64,000 nt of DNA, taken from positions 4,512,001-4,576,000 of the forward strand of contig JASGHG010000001.1 of the NCBI GenBank assembly GCA_047602425.1, in the 5' to 3' direction. The translations under genes and the position numbers were made by a program. This document shows, one piece after another, positions 1-64,000 of the stretch (position 1 is the stretch's first letter; each line of letters starts with the position of its first letter). A model generated the notes under the pieces. The model worked only from the letters and a program-made list of their open reading frames with translations, was not told the DNA's origin and did not search any database. This stretch comes from Nibricoccus sp. Lineage in GTDB: Bacteria > Verrucomicrobiota > Verrucomicrobiia > Opitutales > Opitutaceae.

Positions 1-392
1 GTTTTCTGTGCGCTGGAGCGCGGACGTCCGGACTCTGTTTCGTCGTCGCCGGAAGGATTGTAGCGAATGGACGAGACGCGCGGCCTGGTTTGGTTAGGCG
101 TGGCGGGTTGTTCGGCAGGATCGATCTGCGGAATCGAATAATTGACAATCGGAGGGAGCGGAACGCGGCGCGGACCGGGTCCGCCGGTGGGTTTTAGAGG
201 TGGTATGGGAAGTTGCGGCCGGTCGGGGGGCGGGGGTGGCGCCGGAATCTTGCGCTTTACGTCGTCGGGGTGTGGTTGCGAAATCGTGTCGGGGGCGGGC
301 GGACGCGGTGGCGGTGCGGGAGGCGTTTGGGCCGCCGCTTCCTGAGCCCGTTTTTCCTGGGCTTTTTTTAGCGCGTCGTTGATCAGGCTCAT
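1..392 (-). CDS. GspB/ExeB-like protein, N-terminal part (runs off the left edge)
   Basis: Manual translation from ATG at 392 gives MSLINDALKKAQEKRAQEAAAQTPPAPPPRPP..., with no in-frame stop to position 1. The MSLINxALKKA start is typical of GspB-like partners encoded after ExeA ATPases. Confidence 0.65.
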   Translation of the reverse strand, partial: MSLINDALKKAQEKRAQEAAAQTPPAPPPRPPAPDTISQPHPDDVKRKIPAPPPPPDRPQLPIPPLKPTGGPGPRRVPLPPIVNYSIPQIDPAEQPATPNQTRPRVSSIRYNPSGDDETESGRPRSSAQK

Positions 393-410
393 CGCAGAGG
401 GCGAAAGCGG

Positions 411-1229
411 TTATTCTTCGATCAGTTTCTTGAGATCTTTGACCGCACGGCGGACGTCCCAGTAATTTACCTCATCCGATTCACGAATAAAGGCGGAGAG
501 GAGGGATTTATCGCAGAGATTATTGACCACACGGGGAATTCCCTTGGAGAAACCGTGGATTTTGCGCATGGCCGAGGCGGTGAACACCGGGCGGCCATTC
601 CAGCCGGCGGTCGACATGCGGTGGTTGACGTAGTGGGCCAGTTCATACGGATCAAGCGGAGTCAGTTCGCAGTGAACGAGGATGCGCTGGCGGAGTTGAC
701 GGAGTTCGGGACGTTTAAGCACGGCTTTGAGCTCGGGCTGGCCGATGAGGACGATCTGCAAAAGTTTTTGCTGATCCGTTTCGAGATTGGAGAGCAGACG
801 GATTTGTTCGAGGACCTCGAAGGAAAGATTTTGGGCCTCGTCGATGATGAGCACAATGTCGCGGCCGGCGGTGATGCGGCTGAGAAGCACTTTGTTCATC
901 TGAAGCACGAGGTCGTGCGGGTTGTCGGCGGTGGTTTCCTCGCCCAGCTCATGGAGGATGGCGCGGAGCATCTGGTTTTCGTTGATGCGCGGATTGAGAA
1001 TGAGCGCGGTGTCGAAACGGGCAGGATCGAGCTCGTTGAGGAAACGACGGCAGAGCGTGGTTTTGCCGCAACCGACTTCGCCAACGATTACGATGAAACC
1101 TTTGTGCTGCTCGACCCCGAATTTGAGGTGGTGCAGCGCTTCTTGGTGGGTGGGGCTGAGGTATAGGAATTTTGGATCCGGTGTGATGTTGAAAGGCATC
1201 TCATTGAATCCGTAGTAGCTCTTGTACAT
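411..1229 (-). CDS. ExeA/GspA-family AAA ATPase
   Basis: MYKSYYGFNEMPFNITPDPKFLYLSPTHQEAL start, Walker A GEVGCGKTT, Walker B IIDEAQ, GQPEL, GIPRVVNNLCD. Start set at ATG 1229 (ORF track extends to 1298). Confidence 0.9.
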   Translation of the reverse strand: MYKSYYGFNEMPFNITPDPKFLYLSPTHQEALHHLKFGVEQHKGFIVIVGEVGCGKTTLCRRFLNELDPARFDTALILNPRINENQMLRAILHELGEETTADNPHDLVLQMNKVLLSRITAGRDIVLIIDEAQNLSFEVLEQIRLLSNLETDQQKLLQIVLIGQPELKAVLKRPELRQLRQRILVHCELTPLDPYELAHYVNHRMSTAGWNGRPVFTASAMRKIHGFSKGIPRVVNNLCDKSLLSAFIRESDEVNYWDVRRAVKDLKKLIEE

Positions 1230-1358
1230 GTCGGTGGGGCATTTATTAACGATATCGGCGAAAGGCACGCAAAAATTGCGTAGGTACGTTTGGAACATCT
1301 ACTTTTGAAACGTCCTTTACAAGCCTTGGGGTGAGTCGTTTATCTCCGGCATCCTCCA

Positions 1359-1697
1359 TTGAACTTCCGCCGTCTGATCATCGTATTTTATCTGCTGCTG
1401 TTCCTGTGTCTCGCGATCGGCTCGGGGGTTTTCTTCCTACAGACACGTCGACAATACCAACAGCTGCTGAAAAACGAGGCGGAGAGCCGTCAATTGCTGG
1501 CGGAGGCGCAGTTGAAATTGCGTGAGCAGGAAAAAATTCTCGACCGCTTGCGAAACGATCCGGCCTTCGTCGAACTCGTGATCCGCCGCCAGCTCGGCTA
1601 TGCGAAACCCGAGGAAATGATTTTCCGGTTTGAGTCGGTGGGCGAACAAGACCTGCGTCGCGACGATGGCGCGCGCAACCCGCGTCGTATCCCGTGA
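1359..1697 (+). CDS. ftsB: FtsB/DivIC septum formation initiator family protein
   Basis: Single TM helix, coiled coil, then L..DPAFVELVIRRQLGYAKPEE motif. Confidence 0.8.
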   Translation: MNFRRLIIVFYLLLFLCLAIGSGVFFLQTRRQYQQLLKNEAESRQLLAEAQLKLREQEKILDRLRNDPAFVELVIRRQLGYAKPEEMIFRFESVGEQDLRRDDGARNPRRIP

Positions 1698-1776
1698 TCC
1701 TGCAATCGCGCGCGGGAAATAGCATTGCCGCGGGGCCGGTGGCGTTTTTTCAATAACCCCTTTTCTTATCAGCAAC

Positions 1777-3204
1777 ATGGCCACACCTTCGATCATCGAA
1801 ACGTTTCGCAACGCCGGACAGGGGCAGGTTTTCGCCTTCTTCGACCAACTCACACCGGCCGAACAGGAGCGCTTGCTGGCCGATGCGGCGGAAATCGATC
1901 TCGCGGAAATCGACCGGCTTTGCCGAACCTTGTTGGTTAAGGGCGCAGCCGCGGTGAATCTCGAGGGCATCACGCCGGCCCCATACGAGCCGCTTCCTGA
2001 AAACGGTGGCAACGGCTCCGAATGGGCTCGCGCGAAAGGTGCGGGCGAGGCGGCGTTGCGCGCGGGCAAGGTTGCGGCCTTCGTGGTCGCGGGCGGGCAG
2101 GGCACCCGGCTCGGCTACGACGGCCCGAAAGGCACGTATCCGGTTTCACCGATCAAGAAGAAACCGCTATTCCAGATTTTTGCCGAAAAGATCCGCGCCG
2201 CCGGCCTGCGTTACGGAAAACCGATCCACTGGTTCATCATGACGAGTCACGCCAACCACGTGGCGACCGAGACATTTTTCAAAGAGAATAATTTCTTCGG
2301 GCTCGACGCCGGCCGCGTGCATTTTTTCCGCCAGGGACGCATGCCCGCTGTGGACTTAAACGGCAAGATTCTCCTCGAAACGAAAAGCTCCATCGCGATG
2401 AGTCCCGATGGCCACGGCGGTTCGCTTCGCGCGCTGGAGCGCAGCGGCGCGTTGGACCTCATGAAGCGCGAGGGCATCGACACGCTGAGCTTTTTCCAAG
2501 TCGACAACCCACTGGTCCGCGTGATCGATCCGGCTTTCATCGGCTTCCACCTTTTGCGTGGTTCGGAAATGTCCAGCAAGACGGTGACCAAGGCCTATCC
2601 CGAGGAGAAAGTCGGCCACTTCTGCATCCAGAACGGCAAATTGATCGTCGTCGAGTACAGCGATCTCCCGCTCGAACTCCAGCGCGCGACCGACGCCCAC
2701 GGGAAGCTCCGTTACCTCGCTGGCAGCATCGCTATTCACGCGCTCGATCGCGAATTCATCCACCGTATGGCGGCCGGAGGCGAAGGCGTGGCGCTGCCAT
2801 TCCATCGTGCCGATAAAAAAATTCCCACCGTCGATGCCGCGGGCAATCCGGTGAAGCCTGAGAAGGCCAACGGTGTGAAATTCGAGATGTTTGTCTTCGA
2901 CGCGCTACCATTTTCCCGGCAGCCGGTCGTGATCGAAACGCGCCGCGCCGACGACTTCAGTCCGGTGAAAAACGCCGAAGGCATCGATTCACCCAAAACC
3001 TGCCGCGAGGACCAAATGCGCCAGTTCGCCCGCTGGCTCAAGCTGGGCGGCAAACCCGTCGAGGTAGACCCAACCGGACTGCCGAAGATCGACGTCGAGG
3101 TGTCGCCGCTTTTTGGATACGACGAGGATTCGTTCCTCGACAGTCTCGGCAAGCGTTCTCTCAAGCGCGACGAACTCAACCACGGACCCCTTTATCTCGA
3201 ATAA
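1777..3204 (+). CDS. UDPGP-family UDP-N-acetylhexosamine pyrophosphorylase (eukaryote-type UAP)
   Basis: AGGQGTRLG..GPKG, SPDGHGG, VDNPL, VEYSD, KFEMFVFD, FSPVKN motifs. Confidence 0.9.
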   Translation: MATPSIIETFRNAGQGQVFAFFDQLTPAEQERLLADAAEIDLAEIDRLCRTLLVKGAAAVNLEGITPAPYEPLPENGGNGSEWARAKGAGEAALRAGKVAAFVVAGGQGTRLGYDGPKGTYPVSPIKKKPLFQIFAEKIRAAGLRYGKPIHWFIMTSHANHVATETFFKENNFFGLDAGRVHFFRQGRMPAVDLNGKILLETKSSIAMSPDGHGGSLRALERSGALDLMKREGIDTLSFFQVDNPLVRVIDPAFIGFHLLRGSEMSSKTVTKAYPEEKVGHFCIQNGKLIVVEYSDLPLELQRATDAHGKLRYLAGSIAIHALDREFIHRMAAGGEGVALPFHRADKKIPTVDAAGNPVKPEKANGVKFEMFVFDALPFSRQPVVIETRRADDFSPVKNAEGIDSPKTCREDQMRQFARWLKLGGKPVEVDPTGLPKIDVEVSPLFGYDEDSFLDSLGKRSLKRDELNHGPLYLE

Positions 3205-3207
3205 GCC

Positions 3208-5169
3208 ATGACCACGTTGGAAAAAATTCAATCGGCCGCCAAAGCCGGCCAGCTTCTCGCCTCGACCAATGAAAACCTCCAAGCCTGGCTGAATGCAGGC
3301 TTGCCTGCTTGGGCCGTGGCCAGCATCGACGAACTCGTTGCGCAGCAGGCGTGGGCCGAATTGAACGACCGGTTTTATCGCTATCTTGAATTTGGCACGG
3401 GCGGCATGCGTGGACGCACGATCGGCGTGGTATCGACGAAAGCCGAGTCCGGCCAGCTTGGCGAGCAAGGCACACCCGAACATGCCGCTATCGGCAGCAA
3501 TGTGTTGAACGATTTTACGCTCATCCGCGCGACGGTCGGCTTGTTCCGCTACACGCACAGCTTTCTGGCGAAGTCGTCCCGGAGTGAATTGCCGAAGCTG
3601 GTGATCGCCCATGACGTCCGCCACTTCTCCCGGCATTTCTGCGAGCTTGCCGCCTCCACGTGGACAAAACTCGGAGGCACCGCGTATATTTTCGAAGGTC
3701 CGCGCTCAACGCCACAACTCAGTTTTTCGGTGCGCTATCTGAAAGCGCATGCCGGCGTCGTCATTACCGCCAGCCACAATCCTCCTCACGATAATGGCTT
3801 CAAGGCCTACTTCGAAGACGGCGGTCAGGTGGTTCCACCGCACGACACTTCGATTGTGGCCGAGGTGAACAAGGTTTCCCTCGACCAAGTCGGTCAGTTT
3901 CTCTCCAAGGACTTGGTTCGGGTCATTACACTCGGCCGGGCGGCGGACGACGCTTATCTGGCGGTTGCGCAAAAAGCGTTGCTCGATCCAGCGGTGTTTC
4001 GCAAAGCCAAGCTCAAGGTTGCTTTTACCAATATCCATGGCACGGGCGCGATCGCCTCGGTGCCGTTGCTGCTGCATGCCGGCGCGGAAGTGCACGAAGT
4101 CGCGGAACAGCTGAATTTCGATCCACGCTTCCCGACGGTGAAATCGCCAAACCCGGAAAACGCGGAAGCGCTTTCCAAAGCGGTTGCGCTGGCCGAAGCG
4201 AAAGGGCTCGATCTGGTCCTCGCCACCGATCCGGATTGCGACCGCATGGGCTGCGCCGTGCGCAATCGCGAAGGCAAAATGGAACTCCTCACCGGCAACC
4301 AAATCGGTGCCATGCTCGCCGAGTATCGAATTAGCAAATACAAGGAGCTCGGTTGGATTCCCAAGGGCGGCGTGGCCTCGGCCGTGTTGATCAAAACATT
4401 CGTAACCTCGCCATTGCAGGATGCGATCGGCCACGCGCACGGCGTCAAAGTCATCAACACGCTGACGGGTTTCAAATGGATCGCGGCCAAGATTCGTGGC
4501 TATGAGGAACATCTTAAAACGAAGATACTTTCTTCCGAGGGAATTGCGCTCGACTACGACGCCACGCCGTTTGAAAGCCGCGCGAAGCTGTTGCAGAAAT
4601 ACAGCACCTTCTACCTTTTCGGCGGCGAAGAGAGCTACGGATATCTCGGCAACGACTACGTGCGCGACAAGGATGGCAACGCTGCTTGCTTAATGCTCGC
4701 CGAATTGTGCGCTTGGGTGAAAAGCCGCGGCATGGCTGTGACCGAATATCTGGACGATATTTATCTGCGCTACGGCTTCTTCCTCGAAGGCGTAATCAAC
4801 ATCTACTACGAGGGCGCAAGTGGCGCTGCGAAAATCAAACGCATCCTGGATACCTATCGCTCGGAACCGCCAAAAACATTTGGCGACGTTGCCGTGACAA
4901 AGTTCCAGGATTTCGGCCGTGAGCACGTTTTCGATGCCGACGGTGAACAGATTCCCTCGCAAGATCTCTATTTTGTAACGCTGGCTAATGGTTATAGCTT
5001 TGCGGCGCGCGGCAGCGGCACGGAGCCGAAGATGAAGTTTTACCTTTTCGCCCACGCGAAGGCGGCCGATGCCGGGGCGCTGAAAACGGTCAAGACTCAG
5101 GTCAAAATCGAACTCGACCGGGTGCGCGCGTTGATTGAAGCCGACGCGAAGAAACGAGCCGAAGGCTGA
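3208..5169 (+). CDS. Phospho-sugar mutase (phosphoglucomutase/phosphomannomutase)
   Basis: FGTGGMRG, catalytic TASHNP, metal loop DPDCDR, GEESYG, RGSGTEPK. Confidence 0.93.
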   Translation: MTTLEKIQSAAKAGQLLASTNENLQAWLNAGLPAWAVASIDELVAQQAWAELNDRFYRYLEFGTGGMRGRTIGVVSTKAESGQLGEQGTPEHAAIGSNVLNDFTLIRATVGLFRYTHSFLAKSSRSELPKLVIAHDVRHFSRHFCELAASTWTKLGGTAYIFEGPRSTPQLSFSVRYLKAHAGVVITASHNPPHDNGFKAYFEDGGQVVPPHDTSIVAEVNKVSLDQVGQFLSKDLVRVITLGRAADDAYLAVAQKALLDPAVFRKAKLKVAFTNIHGTGAIASVPLLLHAGAEVHEVAEQLNFDPRFPTVKSPNPENAEALSKAVALAEAKGLDLVLATDPDCDRMGCAVRNREGKMELLTGNQIGAMLAEYRISKYKELGWIPKGGVASAVLIKTFVTSPLQDAIGHAHGVKVINTLTGFKWIAAKIRGYEEHLKTKILSSEGIALDYDATPFESRAKLLQKYSTFYLFGGEESYGYLGNDYVRDKDGNAACLMLAELCAWVKSRGMAVTEYLDDIYLRYGFFLEGVINIYYEGASGAAKIKRILDTYRSEPPKTFGDVAVTKFQDFGREHVFDADGEQIPSQDLYFVTLANGYSFAARGSGTEPKMKFYLFAHAKAADAGALKTVKTQVKIELDRVRALIEADAKKRAEG

Positions 5170-5194
5170 TTTTTTTTATTCCCTCGCGCAGGAC

Positions 5195-5222
5195 GGGCCC
5201 GGATTTTTGCCGGGCCTTTTTT
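5195..5222 (+). terminator. Intrinsic terminator after the mutase gene
   Basis: GGCCCGG-ATTTTTG-CCGGGCC stem followed by a T tract, between convergent genes. Confidence 0.65.
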
Positions 5223-6051
5223 ATTTGGTTATTATTTCACTGACGGGGGTCGGCGTCGCGACACTCAATCCCGCAGCCTGCTGCAGGATGGCCTTTACTT
5301 TAGCGGTATCGAAGGGTTTTAGGAGGTAACCTGAAATATTGAGTTGGGCGAGTGCGCGAACCTGTTCGCGATCGTGCTCGGCGGAGATGACAACCACGCG
5401 CATCTTGCGCAGACTCGGATCTTCACGGATGAGCTGGATGAAACCGAAGCCGTCGACTCTGGGCATCCGCAAGTCCACGAGGATGAGGTCGGGTCGCAAG
5501 CCGGCATGGAGGCGATCGAGCGCATCCTGTCCATCCTGAGCCATGACAATTTCCCAGCTTGGTTCGGTTTTGAAAATTTCCTTCAACGCGGCGCGTTCGG
5601 TGACGTTGTCGTCGGCGATCAACGCGGTGTGCTTGAGAAGATTTTTGGTGTAAAGGGTTGGGTTGGCACTTGACCGCGCGAGGAGCGGACGAAGGGTGGC
5701 GAGCGTCTTTTCGGCATTGTAGGGTTTGAGCAGGTAGCCGGCGATGCTGAGTTTGGCGAGGGCGACAATGGTATCCTTGTCGCGGGTGCCGGAAGCGACG
5801 ACGACTTTGATGTCGCGAAGCAAGGGGTCCCGGCGCATGCGTGTGAGCATTTCGAGCCCGTCGAGGCGGGGCATTCTCAAATCGAGCAGACAGATGTCGG
5901 GGCGCAGGCCGTCGCAGAGCAAGTCTATGGCTTCCTGTCCATCTTTGGTTTCGGTGACTTCCCAGCCGGGTTCGGCCTTGAGGATCGCGCGCAAGGCGGT
6001 GCGCTCGGTTTCCTGATCGTCTGCGATCAAAATGCGTTTGGTTGTGTTCAT
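5221..6051 (-). CDS. Response regulator with two tandem receiver domains and no output domain
   Basis: Two homologous REC halves (IADD...DLRMPR.DG...YLLKP). Confidence 0.9.
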   Translation of the reverse strand: MNTTKRILIADDQETERTALRAILKAEPGWEVTETKDGQEAIDLLCDGLRPDICLLDLRMPRLDGLEMLTRMRRDPLLRDIKVVVASGTRDKDTIVALAKLSIAGYLLKPYNAEKTLATLRPLLARSSANPTLYTKNLLKHTALIADDNVTERAALKEIFKTEPSWEIVMAQDGQDALDRLHAGLRPDLILVDLRMPRVDGFGFIQLIREDPSLRKMRVVVISAEHDREQVRALAQLNISGYLLKPFDTAKVKAILQQAAGLSVATPTPVSEIITK

Positions 6052-9000
6052 GAGGCGGTGGGCTTGCGTTGTTGGCGTAAAATTTCGAACTCCTTTTCCG
6101 CCCGGACAACCAGCGCGTTGATTCGGTCGAGTTGGTTGTTGTCGGCAAAACGTTCTATTTCGGCACAGATCGAAGAAAGCGCCGCGGCTTGGATATAGCT
6201 AGAGGTTCCTTTGAGGGAATGCGCAGCGCGTGCGAGTACAACTGAATTGGCTGATGCCAGGGAATCCCGCATTTGCGCGAGGCGTTGCGGCGCTTCCGCA
6301 AAGTACAATTCGGTGATGCGTTCGATGGCATCCGAGGGAAGCTGGGGTGGAGAGGGTGGTTGGGCTTCGGCTTCGTCGAGAATGGCCAGCAATTCGTCTT
6401 CGCTCAAACCGACTTCGCTCATGGGCGACTGGGTTTCAGCCGACGAGGCATAGACATGCCTGGAATGAATCGGCTTTTCGGGCGGCTGGAGGGCTACGCC
6501 CTGTTTTTCCAGATGTACGATGGTCCTTTCCAGCGCGGCATGGAGTTCGTCTTCGCGGAGGGGCTTGATGAGGTAGTCATTCATGCCGGCCGCAAGGCAG
6601 CGCTCTCGATATCCGGAAGCGGCGTTGGCGGTGTTGGCGATGATGTAAACTTGGTGATCGAGGACGGTTGAGGCTGGATTGCGAATACATTGGGTCGCTT
6701 GGAACCCGTCCATCACCGGCATGCGATTGTCCATGAGCACGACATCGGCTCGATTGCAGGCGAGCCAATCGACGGCTTTTTGGCCATCGTCGACGAATTC
6801 GATGGAATGTCCCATCTGAATTACGAGGAATTCCACGGCGACCTGATTGGTGAGATCGTCCTCCGCACAGAGAATATGCAGGCGGGCGCGGTGACGGGGG
6901 AGACTTGAGATGGGTGCAATGGTACCTCGAACGGCCGCGAGATCTTCGTTCGTGCCGACACCAACCGACGCGGTAAAAGTAAAGATGGTGCTGATTCCCG
7001 GCGTACTCTTCACCTGGACGTCGCCACGCATGAGCTCCGCCAGGTTCTTTACTATGGAAAGACCAAGGCCGGTGCCACCGAAGCGTCGGGTGGTGGAAAT
7101 GTCTCCTTGCTCAAAACGGCTGAAAAGGCATGCGAGCTTTTCCTTTTCGATCCCAATGCCTGTATCGATCACTTCAATACGCAGTTCCGCCCGGCCTTCC
7201 GCAGCGGGTGCAATGGAGATTTCGGTTTTTATGCTGCCATTCTCGGTGAACTTCAGGGCATTGCTGAGGAGATTGGCGAGAACTTGGCGCAGGCGAGTTG
7301 GATCGCCGTGGAGGGCGGGCGGAAGATCGGGCGCAAGCGTCCAAGTAAATGTGAGCCCCTTTGCTTCGGCACGCACACGCATGGGTTCAAGCACGCGTCC
7401 GAATTCCAGGACAGGATCGAAGGCGATAGTTTCGAGCGAGAGTTTTCCTGCCTCGACCTTGGCGGTGTCCAGAATGTCATCGAGCATGCCCAGGAGATTT
7501 TCTGCATTTTCCTTCGCAAGATCAGTATAAAGCTGCTGGTCGGGCTCCATCGGATATTTCCGCAGGACATTGAGCATGCCGATGACACCGCTCAAAGGCG
7601 TGCGGATTTCATGGCTCATAACGGCGAGGAACTCGCTTTTGGTTCGGTTTGCAGCCTCGGCCGCATCCTTGGCTGTGAGCAGTTCCTTTTCGGTTTGCTT
7701 GAGATCGCTGATATCGACGCCGATCGAGACGAGGCTGCGCAAGTTGCGTTGGTCGTCGAGTGTGGGAGTCAGGGCGACGCGCCAGATGATCGTCTGGCCG
7801 TCAGGTCTGTGGTACTCGGATTCGAAGGCTGTAGACTGTCCCTTGAGCGTGGAATCGAACGACTTCGCGACCAACTCGCGTGTGTGGACAGGCCAGATTG
7901 AAAGGTAATGCTGGCCGATGATCTCGTCGCGCCGGCGATCCAGGGCATTGAGGCCATTTTGATTGATGGCGGTACAGCGCCCTTGGGGGTCAAACATCTG
8001 AACGCAATTGGGCGAACCTTCCACAAGCGTACTCGTGCGTTGTTCCGAGACGGTCAGCCGGGCGAGGCTTTCGTGGATGCGATCTTGGGCATAGAAATAG
8101 GTTATTAACAGCAACGTGATGATAAGCGTAATGAGCAAGGCAGGCAGGCGACCCGCTTTTAGCGCGGCAGACCAGTGCGCTGCGGAGATGTCGGCATCGG
8201 CCGTGACCCACGCATTATCGGGACCGATCGCGCCGAGCGGAACGGAAGCGGAAATCCAAGTCCCCCAATGATCGGTGAGCGGACCAAGAACAAAGGCCTG
8301 ATGTTTCGCCGCTTCGTGAAGGTAGTTTTCTTCGGCATCGTCGTAATGTTGTCCGGGTGGCGAATAGTCGGGCGAATCTGGCGCCTCGGAATCGACGAGA
8401 AAATAGGCCTCCCCCTTTCGCAGTCCCGTGAGCATGAGAAAGCGTATGTCCGGGTTCGCTTTGGCCTGCGCCATCATGCGTTGCTTGATCTCTTGATAGC
8501 GAGGGTTGTTGAGATCGGTGTGATTCCACTGAAAAGTTGCGACATACTCAGGAGGGATCGACGCAGCGAGCAGGCGAGTGCGGAGCAGGATGTCGTTGCG
8601 CATGCTCTCGTCCTTCAAACGCATGGCATGGTCGGAAGAAAACCAACCGGCAGCGACAATAAGCAGGAGAATGCCGGATTGCACCTGCCGCTTGTGCGCC
8701 CAGGTCCGTCTCGTGTGATCGCCGAGACGGAGATGATGTTGCAGCGAGTAGTGGCAACCCAGGGTCCAGCAAGCGAAAATGGCCAGAACGATCCCAACGA
8801 GTGCAGTAGCCAGCGACAACCAGGTTTGTCGGCCGGGATCCTGGGCCGAGGCGAAATTCGTCAAACCGGTACAACCAATGACTAAAGCATAAAAACCGAA
8901 GGCAAAGGCGCATCGCTGGAGGCGAACCGCTTCAACCTTTTGGCGCGTACCCCGGGAGCGGGCGATGAATGCCAGACCGGCAATGAGGCCGCTCAACAGG

Positions 9001-9392
9001 CCGAGCACCGGCATGTACCAGTCCGCGAAATCGCGGCCAAACCGTATGATACCGACAACGAGCAGCGCGGCTGGTCCCATATGCACCCAGTTGTTCAGTC
9101 TGAGGAGACCCATCCCGTAGAGTTTTTTCCGTGCGAACTGGACCAGGCAGAAAAAAGAACCGGCGAGCAACATGACGCGGACGGCGTACAGCACCCGGTT
9201 GTCACCCAGATCGAACGTGATCGCGTTCAGCCACACAAAGGCGGCTTGGGACGCACCGAAAAGCGCGAGCCACGACCAACCCCGGCGATTTTCCAAATGA
9301 AACAAACCCCATGATGAGCCCGCAATGAGCGCCAGTGCGACCCCGTGCAAAAAATAGATGTAGTCCAGTCTGAGTTCGAAAAAACCAATCAT
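6048..9392 (-). CDS. Hybrid sensor histidine kinase (multi-TM, extracytoplasmic loop, PAS, HisKA, HATPase, REC, Hpt)
   Basis: SHEIRTPL H-box, NALKFT, DTGIG, GGTGLGL, REC DNRMP, Hpt AHSLKG. Start likely ATG 9392 (ORF open to 9467). Overlaps the regulator start by 4 bp. Confidence 0.92.
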   Translation of the reverse strand: MIGFFELRLDYIYFLHGVALALIAGSSWGLFHLENRRGWSWLALFGASQAAFVWLNAITFDLGDNRVLYAVRVMLLAGSFFCLVQFARKKLYGMGLLRLNNWVHMGPAALLVVGIIRFGRDFADWYMPVLGLLSGLIAGLAFIARSRGTRQKVEAVRLQRCAFAFGFYALVIGCTGLTNFASAQDPGRQTWLSLATALVGIVLAIFACWTLGCHYSLQHHLRLGDHTRRTWAHKRQVQSGILLLIVAAGWFSSDHAMRLKDESMRNDILLRTRLLAASIPPEYVATFQWNHTDLNNPRYQEIKQRMMAQAKANPDIRFLMLTGLRKGEAYFLVDSEAPDSPDYSPPGQHYDDAEENYLHEAAKHQAFVLGPLTDHWGTWISASVPLGAIGPDNAWVTADADISAAHWSAALKAGRLPALLITLIITLLLITYFYAQDRIHESLARLTVSEQRTSTLVEGSPNCVQMFDPQGRCTAINQNGLNALDRRRDEIIGQHYLSIWPVHTRELVAKSFDSTLKGQSTAFESEYHRPDGQTIIWRVALTPTLDDQRNLRSLVSIGVDISDLKQTEKELLTAKDAAEAANRTKSEFLAVMSHEIRTPLSGVIGMLNVLRKYPMEPDQQLYTDLAKENAENLLGMLDDILDTAKVEAGKLSLETIAFDPVLEFGRVLEPMRVRAEAKGLTFTWTLAPDLPPALHGDPTRLRQVLANLLSNALKFTENGSIKTEISIAPAAEGRAELRIEVIDTGIGIEKEKLACLFSRFEQGDISTTRRFGGTGLGLSIVKNLAELMRGDVQVKSTPGISTIFTFTASVGVGTNEDLAAVRGTIAPISSLPRHRARLHILCAEDDLTNQVAVEFLVIQMGHSIEFVDDGQKAVDWLACNRADVVLMDNRMPVMDGFQATQCIRNPASTVLDHQVYIIANTANAASGYRERCLAAGMNDYLIKPLREDELHAALERTIVHLEKQGVALQPPEKPIHSRHVYASSAETQSPMSEVGLSEDELLAILDEAEAQPPSPPQLPSDAIERITELYFAEAPQRLAQMRDSLASANSVVLARAAHSLKGTSSYIQAAALSSICAEIERFADNNQLDRINALVVRAEKEFEILRQQRKPTAS

Positions 9393-9555
9393 GGCAACGA
9401 GTCCGCAACAGGCTGCTGCATGGATACGCAACCTATGATGGGCTCGTGATTTCCTACAACGGCGCAAGCTGCGGTAAAGTTGAGCCGAATGACGTTCGGC
9501 CGCGCATGATCAATATTATAATACCCCCGATTAACCGCTCTCCAACCCCTTGTCT

Positions 9556-9588
9556 AAAAACAAAAAGCCCGCTCGGTCATGAGCGGGC
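9556..9588 (-). terminator. Intrinsic terminator downstream of pdhC
   Basis: On the minus strand GCCCGCTC-ATGACC-GAGCGGGC followed by TTTTTGTTTTT. Confidence 0.75.
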
Positions 9589-9614
9589 CGGAAAAAATAC
9601 GAGAGGATTTGCCC

Positions 9615-10919
9615 TCAGATCAAAAGGAGGGCCGGAGCCTCCAAAAGCTGTTTGAGCGCAGCGAGGAACTGGGCGCCGACGGCACCGTCGACCACGCGAT
9701 GATCGACCGAAAGGGTCAGCATCATGGTTTGGCCGATAACAATCTGGTCGTTTTTTACGACGGGCTTTTTTACCGTGGTGCCGACCGCGAGGATCGCGGC
9801 ATTGGGCGGATTGATAATGGCATTGAAACTTTCGATGCCCATCATGCCGAGATTGGAGACGCAGAACGTGCCGCCGGTGTAGTCGTTGGGCGCAAGTTTC
9901 TTGTCCTTGGCGCGCTTGGCGAGGTTTTTGGCCTCGTCGCTGATTGCGAAGACGGTTTTGAGATGCGCGTCGCGAACGACTGGCGTGATCAAACCATCTT
10001 CTATCGCCACGGCGAATGAGACGTGGGCAGCGCTATGGTGGCGGATGGCGGTGTTTTCCCACGAGCAATTGACCGCAGGCACCCGGCGGAGCGCCTCGGC
10101 GCTGGCCTTGAGAATGAAATCGTTGACGGAGAGTTTGACGCCGGATTTTTCGAGCGCGGTGTTGAGCTGGGCGCGGATTTCGAGAAGCGGGCCCGCGTCG
10201 ACTTCAATGTTGAGGTAGAAATGCGGAAGCTGCGTCTTCGATTCGACGAGGCGGCGGGCAATGGTGCCGCGCATGTTCGAGACAGGTATGGTTTTCTCTT
10301 CTTGAATCGGGCCTTTCGCGAACGAACTGGCGGACGGCGCGAATGACGCGCCGCCAGTCTGAAGTTTGGAAGTTGAAGTTTGAAGTTTGCCGCCGGTTGC
10401 AGCGGCGATTACGTCGGCGCGGACGATGCGGCCGCTCGGGCCGGAGCCCTGGATGGCGGCGGGATCGATGCCTTTTTCTGCCGCGAGTTTTTTCGCGAGC
10501 GGGGAAATTTTCACCCGCTGGCCGGGAGCCGAAGTGACCTCAGGATGAACGGCGGGAACCGCAGCCGGGGTTGGGGCGGGCAGGTGAGCGGGCGCTGGCG
10601 TAGAGGTGGTGGCTGGTTTGGGTTCGTCTTTGAAAACGGGTTTGGGCGCGCTGGGCGCGGGCACATCGGGGACGACTTCACCGGCTTTGCCGATCGCGCA
10701 AAGCGGAGCGCCGATGGCGACTTGTGAGCCGGCGGGGGCGTAGATTTTCAGGACGACGCCGTCGAAGAAGCATTCCAACTCCATCGTGGCTTTGTCGGTT
10801 TCGACCTCGGCGAGCATTGTGCCGCTTTTGACGGCGTCGCCTTCTTTTTTAAGCCATTTGACCAGCGTGCCCACGGTCATGGTGTCGCTGAGTTTGGGCA
10901 TGTCGATGATTTGAGCCAT
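9615..10919 (-). CDS. pdhC: Pyruvate dehydrogenase E2, dihydrolipoamide acetyltransferase
   Basis: Lipoyl domain ETDKA, E3-binding ISPLAKKLA/GSGPSGRI, catalytic DHRVVDG. Confidence 0.95.
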   Translation of the reverse strand: MAQIIDMPKLSDTMTVGTLVKWLKKEGDAVKSGTMLAEVETDKATMELECFFDGVVLKIYAPAGSQVAIGAPLCAIGKAGEVVPDVPAPSAPKPVFKDEPKPATTSTPAPAHLPAPTPAAVPAVHPEVTSAPGQRVKISPLAKKLAAEKGIDPAAIQGSGPSGRIVRADVIAAATGGKLQTSTSKLQTGGASFAPSASSFAKGPIQEEKTIPVSNMRGTIARRLVESKTQLPHFYLNIEVDAGPLLEIRAQLNTALEKSGVKLSVNDFILKASAEALRRVPAVNCSWENTAIRHHSAAHVSFAVAIEDGLITPVVRDAHLKTVFAISDEAKNLAKRAKDKKLAPNDYTGGTFCVSNLGMMGIESFNAIINPPNAAILAVGTTVKKPVVKNDQIVIGQTMMLTLSVDHRVVDGAVGAQFLAALKQLLEAPALLLI

Positions 10920-10924
10920 GGGAT

Positions 10925-11010
10925 GAAAAATGAAGAATCTAGAATTAAGAATGTAGAATTAGAAATGCGAGTACGTAGAAGCGGTTTTGGAATTCTACAT
11001 TCTGCATTCC
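10925..11010. repeat. Degenerate heptamer tract with a 13-bp inverted repeat
   Basis: AGAATNN-type units. AGAATGTAGAATT (10948-10960) is the exact reverse complement of AATTCTACATTCT (10991-11003). Confidence 0.7.
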
Positions 11011-11026
11011 AAGCTAGCGCGAGGGG

Positions 11027-12004
11027 TTACGCGAGTGCTTCGAGGGCGGCCTTGATCACACGTGTGGGGTTGGGGAGTTGTTCGATCTCAACGGGTGGGC
11101 TGTAGATCGCTGGCGAATCGACCGTGGTGAGGCGGTGGATTGGAGCATCGAGTTCGTCGAAGGCTTCGCGCTGGATCATATAGGCGAGTTGCGAACCGAC
11201 GCTGGCGAAAGGTTTTTGTTCTTCGACGATCAACACGCGATGCGTTTTGGCGACGGAGGCGAGGACCGTATCGATGTCGAGCGGGCGAATCGTGCGGAGG
11301 TCGACGATCTCGACCGAACGCTTGTGTTCTTTTTCGAGAACTTCGGCAGCCTTGAGCGAGTGGATGACCGAGCGGCCATAAGTGACAATGGTGAGGTCGG
11401 TGCCTTCGCGTTTCACGTCGGCCTTGCCGAGCGGGATGAGATATTCTTCGGTCGGGACTTCGCCTTTGTCGCCGTAGAGGATGGTGTTCTCCAGGAACAT
11501 CACCGGGTCGTTGTCGCGGATGGCGGTCTTGAGCAGGCCCTTCGCGTCGTACGGTGTGGCGGGTACGACGACCTTCACGCCGGGATGATTGGCGAGGACG
11601 TTTTCAGGCGTGTGCGAGTGCGTGGCACCGACGTTGGTGCCACCGTTGGCCGGTCCGCGGATGACGATCGGAACGTTGATCTGGCCGCCGGACATGTAAC
11701 GGACGTTGGCGGCGTTGTTCAGGATCTGGTCGAACGCAACCGAGTAAAAGGACCAAAACATGAGCTCCATCACGGGGCGCACGCCGAGCATCGAGGCGCC
11801 GACGCCCATGCCGATGAAACCGGCTTCAGAAATGGGCGTATCGACGATGCGCTTGGGGCCGAATTTGGCGAGCAGGCCCTCGGTGACTTTGTAGGCGCCG
11901 TTGAACTGGGCGACTTCCTCGCCCATGACGACGACGTTGGGATCGCGCTCGAGTTCCTCGGAGAGGGCGTGACGGATGGCTTCGCGGTAAGTGATGACGG
12001 GCAT
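11027..12004 (-). CDS. pdhB: Pyruvate dehydrogenase E1 beta subunit
   Basis: ITYREAI, GEEV, DTPISEAGF, HSH, DLRTIRPLD. Confidence 0.95.
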   Translation of the reverse strand: MPVITYREAIRHALSEELERDPNVVVMGEEVAQFNGAYKVTEGLLAKFGPKRIVDTPISEAGFIGMGVGASMLGVRPVMELMFWSFYSVAFDQILNNAANVRYMSGGQINVPIVIRGPANGGTNVGATHSHTPENVLANHPGVKVVVPATPYDAKGLLKTAIRDNDPVMFLENTILYGDKGEVPTEEYLIPLGKADVKREGTDLTIVTYGRSVIHSLKAAEVLEKEHKRSVEIVDLRTIRPLDIDTVLASVAKTHRVLIVEEQKPFASVGSQLAYMIQREAFDELDAPIHRLTTVDSPAIYSPPVEIEQLPNPTRVIKAALEALA

Positions 12005-12018
12005 CGGTGGAAGAAAAA

Positions 12019-12115
12019 GGTGATGTGTTATTGGTGATGGGTGACAGGTGGGAGGCGATGGGTAATAGATGATAGGTAATGGGAACCTATAACCTGTTAC
12101 CGATGACCCATGACC
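12019..12115. repeat. Degenerate heptamer tract (GGTRATR-like units and complements) between pdhA and pdhB
   Basis: GGTGATG/GGTGACA/GGTAATA/GGTAATG units followed by complementary-type ACCTATA/ACCTGTT/ACCGATG/ACCCATG units. Confidence 0.55.
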
Positions 12116-13222
12116 TTATTTATCGAAGAAGATTCGGCCTCCGGAGGTTTTCTTGTCGGGATTGTCGACTTCCCAATAGACGTCTTTTTGGAGGTCTTCG
12201 GTGGTTGGGAACGGGCTGGCCTCCGCGAAATCCGCGGCCTGGTCGGCTTCGGCGCGGGCTTCCTGGTCGATTTGCTCGGCGAGGGCCTCGGTGAGAACGC
12301 CGGCCTTGATCAACGTTTGTTGGAAAAGATTAATGGGATCCTTTGTACGCTGGTAGTCCTCGATTTCGTCGCGCGTGCGGTAGGTTTTGTCCGGATCGGC
12401 GACGGAGTGGCCGCGGTAACGGTACGTGTCGATTTCGACGATACTCGGCTTCGATTGCTCGCGGGCGAGCGTGAGGAATTTATCCATCGTGGCGCGCACG
12501 TCGTAGAGATCGTGGCCATTGCAAGTGCCCCAAGCCATGCCGTAGGCGCGACCGCGTTCGGCGAGGCCGAAGCCCGCGGAGGAGCGTTCCTGGCTCGTGC
12601 CCATCGAGTAGCCGTTGTTTTCAATCACGAAAACGCAGGGCAAATCCCAGAGCGCGGCGAGATTATAGGACTCGTGCACGGCACCTTGGTTGACCGCGCC
12701 GTCGCCCATGAACGCCATGGCGGAACCTTTCTGGCCTTTGTACTTCACGCCATAGGCGAGACCGAGACCGAGCGGGATCTGGCCGCCGACGATGCCATGG
12801 CCGCCCCAAAAATTACGCGAAGGATCGAAGTAATGCATCGAACCGCCCTTGCCCTTTGAGCAACCAGTGACCTTGCCATAGACTTCGGCCATGAGCGGCT
12901 TGGTGTCCATGCCGACGGCGATGGCGTGGCCATGATCGCGGTAGGCCGTGATGACATGATCGTGCGGCCCCATCAATGAGCAGCAACCGACGGCGACAGC
13001 TTCCTGTCCGATATAAAGATGGAGGAAACCGCCAATTTTTTTGGCCTGATAAGCGCGCAAACTGCGTTCTTCGAAACGGCGAATGCGGACCATCTTGCGA
13101 TAAAGTTCGATGCGCTCCTCGGGCTTGAGGTTGGCATTGATGGGAGCCAAATGGCTCTGCTCAGTGCCGGAGGCGGGCGGTTCGGCTTTTTTGTTGGGAG
13201 TGGCGGAGGGTTTTGTACTCAC
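12116..13222 (-). CDS. pdhA: Pyruvate dehydrogenase E1 alpha subunit
   Basis: GFLHLYIGQEA, GKGGSMH, TPP motif GDGA...N, YRYRGHS. Confidence 0.95.
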   Translation of the reverse strand: MSTKPSATPNKKAEPPASGTEQSHLAPINANLKPEERIELYRKMVRIRRFEERSLRAYQAKKIGGFLHLYIGQEAVAVGCCSLMGPHDHVITAYRDHGHAIAVGMDTKPLMAEVYGKVTGCSKGKGGSMHYFDPSRNFWGGHGIVGGQIPLGLGLAYGVKYKGQKGSAMAFMGDGAVNQGAVHESYNLAALWDLPCVFVIENNGYSMGTSQERSSAGFGLAERGRAYGMAWGTCNGHDLYDVRATMDKFLTLAREQSKPSIVEIDTYRYRGHSVADPDKTYRTRDEIEDYQRTKDPINLFQQTLIKAGVLTEALAEQIDQEARAEADQAADFAEASPFPTTEDLQKDVYWEVDNPDKKTSGGRIFFDK

Positions 13223-13337
13223 GAGAAAATTGTTCGGCGAAGGGGCTTATTTTTTACCGAAACCCTTCGAGATCAAGATCGAGCTCCCAACTAGTAATTC
13301 TGCTCACGTGGAAAACGCGAGCGCAGTTTTATCGCTA

Positions 13338-13868
13338 CTACCGGAGCTTGGCGTCATCGGAAGGACGCGGTGTGACTTCTTCTATTTCAACTAGTAGCGG
13401 ACTTCCGGGCCTGCAATCGGCTCGCAGCGCCACGAAATGATCGCGATGGTATTTGTCGTAGATCGGCCAGAGTGCGGTGCGATCGGTCTCGGGTAGCGAA
13501 AGTGTATCCACCGCGGCACGACTGAAAAAGCCAAAGTGTCCCTCATCGATCGTCGGTGGAAGATGGGGAATGGGTTTTGTGCACTGAAACAGAAACAACA
13601 ACCAGTGACTCTGTCCCTCGTAGGCCTTTTCGGAAATCATGCCAAAGAGATGCAGGTCGCTCGCGACGATTTTGAAGCCGGCTTCCTCCTCGGTTTCGCG
13701 CACGGCACATTCGAACGGCGATTCGCCGATTCCTGTTTCAACTTTTCCACCGATAGGGCTCCAGTTTCCCAAATTCGGCATCTTCGCGCGCCGGATGAGC
13801 AGCTGCTCGCCTGCGGCATTTTCAATAAAAACGAGAACGGCGAGTTTGTGCGAAAGGACGGTGCTCAT
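13338..13868 (-). CDS. NUDIX hydrolase
   Basis: Nudix box GGKVETGIGESPFECAVRETEEEAG. Confidence 0.85.
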   Translation of the reverse strand: MSTVLSHKLAVLVFIENAAGEQLLIRRAKMPNLGNWSPIGGKVETGIGESPFECAVRETEEEAGFKIVASDLHLFGMISEKAYEGQSHWLLFLFQCTKPIPHLPPTIDEGHFGFFSRAAVDTLSLPETDRTALWPIYDKYHRDHFVALRADCRPGSPLLVEIEEVTPRPSDDAKLR

Positions 13869-13920
13869 GAGTGGTACCCAGCAGAAACGCCCTTCGCGAA
13901 AATCTCAACATTCACATCCG

Positions 13921-14370
13921 TCATTTCGGCGATTGGCGATACGCCGTTTCGCTCGATATTTGAACGACACCGTTCTTTCGGAGAATCTCCAAAACCTCGA
14001 TTGAAGTTTTATAGTTCGTGCTGCCGCTGTCCTGGAGCAACACTTTGGTTGTTGGCCCAACAATATTCGGAGCCTGTTTTTCGAATTCGGAAACGCTCAT
14101 CGTCTTGCCGTCCATCGACACGCGGTCGGCTTGTATTTCGATAGTGAGGCTGGATCCGTCTTTCCCGGGATTTTGTGGAGGGGGAATGTCGACCGAGACG
14201 GATTGAACTTTGTTCAAAGACGCTGCGAAACTTTCCACAAAGGATTTCATAAACGCATCGTCGATTACGATGGGTTTCCCGGCCGAACGCTGTCGGACGA
14301 GAAGCGCAACGATGACGATTTGCAGGAGAAAAATTCCTGCTAGCAGCCAAGTGTTGAGCTTGTTGCTCAT
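13921..14370 (-). CDS. ExbD/TolR-like protein
   Basis: N-terminal TM, VDIPP, LTIEIQADRVSMDG, and C-terminal YKTSIEVLEILRKNGVVQIS resemble the ExbD periplasmic fold. Confidence 0.55.
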   Translation of the reverse strand: MSNKLNTWLLAGIFLLQIVIVALLVRQRSAGKPIVIDDAFMKSFVESFAASLNKVQSVSVDIPPPQNPGKDGSSLTIEIQADRVSMDGKTMSVSEFEKQAPNIVGPTTKVLLQDSGSTNYKTSIEVLEILRKNGVVQISSETAYRQSPK

Positions 14371-14380
14371 GGTATAAGCT

Positions 14381-14902
14381 TTAAAGCTTCGGCGACTCTG
14401 AGGGCGACGGCGCGATCGGGGCGGTGCCGCTGTTTTCAGCTGGGGCCAATTGAGCCTCTTGCAACGCCGTGCGCAGGCCGATGGCGCCTTTCACAATATA
14501 GAAGAGCGCGAGGCCATGGAACGCGACAGACATGAAGTCGCCAAAATAAAGATAGATCAACGCGTCGCCGGCATAAACCACTGCTCCGACGATAAAGGCC
14601 CAAAAATGCCCGCGCAGCGAAAGGAGGCCCATCAGAAAAAAGAATCCGAGCGCCACCGCATCAATGGCGAAGGCGATGGCTTTTACCGATTGGAACAACG
14701 CGTCGGCCATCAGCGTGAGTCCGAGACCTACTACAAAGCTGGTGTCGCTGCCACTGTGAATCAGCACGGTATTCACGAGCGAAAGACCGGCGATCCACCA
14801 GAACCATTTTGCGCCATTTGCGACACCGGGCGTGGTTTCGACGGCGACCTTTTTGTCTTCGGCGGTCAATTGCTGGGGCTGGACGAAGGGACTTTCGGGC
14901 AT
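14381..14902 (-). CDS. Hypothetical membrane protein
   Basis: Several hydrophobic helices. Start placed at ATG 14902 (MPESPF). Confidence 0.65.
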   Translation of the reverse strand: MPESPFVQPQQLTAEDKKVAVETTPGVANGAKWFWWIAGLSLVNTVLIHSGSDTSFVVGLGLTLMADALFQSVKAIAFAIDAVALGFFFLMGLLSLRGHFWAFIVGAVVYAGDALIYLYFGDFMSVAFHGLALFYIVKGAIGLRTALQEAQLAPAENSGTAPIAPSPSESPKL

Positions 14903-15059
14903 GGGGATGGGCGGGTTGAGTTGGAGTAGCGGCGCTTGCCGCGAATGTCGCAAAGAAATTGGTTCGGCTTTCACTTGTCGAGCCGATAGCTCAGCCGAAC
15001 CGGTAAGAATATTGTCATTTCGAGTTTGCGCCGGGCTGCGGCTGGGGTTCGCTGGGCGC

Positions 15060-15947
15060 ATGGCAAAATGGCTTTTGGTCGACGGCTTCAATCTCGCGTA
15101 TCGTTGCTTCTATGCGATTCCTGAGCTTACGCGCGCAGACGGTTTTCCCACCAATGCACTGCACGGCTGGGTGAAGTCGCTGTGGAAATTTGAGGATCAG
15201 GAAAAGCCCGCCGCCACGCTCGTCTTTTTCGATCTCGGTGGCGCGCAGGACAAACTTGCGTTGCATCCCGAATACAAGGCCCACCGGGAAGACATGCCCG
15301 AGGCGCTCGTGAAACAATTGCCGTACGTAAAACTGCTCACGCGCGCGATGGGGCTTGTCGGTATCGAACAGGACGGCGTTGAGTCTGACGACTTGCTGGC
15401 CGCCCAAGCTGTGGCGCTCGCGAAGCTCGGCCACGAGGTGTTGATCGTGAGCGCAGACAAAGACTTTGCCCAGATCGTCGGCGGGGGCGTTAAAATTCTT
15501 CTACCACCCCCCACCGCTAATCCGAAGCTGGGCTGGCGCGTCATGGATGCAGCTGGCGTCCAGGAAAAGTTCGGTGTGCCACCCGCGCAGATCGCGGACT
15601 ACCTGGCGCTCGTCGGCGACACCTCGGACAATATTCCCGGGGTAAACGGCGTCGGGCCAAAGACCGCGTCGAAGTGGCTGCAGCAATACGGCTCGCTCGA
15701 AGGCGTGATCGCGCACGCGGGCGAATTGAAGCCCGAACGTTTTCAAGAGGCCGTCCGAAACCAGACCGAAGGCCTAAGACGCAATCTGAAGCTCACCACG
15801 CTCAATCTTTCGCTGCCCACAGTCTCGGCCGAAAAGCCCGCGATGGAAGCGAAGGAACTCTTCCGCCTTCTCGGCGAATTGGAGATGAAAGGCTGCCTCG
15901 CCGAAGCCCAACGCCGCTATGGTTTGGGGCAAGGGGAGTTGTTTTGA
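15060..15947 (+). CDS. Stand-alone 5'-3' exonuclease / flap endonuclease (PolA N-terminal-like)
   Basis: LLVDG, YKAHR, ESDD, SADKD, GDTSDNIPGVNGVGPKTA (H3TH). No polymerase domain follows. Confidence 0.9.
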   Translation: MAKWLLVDGFNLAYRCFYAIPELTRADGFPTNALHGWVKSLWKFEDQEKPAATLVFFDLGGAQDKLALHPEYKAHREDMPEALVKQLPYVKLLTRAMGLVGIEQDGVESDDLLAAQAVALAKLGHEVLIVSADKDFAQIVGGGVKILLPPPTANPKLGWRVMDAAGVQEKFGVPPAQIADYLALVGDTSDNIPGVNGVGPKTASKWLQQYGSLEGVIAHAGELKPERFQEAVRNQTEGLRRNLKLTTLNLSLPTVSAEKPAMEAKELFRLLGELEMKGCLAEAQRRYGLGQGELF

Positions 15948-16017
15948 GGTTTTACTCGCTAATGAACCTTCACAGGTCCGTTCGTAGCCGGTGTGGCGGA
16001 TACAGGTGTAGGCGTTA

Positions 16018-16752
16018 CTAGTTGGTAGGCTTTTTTATTAGTCTAACCTCACTAGCGGGGATGATCACTGTATCTTTTTCTGTATCTGGTAGAAAAAGCA
16101 CAAATTCAGAGTAGCGGCGAAGTAGCCGGCCAGCTGACACTTTGCCTGACGCAAGTTCCACTGTGTCTACTCCCTTCTTGCTAGATGCAGTAATCGCGTC
16201 CTGCTTTCCGCTACCGTAAACGAAAAGCACGACTCCAACGATGGCCCAAACGGCAAATAGCAGTCGCGGCGGAAACTTTTTCTGCAGGCTATCGCGTGTA
16301 ACCAAAAACCCAGCAACTGACAGCCAAACCAAAACGTAAAGGTTATGGACGAACGGTCGAATGAACTCTGCATTAGCAACGATTGCGATCAAAAGCAAAA
16401 GACCGATCACCAAAAACATGTAGTCTGGTGAGCGTCGAATTTTGCGCCATAGCTCCGGATTGCCGGTTTGGCGCACAATTTCATCTTCGGATCTTCCTCC
16501 TTCTATATAACTGGTAGACGTCTCTAGGAAAAAGATGCCGGCGAATCCCACAAACAAAGGAGGTGCCCACGCGGAAGCTGACTTAATTAAATCATGAGGA
16601 TTGAGTGAAAGAACGGTCAGGCTAACTCCGGCACCGCTTGCGAAGCCATACTCATAGGCCAAGGAAACACAGGCGATGCCCGCGCCAGCAATCCCGACAA
16701 GACTAACCGTATCTGCTATGCTAGGGGGCTTCATGGTTAACAAATTGGTCAA
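16018..16752 (-). CDS. Hypothetical multi-TM protein in visibly AT-richer DNA
   Basis: 244-aa ORF with about 5 hydrophobic segments. Start uncertain (ATG MKPP alternative). Confidence 0.6.
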   Translation of the reverse strand: MTNLLTMKPPSIADTVSLVGIAGAGIACVSLAYEYGFASGAGVSLTVLSLNPHDLIKSASAWAPPLFVGFAGIFFLETSTSYIEGGRSEDEIVRQTGNPELWRKIRRSPDYMFLVIGLLLLIAIVANAEFIRPFVHNLYVLVWLSVAGFLVTRDSLQKKFPPRLLFAVWAIVGVVLFVYGSGKQDAITASSKKGVDTVELASGKVSAGRLLRRYSEFVLFLPDTEKDTVIIPASEVRLIKKPTN

Positions 16753-17012
16753 TCCACATTCAGCTTAACTTGGCTTTCTGCGACAGCGCCGATTTTAAGG
16801 AATACAATTCCATTGGGATAAGCTTTTAGTGGTGCTTTATGAAATAAGCTCCTACGAGGTTTCAGGGGCGGTCGAGTATTGATAAAAGACAAGCGAGACT
16901 CTGAAAGTCGAGCGGATTACATGGTCGATTTATTACAGGTTCATTTGGTTAGAGTGTGAAAATATGGAGTTCTGTGGCCGGAGAAGCGTGTGTAGGGCTT
17001 TGCATGTACATG

Positions 17013-17040
17013 AAAAAGCCCGCAGTTTCCTGCGGGCTTT
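17013..17040 (-). terminator. Intrinsic terminator downstream of rho
   Basis: AAAAA-GCCCGCAG-TTTC-CTGCGGGC-TTT on plus, i.e. a GC stem then T5 on minus. Confidence 0.75.
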
Positions 17041-17069
17041 GGTGAATTGACGAAGGTTCGACTCGGGGC

Positions 17070-19082
17070 TTAGCGGTTGAGTCCCATGAGGAATTCGGCG
17101 TTGGTCTTTGTCTTCTTGAGGCGGGTGATGAGCATTTCCATCGCCTCGACCGGGGGGATGCCTTGCATGGCGCGGCGGAGGCCGTAGATGCGGAGCATTT
17201 CGTCGGGATGGTAGATGAGCTCTTCCTTGCGCGTGCCGGAGCGGTCCATGTTGATCGCGGGGAAAATGCGTTTGTCGACCAAACCACGATCCAGGTGCAA
17301 TTCCATGTTACCGGTGCCCTTGAATTCCTCGAAGATAACTTCGTCCATGCGACTGCCGGTATCGATCAGCGCGGTGGCAATGATCGTGAGGCTGCCGCCG
17401 CCTTCGATGTTGCGGGCTGCACCGAAAAAGCGTTTAGGCTTTTGCAGCGCGGTGGCTTCCATACCGCCGGACATGATCTTGCCGGAGTTGGAGGCAAGGG
17501 CGTTGTAGGCGCGGGCGAGACGGGTGATCGAGTCGAGCAGGATCACGACGTGCTGGCCGGCTTCGACGAGGCGGCGGGCTTTTTCGCCAACCATCTCGGC
17601 GCAGTGCACGTGGCTCTCGGGCGCTTCATCGAAGGTGGAGCTGACGACTTCGCCCTTCGTGTGGCGTTTGAAATCGGTGACTTCCTCGGGGCGCTCGTCG
17701 ATCAGCAGAAGGATGAGTTTTGCCTCAGGAAAATTGTTCGAAATGGAGTTGGCCATGTTTTGCAACAGGACCGTTTTGCCGGTGCGGGGCGGGGCGACGA
17801 TGAGGCCGCGTTGGCCGAAGCCGACGGGCGTGAGGATGTCGACCGCACGCATGGAGATGTCTTTGTGAATCTCGGGCGCTTCGAGAAGGATGCGCTGGAG
17901 CGGGTAGTAAGGGACGAGGTCCTCGAAGGGTTTTACCTTGGAGATTTCGGCCGGTTCGAGGCCCATGACCTTGTCGACACGGACGACGGACGGGCAGCGT
18001 TCGTTTTCCTTTGGAGCCTGGACCAGGACTTCGACTTGGTGGCCGCGTTTCAGACCCCACTTGAAAACAAGACTTTCAGGGAGGTAGGCATCTTCTGGAT
18101 ACAGGCGGTAGTTGACGGCCTCGTGAACGATGAAGCCATGACCCTTGTCGGTCATGTCGATCCAGCCGCGATCGAGAATCGGGCGTTTCGCGGCTGAGAG
18201 TTGTTTGAAAATCTCGGCTAGGACCTGTTTGCGGTTGGGCGCGCCGTCGAAATTGACGCCGAGGCGACGGGCTTCGGCGGTGAGTTCGGCGAGGTTGAGC
18301 GCGTAAAGTTTGTCGAGATAGACGGGTTCGCCTCCGCCCGAAGTGATATCGGTGGCGGTGGTTTCAAGGGCGGCGAGATCGGCGAAGTTGGCGGGATTGG
18401 GCAGATCGCCATAATGTGGCGTGAGATCCGGCGGGGGCGGTTGTTGCGGGAACTTTGGCTCACGCGGTTCGCCACCTTGTCCGCCTCCCTGTTGCCAGGG
18501 GCCGCCGCCATGGCGACCACGCTGGCGGTTCTTTTTATTCTTTTTCCAGTGAGGCTCGTTGCCGCCGTGCTGGCCGTGTTGTCCGTGCTGGCCATGGTTT
18601 CCGTGTTGCTGCCGTGGCGGGTGCTGGTGGCGTTGCTGCTGTTGCGGTGGTTGTGGCGAAGCGGAATCGGAGGACGGGGCCGCAGGAATCTGGTTCTCGG
18701 CGGAGGTTGGAGCGCTTTTTTCGGCGGGTGTTTCAGATGCCGGAGGTGCGTCGGACTTGGATTCGCTTTCAGGCTTGCTGCTTTCGGCGGGTTCGTCGGG
18801 GTCGAAGCTGTAGCGTTTGGGCTCGCTTTCCTCGCGAGCGGGAGGAGGGGGCGTCGGGGTGAAAATTTCGGCCGGTGCGGTCGCGGACTTGGGCGACTCC
18901 TCGGCAACGGGCGCGGATTCCAGATTTAATTCCGGGGTTTTCTCCTCGGACGCAGCGGCGGCTTTTTTCTTGCTGGTGGTGCTGCGGCTGCGTGTACGGG
19001 TGGCGCCGGTTTTTTTGGCGGCGGTTTTTTTGGCACCGGATTTTTTCACGGTGGGTTCGTCGTTAAGATCAGAGTCTGCCAT
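17070..19082 (-). CDS. rho: Transcription termination factor Rho with a long low-complexity N-terminal extension
   Basis: [47 protein letters not shown]. Confidence 0.96.
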
Positions 19083-19162
19083 GATAAATGATAGATGAAT
19101 GCGAGAAATTTTAGGGCGTAAAAGCGCGCCACAGGGGAGGCTTGGGGAAAGCCAGGGAGGCG

Positions 19163-19747
19163 TCAGCGGCCGGCCCGGAGTTCTGCGACCAGTCGGTTGA
19201 CTTGGTCACGCAGAAATTCGGGTGAACCGTCGTTTAACAATACGTAATCAGCGAGCTCAATTTTTTGCGCCAAGGGCAATTGCTTGGAAATTCGTTGCTC
19301 GGCGAGCGCTCTGGGGAGGCCGCGCTCTTCTAGCCGTGCGAGTTGAAGCTGCGAGGTTGTGGACACGCAGACGGTGAAATCAAACCAATTCTCCAAATGT
19401 TTTTCGAAGAGCAGGGGAACTTCTACAACATGGTCAAGTTCAGGGTGCGCCTCTAATTTTTCACGAACCAGGACGCGCAATCGCGGGTGGGTGAGTTCCT
19501 CCAGCCAGGTTAGAGCATTGGCATCCGCAAAAACGATTTTCGCAACCGCCGGCCGATTGATGCGTCCGTCGGTACCGATGGCCTCTGACCCGAATTTCAG
19601 TCGCAGGGCGGCGATGACTTCAGGTTGGGCGTGGACCTCGTTTTTGATGACTTCGTCGGTATCGATGCGGCGAAATCCCGCTTCGACGAAAAAGCGGGCG
19701 GCGGTCGATTTGCCACAACCAATACCACCGGTGAGTCCAAGCAACAT
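19163..19747 (-). CDS. coaE: Dephospho-CoA kinase
   Basis: [22 protein letters not shown]. Start at ATG 19747. Confidence 0.92.
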
Positions 19748-19868
19748 GATGAACGTGAAAGCGCCAGAGATTGGGCTTGCGAGACTTAGACGCAAATCAT
19801 TAGTCACAAGCTGCCGGCAAGAAATCTGGCCTGAAAACGGCTAGGGGCTTTCCGGTTTTCACCCCAGC

Positions 19869-20729
19869 ATGTTTCCCACGATCGACACGAAGAGTTCAAT
19901 CGCCGTGGCCGACGCCACTGCGACGGCATTTGCCGGCATGTTTCAGGGTAAAACCCCCAATCTGCTCCCGCGTCTGTTCGCGGATGTCGACGCGATGTTC
20001 GGTGGACGTTATATGGATTACCGGCAAATCGACACGCCGTATCATGACCTCGAGCATACCTTGCAGGTGGTTTGGTGCCTCGCGCAAATGCTCGCAGGTC
20101 GGCACCACGCCGGCATTGAGCCGCGCCTCAACGAACGCCAGTTCGAACTCGCGATCGCCGCCGCCCTGCTGCACGACACCGGCTATCTGAAAATGCGTGC
20201 CGACACCGAGGGCACGGGCGCCAAGTACACGTTCACCCACGTCCTCCGCAGCTGCGCCGTCGCCTCATCTTATCTACCGACCGTCGGTGTCAACCTCGAC
20301 GAACTCGACGGCGTGCTTGGCGCGATCCGTTGCACCAACTCTGGCACGCCCATCCGCCGCCTCCATTTTCGCAATCCCATCGAAGGTCTAGTCGGCTGCG
20401 CGGTCGCCACAGCCGATTACTTGGGACAAATGTCCGTATCGAACTACTTGGAAGAACTTCCGCGTCTGTTCGCCGAGTTTCACGAGTCGGATCAATTCGC
20501 CGCCGTACCCGAAGCGCAACGCCACTTCCGCTCGGTCGAAGAGCTTATTGCAAAAACTCCGCATTTCTGGCGGACGGTTGTGCAACCGAAACTCGATAAC
20601 GACCTTCTCGGCCTTTACCGCTTCCTCGCCACACCTTATCCCGACGGGCCGAACCATTACATGGAGGCCGTCAACCGCAACATCGCACTTGTCTCCGCCG
20701 CTGCCGCCGCTCATACACGCCAGAACTAA
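19869..20729 (+). CDS. HD-domain metal-dependent phosphohydrolase
   Basis: YHDLEHT...LLHDTGY...ADYLGQ. Confidence 0.8.
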
Positions 20730-20731
20730 AT

Positions 20732-22270
20732 ATGCTGGCGACAATTTTTTCGGCGGGTTTGCAAGGTATCGACGCAGAGCTTGTGCACGTGGAGGTCAAC
20801 TCCGGCGAAACGGGCGAATGGAAACTCGTGCTGGTAGGCCTGCCTGATGCCGCCGTCAAGGAGTCTAACGACCGCGTGATGTCCGCCCTCGGCAACACCG
20901 GCTTCAAAAAGCCTCGCACTCGAACCACCATCAATCTTGCCCCCGGCGACATGCGCAAGGAAGGCCCGATGTACGACCTGCCCATCGCGCTCGGCCTGCT
21001 CACCGCCACCGGTCAGCTCCCTCCCGACGGCATTGACCAATATCTGATCGCTGGCGAACTCGGCCTCTCCGGCGCCACGCGACCGATCCGCGGCGCGCTC
21101 GCTTTGGCGCGCCTCGCAAAATCCCTCGGCAAACGCGGTGTGTTGCTCCCCGTAGCCTCCGCGCCCGAGGCCGCTCTCGTTGAAGGATTGGAAGTCTATG
21201 CCGTGCCCTCGCTCGACCACGCCTTTCGCTTTCTCAAAGGCGAACTCAAGCTCGAACCCACACCCGCTAGGCCACACTCCGCGCCAACCGCGCATAGTGA
21301 GGACGGTTTGGGCGATTTCTCCGAAATCAAAGGCCAGCACGCCCTCCGCCGCGCCGTCGAAGTCGCCGTCGCGGGTAACCACAACCTTCTGATGATCGGG
21401 CCCCCCGGCTCGGGAAAATCCATGGTCGCGAAACGTGTGCCGACCATCATGCCAGCGCCAATTTTGGACGAGTCGCTTGAAATCCTGAGCATCCACTCTG
21501 CCGCCGGCCAGACCCTCAGCGGACCGGCGGTTTTCGGACGTCGTCCCGTGCGCTCGCCGCATCATACTATTTCCGATGTCGGCCTGCTTGGCGGCGGCGC
21601 GATTCCCGGCCCCGGCGAAATCTCGCTCGCGCACAACGGCGTACTTTTCCTCGACGAGTTGCCCGAGTTCAAACGCTCCGCGCTCGAAGTCCTCCGCCAG
21701 CCTTTGGAAGACGGCGTCGTCTCGATCTCGCGTAGCGCCGGCAAAGTGACGCTGCCTTGTTCCTTCATGTTGGTTGCGGCGATGAACCCTTGCCCCTGCG
21801 GCTACCTCGGCGATAAGAAACACGAATGCCGCTGCTCGCCGCCACAAATCCAGCGCTACCGCTCGCGCATCAGCGGCCCGCTGCTCGACCGCATCGACAT
21901 TCACATCGAAGCGCCCGCGCTCTCGATTGCTGAACTGCGCAACGAAAAACACGGCGAAACTTCCGAGACCGTTCGCACACGGGTGCAAGCCGCTCGCAAC
22001 CGCCAGCACGAACGTTTTGCTGGAAGTAAAATCACCTCCAACGCCCGCATGACCCATGCGCAGATCCGCAAACACTGCGCAATCGACAGCACGCTCGGCG
22101 ACCTGCTGCAACACGCGATGGAACAACTTTCGCTTTCGGCCCGGGCCTACGACCGCATTTTGAAAGTCGCCCGCACCATCGCCGATCTGGCCGCCTCCGA
22201 AAAGATCGAATCGAACCACCTGCTAGAAGCCATCCAGTACCGCAGCCTGGATCGGAATGTGTTTTATTGA
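20732..22270 (+). CDS. comM: YifB/ComM Mg-chelatase-like AAA ATPase
   Basis: [60 protein letters not shown]. Confidence 0.92.
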
Positions 22271-22326
22271 AAACACACGTTTGCGTAATAACCTCAAAAA
22301 ACCTGCCCTCGTTAGATCTCCTCGTT

Positions 22327-23256
22327 ATGAACTATATCGTTGAAGGCTGGGTTGATGCCGAGCGCCATAGCTCCGACATTTCGCAAGAACGTTACGCTGA
22401 AGTAAAAGAGGCTCGTGACCGATGCCTCGTAGCAGTTGAAATCGAGGAGAAATTCCAACTCCTTCTGGAGAACTACAATGAGTTTGAAGTGGATCTCCTT
22501 AGAATTGCCGAAAGGGTTGTGATCTCCAGCCATGAAGGACACGATGTGTCTATGACGCAGCGGTTGTTGCTCGATAGGCGTATTGCTAATCTACTTACAG
22601 CTTGCCGATTGTTTCTCGACCAGACCGCTCATTCCGTATCATCTCAATTTGGAGCGAAGAGTCCTGAATTTCTAAGACTAAAGAGGTTCAAGAATGATTG
22701 TTACGATAAGACGAGCGGGTATCGTATAATGGAGGAACTCAGAAATCACGTACAGCACGCGGGGTTACTTGTGCATATTATCACGTATAGCCATTTCACG
22801 GTGGAATGTGATGGTAACAGATATCCCGTCACCGCAATCATACCGCATTCGAGGACCAGTGATCTTTGTGCTAAGGGAAAGATTAAGGCGAGTGTCCTCA
22901 AAGATCTGAACGCAGAAGGAAATGATGTCGATCTGCGGCAGCCGATTCGAGAATACCTTTCATGCATGGTTCAACTGCATGGTGAGCTTCGGGCCATGTT
23001 TGCAGAACGAATAAAAATAGCGCACGAGACTTTTAGGACGGCAACGAACGAATTCACTAAAATCGACGGGGTTGAAGTGAAGTATCCGAGCTTGGCAACT
23101 GTGGACAGCGGTGGTCGGTTGAGCGAAAGCGTATATCTCGGTAAAGAGATGCTCGTCTACTACGATGAGCTAGTTCGACGAAACAAAGTTGCGGATCAGT
23201 TAGAACGTCGCAGTGCTGCAAACTTATACGTGAGAAAGACGCTACGGGTTGAATAG
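22327..23256 (+). CDS. Hypothetical protein with an RxxxxH (HEPN-like) motif
   Basis: AT-richer ORF, apparently helical, ELRNHVQH at 22741-22758. ORF open from 22267; ATG at 22327. Confidence 0.6.
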   Translation: MNYIVEGWVDAERHSSDISQERYAEVKEARDRCLVAVEIEEKFQLLLENYNEFEVDLLRIAERVVISSHEGHDVSMTQRLLLDRRIANLLTACRLFLDQTAHSVSSQFGAKSPEFLRLKRFKNDCYDKTSGYRIMEELRNHVQHAGLLVHIITYSHFTVECDGNRYPVTAIIPHSRTSDLCAKGKIKASVLKDLNAEGNDVDLRQPIREYLSCMVQLHGELRAMFAERIKIAHETFRTATNEFTKIDGVEVKYPSLATVDSGGRLSESVYLGKEMLVYYDELVRRNKVADQLERRSAANLYVRKTLRVE

Positions 23257-23295
23257 ACGACTGGGCAAAGGGAATTCCTTCAACACGCAGCAGAC

Positions 23296-24639
23296 TCAGG
23301 TGAAATCTTCCACCGGGAGGAGCAGCGAATCGCCTTTGACTGCGGGGAGTTTGGCGATGGCGGTGCGGGCTTTGTCCATTGCGGCGCGGCTGGCTTTGTG
23401 CGTCATCAGGATTAGTGGGACGGCTTCGCCTTCGTGGCCTTCGGGCTGCACGATCGAGGCGATGCTGATGCCGGCGGTGCTGAGAATCGCGGAGATTTTG
23501 GCGATGACGCCTGGTTTGTCCACGACGTTGAGGCGAAGATAAAAGCGCGAAGAAGTTTCGCTGTAGGGGACAACTGTGCCCTGTGCGCACGCAGCAAAGG
23601 CGGGCACGCGGTCGAGGGTGCCATGGGTGATGTCGAGGCCTGCGTCGGCGAGGTCGCTCAGGACGGCGCTGGCGGTCGCATCTTTGCCGGCGCCGCGTCC
23701 ATAGTAGAGCGTATCGCCAATCGGGAAGCCGGAAACGAAGACGGCGTTGAAGACGTCGTTCACGCTGGCGATGACGTGGCTTTGCGGGACGAGGGTCGGG
23801 CTCACGGCCACGCTGATGCGGGCGCCAGAGGATTTGCTTTTCTTAGATTTTGCTTTGGCGGATTTCGACGGTTCGGCTTGGCGGACGGAGCCGAGAAGCT
23901 TGATGGTGTAGCCGAGTTGTTGGGCGAAGCGGATATCGAGTGGCGTAAGCGGCCGAATGCCTTCGACGTGAATGTCGTGGTGATCGACCCAGAAACCGTG
24001 CGCGAGCGAGGCGAGGATGCCGGTTTTGTGCGCGGCGTCGTGGCCGTCGACGTCGAGTGTCGGGTCGGCTTCGGCATAACCGAGGCGTTGTGCGTCGGCG
24101 AGCACGGCGTCGAAGGCGGCGCCTTCGCGGGTCATGCGAGTGAGGATGTAATTGCAGGTGCCGTTGACGATGCCGTAGATGCGCTCGAAGCGGTTGCCGA
24201 CGAGGGCTTCGCGCAGGGTTTTGATGATAGGAATGCCGCCGGCGACGCTGGCTTCGTAATAGAGATTGGTGCCGGCTTTTTTGGCGGCGGCGAAGAGTTC
24301 GGGTCCGTGGGCGGAGAGCAGAGCCTTGTTGGCGGTGACGACGGCTTTGCCCTTTTCGAGGGCGGCGAGGACAATGGTCTTGGCGATGCCGGTGCCGCCG
24401 ACGAGTTCGGTGACGATTTGAATCTCGGGATCCTCGACGACATCTTTCCAGTTGAGCGTCATCAGGGACGGTGTGATCGGGTAGGGGCGAGGCTCGTCGA
24501 AGGCCTTGACCGCGACTCTGCGGATGACGAGGCGAACGCCGGTGCGGGCAGCCATGAGCTCCGCGTTTTGCTGGAGCGCGTTGAATACGCCGCTGCCCAC
24601 GGTGCCGCCGCCGATCATGCCGAGATTGACTTGTTTCAT
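23296..24639 (-). CDS. hom: Homoserine dehydrogenase with C-terminal ACT domain
   Basis: GGGTVGSG, VVTANK, EASVAGGIP, NGTCNYIL, GYAEADPT, GRGAG, ACT DKPGVIA. Confidence 0.95.
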   Translation of the reverse strand: MKQVNLGMIGGGTVGSGVFNALQQNAELMAARTGVRLVIRRVAVKAFDEPRPYPITPSLMTLNWKDVVEDPEIQIVTELVGGTGIAKTIVLAALEKGKAVVTANKALLSAHGPELFAAAKKAGTNLYYEASVAGGIPIIKTLREALVGNRFERIYGIVNGTCNYILTRMTREGAAFDAVLADAQRLGYAEADPTLDVDGHDAAHKTGILASLAHGFWVDHHDIHVEGIRPLTPLDIRFAQQLGYTIKLLGSVRQAEPSKSAKAKSKKSKSSGARISVAVSPTLVPQSHVIASVNDVFNAVFVSGFPIGDTLYYGRGAGKDATASAVLSDLADAGLDITHGTLDRVPAFAACAQGTVVPYSETSSRFYLRLNVVDKPGVIAKISAILSTAGISIASIVQPEGHEGEAVPLILMTHKASRAAMDKARTAIAKLPAVKGDSLLLPVEDFT

Positions 24640-24834
24640 AGAGGTAAAGGCGCGAGCAAAAGCACTTGGCGACGGCGCGACAATGCTTGATTGGGAAAAA
24701 ATTCCGCAACTTGAACACCGCGTTAACGTTTTTGGTCTGCCACCGGCAAGAAAGGCACAGTGGTCGGCAAAAGCTTGCGGCGCAGAAATGCTGGCTTTGC
24801 GTTTGGCGGAACTTTAGCTACGTTCGGCACCTCC

Positions 24835-25266
24835 ATGAGCGATCTCAGCGATCTCTATCAATCGGTCATCCTTGATCACAACAAGCGTCCGCGTAATCGC
24901 GGCAAGCTCCCGACCGCCAACCGCGTGGCCACGGGCGACAATCCGACGTGCGGCGACAACTGCACCGTCCACTTGCGGCTCGAAGGCGACCGAATCGCGG
25001 AAATTTCCTTTGAAGGCTCCGGCTGTGCGATCTCGCAAGCCTCCGCCTCGCTCATGACCACGCAGCTTAAAGGCAAGACGAAAGACGAAGCGGCCGATAC
25101 CTACAAACGTTTCTCGGACATCGTGAAAACCGGTCAGGCTCCGGAAGAGTTCGACGAACTCGCCGCTTTTGCCGGCGTGCATGCGTTTCCCGCGCGCATC
25201 AAATGCGCCACGCTCTCGTGGCACGCTGCGCTTGAAGCCGCCAACCAGCCGGAGGCCAACGTATGA
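24835..25266 (+). CDS. sufU: SUF-system SufU (NifU-like) sulfur transfer protein
   Basis: LYQSVILDHNKRPRN, NPTCGD, GCAISQAS, RIKCATL. Confidence 0.9.
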   Translation: MSDLSDLYQSVILDHNKRPRNRGKLPTANRVATGDNPTCGDNCTVHLRLEGDRIAEISFEGSGCAISQASASLMTTQLKGKTKDEAADTYKRFSDIVKTGQAPEEFDELAAFAGVHAFPARIKCATLSWHAALEAANQPEANV

Positions 25267-26534
25267 GCGCCGCCCTTCCCGTTCTTAAACAGCCGCGCCT
25301 TTCCTCGAAGTTCTGGGACGACGTGCGGGCCGACTTTCCCGTGCTGCATCAGCACGTGGGCAACAAGCCGCTGATCTATCTCGACAACGCCGCCACCACC
25401 CACAAGCCCAGCGCGGTCATCGATGTGCTGGCGCGTTTTTATCAACAGGACAACAGCAACGTCCATCGCGGTCTGCACGCGCTTTCCATGCGCTCGACCG
25501 ATGGCTACGAGGCGGCGCGTGTATGCTCGGCGAAGTTCATCAACGCCGCTGCTCCGGAGGAAATCGTATTTACCCGTGGCACGACGGAATCGATCAATCT
25601 CGTCGCGCAAAGCTGGGGCGCCGCCAATCTGAAAAAAGGCGACGTCGTCCTGATCACCGAGATGGAACATCATTCCAACCTTGTGCCGTGGCAGCTCATC
25701 ACCGAGCGCACCGGTGCAACGCTGCGCTACGTGCCGGTGGTCGGCGAAAATGCCGAGGGAGGACTCGACCTCGAGGCGCTCGACAATCTCCTCACGCCGC
25801 AGGTGAAACTTTTCGCGTTCACACACATCTCGAACACGCTCGGCGTGATCAATCCCGTGGCCGAACTATGTGCCAAGGCTAAAAAAGTCGGTGCGTTGAC
25901 CTTGATCGACGCCGCGCAATCCGTTGGTCACGAGCCCATCGATGTGCAGGCGCTGGGCTGCGATTTTCTCGCGTTTTCCGGACACAAGATGGCTGGCCCG
26001 ACCGGCATTGGCGTGTTGTATGGACGCAAGGCGTTGCTTGATGCGATGCCGCCCTGGCAGGGCGGCGGCGGTATGATTTCGACCGTCGAATATTCCGGCA
26101 GCAAGTGGAAGCCGTCTCCCGAGCGCTTCGAAGCCGGCACGCCCAACGTGGCTGACGCGATCGCGCTGCATGCGGCGATGGATTACCTCGATGCACTGGG
26201 TCGGCCCCGCATTGCCGAGCACGATTACAAACTTGCGGCCAAGGCCTACGCGGCGCTGAGCGAGTTGCCCGGCATCCGAATCCTCGGGCCAAAGGGCGCG
26301 CGCAGCGGATTGGTGAGCTTCGCGCTCAAGGATGCGCACGCGCACGACGTGGTGACGTTTGCCGATCAAGACGGTATCGCCTTGCGCGGCGGTCATCACT
26401 GCAACCAGCCGCTCATGCGCAAACTCGGCCTGCCGAGCACGGTTCGTGCGAGCTTCTACGTTTACAACAACGCCGCCGAGATCGACGCCCTCGTGTCATC
26501 CATGCGGAAGATCGTGAAATTTTTCGCCGGCTGA
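25263..26534 (+). CDS. sufS: SufS-type cysteine desulfurase
   Basis: YLDNAATTHKP, EHHSN, FSGHKM (PLP lysine), RGGHHC. Confidence 0.93.
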   Translation: MSAALPVLKQPRLSSKFWDDVRADFPVLHQHVGNKPLIYLDNAATTHKPSAVIDVLARFYQQDNSNVHRGLHALSMRSTDGYEAARVCSAKFINAAAPEEIVFTRGTTESINLVAQSWGAANLKKGDVVLITEMEHHSNLVPWQLITERTGATLRYVPVVGENAEGGLDLEALDNLLTPQVKLFAFTHISNTLGVINPVAELCAKAKKVGALTLIDAAQSVGHEPIDVQALGCDFLAFSGHKMAGPTGIGVLYGRKALLDAMPPWQGGGGMISTVEYSGSKWKPSPERFEAGTPNVADAIALHAAMDYLDALGRPRIAEHDYKLAAKAYAALSELPGIRILGPKGARSGLVSFALKDAHAHDVVTFADQDGIALRGGHHCNQPLMRKLGLPSTVRASFYVYNNAAEIDALVSSMRKIVKFFAG

Positions 26535-26597
26535 GAAGTTTTCAGGGCAAAGTTTGTCGCTAAACTATTGGTCCAAGCGGCCGATAAAGTTGGTTGT

Positions 26598-27380
26598 ATG
26601 CGATTACCCACTACCTCGCTGGCCGGACGATTTTTTGTTTTCGCAGGGCTCGTTCTGGGGCTCGCGACTATCGCTTCGGGGGCCGAGACGCTGCGATTGC
26701 GGGCCGACATGTGGATGCCATACAACGGCGATCCTGAGTCGAAAACGCCGGGCTACGTCGTCGAATTGGCGAAAGCGATTTTTGAACCGCAAGGCATCAA
26801 GGTGGACTACCAGATGATGCCATGGGCGGAAGCGTTGACGAATGCACGCTCGGGCAAAATCGATGGTGTCATTGGCGCCGGCTCGGCTGAGTTGGAAGGC
26901 TTGATCGCCCCCGACGAGTCAATCGGCGAACCACGTGTCGTGTTGCTCGTGAAAAAGGACAGTCCGTGGAAATTTGAAAACGTCACTTCGCTCAAAGGCG
27001 TGCGCCTCGGAGCGATTGAAGGCTACACTTACTGGGAAGCGCTCGACGCGTACATTAAAGCCGGCAAGGCACCGGCTGTTGTGCAGTTTGGCGGCGAGAC
27101 GCCTTTGGTCGACGGGCTAAACCAGTTAAAAGAGGGAAAAATCGACGTTATGCCCGAGACCATGGCGGTTTTTGTTTGGACGGTCAAAGGCATGGGCCTG
27201 TCGCCGTCGGATTTCCGCATCGCATACACCTGGCAGAATGAACCGATCTACCTGGCTTTCTCGAAGAACGATAAAGGCGCACGCTATGCCAAAATGTTCG
27301 ACGAAGGCATGGGCAAGATGCGCGCCTCGGGCGCGTTGGCAGCTCTGCTTAAACGCTACGGACTGGCCGAGTGGAAATAA
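26598..27380 (+). CDS. Periplasmic substrate-binding protein, family 3
   Basis: Signal peptide, WMPYN, MPWAEAL..ARSGKIDG, GAIEGYTY. Confidence 0.8.
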   Translation: MRLPTTSLAGRFFVFAGLVLGLATIASGAETLRLRADMWMPYNGDPESKTPGYVVELAKAIFEPQGIKVDYQMMPWAEALTNARSGKIDGVIGAGSAELEGLIAPDESIGEPRVVLLVKKDSPWKFENVTSLKGVRLGAIEGYTYWEALDAYIKAGKAPAVVQFGGETPLVDGLNQLKEGKIDVMPETMAVFVWTVKGMGLSPSDFRIAYTWQNEPIYLAFSKNDKGARYAKMFDEGMGKMRASGALAALLKRYGLAEWK

Positions 27381-27411
27381 GTCTGATCGGGATTCGCGTG
27401 ACCGAAACCAT

Positions 27412-28101
27412 TTACCGCACCACAAACTCGCCGACTTTGTCGCGCAAGGCGACGCTCGCGGCGTGGAAGAGCTCCACATCGGGTTGTGTGAAAGGATCGT
27501 TGGTTTTCGAATCGTGTGGCAGCGGCTTGTAGGTCTGCAACGCGTATCGGCGCACCCCATACATGAGCGGAGCGAGTTCATCGATATGTGTGCGTTCGTG
27601 CAGTCCTCCGACCAGCGTGGTGCGAAATTCGTAGGGCAATCCGGACTGTTTAATCAATTCGATGCTGAGCTCGATCGGGCCGGTGTCGACCGGGCAACCC
27701 GTAAAGCGGCCGTACTCGCAAAGTGGGCCTTTGACATCCATGGCGATGTAATCGAGCAGCTTCGCATCGAGCAGCGCGGCGAGGACGTCGGGCTGGCTGC
27801 CGTTGGTGTCGAGTTTGATGAGAAATTCCATCTCGCGCACACGCTGGAGGAAAACATCGAGCCCGGGCTGTATGGTGGGCTCGCCGCCGGTCATGACGAT
27901 GGCGTCGAGTTCGTTGCGATCCGCCCCGAGGTGTTCAATGACTTCTTCAACTGGAATCGCGGGCTGAAAACGCGTGGGGACGGTCAGGGATCGATTGTGG
28001 CAAAAGGGGCAGCGCCAGCAACAGCCTTGGGTCTTGATGACGGCTGCGGTCTTACCCGGATAGTCGATCAGAGAACGTTTTTGGAAGCCGCCGATTCTCA
28101 T
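27412..28101 (-). CDS. Radical SAM, anaerobic ribonucleotide reductase activase-like (NrdG-type)
   Basis: SLIDYPG start, CxxxCxxC (CCWRCPFC), TGGEPT, LDTNGS, AMDVK, YEFRTT. Confidence 0.82.
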   Translation of the reverse strand: MRIGGFQKRSLIDYPGKTAAVIKTQGCCWRCPFCHNRSLTVPTRFQPAIPVEEVIEHLGADRNELDAIVMTGGEPTIQPGLDVFLQRVREMEFLIKLDTNGSQPDVLAALLDAKLLDYIAMDVKGPLCEYGRFTGCPVDTGPIELSIELIKQSGLPYEFRTTLVGGLHERTHIDELAPLMYGVRRYALQTYKPLPHDSKTNDPFTQPDVELFHAASVALRDKVGEFVVR

Positions 28102-28406
28102 AGAAGTATGCTTCGTTGACTAAAAATACCGGAAATTGCGCCGACGTTTTGATTGCTGTGGGGAAGTGGGGCGATGCCTGGGAAATGACACGAGGCACTT
28201 GCCGGGGATGCCCGTTTGGAGAAGTGAGGTAGTTTGGTATTTCCCAACAGGCGACTCAACCCTCCATTCGGCGCCGGGACGCGTAATTAGCCCGGACGAT
28301 TGAGATGATGAAGAGATGGAATGTCACCCGTTGCAGGACAGGCATTAGGAAATGAACACGGCATCGACACGCGGACTGATACCCCTTTAAGGTCTGGTCT
28401 TTAAAC

Positions 28407-28862
28407 ATGTCTTTCCGCATCTGTAAAAGTATCGAAATTGAGAACGGGCACCTGCTGACCAAGCATCCCGATAAATGCCGCTTCCCCCATGGCCACAGTC
28501 GTCGCGTGGACATTGTACTCGCTGCCGATCAGTTGGATGCGAATGACATGGTGTGCGACTTCAAGGCCATTAAAGCCGCCATCGAAACCTTCCTCGATTC
28601 TTGGGACCACGCTTTCTGCCTCAATACCGAGGACCCCCAGTTCGCCGACTTTCAAAAAATCTACGGCGTGCAAGTGATACCGTTCGAAGGGGTCGATCCG
28701 ACCAGCGAAATGATGGCCAAAACCATTTTCGATGTACTAAAGAAACGGCTCAACGACTCCGCTGGCGCCGTCGACGCCCGGTACCGTGTACCGACCGGCG
28801 TGCGTGTCGAACGTGTGCGCGTGACCGAGACTAGCTCCAGCTGGGCGGAATACAGCGAATAA
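28407..28862 (+). CDS. queD: 6-carboxytetrahydropterin synthase (QueD/PTPS family)
   Basis: H...KCRFPHGHS, MVCDF, WDHAF, PTSE, VTET. Confidence 0.85.
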   Translation: MSFRICKSIEIENGHLLTKHPDKCRFPHGHSRRVDIVLAADQLDANDMVCDFKAIKAAIETFLDSWDHAFCLNTEDPQFADFQKIYGVQVIPFEGVDPTSEMMAKTIFDVLKKRLNDSAGAVDARYRVPTGVRVERVRVTETSSSWAEYSE

Positions 28863-28952
28863 TCGCTCTGGTACCCGCCTGCGAGACTGTTCGCAGACCG
28901 CGGCTCCGCCGCCACCTTTTCATATCAAAACAAAGCAAACGCTCCCGATCCA

Positions 28953-28977
28953 ACTTGTCACGTAATACGTGACAAGT
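28953..28977. repeat. Perfect 12-1-12 palindrome between convergent genes
   Basis: ACTTGTCACGTA-A-TACGTGACAAGT. Confidence 0.85.
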
Positions 28978-29004
28978 GATTGGGGACACGCGGATCGGTT
29001 TGAA

Positions 29005-30264
29005 TCATCGCAGCAATAAATATCTGCCGACGCCCAAGGCTGCGCAACCAGCGATTATGACTAATACGCCCACTTTAAACCAATGGAGCGCAATGAAGGC
29101 ACATGTCGCAAGGACAGTCGCGTACCAATCGATCTTGCTGTGATCGGGAAAGAACACGTGGACGCCAAACCAAACGGCCAGGTTCAGTATGACGCCAACC
29201 ACCGCTGCCGTCACGGCCGATAGCGCGTGGTTGAGCCACGTGACGTGACGCAAGCGCTCGAGATAAGGCGCACCGGCGAAGATAAACATGAAGCTTGGGA
29301 CAAAAGTTGTCCACGTCGTCATTGCCGCGCCCAACGTGGCGGCGGTGAGGGGAGTTAACCCGCCGGGCTGGTTCCAGCCACCGAGGAAACCTACAAATTG
29401 CAGCACCATGATAAGTGGGCCGGGTGTGGTTTCGGCCAGGCCGAGACCGTCGAGCATTTGAGCAGTCGAAAGCCAATGATAGTTTTCCACCGCCTGTTGT
29501 CCAACGTAAGGCAGCACGGCGTAGGCGCCGCCGAAGGTCACGAGCGCGGCACGGCTGAAAAAAAGGCCCAACTGCGCGAGCGTCCCCGACCAGCCTTGAT
29601 AGAACCCGGCGACGAGGACGGGCGTCCACCAAAGCGCGAGCGATATGGCGATAACTTTGATCGTTTGGCGGAGCGACGGGTGCGATTCCGTCAGGCCGGT
29701 GTTGGAGATTATGGGTGGTTTAGCTTGTTTGTTTTTGAAGAAAAGTCCGAGCAACGCGGCCGCGCCGATGACAGCGGGGAAGGGGAGGCGAAAAAAGTAC
29801 AAAGAAACGAACGCCGCGCCGGCGATGCCCCAGTGAAAGCCATTTTTCAACGTCCGCTGACCAATCCGCCAGACGGCGGCGAATACGATGGCGGTGACGG
29901 CTGGTTTGAGGCCGTGAAAGGCGGCGCCGAGCCAGGCGACCTGGCCATAGCTCACGTAGACGAAACTGAGCAGCCAGAGAAACAGCACCGAGGGAAGTAC
30001 GAACAACACGCCAGCGACAATTCCGCCCCATGTGCGATGAAGCAGCCAGCCGCAATAGGTCGCGAGCTGAGTGGCTTCCGGACCCGGAAGCAGCATGCAG
30101 AAATTGAGCGCGTGGAGGAACCGTTCTTCGGAAACCCATTTTTTCTTTTCAACCAACTCGGTGTGCATGATCGCGATCTGCCCGCTCGGCCCGCCGAAGC
30201 TGATCAGCCCCAGTTTCAGCCAAAAGCGCAGTGCTTCGCGAAAGGAAGGAGCCGTGGAGGTCAT
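29005..30264 (-). CDS. chrA: Chromate efflux transporter (CHR family)
   Basis: SFGGPSGQIA, LPGPEATQL, FGGAYAV, ETTPGP. Start at ATG 30264. Confidence 0.9.
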   Translation of the reverse strand: MTSTAPSFREALRFWLKLGLISFGGPSGQIAIMHTELVEKKKWVSEERFLHALNFCMLLPGPEATQLATYCGWLLHRTWGGIVAGVLFVLPSVLFLWLLSFVYVSYGQVAWLGAAFHGLKPAVTAIVFAAVWRIGQRTLKNGFHWGIAGAAFVSLYFFRLPFPAVIGAAALLGLFFKNKQAKPPIISNTGLTESHPSLRQTIKVIAISLALWWTPVLVAGFYQGWSGTLAQLGLFFSRAALVTFGGAYAVLPYVGQQAVENYHWLSTAQMLDGLGLAETTPGPLIMVLQFVGFLGGWNQPGGLTPLTAATLGAAMTTWTTFVPSFMFIFAGAPYLERLRHVTWLNHALSAVTAAVVGVILNLAVWFGVHVFFPDHSKIDWYATVLATCAFIALHWFKVGVLVIIAGCAALGVGRYLLLR

Positions 30265-30431
30265 CGGCGCTAACCGTACGCGAAGCTGCAAAGACGCAAA
30301 GCGTAATTTCGGTTTCTGAACGTCGATAAGGTAACGATGTTCAGCGGAGGTGCGTGCGGCTGGTCCGAGAGACAAAGCCGGACGTCAGTTGATTTAAGCG
30401 CGATTTTGGAAACATTGCCGACTTTTCGCCG

Positions 30432-31259
30432 ATGTCCGCCTTCATCAATCTGTCTGCCTACAAATTCGCGCCATTGGAAAATCTGCCAGAACTGCGACGA
30501 CGGTTGCTCGATCTTTCCGTTGCTCGTGGTTTGAAAGGCACGATCTTGCTGAGCCGCGAAGGGATAAATCTATTCATTGCGGGGCTTCGGGCCGATGTCG
30601 ACGCGCTGGTTGCGGAAGTGCGAAGCGTTGCGGACCTCGAAGATCTTTCGCCGAAGGAAAGCGAGAGCGCCGAGCAGCCTTTCAACCGAATGCTGGTGAA
30701 AATAAAAAAGGAGATAATCGCGTTTGGCGTCGACGGGATCGACCCTGCGCGTCAGCCCGCGGCCAAGCTGCCTCCGCGCACGTTGAAGCAATGGCTCGAC
30801 GAAGGACGCGAGATTACGCTGCTCGACACGCGCAACGACTACGAGGTGCGTTTGGGCACATTTCGCGGTGCGCTGCCGGCGGGCATCGACAACTTCCGGG
30901 ATTTTCCCAACGCGGTTCAGCGCCTGAAGCCCGAACTAAAAGAAAGACCTATTGTGATGTTTTGCACCGGCGGTATTCGGTGTGAAAAGGCGGGGCCTTT
31001 CATGACGCGCGAAGGTTTCAATGTCTATCAGCTCGAGGGCGGTATTTTAAAATATTTCGAGGAATGCGGTGGCGCGCATTACGAGGGCGAATGTTTCGTT
31101 TTCGACAAGCGCGTGGGCTTGGATCCTGCGCTCAAAGAAACCGATTCGGTGCTTTGTTACGCCTGCCAGATGCCGCTGACCATCGAGGAGCAACGTCACC
31201 CGCACTATGTGCCCGACGTCTCGTGCCCGCATTGCCACGGGCGGGATAAGCGGGGGTGA
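30432..31259 (+). CDS. Rhodanese-related TrhO/YceA family protein
   Basis: [45 protein letters not shown]. Confidence 0.88.
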
Positions 31260-31420
31260 AGGGCGCATCGCGTTGCGGCTCCAGCCGAGTCCGGTGCGGT
31301 TCCGGCGTGCTGCGGTTGAAGTCCGGGGAGCGCCGTCCCTACTCACACAGGGGAATACTTATGTAATTGCGGTTTATCTGCATTACGGCGGTGAAAATGC
31401 GTAAGTATTTGCTGTACGTC

Positions 31421-31903
31421 GTAATTGCTTCGCTGTTCGGGGGCATTGTTTTGCTGTCAGGCTCAATTGCTAAGCTGTTTGTCTCAATTGCTGGGCTGTA
31501 CGTGCCGGTTGCTGGCGTGTTTGTGGTCGTTGCTAAGCGGTTTGTCCCCATTGCTTGGCTGTTACAGGGCATTGTTGTGTTGTTTGTGTGCGTTGCTGAC
31601 GTGTCAGCGTGCGTTGTTTGGCGGTACGAGGCGATTGTTGCGCGGTTTGTCTCAATTGCGGCGCTGTCTGTTTGCGTTGCTAACGTGTTCTGGGCGATTG
31701 CTGACGTGTCTGAATGAGTTGTTTTAATGTTTGAGTGAGTTGTTTCGTTGTTTGCGTGAGTTGTTTTGGTGTTCGAACGAGCTGTTTTCGTGTTCGGGCG
31801 AGCTGTTTTTCTGTTCGGGTGAGGTGCGAGGTTGTTCGGATGAGTTGTCTGGCGGTAGGGATGAGTTGTTTCGGCGTCGCGGTGAGGTGCGAAGCTGTTT
31901 GAG
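31421..31903. repeat. Degenerate tandem array with a 21-nt period, about 23 units in two sub-blocks
   Basis: Block A 31421-31714 (14 units, e.g. TCAATTGCTAAGCTGTTTGTC). Block B 31715-31903 (9 units, e.g. TGAGTTGTTTTGGTGTTCGAA). Register is kept across the junction. Confidence 0.8.
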
Positions 31904-32087
31904 CCTGTTGCGACGATGTCAGCGTGAGCTGCGGGAAGGGGTGTGGACGATGCGAGAGAGTGGGGGTCACGCTTCGGTGACCCGCGGTCAGGCTCCGGCG
32001 AAGCCCGGTTCAGGTCCGGTGATCCGCGGTCAGGTTTCGGGCACGCGCGGTATGGCTTCGGGCCTGCACGGTAGGGGGCCAGGGAGG

Positions 32088-33401
32088 TGTTTTGTACCGG
32101 GTTGTGGGTAACACATGTACCGCTAGTGAGGTAACACTTTTCAACTCATGGAAGAAGGGCCATGGCCCTTCTTCCATGAGTTGGGACAACAAAAATACAA
32201 TCGCGCGACGGCACGAGTTTGTGACGTTCGCGCTTGCGGGCTCGATCAGTATGGTGGCCTTGTGTGAGCGTTTTGGCGTCAGTCGCAAAACCGGTTACAA
32301 GTGGTTGAGGCGTTTCCATGCACAAGGGCCCGCTGGCCTGGAAGACCGGCAGCGTGCACGCGTACGTCGCAGCAACCAGACCTCATGTTCGGTGGAGACG
32401 CGTGTGGTGAAGCTGCGCACGAAGCATCCTACCTGGGGAGCGCGCAAACTACATCGCAGGCTCTGCGATCTGGGCCACACTTGCATGCCGGCGGTGAGTA
32501 CCTTCGCACGCATTCTTCGCCGGCGTGGGTGCATTCACCCGCGCCACAGTGCCGCACACCAGCCGATGCAGTGTTTTGCCAGAGCCGAGCCCAATCAACT
32601 CTGGCAAATGGACTTCAAGGGCCACTTTGCCATGCAGCGCGGTGGCCGCCGCCATCCGCTCACGGTGCTCGACGACCACTCCCGCTTTTCCGTTGGGCTT
32701 GAAGCGTGTGCCAACGAGCAGACGGTGTGCGTGCGTGAGCGCTTGGAGCGCATCTTCACCTGCTACGGCCTGCCCGAACAGATCCTTTGCGACAACGGCC
32801 CTCCTTGGGGCGGAACAGGGCCGGAGTTCACCCAGCTCAGCGTCTGGTTGCTGCGCCTGGGCGTGGAGGTCATCCACGGCAGGCCGTTTCATCCTCAGAC
32901 CCAGGGCAAAGACGAACGTTTCCACCGCACCCTCAAGGCCGATCTTCTGGACCGCCTCGACTGGCGCGACCTCGCCCAGGCACAGCGACGCTTCGATGCG
33001 TACCGCCATCTCTACAATTATGACCGTCCACATGAAGCGCTTGATCTGGCCGTGCCAGCCTCCCGCTATCGCCCCAGTTCCCGCCGAATGCCAGCCAGGC
33101 TTCCCATCGCGCAGTATGAAGCCTCGGAGCTGGTCCACCTGGTGAAATCCAAGGGCGAGATCACCTTCCAAAACCGTTTCTTCTTCATCGGCCAGGCTTT
33201 CATCGGACTGCCTGTGGCGCTGCGACCCTGCGCAGCCCACGGCATTTATCGGGTCTGCTACGCCGCATTTACTCTCGGCCTTATCGATCTATCAAAACCA
33301 ACCAATCTTCCCAAAGGCTGCTACCATCCCCTGCTTCGGCCTACTCATACACTGTAACCCCATTAGCGGTTCATCTGTTACCCTTGACCCGAGTCTATAC
33401 A
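32088..33401 (+). mobile_element. IS481-family insertion sequence
   Basis: TGT...ACA ends. 49-nt imperfect terminal inverted repeats match at 36/49 positions without gaps. 5-bp flanking direct repeat GGAGG (32083-32087 and 33402-33406). Confidence 0.9.
32176..33357 (+). CDS. IS481-family DDE transposase
   Basis: HTH (FGVSRKTGYKWL), PTWGARK, WQMDFKG, LDDHSR, DNG, QTQGKDERFHRTLK, RPHEAL. Confidence 0.93.
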   Translation: MSWDNKNTIARRHEFVTFALAGSISMVALCERFGVSRKTGYKWLRRFHAQGPAGLEDRQRARVRRSNQTSCSVETRVVKLRTKHPTWGARKLHRRLCDLGHTCMPAVSTFARILRRRGCIHPRHSAAHQPMQCFARAEPNQLWQMDFKGHFAMQRGGRRHPLTVLDDHSRFSVGLEACANEQTVCVRERLERIFTCYGLPEQILCDNGPPWGGTGPEFTQLSVWLLRLGVEVIHGRPFHPQTQGKDERFHRTLKADLLDRLDWRDLAQAQRRFDAYRHLYNYDRPHEALDLAVPASRYRPSSRRMPARLPIAQYEASELVHLVKSKGEITFQNRFFFIGQAFIGLPVALRPCAAHGIYRVCYAAFTLGLIDLSKPTNLPKGCYHPLLRPTHTL

Positions 33402-33527
33402 GGAGGGGCGGTACGCCTCCGGCGGGCGGCGGAAGCCTTCGGCTTGGGACGGTGGGTCGCGGGGTGCTCTAATGTAATGGCGGATTATGGCGTGGTTTGG
33501 GGCGCGGCGGGGTTTATCTAGGACGTT

Positions 33528-34409
33528 ATGAAAAATCTACGTCTTGCGGTCATGGTAGCATTCTTAACTGGGGCGGTCGCTGGCCGCGTCTTTGCTGCGG
33601 AGGCGGCACCGGTTTATCCTCCGCATACGATTCCGAACTCGCAGCTGCGGGTGCTGCCAAAGAGCGCAACGGGACGCCAGTATCAACTGCATATCAGTCT
33701 GCCGGGCAACTATTCAAAAGATACAACGCAGCGTTATCCGGTCGTTTTTGTCACCGATGGCTATTGGGATTTCGGCAAGCTGGATGCGATCGCGGGCGGA
33801 CTCCGTTACGACAAATACGTCCCGGAGTTTATCATCGTGGGGCTCGGCTATCCGGGAGAAAACTTGAACTACGGGCAGTTGCGCAATTGGGAGCTCTCGC
33901 CCGTGCCGTCCAATAACGACCCGCAAAACACCGGTCATGCGGCGGATTTTTTGCGCACGCTGGAAACGGAAATCATCCCCTATATCGATCGCGAATTTCG
34001 CACCGACCCGGCGCATCGCGTGCTGGGCGGAGCTTCACTGGGCGGCTTATTTACGCTCTATGCGATGTACACCAAGCCGGAGCTGTTTTCCGGGTACATG
34101 GCCGTGACACCGGCCGTCAATGTGGGGAACGATTGGTTGCTTGGTTATGAGGAAAAGTTCGTTAAATCCGGTCGCGCCCCGAAGGGCCGCCTTTTCGTGA
34201 GCGTGGGCAGCAACGAGTGGCCGGGTTTCGTTGCGGCGATTTTGCGCTATAATTCGCGGGTATCCTCACGCAAACACCCGGATTTGGCCTATCAGTTTAA
34301 AGTCATCGAAGGTGCGCGGCATGCCGGTATGCAAATGGAGTCCTACGTGCGGGCACTCACCTTTATCTTCGCTCCACTGGCGCCGGAGAGCGGTCCGCTG
34401 TCGGACTAG
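33528..34409 (+). CDS. Secreted alpha/beta hydrolase (IroE/Fes-like esterase)
   Basis: Signal peptide, YPVVFVTDG, IIVGLGY, nucleophile GASLGG. Confidence 0.82.
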   Translation: MKNLRLAVMVAFLTGAVAGRVFAAEAAPVYPPHTIPNSQLRVLPKSATGRQYQLHISLPGNYSKDTTQRYPVVFVTDGYWDFGKLDAIAGGLRYDKYVPEFIIVGLGYPGENLNYGQLRNWELSPVPSNNDPQNTGHAADFLRTLETEIIPYIDREFRTDPAHRVLGGASLGGLFTLYAMYTKPELFSGYMAVTPAVNVGNDWLLGYEEKFVKSGRAPKGRLFVSVGSNEWPGFVAAILRYNSRVSSRKHPDLAYQFKVIEGARHAGMQMESYVRALTFIFAPLAPESGPLSD

Positions 34410-34463
34410 AGGCGTGTTTCTGCCGCGCTATTTATCGGCCGTGAAAAATCGACACGGTGCGAG

Positions 34464-35681
34464 CTACAGACGCTTGCCGCATTGCACGCAGAAATTGTTA
34501 TCCGAAACATTGGGACCACCACAATGGATGCAGAAGACGCGCAGGGCTTTTGGCGCAGGGGGCGGCAGCGGTGGTGGTTCAGGCTCAGGTTTTTTGTCCG
34601 CCTGAATTTGTGCGCGAGTCTTTAGATAGAGTTGCGGAGTGATTTTGTCGGTGAGCAGTAGATCGAGGTATTCCTTGAGCACTTTTTCGGTCGGGGTGCA
34701 TTCTTCGGCAGTTTTCTCGTTGATGAGCATGGCCTCGGTAAACTCCATGGAAGCGAGCTGGTTTTTCTGCCGCAGTTCCACGAGCCGGAGGCGCCGGCCT
34801 TGCATTTCCTCCAGTTTCTTTTGCGCGGCATTGCTGAGTTCCTGCGCTCTCAGTTTAACCCGTTCGGAATCCACCGTAAGGATGATGTCGCGCGTCAACG
34901 ATTCGCAAATCATGGTGGGATCCTGTGGTTCCTTGCCGAGCAGTTTGACCGTGCGAGGCACCTCTCGTTGAAGATAGTTTACGACCTCCTGGATGGAGAC
35001 GTAACCATCGGTGTTGCCATCGGCCTTGCCGGAAAGCGCCTCAAGGAGGTGGTACGTGAAAATGCCGTGCTGAAGTTTCTCGTCCTCCCAGGAGCGCTGG
35101 TCGGGTTTGGCGGCGGCAATCACCACACGGCCTTCACCCTCGGCGAAACGTTCATATTTTGGCGCCGCCACCACGGCAAGATCGCGCCCTCCGGCTTTGG
35201 CGACGCCAGTGGAATGGCAGGCGTCGAGAAACATGACCAGACGCTGGGCTTTGAGCGTACGGACTAGTTTTTCAAAATCGTTTTGAGAGAGGCTGGTTGA
35301 CGCCATGTCCTCGGGGTCGGCGTCCCACGGTAGAAAATAGTAGGCTTGTTTTTCGGCGATCGATTCGCACTTGTCCTGTTCCTGACCGCCATGACCGGCG
35401 AAAAAAATCATCACGGTCGAGTCAGGCATAACCTGACTGTAGAGCCATTTGTTCACCGCCTTGCGGATCTGGGTATGGGTCGCTTCTTCGTCGATCAGCA
35501 GCTTCACATTTTCTTTGGGGAAGCCGGAGCGCCGCGGATCGGTTAACAGATCGTAGAAGGCGCGTGCGTCGGCGTGGGTGTATTTCAACGTTGGGATGCG
35601 GCTGTCTTGATACGTGCCGATGCCCACGATGAGGGCGAAAGCCTTGTCGCCGCGAACGGCAGTGGTCTCGGATAGGCTCAT
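34464..35681 (-). CDS. Caspase-family (peptidase C14) protease with helical region and C-terminal zinc ribbon
   Basis: ALIVGIGTY, catalytic FAGHG and LDACHS, HGIFTYHLLEAL, C-terminal CIHCG...FCVQCG. Confidence 0.88.
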   Translation of the reverse strand: MSLSETTAVRGDKAFALIVGIGTYQDSRIPTLKYTHADARAFYDLLTDPRRSGFPKENVKLLIDEEATHTQIRKAVNKWLYSQVMPDSTVMIFFAGHGGQEQDKCESIAEKQAYYFLPWDADPEDMASTSLSQNDFEKLVRTLKAQRLVMFLDACHSTGVAKAGGRDLAVVAAPKYERFAEGEGRVVIAAAKPDQRSWEDEKLQHGIFTYHLLEALSGKADGNTDGYVSIQEVVNYLQREVPRTVKLLGKEPQDPTMICESLTRDIILTVDSERVKLRAQELSNAAQKKLEEMQGRRLRLVELRQKNQLASMEFTEAMLINEKTAEECTPTEKVLKEYLDLLLTDKITPQLYLKTRAQIQADKKPEPEPPPLPPPAPKALRVFCIHCGGPNVSDNNFCVQCGKRL

Positions 35682-35715
35682 GCGGATGGGACGGGTTCGC
35701 GGCGATCGTTTTTGG

Positions 35716-36036
35716 CTAGCTTTGCGAGTACAGATACCAAAGAACGGCGGCGCCGAGGCCGATATAGAGCCACAGCTTGCCGACCTTCTTCTTCGCCGGG
35801 CTCTGGCTGTTCATGTAGACTGCCCCCATGACGATTCCGAGCAGCGGAAACACACCGGAACCAACCGCGATACCTAACTTGAGGCCGTCGGAAACCGTTT
35901 CCTCGGACGCGGCGGCTGGTTCAACTGAGCGAAAAGGCGGCGGCACGGGCGGGGTGGTCTGAGCGAGGCGCTCGCCACATTTGCCACAGAACTTGGCCTC
36001 GGGCGGATTAACCGAATTGCATTTGGCGCATTGCAT
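35716..36036 (-). CDS. Zinc-ribbon plus two-TM membrane protein
   Basis: MQCAKC...KFCGKCG followed by two hydrophobic helices. Confidence 0.78.
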   Translation of the reverse strand: MQCAKCNSVNPPEAKFCGKCGERLAQTTPPVPPPFRSVEPAAASEETVSDGLKLGIAVGSGVFPLLGIVMGAVYMNSQSPAKKKVGKLWLYIGLGAAVLWYLYSQS

Positions 36037-36062
36037 GGGGGTTGTTGGCGTTAATGTCTGGT

Positions 36063-36854
36063 TTAGGTGACGAGAAATTCGCAGGTGTCCTCGGTCCACT
36101 CGGTCCTGGGCACGGAGGATATTTTTTTCTCGATCACACGTATGTCGCGCGCGCCCGTGGTGGCGTCGACCGTGCGGAAGAGGGAGCCATCGAGGGCAAA
36201 ATGTGATTCCAGCAGCGCAACCTTCTTCAAGGTGGCCACCGCCTTGAGTTTTTCCGTGCCGATGGGGCCTTGGAGTTCGTATTCGAATTCACTGTCCGAT
36301 TCGGGAATGCGGTATTCCCGGCCGGCTTGGACGAAGTTTTCGGAATGGTGTGCGTTGGGGAACAGCACGGTGAGTTTGCCGCTCGTGCCGATGTTGAGCA
36401 GCGTGAGATAGCAATTTTGGCTGGCGCGAAAACCGACGACGATTTTCTGGCCCGTGCGATAACTGGCTTTCTTGTTTTTCGATTTTACGGCGACGTCGCG
36501 CCCCCCGTCGTGGGGCAAAGGCGCGGTCCAGAGATCGACTTTAAAGCCGTTGGTCGGACTGTCCACGGGCTGGGATTTTTCCGAAGCCGAACGACTCGCG
36601 GCCGGCGCATGTTTTTTCGCTCTGCCTTTCTGCTCGAAAAATAAATAGCTGCCCAAGGCCACGACGAAAACGAACAAGATCGACAGCACAAGCGGGAGCG
36701 AACCGTTGCTTATTTTCCACGCCCCGACCAAAACCACCAAACCCGCGGTGCCGAACAGCAACGCCTGGCTCGCCAGTTTTTGAACGATCAATTTCAGCAC
36801 GCTGCCATCGTCGGCTGGCTCGTCCTCGGGCTCGTTCTTTTCAGAAGTACTCAT
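36063..36854 (-). CDS. Two-TM protein with a C-terminal DUF4384-like domain
   Basis: YRTGQKI..FRASQNCYLTLLNIGTSGKLTVLFPN...GPIGTEKLKAVAT resembles the DUF4384 pattern. Confidence 0.78.
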   Translation of the reverse strand: MSTSEKNEPEDEPADDGSVLKLIVQKLASQALLFGTAGLVVLVGAWKISNGSLPLVLSILFVFVVALGSYLFFEQKGRAKKHAPAASRSASEKSQPVDSPTNGFKVDLWTAPLPHDGGRDVAVKSKNKKASYRTGQKIVVGFRASQNCYLTLLNIGTSGKLTVLFPNAHHSENFVQAGREYRIPESDSEFEYELQGPIGTEKLKAVATLKKVALLESHFALDGSLFRTVDATTGARDIRVIEKKISSVPRTEWTEDTCEFLVT

Positions 36855-37164
36855 TTGGCGCTGCAGCGAGATGGGGTTTGCTCCAACAGACCTAATTTAC
36901 CGGGTAAGAAACCAACATATTGGACCAGCGCAAATGCCGGACCGTATTTTTAATGAGAAACCCTGCGGTTATGAAACCGCTTCACTCCGCATAGCGACTG
37001 CGCGCCAATAAATGCAAATGACTGACGGCCAATTGGTCTGCCCAAGCATGATTATGCCTATGAATTGAGATGTCCGATTGGCGGGACCTGCTTCGTCGTT
37101 TGATTAAAACAAAATTAGAAATTCCGTATTTCGACTCCCTCCGCCCCAATTCCAAAAATCCGCC

Positions 37165-37827
37165 ATGAGCCAAACATCTCAGCCCAAACTTCGCGTCAAC
37201 TGCTTCGGTCTTTCCCTCGACGGCTACGGGGCCGGCCCAAATCAAAGCTTGGAGAATCCGCTGGGTAAAGGTGGCACCGGCATGCACGAGTGGTTTTTCC
37301 CGACGCGCACCTTTCAACGCACGGTACTTGGAAATGATTCGGCTGGCGCGACGGGCATCGACGAAGATTTTGCGGCGCGCGGCATGGCGGGACTTGGTGC
37401 GTGGATTCTCGGCAGAAATATGTTTAGCCCGTTTCGCGGCGCGTGGTCGGACGACAAGTGGAAAGGCTGGTGGGGCGACAATCCGCCGTATCATGTGCCG
37501 GTGTTTGTGCTCACGCATCACCCGCGCGCCTCAATCGAGATGGCCGGCGGCACGACCTTTCACTTTGTAACCGAAGGAATCCACGCCGCACTCGACCGCG
37601 CGAAGGAAGCGGCCAAGGGCAAAGACATTCGAATCGGTGGTGGCGTGGCGACGATCCGGCAGTATCTCCAAGCCGGCTTGATCGACGAAATGCACCTGGC
37701 GATTTCGCCGGTGTTGCTTGGTTCGGGCGAGCATTTGTTCAACGGCATCGACCTGCTCAAACTCGGCTACCGCTGCACCGAACACGTGGCTGCAGAAAAA
37801 GCGACGCACGTTGTGCTAACGAAATGA
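37165..37827 (+). CDS. Dihydrofolate reductase / RibD C-terminal family protein
   Basis: SLDGY, ILGRNMF, PVFVLTH, IGGG, IDEMHLAISPVLLGSG. Confidence 0.88.
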   Translation: MSQTSQPKLRVNCFGLSLDGYGAGPNQSLENPLGKGGTGMHEWFFPTRTFQRTVLGNDSAGATGIDEDFAARGMAGLGAWILGRNMFSPFRGAWSDDKWKGWWGDNPPYHVPVFVLTHHPRASIEMAGGTTFHFVTEGIHAALDRAKEAAKGKDIRIGGGVATIRQYLQAGLIDEMHLAISPVLLGSGEHLFNGIDLLKLGYRCTEHVAAEKATHVVLTK

Positions 37828-37978
37828 GGGAGGATAGGTCGGCGATTGGCTAGGGCCGGAACGCATGCTTCGCTGTGCGGCGCTTTTTACTCTAGAACAG
37901 ACATCGGGAGGCGCGGAATTCACCTCGTTTTCATGACGACTTCATCGTGTCTTCACAAAGGTGTGGGAGGCTGACCGC

Positions 37979-38542
37979 ATGATGACTAAAAAAAGCCTTC
38001 TCACCATTCTGCTGGTGCCTTCGTTTTTGTTGCTCATTCCCTTGGTCGCGAATCAAACGGTCGACGGCTTCAATTGGAATCCGGGCGCGTTCATTTTCCT
38101 TTGGGTTTTATTGGTGGGCATCGGTCTCGCGTATAAACTCGTGACCAACAAAACGGGTAGCGTCGCCCACCGCGTCGCGACCGGCCTTGCACTGGCGACG
38201 GCGTTCATGGTGTTCTGGGGCAATCTGGCCGTGGGCTTCGTCGGGAGTGAAGATAACCCGGCTAATTTGATGTATGGCGGAGTGCTCGCCATCGGACTAA
38301 TCGGCGCTGCGATCGCACGTTTTTCGTCGGCGGGCATGGCACAGACGATGGCTGCGATGGCATGTGGCCAATTTTTGGTCCCCATCGTTGCGCTCCTCGT
38401 CCGGCCACACGATTTCAGCCCGGGCGTTGCACAGGTCTTTGCGCTGAATTTTGTCTTTGTCTTATTGTTCGGTGTCTCGGCTTGGTTGTTCCGGTACGCC
38501 AGCCACAGACCACGCAAAGCGGACGGGCCGATGACGGCGTGA
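37979..38542 (+). CDS. Hypothetical multi-TM protein
   Basis: About 6 hydrophobic helices, WGNLAVGFVGSEDNPAN motif. Confidence 0.7.
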   Translation: MMTKKSLLTILLVPSFLLLIPLVANQTVDGFNWNPGAFIFLWVLLVGIGLAYKLVTNKTGSVAHRVATGLALATAFMVFWGNLAVGFVGSEDNPANLMYGGVLAIGLIGAAIARFSSAGMAQTMAAMACGQFLVPIVALLVRPHDFSPGVAQVFALNFVFVLLFGVSAWLFRYASHRPRKADGPMTA

Positions 38543-38562
38543 GCGCTTCCGCCGAGGCAAAC

Positions 38563-39756
38563 TTACGGTGCTTTTTCCTGAACGGGGGTTGAGGAAATCA
38601 GGCCGAATTCTTTGAGCAACGCGTAGAAAATATCGGTGCAGTTGGAGCCGTCGCCACGGCCGTGATTCATCACGATGACGGTTCCCCAATTCGTCTCGGG
38701 GACAAACCACATGTTGGCGCGCGCGTAGCCGGAGTAGCCGCCGTGGAAAATGCTGCGCTCGATCACGCGGCCGCGGGCGTCTCGTCGGGTTTCGATTTCC
38801 CAGCCTAGGGCGAAGCGTCGGTTGGCGACTTGGGAGTGCAGGTGTTGAAAGGACTCGCGCCGCAAGAGGGCATGGCCCGCGTGCTCGCCCTGGTTGTGGA
38901 AATCGAGATAACGAAGCAGGTCCGGCACCGAGCAAGACAGGAACCCACCGGGAGAGCCAAAGGGCGGGGAGCCGTACTTGGCGGGGTCGACGCTCGCGCG
39001 ACGGTTTTTCCCAAACCAGCCGTCCTCGTGCCCGGCGATTTTCGGAGCGGCGCCGTATTGCAAAGAGTCGAGGCCGAGCGGTTGAAACAACCGTGACTGC
39101 GCGAGTGCTTCCAGCGGTTTTCCGGCGGCGCGTTCGAGGATGCTGCCGGCAATGACGTAGCCATCGTTGCAGTAATATTCGTCGGTGCCGGGCGGATAAC
39201 GAGGCGGTTTTTGGAGCGCGGTCGCGACAAACAGCAGGCGTTGTTTGCTGGCGGGTTTACCGGTGTGTTGCTGGTTCCATTCCATCCAGCGGTCGTTGCG
39301 GTCCATGATGCGATCCAGGCCCGAGCGGTGGCGCAGCAATTGTTCGAGCGTCACGCTGGCGTAGCAGGGCAGCATCGATGTTTTGAGTTCCGGAAAAGCC
39401 TCGGCGAGCGTGGTGTTCCAACGGATTTTTCCGTCCTCAACCAGCATGGCGGCGAGGGTCGCGGTGACCGACTTCGAGCACGACGCGATGTCGAACGCGT
39501 CGTCAAGGGTCGCCCAATCGCCCGAGTCGACAACGCGTTCGCCCGCCACGCCGAGGCCCACGATTTTTCCGCCGTGAATTATCCCGATGCCGAGCGCGGG
39601 CAGGTTGTGTTTTTTGCGCAGCGTTTCCGTCAGTTGGTAGAGGTCGCGAGCTTCCGGATAACGTTCGACTCCTATGGTGCGCCCGGGATGGTTAGCTTTG
39701 CCGGCGCAGGCCACAAACATCAGGAAAAGTCCGATGAGAAAAACGGGGTATTTCAT
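38563..39756 (-). CDS. Serine hydrolase, beta-lactamase/AmpC-like family, probably exported
   Basis: SCSK (SxxK), LLRHRSG, YCN (YxN), HGG. Lipoprotein-like N-terminus. Confidence 0.85.
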   Translation of the reverse strand: MKYPVFLIGLFLMFVACAGKANHPGRTIGVERYPEARDLYQLTETLRKKHNLPALGIGIIHGGKIVGLGVAGERVVDSGDWATLDDAFDIASCSKSVTATLAAMLVEDGKIRWNTTLAEAFPELKTSMLPCYASVTLEQLLRHRSGLDRIMDRNDRWMEWNQQHTGKPASKQRLLFVATALQKPPRYPPGTDEYYCNDGYVIAGSILERAAGKPLEALAQSRLFQPLGLDSLQYGAAPKIAGHEDGWFGKNRRASVDPAKYGSPPFGSPGGFLSCSVPDLLRYLDFHNQGEHAGHALLRRESFQHLHSQVANRRFALGWEIETRRDARGRVIERSIFHGGYSGYARANMWFVPETNWGTVIVMNHGRGDGSNCTDIFYALLKEFGLISSTPVQEKAP

Positions 39757-39825
39757 AAGGAGGAGCGATCGGGCCGAGGAGCAGATCCAGTTGAAACGGG
39801 TCTGTCGTGGCAACTCATTCCAATC

Positions 39826-40188
39826 ATGATTAACTATAAAGAAATCGCATTCACGGCCTACGCGGTGACTAATATGCGGAAGGCGCGGAAGTTTTATGAG
39901 GGCGTGCTCGGCCTGAAGCCGGCCCGCGAAATGGGCAAGAATTTCGTCGAATACGACATCGGCCAGGGGACAATCTCGGTCGGTTGCGCGCCGAAAATGT
40001 GGCCGCCGTCAAAAAAGGGAACGACCGCGGCGCTCGAGGTCACCGACTTTGAAGAAGCGCTCGAACATCTGAAAAAGAAGAAAATCAAGCCGGCGCTCGG
40101 GCCGCTGGATTTTCCTTCTTGCAGAATGGTCGGCGTGCGCGATCCCGATGGCAACATGATCGTGTTGCACAAGCGGAAAAAGAAATAG
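39826..40188 (+). CDS. VOC/glyoxalase family protein
   Basis: VTNMRKARKFYEGVLGL...RDPDGN. Start ATG 39826 within the 39211 ORF. Confidence 0.85.
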   Translation: MINYKEIAFTAYAVTNMRKARKFYEGVLGLKPAREMGKNFVEYDIGQGTISVGCAPKMWPPSKKGTTAALEVTDFEEALEHLKKKKIKPALGPLDFPSCRMVGVRDPDGNMIVLHKRKKK

Positions 40189-40236
40189 CGTCCTCGGCGG
40201 CGGGACGAACTCTAGAGGGCCGGGCCGGAACGCAGG

Positions 40237-42516
<2,280 letters not shown>

Positions 42517-42674
42517 TTAGGCTAGCGGTTGGCGCCCCGCGGTCAAAAGCAAAGACCACATGGAAGGCGTTAGCATGTTTGTTGATGCGAAACGCGTTTT
42601 GCTAACAGTATTGCTTTTTCTGGCGCGACGGACGGAGGCGTTTCGAATTTCGCTGAAAGACGAAGGCGGCGCGA

Positions 42675-43280
42675 TTAACCGAGGTCGTTGTCGGCGTTGA
42701 TGGCCTCGCTTTCGACCGAAAGAGCCAGTGTGCGTGCAACTTCCTCAGGTGCGGAAAGCAGAATTTTCGCGCCGGTGTCCCCGGAAAGTTTTTCAAGTTT
42801 GGAACGCAAGTCGGCCACCAAGGCGACCGGATGGCCGCGAAGCCCATGGTGAACCGGGATGATATTCTTCGCGCAGCCATGCTCGACAAAAGCGAGCGCC
42901 ACTTGGCTAACGATCGCCACGCTCATGTCTGGCAAATCGCCCGGACAAACGAGAAAGCCCTGGCAGGTTTGAGAGGCCGCCTGGACGCCAGCCGCGAGCG
43001 AATTTCCCATCCCGGACGCAAAACTGGGAGCATAAACCGTGTGTAGGGAAAGTCCGGATACAGCTTCCGCGACAGCGTCATGTTGATGGCCGGTTACGAC
43101 GATGACTTCCTGCAAACCAGCCGCCGCGAAAGCGGCCGCCACACAACGCACCACAGGAGTTCCATCGCGACCGGGCAGAAGAAGTTTGTTGTAAGGGGCG
43201 GCGCGACGGGACAAACCCGCGGCCAGAATAATTCCGGCCAGGCGCGGCGCTTTTTTTTCCAACTGAATGGATTGTGGCAT
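42675..43280 (-). CDS. MocA-like molybdenum cofactor cytidylyltransferase
   Basis: ILAAGLSRR, NKLLL, PGDLP, GHPV, GDTGA; lies in a Mo-enzyme operon. Confidence 0.85.
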   Translation of the reverse strand: MPQSIQLEKKAPRLAGIILAAGLSRRAAPYNKLLLPGRDGTPVVRCVAAAFAAAGLQEVIVVTGHQHDAVAEAVSGLSLHTVYAPSFASGMGNSLAAGVQAASQTCQGFLVCPGDLPDMSVAIVSQVALAFVEHGCAKNIIPVHHGLRGHPVALVADLRSKLEKLSGDTGAKILLSAPEEVARTLALSVESEAINADNDLG

Positions 43281-43289
43281 GGGAAACGG

Positions 43290-44330
43290 TTAAGCCCAGA
43301 TTCCGCGGCTGGCCTGAGAACGAACGATGCCAGCCAGCATGCCAATCGCGATACCGACGGCATCCGATGCGCCCAAACGAAGGCCGGCGGGACCTTCGAT
43401 TCTTTTAAGTTCGGTTTCAGCGACGCCCAGCAATTTCAAGCGGTCCAATCTCATCGCGTGACTGCGCTGACTGCCGAGAGCGCCAATATAGCCAATCGGG
43501 GTTTTGAGCAAAGCGACCAACGCGGGATCGTCGATTTTCGGGTCGTGGCTGAGAACGAGCGCGGCATCGCGGTGGGTGGGCGAAAATGTGGAGAAATCCT
43601 CCGGCCAGGCGTTAATGAGTTGCGCGGGTGCGATGGAAAAGCGCTCCGAACTTGCGTAGTAGCGCCGCGGGTCGATGACGATGCAGACGAAACCCGCGTT
43701 TTGCGCGAGGGCGACAAGATGGGCGGCGGTATCGACCGCGCCGACAATGAAAAGCCGCGGAGAACGAACCAGGGTTCTGATAAAAAAAGGCGTTCTACCG
43801 AACGTATCGAAAGTACTAACGGCTTCTTCGGCCAGACGAGTCTTCGCCCGATCGAGTTCCTCGGACGAAAATGCGCCGCGGGCGCCGGCGGAGTGGCCTG
43901 CGAGGTCGAAGCCAAAGTGTTGGTCCCCGCGCGAAAGAATCACGGCGTTGGCATCGGAGCGAAGCCAGGAGTGAATTTGCAGCGCGAGCGCTTTCATTTC
44001 CGGTTGCGGCTGGTTGGCGAACCATGGGTCTAAGCGCACCTCCACGTATCCGCCGCAACTCAAACCATCCTGCCAGAGAGGCGTTCCGTCCGGCCCGAAA
44101 CGCATGACGCGATGGGTGCCGCTTGCCTGGACTTCTGTTGCAGCCGCAATCACCTCGTTGTCGAGACAGCCGGCGCTGACAGAGCCGGCAAAACGATCAC
44201 CGGTGGCGGAAACGAGCAGGGAAGAGCCGGGTGCCCGCGGGGTGCTGCCTTCGGTGCGCATCACACTGGCGATGACAAAAGGTTCGCCGCGTTCGATCCA
44301 ATCCAGTAGTTGCTTTCGAAAACCGGGCAT
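43290..44330 (-). CDS. xdhC: XdhC/CoxI accessory protein
   Basis: GSTPRAPG, GSVSAGC, LSCGG, SHDPKID, YIGALGS. Confidence 0.88.
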   Translation of the reverse strand: MPGFRKQLLDWIERGEPFVIASVMRTEGSTPRAPGSSLLVSATGDRFAGSVSAGCLDNEVIAAATEVQASGTHRVMRFGPDGTPLWQDGLSCGGYVEVRLDPWFANQPQPEMKALALQIHSWLRSDANAVILSRGDQHFGFDLAGHSAGARGAFSSEELDRAKTRLAEEAVSTFDTFGRTPFFIRTLVRSPRLFIVGAVDTAAHLVALAQNAGFVCIVIDPRRYYASSERFSIAPAQLINAWPEDFSTFSPTHRDAALVLSHDPKIDDPALVALLKTPIGYIGALGSQRSHAMRLDRLKLLGVAETELKRIEGPAGLRLGASDAVGIAIGMLAGIVRSQASRGIWA

Positions 44331-44345
44331 TTGTTCGTGTGCAAG

Positions 44346-46532
44346 CTAGGTGGCGGCTGTCGCGAGCGCTTTTTTCACGCGCTCCGGAGTCATTGGAAGA
44401 TCGAGCAGGCGGGCGCCGGTGGCATCGTAAACCGCGTTCGCAAGGATGGCGCCCATCAGAATAATCGCAGGCTCGCCGCCACCCTGGGGAGGAGCGTCGT
44501 CGGCGTCGAGAATCACGGTTTCGATCTTGGGCACCCAGGAGAAACGCGGGAGCTGGTAGCTGTCGAAATTAGTATCGTTGAGCACACCGGCCTCGAAATG
44601 GATTTCTTCGGTGAGCGCATAACCAAGGCCCATGGTGATGCACCCCTCCATTTGGAGTTTGGCCCCAGCGGGATTGACCACGAGGCCCATTTCCTGGGCG
44701 CAAAGCACGCGTTTAACCGTGATTTTGCCGTCGTTTTTATCGACGGCGACTTCCGCGATCGAGGCCACCACAGTGCCGGCGTCCGAACCGCAAGCTACAC
44801 CCAAACCACGGCCGCTGCGACCGACGGCGGGAGTCCAACCCCAGCTTTTGGCGGCGGCTTCGAGGACGCGACGCAGACGCGGGTCGGTGAGATGTCGCAA
44901 TCGAAATTCGATCGGGTCGACACCAGCGAGCTCCGCCAATCGTGAGATATGCGATTCGCGGGCAAAAGCATTGGTGTTGCAACCGGGAGCGCGCCACGCG
45001 CCGATGTTGAACGGATGGACGCCTGCAGGGCCGTTGAAATTACCGACGGACGATACGCGATGGTTCGGTATATCGTATAAAACATCGCCGCCGCGATCGC
45101 CGGCGAAGCGTACTTCGTAGTCCCACAAAATCATGCGCCCACTTTCATCGAGGCCGGATTTTATATTTACGACGGCAGCGGGGCGAAAGGTGTCGTTGAA
45201 AAACTCCTCTTCGCGCGTCCACATAACCATGACGGGCTTGCCCGCGGCCTTCGAGAGAAGGGCGGCCTCGACGGCCTGGCGATTGGCCGACTTGCCGCCA
45301 AAACCGCCTCCGACATGGGGTGTGATCACGCGCACACTCGTTGTTGGCAGGCCAAGGGCTTTGGCGATTTCCTCACGTGCACCGAACGGATTCTGCGTGG
45401 ACGCCCAGACTGTGGCATTCTTCTCCTCGACGTTTGCCAGCGCGGTATGTGTTTCCATTGGCGCATGGGCAACGTAGGCGTTTCGGTAAGTGGCCTCGAG
45501 CGTGCGGGCTGGTTTGGTTTGTCTCGGATCGATGGTTCCTGCCTGCTTGACAACGCGAACGGGAACCTGCGCCTGCGTGAGATGATCGTAGATGTTTTTG
45601 TCGTCCAGCGTCGAGGGCGACGGAGCGTATTCGGCGCGAATTTTTGCGAGCGCTTCTTCGGCCACTTCAGGCAGCGCATGGAGCACGGCGATCAAATCGG
45701 TTTGCTCGACCACCACCGTTTCAGCGATTGCCCGTGCGGCCGACGTATCGACATTCAGAATACGCGCGCCGTGGGCCGGGGGACGAAGCACTCGGGCGTA
45801 AAGCATCCCAGGCAGGCGAAGATCGCCGGTGTAGCGGGCTTTGCCGGTGACTTTGTCGCGTGCGTCGCGGCGAAGAAGCGGCTTCCCGGCGATTTTGAAC
45901 TGCGATGGTTTCTTTAGGTCGGGTTTTACCTCGAGATGGCGTTCGATCTTTTTCCCTTTTGTGAGTTTTCCGTAACTGATGCTTCGCGACGGGTCTTTCA
46001 AGTCGATCACGAGACCATCGCGAGTGATGAGTTGATCGGCGGGAACCTGAAGCGCCTCGGCTCCGAGGAGGATCAATACACTCCGAGCTTCAGTCGCGGC
46101 GGCGCGCAGGAGCGGTCCGAAAGCGCGTGTCGTCAAACTGCCCCAAGTGCCGGCATCAAAGGGGCAAAGTTCGGTGTCACCCATGACAATATCGATGCTG
46201 TCGACGGGGACATCCAAATCCTCCGCGAGCATTTGTGGGAGCGACGTGATCGGGCCCTGACCCATTTCGATCTTGCCGGTGAAACACGTTACGCGTCCAT
46301 CTTCGCCAATGCTGAGGAAGGCGTTGAAATCGGTTGGAATTTTTGGCCGGGTCGTGAGCGGTCTGGCTGCTTCCGAGACTTCGGCGCCGAAACCGAAGGA
46401 AGGACTAAGCGCCACATAAACCATTAAACCTGCACCAAGACGCTTGAGAAACTCCCGGCGCGAAGGCAGGCTGGCCATTAGGTCGGAAGGCTGACCCGAA
46501 TGAATTTCGTCAGGCAGAAAATGAGTGCTCAT
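44346..46532 (-). CDS. Molybdopterin-binding large subunit, xanthine oxidase family (IorB-like), with Tat signal
   Basis: SRREFLK, EMGQG, AHAPME, GGGFGG, WRAPG, GGGEP. Confidence 0.9.
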   Translation of the reverse strand: MSTHFLPDEIHSGQPSDLMASLPSRREFLKRLGAGLMVYVALSPSFGFGAEVSEAARPLTTRPKIPTDFNAFLSIGEDGRVTCFTGKIEMGQGPITSLPQMLAEDLDVPVDSIDIVMGDTELCPFDAGTWGSLTTRAFGPLLRAAATEARSVLILLGAEALQVPADQLITRDGLVIDLKDPSRSISYGKLTKGKKIERHLEVKPDLKKPSQFKIAGKPLLRRDARDKVTGKARYTGDLRLPGMLYARVLRPPAHGARILNVDTSAARAIAETVVVEQTDLIAVLHALPEVAEEALAKIRAEYAPSPSTLDDKNIYDHLTQAQVPVRVVKQAGTIDPRQTKPARTLEATYRNAYVAHAPMETHTALANVEEKNATVWASTQNPFGAREEIAKALGLPTTSVRVITPHVGGGFGGKSANRQAVEAALLSKAAGKPVMVMWTREEEFFNDTFRPAAVVNIKSGLDESGRMILWDYEVRFAGDRGGDVLYDIPNHRVSSVGNFNGPAGVHPFNIGAWRAPGCNTNAFARESHISRLAELAGVDPIEFRLRHLTDPRLRRVLEAAAKSWGWTPAVGRSGRGLGVACGSDAGTVVASIAEVAVDKNDGKITVKRVLCAQEMGLVVNPAGAKLQMEGCITMGLGYALTEEIHFEAGVLNDTNFDSYQLPRFSWVPKIETVILDADDAPPQGGGEPAIILMGAILANAVYDATGARLLDLPMTPERVKKALATAAT

Positions 46533-47011
46533 GACTTGATTTCTCCTCTCATGGCAGCGGCGGCTTCAAGGATCGCGTCGACGATTCTCGCGTGAGCGCC
46601 GCAGCGGCAAAGGTTGTCGTTCATCCCGGCGATCACTTTTTCGCGCGTGGGATTTGGGTTCTTCTGCAGCAAGCTGTAGGCTGTGAGAATCATGCCGGGA
46701 GTGCAGAAGCCGCATTGCAGGGCATCGTGCGCGACGAAAGCTTTTTGCAGCGGGTGCAGTTCGCCGTCTTTCGCGAGTCCCTCGATGGTGACGACGTCTT
46801 TTCCTGCGATGGTGCCAACTTCAATCGAGCAGGAGCGCTCGGCGCGCTGATCGACGAGCACAGTGCAGGCGCCGCATTTGTCGATACCGCAGCCGAATTT
46901 TGGACCGGTGATTGCGAGATCGGTGCGAAGAACCCAAAGCAGCGCGCGATCGGGTTCTGCTTGGACTTCGACCGGCTGCCCATTGAGCCGGAAGGAAATG
47001 GTCTTTTGCAT
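46529..47011 (-). CDS. 2Fe-2S small subunit (IorA/CoxS-like)
   Basis: GCGIDKCGAC, QCGFCTPG, NLCRCG. Confidence 0.93.
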   Translation of the reverse strand: MQKTISFRLNGQPVEVQAEPDRALLWVLRTDLAITGPKFGCGIDKCGACTVLVDQRAERSCSIEVGTIAGKDVVTIEGLAKDGELHPLQKAFVAHDALQCGFCTPGMILTAYSLLQKNPNPTREKVIAGMNDNLCRCGAHARIVDAILEAAAAMRGEIKS

Positions 47012-47150
47012 GACGGGGCTTGATTGAAGACGAGGTTTTCCCGTGACCGCTGAATGCGCGGCACAGATGGGGACGGCAAACCTTGTCGTTTTTTCGCCCG
47101 AGCGCGAGCCCGGTTCATGTATTCTCCGCTGACCAGTAAGACCGGAGATC

Positions 47151-47762
47151 TCAGCTCAGCGCTTTTTTGATCAGTTGCTCGGTCGTGGCGGTCGGACCGA
47201 GGGCCAGCGTGGCCCGTCGGATCGCGGTATCGGCGTCGGCGGCTTTGTAACCGAGAGCGGTCAACGCGAGAATGGCGTCGTGCAGGCGGGTTTCGCCTTT
47301 AGGTGCGGCATCAGGTTCGGTGCCGGCCGCCAGCGTGGCGGCGTCGATATTGCCGGTGGCGCCAACCTTGGCGCGAAGCTCAACGACAAGTCGTTCGGCG
47401 GTCTTTTTGCCGATGCCGGGGCATTTCGAAAGCGTGGCAACATCGCCGCTGCGAATCGCTCCTTCAAGCGACGCAAGCGAGAGTTTGCTCATGATCGTGA
47501 GCGCGCTCTTCGGCCCGATGCCGGTGACGTTTTCGATCATCAGGCGAAAAAAGTCGCGATCGGCCGTCGTGGCGAACCCGTAGAGCGTCTGTGCGTCCTC
47601 ACGATAAATGACGAGGGTGTGGAGTTTTACGACGGTGCCGTTAGGCGGAAGTTTTTCCGCGGTCGTGACCGGGATGTTCACCTCATAGCCGAACCCGTTG
47701 ACTTCGACAATGGCGCGGAGCGGATTGGATTCCGCCAGGGTGCCTTGGATGGAAGTGATCAT
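47151..47762 (-). CDS. ruvA: Holliday junction branch migration protein RuvA
   Basis: GFGYEV, REDAQTLYGF, GIGPKSA, PGIGKKTAERL, LTALGY. Confidence 0.95.
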   Translation of the reverse strand: MITSIQGTLAESNPLRAIVEVNGFGYEVNIPVTTAEKLPPNGTVVKLHTLVIYREDAQTLYGFATTADRDFFRLMIENVTGIGPKSALTIMSKLSLASLEGAIRSGDVATLSKCPGIGKKTAERLVVELRAKVGATGNIDAATLAAGTEPDAAPKGETRLHDAILALTALGYKAADADTAIRRATLALGPTATTEQLIKKALS

Positions 47763-47769
47763 GAGGGAA

Positions 47770-47845
47770 TAGTGAGTAGTTTAGTTGGTAGATAGTAGTT
47801 AGTACGGGCTCAATATCTACTATCTACTAGATGCTAAATACCAGC
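47770..47845. repeat. Degenerate heptamer tract with an 11-bp inverted repeat
   Basis: GTAGATAGTAG (47788-47798) is the reverse complement of CTACTATCTAC (47817-47827). Confidence 0.6.
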
Positions 47846-48576
47846 TACTTCAGGCCGAGCACATCCTGCATGTCATAAACGCCGGGCGTGCGTGAAATGA
47901 GCCAGTGGGCGGCGCGGAGGGATCCGCGGGCAAAAATGTTGCGATCGGAGGCCTTGTGCGTGAGTTCGACGCGTTCGCCGAGCGCGGCAAACATCACGGT
48001 ATGGTCGCCGATGACATCGCCGCCGCGGAGAGCGTGAATGCCGACCTCAGTGGGCGTGCGTTCGCCGGTGATGCCTTCGCGTCCGTGACGGAGCGCTTCG
48101 GCGGTGAGCTTGCGTTCTTCGAGAATGATTTCGAGCAGGCGGGCGGCGGTACCGCTGGGCGCGTCCTTTTTGAAGCGGTGATGCATCTCGATGACCTCGG
48201 TGTCGTAGTCGGCGCCGAGGACTTGCGTGGCGCGATGGGTGAGGGCGAAGAGAAGATTAACACCGACGGAATAATTGCCCGACCAGACGCAGGGAATTTT
48301 CGCGGCTTCCTTGAGCAGCGTGGCCTTTTCCTCAGCGGAATGGCCGGTGGTGCCGATCACGAGCGGTTTTTTTGCCGCGGTGCAGAGGCGAATGACCTCG
48401 GCGGTCGTCTTGTGAAAACTAAAGTCGATGACCGCATCCGCTTTTTGAATACCGGTGGCAAGGTCGTCGCCTTGGTCCATTGGCCAGGCGATGACGGCCC
48501 CCGTGGCGGGAGCGGCGGCGGTGATGGCCTGGCCCATGCGGCCCTTGGCTCCGACGAGTGCGATTTGGAGGGGCAT
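47845..48576 (-). CDS. dapB: 4-hydroxy-tetrahydrodipicolinate reductase
   Basis: GAKGRMG, IDFS, IGTTG, EMHHRFKKDAPSGTA. Confidence 0.95.
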   Translation of the reverse strand: MPLQIALVGAKGRMGQAITAAAPATGAVIAWPMDQGDDLATGIQKADAVIDFSFHKTTAEVIRLCTAAKKPLVIGTTGHSAEEKATLLKEAAKIPCVWSGNYSVGVNLLFALTHRATQVLGADYDTEVIEMHHRFKKDAPSGTAARLLEIILEERKLTAEALRHGREGITGERTPTEVGIHALRGGDVIGDHTVMFAALGERVELTHKASDRNIFARGSLRAAHWLISRTPGVYDMQDVLGLK

Positions 48577-48583
48577 GATGGTT

Positions 48584-49474
48584 TTACTTGAGACCGAGCG
48601 GGGCGAGGCTGGCGAGGAGGGTTTCGCGATTGGCCTTGGTCATTTCGCAGAGCGGCGAGCGAACCTCGTCGGAGGCGATGCGACCGATGTGGGCTAGGGC
48701 GGTTTTCACCGGAACGGGATTGGGTTCGATGAAAAGCGTCTTGAAGACCGGATAGAGCTTCCGGTGGATCTTCGTGGCCTTGGCGAATTCGTCGGCGAGG
48801 GCGAGCTCGGTGAGCTGCGCGATTTCCTTTGGGAAAAGATTGGAGGCGACGCTGATCACGCCTTCGGCGCCGACCGACATGAAAGGCAGAGTAAGGCTGT
48901 CGTCGCCGCTGAGCACCGTGATGTCCTTGCCCATGGCTTGCTTGAGCTGGTCAACGCGATCCACAGAACCGCCTGCTTCCTTAATGTAGCGAACGTGCGG
49001 ATACTTTGCGCGAAGGCTTTCGATCACAGGCACGCCGATTTCGATGCCGCAGCGTCCGGGAATCGAATAAAGGATGATCGGCTTGTCAGTGGTTTCGGCG
49101 AGCTCGGAGAAATGACGGAACAGACCCGCCTGACTGGGCTTATTATAGTAAGGCGCGACGATCAACATGGCGTCGGCACCGGCATCGTGAGAAAGCTTGG
49201 TCAATTCGACGGCTTCGTGCGTGGAATTTGATCCTGTGCCCGCGATGACGGGAACGCGGCCACGCGAAACCTCAATGGTCGTGCGGATGACGTCCATGTG
49301 TTCCTCGTAAGAAAGGGTGGGCGATTCCCCCGTGGTTCCGACAGGAACCAGACCATGGATGCCCGCCTTGATCTGGGCCTCTACGAGCTTGCGCAGGTCG
49401 TCAAAAGCGACGGAACCGTTCTTGAACGGAGTAATAAGGGCGGTGATGGCACCAGTGAGCGGTCGGAGTTTCAT
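48584..49474 (-). CDS. dapA: 4-hydroxy-tetrahydrodipicolinate synthase
   Basis: GTTGES, PYYNKP, YSIPGR, IKEA, SGDD, PNPVPVK. Confidence 0.95.
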   Translation of the reverse strand: MKLRPLTGAITALITPFKNGSVAFDDLRKLVEAQIKAGIHGLVPVGTTGESPTLSYEEHMDVIRTTIEVSRGRVPVIAGTGSNSTHEAVELTKLSHDAGADAMLIVAPYYNKPSQAGLFRHFSELAETTDKPIILYSIPGRCGIEIGVPVIESLRAKYPHVRYIKEAGGSVDRVDQLKQAMGKDITVLSGDDSLTLPFMSVGAEGVISVASNLFPKEIAQLTELALADEFAKATKIHRKLYPVFKTLFIEPNPVPVKTALAHIGRIASDEVRSPLCEMTKANRETLLASLAPLGLK

Positions 49475-49556
49475 TTAGCGTTTACAGGAAGATACCTTGC
49501 ACATCAAACCAGTCCTATTTACCAAAGGCGCAAGGTTTTTTAGCCTGTATTCCCCC

Positions 49557-50645
49557 ATGTCGTTACATACTGAAATCTTCAATGACCTGTTAAAACTCGC
49601 GGTCGAGAGCGGCGCCAGCGATGTCGTGGTGAAATCCAACAAACCCGGCTACGTCCGTCTATCGGGTCGTTTGAAACCCGTCGACATGGACCCGATCGCC
49701 GGCACCGAAGCGCAAGCTTTCGTCGACGACCATGTTCCGCGCATCTTCAAGCAGCAGTGGGAAACCCTCGGCCAGATCGACTTCGCCTATACGGCGGAGA
49801 ACATCGGCCGTTTCCGCGTAAACGCTTTTCACCAACGAGGAACAGTCAGCGTGGTGTTTCGTCACGTGAAGAGCCGCGTGCCGAGTTTCAAAGAGCTTAA
49901 CCTCGACGAAGAACCGCTCCTTAACCTCGCGAAAGCGAAAGATGGCATTCTCCTCATTTGCGGCGCGACCGGTGCGGGCAAAAGCTCCACCATGGCCGCT
50001 ATCCTTGACTGGGTTAACCACAACCACGACCGCCACATCGTGACCATCGAAGATCCGATCGAGTACACGTTCCAAGACGACAAGTCCGTCTTTAACCAAC
50101 GTGAAATCGGCCTCGATGTGCCGGATTTCGCCACGGCGATCCGCTCGGTGCTCCGTCAAAATCCCGATATCATTCTGATCGGTGAAATGCGCGACCGCGA
50201 AACCTTCGAAACCGCCATCGCCGCCGCCGAAACCGGTCACTTGGTGCTTTCGACCATGCACGCCGCGACCGTGGCACAATCGCTCACGCGTCTCTTCGAA
50301 TTTTTCCCGCCCGAGCAGCAGCAGAGCGCCCGCCGACAGATTTCCGGCTCGATCTGCGGTATCGTTTGTCAGCGCTTGATTCCTGCGCTGGAAGGCGGCG
50401 GTCGCATCCCGGCCACGGAAATTCTCAATGCCGATGCCACGATCAAAACCCTGATCCTCGAAGGCAAATTCGAGAAAATTCAGAGCCTGCTCGAAAGCAC
50501 CGGCGACACGAAAACCTATTCGTTCAACAAAGACCTTTACCGCCTCGTGAAGGCGGGTCTCATCAGTAAAGCCGATGCACTGCGGTTTTCGCCAAATCCG
50601 CAGGCGCTCGACATGAATCTAAAAGGCATCTTTATTACCGCTTAG
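49557..50645 (+). CDS. PilT/PilU-family type IV pilus ATPase
   Basis: GATGAGKS, TIEDPIEY, QREIG, LRQNPD...GEMRD, AAETGHLVLSTMH. Confidence 0.9.
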   Translation: MSLHTEIFNDLLKLAVESGASDVVVKSNKPGYVRLSGRLKPVDMDPIAGTEAQAFVDDHVPRIFKQQWETLGQIDFAYTAENIGRFRVNAFHQRGTVSVVFRHVKSRVPSFKELNLDEEPLLNLAKAKDGILLICGATGAGKSSTMAAILDWVNHNHDRHIVTIEDPIEYTFQDDKSVFNQREIGLDVPDFATAIRSVLRQNPDIILIGEMRDRETFETAIAAAETGHLVLSTMHAATVAQSLTRLFEFFPPEQQQSARRQISGSICGIVCQRLIPALEGGGRIPATEILNADATIKTLILEGKFEKIQSLLESTGDTKTYSFNKDLYRLVKAGLISKADALRFSPNPQALDMNLKGIFITA

Positions 50646-50658
50646 CGCCACGAACCGC

Positions 50659-51558
50659 GTGGTGCGGCCTTTTGTGAAACGAAACCTCGCAGTTATCGCA
50701 GCCTTGGCGCTGTGCGCACTCGCGCACGGACAAACATCTTCGAGCAACTCGACCCAGTCTCCAGCGACCGGCGAAAACACCTTGGAATCTGCCCGTCGCG
50801 AGTTGAAGGAACTGCCTGCATTGGAACGCTCACGCGACGTACTCGGCAAACACCCCGGCCTCGGCTCCGCCGGACTGCCCACGCTCACGCTGCCCGGAGA
50901 CGCGGGCAACTCCACCGCGCGACCCGACCCTGATAAGCCAATTTCAACCAACTGGTTACAGGATGCTTTGAACCAGACCGACGCCGAGGCCGCCACCCGC
51001 CGCCGGTCGAACGATTCCTCCCTCGTACACGAGCGCGACCAAGGAGGCGGTTACAAACCCGTTGAGGCTCCAAATCCCTTGGGACAATTCATGGCGCAAT
51101 GGATTTCGCCGCGCGATCTTGAGCTTTTGCAGGCTGGCCAAGACACGAAAAAATCCAACGGAGCGACCGACCCCTTCGTTAAATCTTGGGAGCCCTTGCG
51201 CCCTGCGGGATATCAAAGTCCGATCACCGATGTTGCTCGTAGCCCGTTGTCCGAACCAAACGACACGCCCCTCGTTCCGATTCTGGCAGCGCCTCGAAAT
51301 CCTTACATCGAAGAGCCCGATTCAACGCCGCCGCCGAGCCCGAATTTAATGCTTTCGCCGGCTGCGTTAGGCCGGCCTCAGCCGGATCGTTCCCGCGGCC
51401 CGGAATCACTTTCGTCTTTGCCTGTCGCGAGTCCGTCAGGCCCGAACCAGCCGGCCACTCTCAAACCCGCTGCCACGCCGGTTGCCGAACCACAGCGCCC
51501 GCCGACGGCTCCAATCGTCGACGACCGCAAATACTTCCCGCAACTTCGCCGGTTTTAG
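50659..51558 (+). CDS. Hypothetical exported Pro-rich protein
   Basis: Signal peptide (AHG), low-complexity body, ends KYFPQLRRF. Confidence 0.6.
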   Translation: MVRPFVKRNLAVIAALALCALAHGQTSSSNSTQSPATGENTLESARRELKELPALERSRDVLGKHPGLGSAGLPTLTLPGDAGNSTARPDPDKPISTNWLQDALNQTDAEAATRRRSNDSSLVHERDQGGGYKPVEAPNPLGQFMAQWISPRDLELLQAGQDTKKSNGATDPFVKSWEPLRPAGYQSPITDVARSPLSEPNDTPLVPILAAPRNPYIEEPDSTPPPSPNLMLSPAALGRPQPDRSRGPESLSSLPVASPSGPNQPATLKPAATPVAEPQRPPTAPIVDDRKYFPQLRRF

Positions 51559-51605
51559 GGCTTGGCCCCGCCGGTCGGGGACTTTACGAGTGTACCTTTT
51601 ATTTT

Positions 51606-52511
51606 ATGGCACTCGCACTTCTCTTCGCCGGTCAAGGCGCCCAAAAAGTCGGTATGGGCAAATCGCTCTACGAAAATTCCGCGGCTGCTCGCGCCCTCTA
51701 TGATGAGGCTAATCGCGTGCTGGGCTGGGACTTGACCAAGATCTCGTTCGAAGGTCCTGACGCTGAGCTCACGCAGACCAAAGTCTGTCAGCCCGCGCTT
51801 TTCGTGCACGGCCTCGCGCTGCACGCCGCGCTGAAAGAACAGGGCAAATTGCCTACCGTGAGCTACGCGCTCGGCTTGAGCTTGGGCGAAGTCACGGCGC
51901 TGACCGCCGCAGGCGTTTTTGATTTTTCGACCGGCTTGAAAGTCGTCGCCGAACGCGGTCGCCTCATGCAGGTCGCCTGCGAGCAAACCGTCGGCGGCAT
52001 GGCCGCCATCGTCGGCGAAGAGCGCAGCACCGTTGCGACGCTTTGCCAGGAATTCGACGTCGAAGCCGCGAATTTCAACGCTCCCGGCCAAATCATCATC
52101 TCCGGCGAAAAAGCCAAAATCGAAGCCGCCGTCGAAGCCGCTAAAGCCCGCGGCATCAAAAAGGCCATGGCGCTCAACGTCGCCGGTGCGTACCACAGCC
52201 GCTTGATGGTTCCAGCGCGCGATGCGTTCGCGAAGTTCCTTGAGACCGTAAAATTCAACGCTCCGCAATTCACCGTCTTCACCAACACCACCGGCAAAGC
52301 TGTCTCGAACCCCGACGACATCCGCGCCGCGCTGGTGAAACAAGTCGTGTCGTCCGTCCTCTGGGAAGACTGCATGCGCAGCGCTGTCGCCGCGGGTGCC
52401 ACGGAATTTCTCGAACTCGGCATGGGCGGCGTTCTCGCCGGTCTCGCCCGACGCACCGACAAAGCCTGGGTCGTCAAATCGATGGCCGAGTATTCGGACA
52501 CCACGGCTTGA
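51606..52511 (+). CDS. fabD: Malonyl-CoA:ACP transacylase
   Basis: FAGQGAQ, QPAL, GLSLGE, AGAYHS. Confidence 0.93.
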   Translation: MALALLFAGQGAQKVGMGKSLYENSAAARALYDEANRVLGWDLTKISFEGPDAELTQTKVCQPALFVHGLALHAALKEQGKLPTVSYALGLSLGEVTALTAAGVFDFSTGLKVVAERGRLMQVACEQTVGGMAAIVGEERSTVATLCQEFDVEAANFNAPGQIIISGEKAKIEAAVEAAKARGIKKAMALNVAGAYHSRLMVPARDAFAKFLETVKFNAPQFTVFTNTTGKAVSNPDDIRAALVKQVVSSVLWEDCMRSAVAAGATEFLELGMGGVLAGLARRTDKAWVVKSMAEYSDTTA

Positions 52512-52591
52512 AACCCGGCCGCAAGCCCGCACGCTAAGACCTTTTAAACTGTTAGCACCCGCCCGGGCGATGAGCCTTGGCGGGCCCTTGT

Positions 52592-54391
52592 ATGGAAGAA
52601 CTCCTGACCAGAAATTTTTGTATCATTGCCCACGTCGATCATGGCAAGACGACGCTTTCCGACCGGCTGCTCGAATACACGAACACCGTCGAACAGCGCG
52701 TGCTCACCGACCAGCACCTCGACGCGATGGATCTGGAAAAGGAACGCGGCATCACGATCAAAAGTCATCCCGTAACCATGACGTACACGGCCAAAAACGG
52801 CCGGAAGTACAAACTCAACCTCATGGACACGCCGGGACACGTGGATTTTTCCTACGAGGTTTCTCGCAGCCTCGCCGCGTGCGAAGGCGCTGTTCTTCTC
52901 ATCGACGCGGGGCAGGGTGTGGAAGCGCAGACCGTGGCCAATTACCACCTCGCTGTCTCGCAGCACCTGAAAATCATTCCGGTCATCAACAAGATCGATC
53001 TGCCTGCCGCCAATCTCGAACTCTGTCTCAAGCAGATGGAGGACATTTTGACGATTCCGCACGACGAGGCCATCCTCGCCAGCGGTAAATCCGGCATCGG
53101 CATCGAAGATATTCTCGAAGCCGTCGTGGCCCGTATTCCGCCGCCGCGTTGGCGCGATTACCCGCAAACCCGCACCTTGGTCTTCGATTCGCTCTACGAT
53201 TCCTACCGCGGCGTGATTACCTACGCGCGTGTGTTTTCTGGCGCAGTGAAAGCCGGCGACATGATGCTCCTGATGAGCAACGGACAAAAATCCGAAGTTA
53301 AGGAAGTCGGCGTTTTCACGCCGAAAATGCAGAAGGTCGATGTCCTCGGCGAAGGCGATGTCGGCTATGTCGTTTCCAACATCAAGGATCCTTCCGAGAT
53401 CAAGATTGGCGACACTCTCACGCTCGCGCGCCAGCCCGCTGCCGAGATGCTTCCGGGTTACAAGGAAGTCCGCCCCATGGTTTTCTGCGGACTCTATCCT
53501 CTCGAATCCTCCGACTACGAAAAGCTCAAGGCCGCCCTCGGACGCTTGCGCCTCAACGACTCGGCTTTCTTGTATCAGTCTGAAAGTTCGGTCGCGCTTG
53601 GCTTCGGTTTTCGCTGCGGCTTCCTCGGCCTGCTCCACATGGAAATCATCCAGGAACGCATCCGCCGCGAGCACGACGTCGAAATCATCTCCACGTACCC
53701 GAGCGTCGTTTATAAGGTTAAAATCCAAGGCGGTACCGAACACTTCGAAGTCGACAATCCGATCAATTTGCCCGATCCCGGTACGATCCTCGAAATCTGC
53801 GAGCCGACGATCAACGCCTCCATCCACATCCCCAACGATTCGATGGGCGACATCCTTGCGTTGATCATGGAAAAACGCGGCGTCTGCGAGCACACCGATA
53901 CGCTCGACGCCACGCGCGTCATGATGCGCTGCGTGCTTCCGCTCAACGAGATTCTCGTCGATTTCAACGACCGTCTGAAATCCATCACGCACGGCTACGG
54001 CTCGATGGATTACGAACTCGGCGAATATCGTCCCTCGGACCTGGTGAAAATGGACATCCTCATCAATGGCGATCCCGTCGACGCTTTCGCCAGCATTGTC
54101 CATCGCGAAAAAGCCGAAGGCAAAGGCCGCGAACTTTGCGAAAAGCTGGCCGATATTATCCCGCCACAGATGTTCAAAGTTGCAATTCAAGCTGCGATCG
54201 GCGGCAAAGTCATCGCCCGCGACAACGTCCGCGAAATGCGAAAAGACGTGACCGCGAAGTGCTATGGCGGCGACATTTCCCGCAAGCGCAAACTTCTCGA
54301 CAAGCAGAAGGAAGGCAAAAAGAAGATGAAGCTGATCGGAAAAGTTTCGATTCCGCCCGACGCTTTCATCAAGGTGCTGAAGAACAACTAA
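52592..54391 (+). CDS. lepA: Elongation factor 4
   Basis: RNFCIIAHVDHGKTT, DTPGHVDF, GFRCGFLGLLHM, KCYGGDISRKRKLL. Confidence 0.97.
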   Translation: MEELLTRNFCIIAHVDHGKTTLSDRLLEYTNTVEQRVLTDQHLDAMDLEKERGITIKSHPVTMTYTAKNGRKYKLNLMDTPGHVDFSYEVSRSLAACEGAVLLIDAGQGVEAQTVANYHLAVSQHLKIIPVINKIDLPAANLELCLKQMEDILTIPHDEAILASGKSGIGIEDILEAVVARIPPPRWRDYPQTRTLVFDSLYDSYRGVITYARVFSGAVKAGDMMLLMSNGQKSEVKEVGVFTPKMQKVDVLGEGDVGYVVSNIKDPSEIKIGDTLTLARQPAAEMLPGYKEVRPMVFCGLYPLESSDYEKLKAALGRLRLNDSAFLYQSESSVALGFGFRCGFLGLLHMEIIQERIRREHDVEIISTYPSVVYKVKIQGGTEHFEVDNPINLPDPGTILEICEPTINASIHIPNDSMGDILALIMEKRGVCEHTDTLDATRVMMRCVLPLNEILVDFNDRLKSITHGYGSMDYELGEYRPSDLVKMDILINGDPVDAFASIVHREKAEGKGRELCEKLADIIPPQMFKVAIQAAIGGKVIARDNVREMRKDVTAKCYGGDISRKRKLLDKQKEGKKKMKLIGKVSIPPDAFIKVLKNN

Positions 54392-54416
54392 CCACGACCT
54401 CGACCCCGGAAACACC

Positions 54417-55700
54417 TTGGCTAGCCAACCACAACAAAGTACCAAAGCGCGTCTGTTTGTCGGTTGGCTCACGTCGATGTTTTCCGTCGAGGGCAAGATG
54501 CGCGCCAACGCCAAAAACTGGCTGGAACTCGCTGAGAAGGTTTACCACTACCGCCGCGACGTTATCTCCCAAGTGCTCGCCGCCGAACTCCAGTCGCAGA
54601 TCGCGAACCTGCGAAAGATGCTCAAGGAGCGCACCAATGCGGCGAAGTTGAAACTCGGCATCGAGGAGCTTGAAGGCGTGATGCGTCGCACGGGCGGAAA
54701 AGTTTACCCCAAGTCGACGGTTCAGGAATATGTGGAATTTTTCCTTGTGGCTGCAATCGTGGTGCTCGGTATCCGCACATATTTTGTGCAGCCGTTTAAA
54801 ATCCCGACGAACTCGATGTGGCCGACTTACAACGGCATGACGCCACAAGTGTACAAAGATCCGTCGCAAGCTCCGGGGGTCGCGGCGCAAGCCTTGCGGT
54901 TCGTCGCCTTTGGCGCGCAATACAAACAGCTCGTCGCGCCGGAATCCGGCAAAATCACGATTCAGGTCCGGCCCAATTATAATGGCCTCCTTTACTATCA
55001 ATTGAAGCCCGGTCGCAAATGGGGTTTATTCTCAACGCTGGTGAGAGAATACCTGTTTTATGTCGGCGATGAAGCCGTTCGCCTTCAAGTCCCTGAGGAT
55101 TTCGATTTTGATACGGCTCTCCGCGAAGCGTTTGGAGTTTCAAATCGAGAGCTCGACCAGCTTGCGCGGAAATCCCAGCGCGGAGACTATGATTTTCGGT
55201 GGGTGACACTAGATCGTGAAGTGCAGAAAGGGCAGGTGTTCCTGAGTTTTGATATTATGACCGGGGATCAGCTTTTCGTTGATCGACTGAGTTATCACTT
55301 CGTATCGCCAAAGCCGGGCGACGGTTTTGTGTTTAGGACCGGACGTATTTCAGGAATCGGCGCGGATCAGTACTACATCAAACGTCTGGTGGGCGTGCCC
55401 GGCGACCAGCTGGAGATTCGCGAACCCGTTTTATATAGAAACGGACAACCGATTACCGGCGCGGAAGCTTTTCAAAAAAATGGACGGCGCGAAGGAAAGT
55501 ACGCCGGTTATTTTAATATTGGCCTTTTGGAGTCGGGCAGTGTGGTGACGGTTCCCAAAGATGGTTATTTCGCGCTCGGCGATAACTCGGGAAACAGCAA
55601 AGACAGCCGCTACTGGGGTTTTGTCCCGCGAAAGGACGTCGTAGGCCGACCCCTGTTTATCTACTATCCTTTCACAAACCACTGGGGCTTGGCGCCTTGA
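54417..55700 (+). CDS. lepB: Signal peptidase I
   Basis: PFKIPTNSMWPT (Ser), YIKRLVG (Lys), GDNSGNSKDSRYWG. Start TTG 54417 or ATG 54477. Confidence 0.92.
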   Translation: MASQPQQSTKARLFVGWLTSMFSVEGKMRANAKNWLELAEKVYHYRRDVISQVLAAELQSQIANLRKMLKERTNAAKLKLGIEELEGVMRRTGGKVYPKSTVQEYVEFFLVAAIVVLGIRTYFVQPFKIPTNSMWPTYNGMTPQVYKDPSQAPGVAAQALRFVAFGAQYKQLVAPESGKITIQVRPNYNGLLYYQLKPGRKWGLFSTLVREYLFYVGDEAVRLQVPEDFDFDTALREAFGVSNRELDQLARKSQRGDYDFRWVTLDREVQKGQVFLSFDIMTGDQLFVDRLSYHFVSPKPGDGFVFRTGRISGIGADQYYIKRLVGVPGDQLEIREPVLYRNGQPITGAEAFQKNGRREGKYAGYFNIGLLESGSVVTVPKDGYFALGDNSGNSKDSRYWGFVPRKDVVGRPLFIYYPFTNHWGLAP

Positions 55701-55731
55701 TGCCTGAGATTCGGCCGCCCAGCTGAAGGTT

Positions 55732-56616
55732 TTACCAGTAGAAGAAATTCAATTTGGGATCCAAATAGTCTTGCGTGGGCATTTTCAGCGTTGTCCGCCA
55801 GACCGTCGCGTAACGCGACCAAGGGCCTCGAATTTCACCATCGAAAATAGGATGCCATTCGGGCGCGGGCTTGGTGGGCCCTTCGGCGACGCGATCAAGA
55901 AACTCCTGATGTCCCTCGGGACTCGCAAAGTAAAGACAGCGCCGCTCAAGGTGATCGTTGATGGCCTTGGTACGCCCACAGATCTTGTGGTAGGTCACGA
56001 TAAACTCGTTGCGGGCCAGTTCCACAATCGCGCGGGTCGTGGCCCCGGCAATGGTTTGTCCCGCTGCGTACCCATAGCTGACGTGGCCCGATTTGGACTT
56101 CCGATAGACAATGACCACTTCGCCAAAGTCGGCGGGGTGGTGAAGCCTAAGAACTTCTATGCCGGGCAGAGCGGAATTGGTCGGCGAAGCATCGATATGG
56201 CCCGCCCACCAAGCCACGACTGACAGCTGCTCAAGAGCTTCCATGTGAGCTCTCCGCCTCGCCTGAATCTTAAAAAACCCTGGAAACGCCGCCATTCCAT
56301 TCGAGGAACAGTCCTCTTTGAAACCGTAGCGCCCGGCATTGGGGCCGTCGTGTTCGGCATGAAAGGCCCAACGTTCGATGGCTTCGGAGACCGCCATATT
56401 GCGGGCGACCTTGGGTGATTCGCTCGATCCTGAGCCATCAGCCGGTGTTCCTTTAGCAAACTGGGGCTTGCGTGGTGCGAGCCCCGGTGCAAGAAAAGCA
56501 TCGGCTTGAAAAAGACTTTGGCCAAAGATCGATACCGGCGTGGAGACGATCCTCGCAATAGGCCCGCCCGAATCAGCGAGGGCGTGCCGATATTTCAACA
56601 CTGCGAGATCGATCAT
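55732..56616 (-). CDS. Short YcaO-like ATP-dependent peptide-backbone modifying enzyme
   Basis: YcaO ATP/Mg motifs in canonical order: GSG...A...AVSEAIERW, SSNGMAA...A....EALEQ, GYAAG...A..RAIVEL. Confidence 0.75.
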   Translation of the reverse strand: MIDLAVLKYRHALADSGGPIARIVSTPVSIFGQSLFQADAFLAPGLAPRKPQFAKGTPADGSGSSESPKVARNMAVSEAIERWAFHAEHDGPNAGRYGFKEDCSSNGMAAFPGFFKIQARRRAHMEALEQLSVVAWWAGHIDASPTNSALPGIEVLRLHHPADFGEVVIVYRKSKSGHVSYGYAAGQTIAGATTRAIVELARNEFIVTYHKICGRTKAINDHLERRCLYFASPEGHQEFLDRVAEGPTKPAPEWHPIFDGEIRGPWSRYATVWRTTLKMPTQDYLDPKLNFFYW

Positions 56617-56658
56617 GATTATAATATTAGGGGTATAAAAAATAGCTATATGGGCGCC

Positions 56659-56859
56659 TTAGAGACCTTCCCAAGGACCTTCATCGCCACCGTCTGGTGT
56701 AAGAAGACCTTCCCACGGACCCTCATCACCGCCATCGGGCATTGCAAAAACGACGGCCTTGGGCTCGCTCACGGAGTTGGTGACTTTGGCATTTGCGATT
56801 CCGACGAAAAGCAGCTGAGCTGCGAAGCTGACGAGGATGAAACGAGCTAAGTTTTTCAT
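56659..56859 (-). CDS. Putative RiPP/signalling precursor: Sec signal, spacer, and two PDGGDEGPWEGL cores
   Basis: MKNLAR + hydrophobic core + ANA cleavage site. Two identical 12-aa repeats differ only at 7 synonymous third positions. Lies 42 bp upstream of the YcaO-like gene on the same strand. Confidence 0.8.
   Translation of the reverse strand: MKNLARFILVSFAAQLLFVGIANAKVTNSVSEPKAVVFAMPDGGDEGPWEGLLTPDGGDEGPWEGL
56662..56739 (-). repeat. Tandem 36-nt coding repeat (42-nt period)
   Basis: CCCGATGGCGGTGATGAGGGTCCGTGGGAAGGTCTT (56739-56704) vs CCAGACGGTGGCGATGAAGGTCCTTGGGAAGGTCTC (56697-56662). Confidence 0.9.
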
Positions 56860-56909
56860 AACGTTACAATGTCTAGCTCATATTTTTCTCAGTTTAGAGC
56901 ATGTCGTTT

Positions 56910-56947
56910 ACCTAAAATGAGTATAGGTCCATACCTTCGGAAAGGTA
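56910..56947. promoter_or_regulatory. Candidate NarL/LuxR-type operator dyads
   Basis: ACCTA-N9-TAGGT (56910-56928) and TACCTT-CGGA-AAGGTA (56932-56947), 51-88 bp upstream of the precursor ATG. Confidence 0.3.
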
Positions 56948-59900
56948 CGATAAGGAGGCTTTTTCCGCATATTTTACAATGCGGGCTCCTCTTTTTTATA
57001 GTTTTTACCGTCGGCGTTACGAGGGGTGCCACCTCGTTTATAGATGAAGCACCACTCATTCGGAACTACTCGACGGATGAAATAGGTACCACGTCCAAGG
57101 TCTGGTGCTTGCAGGAGTCGCCCGAGGGTTTGCTGTACGCGGGCGCGGATCGCCTGTTGATTTATGACGGTGCCAGTTGGATTGCGGCTCCGCGCATGGA
57201 GAATTCAGCTGAAGTCAGGAGTATTTGTCTTCAGGGAAAGCGGATTTGGGCCGGAGGGAGCAACGAAGTAGGATACTACGAGAAAGATAGCAGCGGCGCG
57301 TATGTATATACGAGTATTACGTCACAGCTTCCCGATAAATTCTACGGTACTGTATTACATATCTATAATATGGATGACAGTATTGTATTGGTTACCAACC
57401 GCAAAGTGATACAGCTTTCTAAAAAATCAGGCGTCGCGGCCAAGGTATCTGACTTTCAAAACGATAACTATCTTCGTCCATTCACTTCGGACGGTGCGTT
57501 ATATATTAATCAGAAAGTTGGTGCTGAATCTAAGGTATGGGTGTTAAAAGATGGGGTGTTGGAGCTTGTTCCCGCCGTTTTGGGATCGGGAACCGGCACG
57601 GCATCGCTCCTAGGGAAGATCGATAAAAATTGGATTGTGGCCGTCGACTTCACGATCTTTTCCAAAAATATGGAATCAGGCGAGGAGCGGCGGATTTTCT
57701 CAGATCAAGGCGATCTGACCCGTGCGTGGATAACTGGAAACACAGTTTGCGACAACGACCATATTTATATTGGGACACGAGCAGGCGGCTATTTTGTCGT
57801 CGAACTCAATGGAAAGGTACAACAGATAACCAAGGCACAGGGACTTGCTTCAGATGGCTGCAATGCCATTTTGCCGAGTCGGGCTGGCGGTATTTGGGTG
57901 GCAACCGATGACGGGATAAGTTTTGTGCAAGATCGTTCCGGTGCGGGATGGATCCCTTTACCCAGTGAAGTCCGTTCAATACTGGCGGACAACGACGACG
58001 CTTATATTAGCTATGCACAATCCGCTCTGTTTTTATCTCCGGAGGGACGAACGGATCTTCCTGATCAGCTTCGAGCGTCATGGACACGCGTGAACGACAA
58101 CGTTTATGCCTTGGCGAGAGAAAAACTTTATAAAGCGCGAATCGGGACTGCGGACTTTAAGGAGATTCCTGGAGTGGATGGCATGCGTCTTCGCACCATC
58201 GTGGGTTTTGCAGGAGCGAGTGAATTTATCTACGGAGGAATGGCGACTTCTTCTGGCCAACGTGGATTAATGCGGTTGGATCTGAAGTCGGGCGAGGTGA
58301 CGACCTGTGAGGTGACCGATGGCATTAGCTATTATCTTCAGGATAAAATGGGGCGCCTGTGGTTTCGAACCGACCCGGGATCGATCATGATGATTGACGA
58401 TGCGTTGCGTCGCAGTTCCCTGCAAATGGCGAGTCGCAAGCGTTGCAAACTGACGCTTCACGAGGGGCAACCTTTGGCCCTGTTTGACGATTCCGGATTC
58501 ACCACGATGAAGGGGGAGAAAATCCGCAATACCGAGGGAGTTGCCGGCGCCTTGGGCACGGAATGCGTGGACGGTGCGGCTTGGGTTTTTGGACGTTTTG
58601 AAAATGCCCTCCGCGTAGGTGTGATCACGGGCGATGGCGAGGGGTTGGCGTGGAGGCAAAAAAACATTCCTGGCCTGAAACGATTCAAAAATCTGACTGC
58701 GATCTTCCGTTCTGGGGATGATTTGTGGCTAGGCGGCGACTCGGGAGTAATCCACGTCGATACGACCAAACTTTCCGGTCCGGACTTCACGCTGCCTGAG
58801 ATCGAAATCACCGTGAGAAATCCGAAGACGAAGGAACAACGTGTGCTGCCAGCGGGGTCGCGGACAATTCAGCTCACCAATTCGGAGCAGGAAATCTCCA
58901 TCCGTTTTAAAACGCATGTTTGGGGACTGTTGGAACCGCCGCAGTTTGAATCCCGGTTGTTGCCACTGGAGGATGAGTGGAAGCTGCATAAATACGGCGA
59001 AGATGTTACTCGCAGTTATGTTCCAACCGGTCAGCACACCCTGCAGCTACGCGTTCACCACCTCGGTGAAACCGGCCCGGTTACAGCATTCCAAGTGGTG
59101 CGTCCGCTGCCGTGGTATTTTTCGTATACCGGTATCACGCTGTTCGGTCTCACGGGCTGTATATTGTTTTATGGTGCGGTGAAGCTGCGTACCCGCCAGA
59201 TCAGTGCACGCAATCGCGAATTGGAGCTGAAGATTGCGGAGCGCACTCAGGAACTGGCCCGGGCCAATTCCGCCAAATCGGAGTTCCTTGCAGCAATGAG
59301 CCACGAGATTCGCAACCCGATGAACGGCGTCATTGGCATCGTGAAGATTCTTCAGGAGGCTAAGCTTGGGTCGCGCGAAAAATATTATCTCACCACACTG
59401 CATCGCTGCGCGGAACAATTGCGCACGACGGTCGACGACGTCCTCGATTTCTCAAAGATCGAAGCCGGAAAAATCACGTTGCATCCCGACACGTTTGATC
59501 TTTCGGAGAGCATCAACGCGACCATAACGTCCCTCGATCTTGCCGGTGACCGCCTCGAACTTGCCTCTTGGGCCGGACCTCGCCCAATCGTCACGGGCGA
59601 CCACGGAAAATTCTGTCAGATCCTCACCAACTATTTCAGCAATGCACTTAAATACGGTGTTCCGCCCGCGGCGTCGATTGATGTGTATGTATTGAACGAG
59701 GGACTACAGCGGTGTCGGGTCACGGTCGCGGTGAAAAACACCGGCCCCGACATACCGCCGCACGAGCAGGCCACGCTTTTCGAAACCTTTACCCGCGGCG
59801 AATACGCCAAACGCGGCCGAATCGGCGGAAGCGGACTCGGTCTTTCCATCTGCAAAAAGTTCGCCGAAACCATGGGAGGCAGCGTCGGCGTGACGAGTTC

Positions 59901-60759
59901 AAGCGGGCTGACCGTTTTCCAAGTCACGATACCCTTTGAGATCGCGCAAGTTCACCGCCGCGACGACGCCAACGGCGGGACAACGCGCAGCTTGAATGCG
60001 CGCGCCCTCGCCATCGAAGATGAAGACTACAATCGGCTCGTGTTGGGCAATATTCTCGCGAAATTGGGTTACAAAGTTGATTGGGCATGCGATGGAAAAA
60101 CCGCCCTGCAACTTGCCCAGCAAAACGGCTACGATCTGATCCTCACCGATCTCATGCTGCCCGACACCGACGGTGGCACACTTACACGTGAGATCCTTCA
60201 ACATTGTGAAGAGCCAAAGCCGCCCATTTTTGCCGTCACCGCTTATTCAACCAAGGAAAAGGAGGACGAGTGCACCCAGGCTGGCATGGCAGGCTTCATC
60301 AGCAAACCGATCACGGTGGAAAAATTGGAAGCAGCAATCCAAGGCTGGGCGTCGCAGCATCGCACCTCGGCAAAACCGTTCGTCGAACCGGCCGCTCCCA
60401 CCGCGAATATCACAGTGACGCAACTCGGCCGGCTCGGACCGCTCGAGGTCATTTTGCCCGACTTCATGCGCAAAATCGAAAACGAGTGGGCGGGCATTGA
60501 TCGCATGCTGGAGGATCGCGAGTGTACTCCGGCGGCCAATGCGGCGCACAAACTTGTCAGCGCGATGTTGCTGGTGGAAGCCGATGTATTGAGCGATCAA
60601 CTACGCTTGCTCGAACGCCGGTTGCGCGATGGCGCCTTGGAGAGCGAAATTGAAAAAGTGCGCTCCATCTGCCGGGAGGAAGTGGCCAACGTCGGACAGG
60701 CCCTGAAGGCGGCGCTCGCCCGCCATCAACGTTTCAACGCAGATCGTCCACAGACGTGA
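56917..60759 (+). CDS. Hybrid sensor kinase: signal/TM, beta-propeller and Y_Y_Y-like ectodomain, TM, HisKA, HATPase, REC, Hpt-like
   Basis: Propeller repeats (GLLYAG, RIWAGG, GGIWVATDDGI, DLWLGG), MSHEIRNPMNG, NALKY, GGSGLGL, REC EDE..DLMLP..KP, AAHKL. ORF open from 56869; exact start uncertain. Confidence 0.9.
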   Translation: MSIGPYLRKGTIRRLFPHILQCGLLFFIVFTVGVTRGATSFIDEAPLIRNYSTDEIGTTSKVWCLQESPEGLLYAGADRLLIYDGASWIAAPRMENSAEVRSICLQGKRIWAGGSNEVGYYEKDSSGAYVYTSITSQLPDKFYGTVLHIYNMDDSIVLVTNRKVIQLSKKSGVAAKVSDFQNDNYLRPFTSDGALYINQKVGAESKVWVLKDGVLELVPAVLGSGTGTASLLGKIDKNWIVAVDFTIFSKNMESGEERRIFSDQGDLTRAWITGNTVCDNDHIYIGTRAGGYFVVELNGKVQQITKAQGLASDGCNAILPSRAGGIWVATDDGISFVQDRSGAGWIPLPSEVRSILADNDDAYISYAQSALFLSPEGRTDLPDQLRASWTRVNDNVYALAREKLYKARIGTADFKEIPGVDGMRLRTIVGFAGASEFIYGGMATSSGQRGLMRLDLKSGEVTTCEVTDGISYYLQDKMGRLWFRTDPGSIMMIDDALRRSSLQMASRKRCKLTLHEGQPLALFDDSGFTTMKGEKIRNTEGVAGALGTECVDGAAWVFGRFENALRVGVITGDGEGLAWRQKNIPGLKRFKNLTAIFRSGDDLWLGGDSGVIHVDTTKLSGPDFTLPEIEITVRNPKTKEQRVLPAGSRTIQLTNSEQEISIRFKTHVWGLLEPPQFESRLLPLEDEWKLHKYGEDVTRSYVPTGQHTLQLRVHHLGETGPVTAFQVVRPLPWYFSYTGITLFGLTGCILFYGAVKLRTRQISARNRELELKIAERTQELARANSAKSEFLAAMSHEIRNPMNGVIGIVKILQEAKLGSREKYYLTTLHRCAEQLRTTVDDVLDFSKIEAGKITLHPDTFDLSESINATITSLDLAGDRLELASWAGPRPIVTGDHGKFCQILTNYFSNALKYGVPPAASIDVYVLNEGLQRCRVTVAVKNTGPDIPPHEQATLFETFTRGEYAKRGRIGGSGLGLSICKKFAETMGGSVGVTSSSGLTVFQVTIPFEIAQVHRRDDANGGTTRSLNARALAIEDEDYNRLVLGNILAKLGYKVDWACDGKTALQLAQQNGYDLILTDLMLPDTDGGTLTREILQHCEEPKPPIFAVTAYSTKEKEDECTQAGMAGFISKPITVEKLEAAIQGWASQHRTSAKPFVEPAAPTANITVTQLGRLGPLEVILPDFMRKIENEWAGIDRMLEDRECTPAANAAHKLVSAMLLVEADVLSDQLRLLERRLRDGALESEIEKVRSICREEVANVGQALKAALARHQRFNADRPQT

Positions 60760-61378
60760 AGCCGCGTTTGAGCGCGTAGGATTGAAGCTGAAGCGCGCTG
60801 TGCAGACCGAGTTTCCGCATGATATTGCGGCGATGGGTTTGCACGGTGTCCGGGCTGAGCGCGAGAAGGGGAGCGGCTTCCTCATTGCTGAGTCCTTGTC
60901 CGAGCAATTCGAGGACGCCCTGTTCTTTGTCAGTAAGGATTTTGTTGAAGCTTTCGGGGTTGTGGCCCATCTGCCGCCGCAATTGCTGAACGGTGAAACC
61001 GAAATAACAGCCGCCCTGCATCACGGTGTCGATTGCACCGACCAGCGCGTCGGAAGAATCGTCCTTGTGAACGTAACCGTCGGCGCCCGATTGCAGCGCT
61101 TTATATAAAAGATAGTCCTCTTTTACGGAGGAGAGGAGGATGACTTTAGTCTCAGGAAGTAGTTCGTTAAATTTTCCGGCAAGCGTGATGCCATCTTCGC
61201 CCGGAAGCTGAATATCGAGAAGAATCAGGTCTATGCGGCCCAGTGTGGGCATCGCTTCGATGAAGGCTGCGCCCGAACCGTAACCTCCCACGACGGTCAC
61301 GTTTTCCTTGGCCTGAATCATGACCGTCAGGGCCGTCCGGAACATCACTTGGTCTTCAATGATGGCAATGCGCGGCAT
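60734..61378 (-). CDS. NarL/FixJ-family response regulator (REC + LuxR HTH)
   Basis: IIEDQ, LLDIQLPG, GYVHK, LTDKEQGVLELLGQGLSNEE...TVQTHRRNIMRKLG. Convergent with the kinase, 26-bp overlap. Confidence 0.93.
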   Translation of the reverse strand: MPRIAIIEDQVMFRTALTVMIQAKENVTVVGGYGSGAAFIEAMPTLGRIDLILLDIQLPGEDGITLAGKFNELLPETKVILLSSVKEDYLLYKALQSGADGYVHKDDSSDALVGAIDTVMQGGCYFGFTVQQLRRQMGHNPESFNKILTDKEQGVLELLGQGLSNEEAAPLLALSPDTVQTHRRNIMRKLGLHSALQLQSYALKRGFTSVDDLR

Positions 61379-61552
61379 AGGGGTGGTATTTGTTTTTTAA
61401 CTGATGACGTTCTGCAAATGTTTAGCGGTTCTGCTCCCGAAATCAATGATGGTGATGCGAACGGGAAGAACAAGGCGCATTTGAGGTTTTTCGGAAGCGC
61501 GGCGCATTTAAACGCATTGCACAAAGACGATGGCCTGCCCAAGTTGGTTGCG

Positions 61553-62026
61553 GTGGGTTACGAAAAACATCTTTTGATTGATGGTTCCAACATCCTGCAT
61601 GCCTGGCCGGAGTTGCGTCTGCTTTTACGGCGGGAACGCGACGTGGCGCGGGAGAAATTGCTGCAGATTGTCCGCATTCTTCATGATGCGGAACAGGTGC
61701 GGCTAACGGTGGTTTTTGACGGACGTGGCAGCGAACTGGTCGTCGAGCATCCGGGTGATGCGACGACTTTTTCCCTGGTGTTCACACCAACCGGAATGAC
61801 GGCCGACGACGCCATTGAGCAACTGGTCGGAAAAGCCGCGGACGCTGCGGTGTGCCTGGTGGCAACCGATGATTGTGCAGAGCGGCAGACGATTGAGGCC
61901 GTGGGCGCCACTGGGCTATCCGCCGAGGAATTGCGGGCGTGGGTAACGCGAACTGAACAACATCAGCAAACGCAGCTTGCCAGCCAGCGGCGGAAGAACG
62001 AAACCATTTGGAAGAACAAAATATGA
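61553..62026 (+). CDS. YacP-like NYN-domain (PIN-fold) protein
   Basis: LLIDGSNI, VVFDG, TADDAIE, VATDD. Start placed at GTG 61553. Confidence 0.8.
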   Translation: MGYEKHLLIDGSNILHAWPELRLLLRRERDVAREKLLQIVRILHDAEQVRLTVVFDGRGSELVVEHPGDATTFSLVFTPTGMTADDAIEQLVGKAADAAVCLVATDDCAERQTIEAVGATGLSAEELRAWVTRTEQHQQTQLASQRRKNETIWKNKI

Positions 62027-63279
62027 TCATGACTCAGCAGGGGGGTGGCGGTGGCGTGGCAGAAATTCAGGGCCTGTATGGTCCTTTTTCATTTCCGGAA
62101 AAATTGCTTCAGCAGATTTGGCTGCGTGGCGATTTTGACCAGGCGCGGGCTCGGACGACCGATGGACGTCCCGTCCGGGTTTTGCAGGTTGGACGTTGGA
62201 ACCGGTTGGGCGGCCCGGATTTTAAACAAGCGCGAATCGACATCGGCGGCGAAATCGTCTCGGGCGACGTGGAAATTCACCTACACGCAAGCGACTGGGC
62301 GGCGCACGGCCATTCGAGCGATCGAGGCTACGAACGTGTAGTGCTGCACGTGATACTTTTTCCAACCGATGAACTCGCAACCTTGGGTTGTGACGGCCAC
62401 AGGCTCCCGATTCTGCCATTGCTGCCATTGTTGAATCACGACTTGGAGGAATACGCAGCCGACGAAGCTATTGAACGATTGGCCGACCATCCCCTTGCAC
62501 AGGTGCGCAGTGAATTGCTTCAGATGGAACCAGCCCGCCTGCAACAGGAGTTGCAACGTCTTGCCGCGAGGCGCTGGGACCAAAAAGTGCACTTCGCAAA
62601 ATTGCGCGTGGGGCGACTCGGTTGGGACGCGGCCTGTCATCACACGGCATTGGAAATATTGGGTTACCGTTTCAATCGGGCTCCGATGCTCGCCGTGGCG
62701 ACCGCGTATCCGCTGGCCGAATGGGGGAGGGCGGACGCAAATTTTCTCAAAAACGTCCATGCTCGTTTCGACGACCGTTGGTACAAACAAAGTATTCGTC
62801 CGGCGAACCATCCCCGCGCTCGTCTACAACAATACGCTCAATGGGTGGCCGCGCGTCCCGACTGGCCTCAAAAATTACTGCGGCTCTCGGGCAAACTGCC
62901 ATCGTTGGAAATGGCGCACGCGTTTCAAACCGGCGCCGTCCGCCGGGCGCACCGGTGGCCCGAATTAACGAAGCAGCTCGTATCTCAGGTTTTCGGAGAT
63001 GCGGTCGGTGGCACGCGATTGAACACGCTGATCTGCGATGGCATGCTGCCGCTTCTCGCCAGTCAGCCGTCGGCCGTCGCTCTTTCCGGCCTTTGGTTTG
63101 CCTGGCCGCCGGGCGACATTCCGGCAAAATATGGCCGGACGCTTCGCGAATTGGGGATAGTTGACGCGCGTGTCCGACCGCTCAGTCATGGCGTCTTGCA
63201 AGGCCTCATTGGCTGGCTGCTCGCCAACGAATCGTCAGTCCAGCCCTCCTGCCCAACTCGGGACGGGAGCGGGGCTTGA
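62023..63279 (+). CDS. DUF2851-family protein
   Basis: EKLLQQIW, GPDF, GDVEIH...W..HGH..D..Y..VVLHV, RPANHP. Confidence 0.78.
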   Translation: MIMTQQGGGGGVAEIQGLYGPFSFPEKLLQQIWLRGDFDQARARTTDGRPVRVLQVGRWNRLGGPDFKQARIDIGGEIVSGDVEIHLHASDWAAHGHSSDRGYERVVLHVILFPTDELATLGCDGHRLPILPLLPLLNHDLEEYAADEAIERLADHPLAQVRSELLQMEPARLQQELQRLAARRWDQKVHFAKLRVGRLGWDAACHHTALEILGYRFNRAPMLAVATAYPLAEWGRADANFLKNVHARFDDRWYKQSIRPANHPRARLQQYAQWVAARPDWPQKLLRLSGKLPSLEMAHAFQTGAVRRAHRWPELTKQLVSQVFGDAVGGTRLNTLICDGMLPLLASQPSAVALSGLWFAWPPGDIPAKYGRTLRELGIVDARVRPLSHGVLQGLIGWLLANESSVQPSCPTRDGSGA

Positions 63280-63305
63280 CAACGCTTCCGGCCGAAAGCT
63301 AATTT
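63276..63305 (+). promoter_or_regulatory. Putative sigma70 promoter for nusA
   Basis: TTGACA (63276-63281), 18-nt spacer, TAATTT (63300-63305). Confidence 0.45.
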
Positions 63306-63336
63306 GTCCGACTCACACAACGTTCACTTTCCAAAA

Positions 63337-63362
63337 GTGGGCCTCTGGCCCGCTTTTTTTTT
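63337..63362 (+). terminator. Terminator hairpin upstream of nusA (possible attenuator)
   Basis: GTGGGCC-TCT-GGCCCGC followed by T9. Confidence 0.7.
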
Positions 63363-63383
63363 CCACATCATCCAAGCCTATTT

Positions 63384-64000
<617 letters not shown>

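Follow-up and report, generated by a model that had tools for sequence, protein, structure and literature searches.

A conserved four-gene unit of Opitutales, one member of which lies in the 64,000-nucleotide stretch of Nibricoccus sp. DNA analysed here (the window), looks like a peptide-signalling loop of which we found no description in the literature. The unit combines a small precursor peptide, a minimal YcaO-like enzyme, a hybrid histidine kinase with a large predicted propeller ectodomain and a response regulator of the NarL/LuxR type (Table 1). These genes are inherited together, a palindrome upstream of the peptide gene is conserved along with them, and the state of the ATP site of the enzyme covaries with the leader of the precursor.

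Results

Composition and inheritance of the cassette

A sequence-only reading of the window had described a compact four-gene block between lepB and a YacP-like gene, and this description held in most respects. All four ORFs were recovered; lepB precedes the block and a YacP-type NYN gene follows it; transporter, protease, dehydrogenase and TfuA genes are absent from the block, as claimed; part of the region is AT-richer than the rest (GC 0.48-0.50 at 56500-57999 versus 0.51-0.63 in the other bins); and the host, thought to be verrucomicrobial, belongs to Opitutales. The regulator gene does follow the kinase gene, as had been stated, but it is encoded on the other strand, so that the two genes converge and overlap by the last 26 bases of the kinase gene.

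Table 1. Features of the four-gene block, in window coordinates
Feature	Position	Strand	Details
YcaO-like gene, minimal stand-alone	55732-56616	-	294 aa
Precursor/signal peptide gene	56659-56859	-	66 aa; family member directly upstream of YcaO
Sec-type signal region	56788-56859	-	residues 1-24, ending A-N-A; read from sequence
Core repeat 1	56704-56739	-	residues 41-52; acidic, without Cys/Ser/Thr
Core repeat 2	56662-56697	-	residues 55-66; residues identical to repeat 1
Palindrome TACCTT-N4-AAGGTA	56932-56947	.	16 bp; predicted regulator site
Second, weaker candidate site	56909-56924	.	one good half-site; from sequence
Hybrid histidine kinase gene	56869-60759	+	1296 aa; true start codon uncertain
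Kinase ectodomain, all-beta	57037-59115	+	predicted structure and Foldseek
NarL/LuxR-type response regulator gene	60734-61378	-	214 aa; receiver and GerE helix-turn-helix

YcaO homologues occur in 176 of the 401 genomes of the family, and the cassette is present in about 45% of the good genomes of this one family. These homologues are almost always accompanied by the kinase and an ORF resembling a precursor, an association on which the original proposal depended: in 76 of 79 other loci the YcaO gene is adjoined by the peptide and kinase genes, and the complete set of four stands in the layout of the window, between unrelated flanks, in 64 of 75 loci (the regulator gene is not at its expected position in 10 of the 76 genome loci). 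When the trees of YcaO and the kinase core were compared, 42 of the 50 supported YcaO splits recurred and 2 conflicted. A functional tie to lepB was rejected because the lepB-type flank is limited to 14 loci near the clade of the window.

Comparison of the neighbourhoods revealed no transporter or oxidase gene common to the loci and, among the first downstream genes, no common metal-related gene; many of the loci that do share a downstream gene contain further signalling proteins. No E1-like or RRE partner was found in the loci. Across five genomes, those of the window and four relatives, neither the SagB-type flavin dehydrogenase (TIGR03605) nor TfuA (PF07812, with a positive control) was detected, and TIGR03882 (E1/RRE-type) was over the cut-off in none, with three weak matches outside the window genome. 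None of the four proteins has a Pfam or NCBIfam match to AgrB, ComQ or an AgrC/ComP-type sensor, and the block contains no MNIO enzyme or DUF2063 partner. The sister YcaO clade, in Bdellovibrionota, had no matches in viral contigs or plasmids.

The precursor peptide

As read from its sequence, the window peptide carries a K/R N-region and a hydrophobic stretch, with A-N-A just ahead of Lys25; this signal region, residues 1-24, corresponds to the conserved leader helix of the family. We infer that precursors of this family are exported via Sec. A strict cleavage-site pattern is passed by 94 of 156 family peptides and failed by 62, and the leaders of four loci (L120, L122, L123 and L129) are weakly hydrophobic. 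When the family leader profile was run against the small ORFs of the window genome, the window peptide was the sole match below E 0.1 (E 1e-8; next, 0.15). Its core is an exact 12-residue repeat, the two copies of which use different codons, without any amino-acid change, at 7 of 12 positions. The label 'multicore' given to the peptide describes an arrangement that is uncommon in the family, in which internal repeats or tandem cores were found in 10 of 157 loci; two precursor genes are present in six loci (L048, L057, L058, L062, L184 and L219).

The typical precursor consists of a conserved leader helix, an Asp motif after it and a Pro-Cys core, with cores that are hypervariable across the family. 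Cys is found in 140 of 156 distinct peptides (70 have one and 16 none), 115 of 242 cysteines are preceded by Pro against a Pro background of 12.5%, and 35 of the 156 peptides contain C-x-x-P-C. Precursors with Pro-Cys and the leader Asp are compatible with thiazoline formation, and Cys-free lineages retain the whole cassette under selection. The earlier suggestion that the window peptide itself is YcaO-modified is not supported: the Asp motif is missing from its leader, the repeated core lacks Cys, Ser and Thr, and the cognate enzyme has Gln in place of a conserved Arg. Given the loss of the leader Asp, of the Pro-Cys cysteine and of Arg130, the signal of the window is probably an acidic 12-mer, encoded in two copies, that is left unmodified or is treated differently.

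The mini-YcaO enzyme and its covariation with the precursor

The window YcaO scores 18 bits against a Pfam PF02624 cut-off of 25.7, and a PF02624 search of its genome returned nothing; precomputed PF02624 matches exist for many of its homologues. Sequence searches of solved structures found TruD (E 0.085) and MusD (E 0.38) with a wide alignment and ankyrin noise only with a close one. By its model (pLDDT 89.7), the protein has the YcaO fold: it aligns with five YcaO chains at Z 12.6-16.5, McbD among them (Z 16.5, rmsd 4.1, 256 aligned), compared to 5.4 for the next unrelated chain, and Foldseek yielded a YcaO match at E 8e-7. The last residue of the model aligns with the last residue of McbD, the proposed base of that enzyme (PMC6395948), and the C-terminus aligns with those of McbD and LynD to their ends. 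E-x-x-E-R motifs are present in the family, and Ser or Thr occupies the position read, by motif, as McbD Thr148.

The window enzyme keeps S77, E78, E81, R82, S105, G107, E126, E129, E199 and the terminal Trp; it has G56 where most homologues have Tyr or Phe, and Gln at position 130, where 156 of 172 aligned homologues have Arg. This Gln aligns to the Arg of E-L-V-E-R in TruD, and the Arg at the corresponding position presumably contacts ATP. All ten scored ATP/Mg-site positions are kept in 136 of 157 loci, and nine of them in the window. Despite the Arg130Gln replacement, the window YcaO stays under purifying selection, with dN/dS alike in the window clade (0.092) and an intact clade (0.089). 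We rejected the possibility that the gene is a pseudogene, given its full length and a dN/dS of 0.09.

Changes in the ATP site go along with the state of the precursor leader. Each of the 21 loci in which an ATP-site residue has changed lacks the leader Asp motif, compared to 15 of 136 loci with an intact enzyme. Three definitions of the motif gave median p values of 0.125, 0.125 and 0.031, which are soft, the first two definitions having misregistered several leaders and the third having been set after these were seen. A Cys-bearing peptide accompanies 132 of 136 intact enzymes, and 15 of the 21 loci with a changed YcaO still have some Cys; Cys comes directly after C-x-x-P in 36 of 69 instances where the enzyme is intact and in 0 of 12 where it is changed. 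Cys loss as a partner of the YcaO change was unsupported in independent pairs (for Pro-Cys loss, 1.5 in the same and 0.7 in the opposite direction).

The kinase and its ectodomain

The kinase comprises a signal or anchor, the ectodomain, HisKA, HATPase and receiver domains and a weak Hpt. The modelled ectodomain (residues 57-749; pLDDT 94.5) matches the two-propeller plus Y_Y_Y sensor fold of BT4663, BT4673 and BT3049 at Foldseek E values of 6e-25 to 3e-22 (for BT4663, E 6e-25 and TM 0.61-0.70), and contains a Reg_prop match over the cut-off. Its solved relatives include a heparin/heparan sensor, as the BT4663 structure is titled. No AraC domain was found in the window proteins.

The ectodomain diverges roughly three times as fast as the kinase core, and its tree length is 86, against 35 and 37 in the comparison. 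The excess ectodomain rate tracks the divergence of the mature peptide (rho 0.43, p 0.006, 40 pairs), compared to a rho of -0.06 for the Hpt tail. This correlation may be partly unspecific because the leader part of the peptide correlates with the ectodomain rate equally well (0.44, versus 0.43 for the mature part) and the long ectodomain is the better clock. Taken with co-inheritance, it suggests that the kinase may sense the window peptide. In genomes that lack YcaO (L260 and L262), related kinase-regulator pairs with an identical convergent arrangement lie opposite TonB-receptor genes, so that the layout alone is no proof of self-sensing.

The upstream palindrome

The palindrome is located 88 bases upstream of the window peptide start. 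Equivalent sites were found in 72 of 137 upstream regions, compared to 6.5 expected from shuffling, at positions -83 to -88 or -61 to -65. The second, weaker site lies 23 bases nearer the peptide gene, and three sites, spaced 22-23 bases apart, are present in each of two relatives (L044 and L198). The sequence class of the palindrome follows the recognition helix of the regulator. The recurrence of the palindrome points to control by the cassette's own regulator, and such a conserved operator-like element lends support to the prediction that the regulator induces the peptide gene.

Beyond the cassette, a scan of the window genome at 16 bits identified 6 sites versus 2-4 in shuffled sequence, that is, no regulon above the shuffles, and the top match fell inside a receiver-domain gene. 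Exact-pattern searches of ten genomes recovered the cassette site in eight, together with scattered others, and a Sigma-70 scan gave one site, at chance level. A candidate small RNA behind the triple site of locus L236 was rejected, being not conserved in 41 genomes and having no Rfam match above the cut-off. Two soil RNA runs, containing 4-8% of the words, gave contigs that matched ycaO in short stretches at low depth and the peptide gene not at all, which speaks neither for nor against expression.

Discussion

The explanation that we favour, and to which we give an even chance, is that of an autoinducing peptide-signalling cassette with positive feedback. In a typical member, the mini-YcaO would bind the precursor in the cytoplasm through the leader helix and the Asp motif that follows it, and would use ATP to cyclodehydrate the Pro-Cys cysteine to a thiazoline. 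Sec would then export the precursor, signal peptidase would remove the signal, and the mature peptide would bind the propeller ectodomain of the kinase of its own cassette. Phosphate would be relayed by the receiver and the Hpt domain to the LuxR-type regulator, which would bind the palindromes and activate the peptide and ycaO genes, and joint diversification of peptide core and ectodomain would produce lineage-specific signals. The lineage of the window would be a derived one that has lost the leader Asp, the Pro-Cys cysteine and Arg130 of YcaO, and keeps the enzyme for binding or a residual role.

A more far-reaching reading, which we hold tentatively and which as a whole we doubt more than we believe, is that Opitutales possess a widespread cell-to-cell language of Sec-exported thiazoline peptides, made by the smallest kind of self-sufficient YcaO and perceived by a propeller sensor of glycan type turned peptide receptor, with signal and receptor diversifying together. 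Under this reading, the ATP site would have changed along with loss of the leader Asp at least 7 times; such lineages, among them that of the window, would have moved to unmodified, often multi-copy signals; and the sister enzyme clade of Bdellovibrionota would carry out the same chemistry in combination with another receptor.

The kinase could instead sense an external cue such as a glycan, a metal or stress, with the Sec-exported, Cys-modified peptide as an output that chelates metal or protects the envelope. Bufferins bind copper, are exported via Sec, carry modified Cys and stand under a linked regulator (PMC11626156); the C-x-x-P-C peptides, the same sensor-regulator layout driving TonB-receptor genes elsewhere and the glycan sensor that is the best structural match to the ectodomain are all in line with such a role. 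However, cores are hypervariable and many hold a single Cys or none, Cys-free lineages hold the whole cassette under selection, the first downstream genes include no common metal-related gene, and one would not predict a sensor of a fixed cue to change in parallel with the peptide, so we consider this explanation unlikely. The rate covariation would fit equally well, as would the operator, if the peptide acted on the kinase of the same cell, as a periplasmic or membrane-anchored feedback modulator of the type of MgrB and SafA that reports export capacity, ATP or YcaO activity rather than cell density. The cassette has no outer-membrane exporter, so its product may remain in the periplasm, and the leaders that fail the cleavage-site pattern or are weakly hydrophobic agree with this possibility. 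A private feedback peptide would, however, have little reason to diversify fast or to multiply into tandem cores and two-gene loci, and we assign this account a small share of our belief.

It is also conceivable, albeit quite improbable in our judgement, that YcaO targets the backbone at the leader Asp motif or beside it, by forming an amidine or thioamide or by ATP-dependent cleavage, or that it is mainly a chaperone that holds the precursor back from Sec; the window enzyme could then still act on some other bond. That the Asp motif, not Cys, tracks the integrity of the ATP site favours such a function, as do the similar dN/dS values of the window and intact clades and the presence of MusD, titled an ATP-dependent peptidase, among the structural matches. 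The near-constant presence of Cys-bearing peptides with intact enzymes, the restriction of Cys after C-x-x-P to these enzymes, the alignment of the C-terminus, right up to the last residues, with the azoline-forming enzymes McbD and LynD, and the lack of TfuA in five genomes argue against it.

Peptide autoinducer circuits are a Gram-positive theme, exemplified by the quorum-sensing systems agr (AgrBDCA), ComQXPA and nisin (NisRK). Like these, the cassette assembles precursor, modifier, sensor kinase and regulator in a four-gene block with a variable signal and sensor input, and tandem regulator-type sites, here predicted, lie upstream of the peptide operon. In contrast, YcaO takes the place of AgrB or ComQ, the precursor has a predicted Sec signal, the host is diderm, and the hybrid kinase has a 700-residue propeller ectodomain rather than a multi-pass sensor; no part belongs to the same family.

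The enzyme resembles McbD (6gos), LynD and TruD (4v1t, 4bs9) and MusD (7u58) in fold (Z 16.5, 15.4), E-x-x-E-R motifs and, for most family members, Cys-bearing precursors, and its conserved C-terminal residue aligns to those of McbD and LynD. It differs in its 294 residues, 12-15% identity, aromatic C-terminus instead of Pro, lack of an E1/RRE partner or dehydrogenase, precursor with a predicted signal peptide and wiring to a kinase. The flavin dehydrogenase is optional in some linear azol(in)e pathways. The ectodomain shares the fold of BT4663, BT4673 and BT3049 at 14-16% identity; the BT4663-type Bacteroides sensors are fused to an AraC domain, whereas here the LuxR-type regulator is separate and there are no polysaccharide genes. 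Stand-alone thioamidating YcaOs (E. coli YcaO and the methanogen YcaOs 6ci7 and 6pe3; Z 15.8, 13.8 and 12.6) likewise have no E1 partner but act on large proteins (uL16 for E. coli YcaO; PMC13063428), whereas here a small precursor gene lies directly upstream at nearly all loci. Bufferins and oxazolins (PMC11626156, PMC12452194) share with the typical cassette a Cys-bearing RiPP precursor with a Sec signal, here predicted, the lack of a dedicated exporter and a linked regulator; they are folded multi-Cys copper binders, modified by MNIO plus DUF2063 and controlled by SigF/NrsF, whereas in the cassette the enzyme is a YcaO, the cores are short and variable, and the regulators form a two-component pair. 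The same papers describe Sec-exported modified peptides as rare in bacteria.

If the proposed circuit is real, its presence in about 45% of the good genomes of an abundant soil and water family would make it a testable communication system of Verrucomicrobiota and would add a peptide to the ligands of a sensor fold associated with sugars. A YcaO of 294 residues that needs no partner protein would be useful for the study of mechanism and for peptide engineering. The enzymes, which range naturally from intact to changed forms and each come with their own precursor and receptor, represent a control set for leader binding and ligand-receptor co-evolution. The position of the window-genome YcaO under the Pfam cut-off may be why standard mining misses the cassette.

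Results

The four-gene module is real, conserved and falls in none of the tested families. The four ORFs proposed in the sequence-only reading were recovered at their positions by an ORF check (see table); the kinase gene diverges from the peptide and ycaO genes, and the regulator gene converges on it, with the 3' ends overlapping by 26 bases. Because the two 12-residue cores of the peptide differ in 7 of 12 codons with residues unchanged, and clear orthologues are present in close relatives, the 66-aa ORF is a real gene. In Pfam, the kinase shows HisKA, HATPase, receiver, Reg_prop and weak Hpt domains and the regulator receiver and GerE domains; the YcaO scores 18 bits, below the cut-off.

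Coordinates of the cassette, its flanks and operator-like arrays (window positions unless a locus is named)
Feature	Position	Strand	Remark
YcaO-like gene	55732-56616	-	
Peptide gene	56659-56859	-	
Hybrid kinase gene	56869-60759	+	
Regulator gene	60734-61378	-	
Uncertain kinase start codon	56869-56990	+	First ATG 10 bases from peptide start
Palindrome TACCTT-N4-AAGGTA	56932-56947		88 bases 5' of peptide start
Perfect AAGGAGG	56952-56958		No in-frame ATG/GTG/TTG behind
PilT-type ATPase, fabD-type acyltransferase, lepA, lepB	within 49497-55700		Ordinary flanks
Secreted Pro-rich protein	50659-51558		Flank; no Pfam match
YacP-type NYN, DUF2851	61544-63279		Ordinary flanks
Three operator-like sites before HDOD-domain gene	L239:1479-2563		Away from cassette
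Three operator-like sites 22 bases apart, TTGACA, hairpin	L236:1478-1800		~200 bases without clear gene

The loci compared comprised 80 wide regions from ~200 matches, chosen by genus spread and long contigs before their neighbours had been seen, two named loci and 80 metagenome loci; only sufficiently long loci enter the gene counts. That YcaO homologues co-occur with a precursor-like ORF and a two-component pair, as the sequence-only reading required, held: the four-gene layout is present in 64 of 75 loci, and peptide and kinase together in 76 of 79, the window excluded from both. Genome loci, window included, carry the peptide in 78/82, the ectodomain in 80/81, the kinase core in 80/80 and the regulator in place in 66/76; the metagenome counts are 53/54, 43/43, 21/21 and 14/15, respectively. 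Because 60-odd loci, the first obtained, went into building the leader profile, the fairer peptide count is that of the metagenome loci; in G000, the genome carrying the window's cassette, the profile matches only the 66-aa ORF. Flanking genes vary, lepB adjoining only 14 loci, and the YcaO and kinase trees have 42 of 50 supported splits in common, with 2 in conflict. In a tree that excluded the TonB-linked kinases of L260 and L262, 97 cassette kinases lie on one side of a branch and 8 propeller-kinase paralogues of G000 on the other. The four genes are inherited together. No peptide gene was found in L083, where the kinase is shortened and without ectodomain, or in L071, where the ectodomain is present. 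G000 encodes thirteen more long proteins in which this type of ectodomain occurs, and 8 of them have a similar kinase core.

YcaO matches were found in 176 of 401 Opitutaceae genomes (129 of 286 high-quality ones) and 35 of 63 genera; a phylum-wide sample yielded matches in 31 of 401 genomes, every one inside the order. The named relatives are Nibricoccus sp. and Opitutaceae; a sister clade, of similar length and with a terminal Phe, has named members in Bdellovibrionota and one in Elusimicrobiales. One genome (G199) holds six YcaO matches; the two examined, L053 and L085, are complete cassettes of different types.

The model of the window's YcaO (pLDDT 89.7) matches McbD, a methanogen YcaO, LynD and E. 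coli YcaO (Z 16.5-12.6), and its residue 294 is aligned with the final residue of McbD and of LynD. Trp294 is conserved in 161 of 172 aligned rows, S77, E78, E81, R82, S/T105, G107, E126, E129 and E199 in 165-172, and R130 in 156, being Gln in the window and Gln or Leu in its clade. Position 130, aligned with the Arg of TruD's E-x-x-E-R, is presumably among the ATP-binding residues. At about 0.09, from the 31 usable pairs among 36, dN/dS in the clade's YcaO equals that in an intact clade. The terminal carboxyl of McbD is the proposed base (PMC6395948), and replacement of ATP-binding residues impairs the activity of E. coli YcaO (PMC13063428). TfuA, a SagB-type oxidase and a cyclodehydratase partner gave nothing over the cut-off in five genomes including G000.

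Family peptides (45-104 aa, median 60) begin with a signal-like leader bearing a conserved Gly, behind which A-A-E-K/R-L/F-D-P usually comes; a free linker then leads to a Cys core. Among 156 distinct peptides, Cys occurs in 140, Pro-Cys in 96 and C-x-x-P-C in 35. Those of the window's clade lack the Asp motif normally found behind the leader and carry Gly, Asp or Val after C-x-x-P; in the window's peptide, the Cys of C-x-x-P is also lost. Of 172 loci, 157 were scored for ATP site and peptide (in 15 the peptide was missing or the site gapped), and 21 were changed at one of ten ATP-site positions, requiring 7 changes on the tree. The Asp motif is absent from 21/21 changed loci compared to 15/136 intact ones, about half of these 15 being pattern misses. 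Independent pairs went the same way in 5.8 cases and the opposite way in 0, with a median p of 0.03 under the third motif definition and 0.125 under two earlier ones. We read the motif as linked to the function of the enzyme, a recognition site being its simplest role, and the window's lineage as probably having left the standard chemistry yet still needing the YcaO protein. Tandem cores occur in 6/21 changed and 4/136 intact loci. Pro-Cys is absent from 18/21 changed and 40/136 intact loci, but as a partner of the YcaO change its loss was not supported in independent pairs.

Five loci (L057, L058, L062, L184, L219) have two tandem precursor genes, one with and one without Cys; L048, a second cassette of genome G101, has two near-identical Cys-free copies next to an R130Q enzyme. 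Directly behind ycaO, 15 loci (L034-L045, L047, L049-L051) carry a 68-103 aa helical ORF with a weak TPR match and, after it, a gene for a soluble kinase-like HATPase protein; in other clades this position holds receiver or PAS-kinase genes, and in L064, L071, L072 and L080 a TIR-like (ThsB-type) gene. In L055, L060 and L061, ycaO is followed on the same strand by the gene of a signal-bearing M3 oligopeptidase, which could trim or destroy the peptide.

Of 137 upstream regions, 72 contain the looser form of the predicted operator, YAC-N10-GTR, between -112 and -60, where shuffles give 6.5; its positions peak at -83 to -88 and at -61 to -65, and L044 and L198 have three copies at 22-23 base spacing. 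Site class matches the regulator's recognition helix (THRRN with TACC-T/C, KHRFN with TACCG, THRS with a CGTA end, DHRKR without any site of palindrome form), an association confounded with kinship. The first kinase ATG is so near the peptide start that the operator would fall within the kinase coding region; in the L001 kinase, the first standard start comes only after the hydrophobic stretch. Nowhere else in G000 does the exact pattern of the window's operator recur, and a genome scan there showed no wider regulon. In relatives, two triple arrays lie outside the cassette. That of L236 was rejected as a small-RNA output, being not conserved in 41 genomes and without an Rfam match over the cut-off.

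Discussion

We give about an even chance to the cassette encoding an exported peptide that acts as an autoinducer and whose Cys is cyclodehydrated in most lineages; the peptide of the window's lineage would probably be unmodified. By layout, the cassette is like agr and ComQXPA. The ectodomain model (pLDDT 94.5) matches the Bacteroides propeller sensors BT4663, BT4673 and BT3049; identity across loci is 13-53%, and tree length 86, compared with 35 for the YcaO and 37 for the kinase core. Once YcaO, kinase core, Hpt tail and third positions are allowed for, the excess divergence of the ectodomain correlates with that of the mature peptide (rho 0.43, p 0.006, 40 independent pairs, after removal of 3 out of 43 with truncated tails); the correlation is 0.39 for each propeller half, 0.18 for the last 130 columns and none for the Hpt tail. 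Leader divergence correlates as well (0.44), and the covariation is therefore only moderate support. Only this covariation and the operon's nature point to self-sensing.

Against self-sensing count kinase/regulator pairs of YcaO-less genomes (L260, L262), where kinases with the same convergent regulator face TonB-dependent receptor genes (core identity to cassette kinases 44-46%); the layout is therefore that of a sensor and regulator controlling a divergent operon. The cassette's operon might, although we consider this unlikely, encode a bufferin-like effector induced by an outside cue (bufferins are Sec-exported Cys-modified RiPPs; PMC11626156), and it is similarly doubtful that the peptide acts as a feedback modulator within the same cell. 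Improbable, if partly compatible with the other readings, is that the main point lies in chemistry at the leader junction or in a chaperone role. No description of the module was found in the literature searched, where supplementary YcaO networks could include the clade; one paper naming YcaO together with Opitutus has the latter merely as a training genome (PMC7794033).

Related propeller kinases also face other genes: in L264, with a convergent regulator, a small secreted protein and ECF/FecR-like genes, and in L263 and L266, haemagglutinin-like genes (by eye), with a TAC-N10-GTA site in L263.
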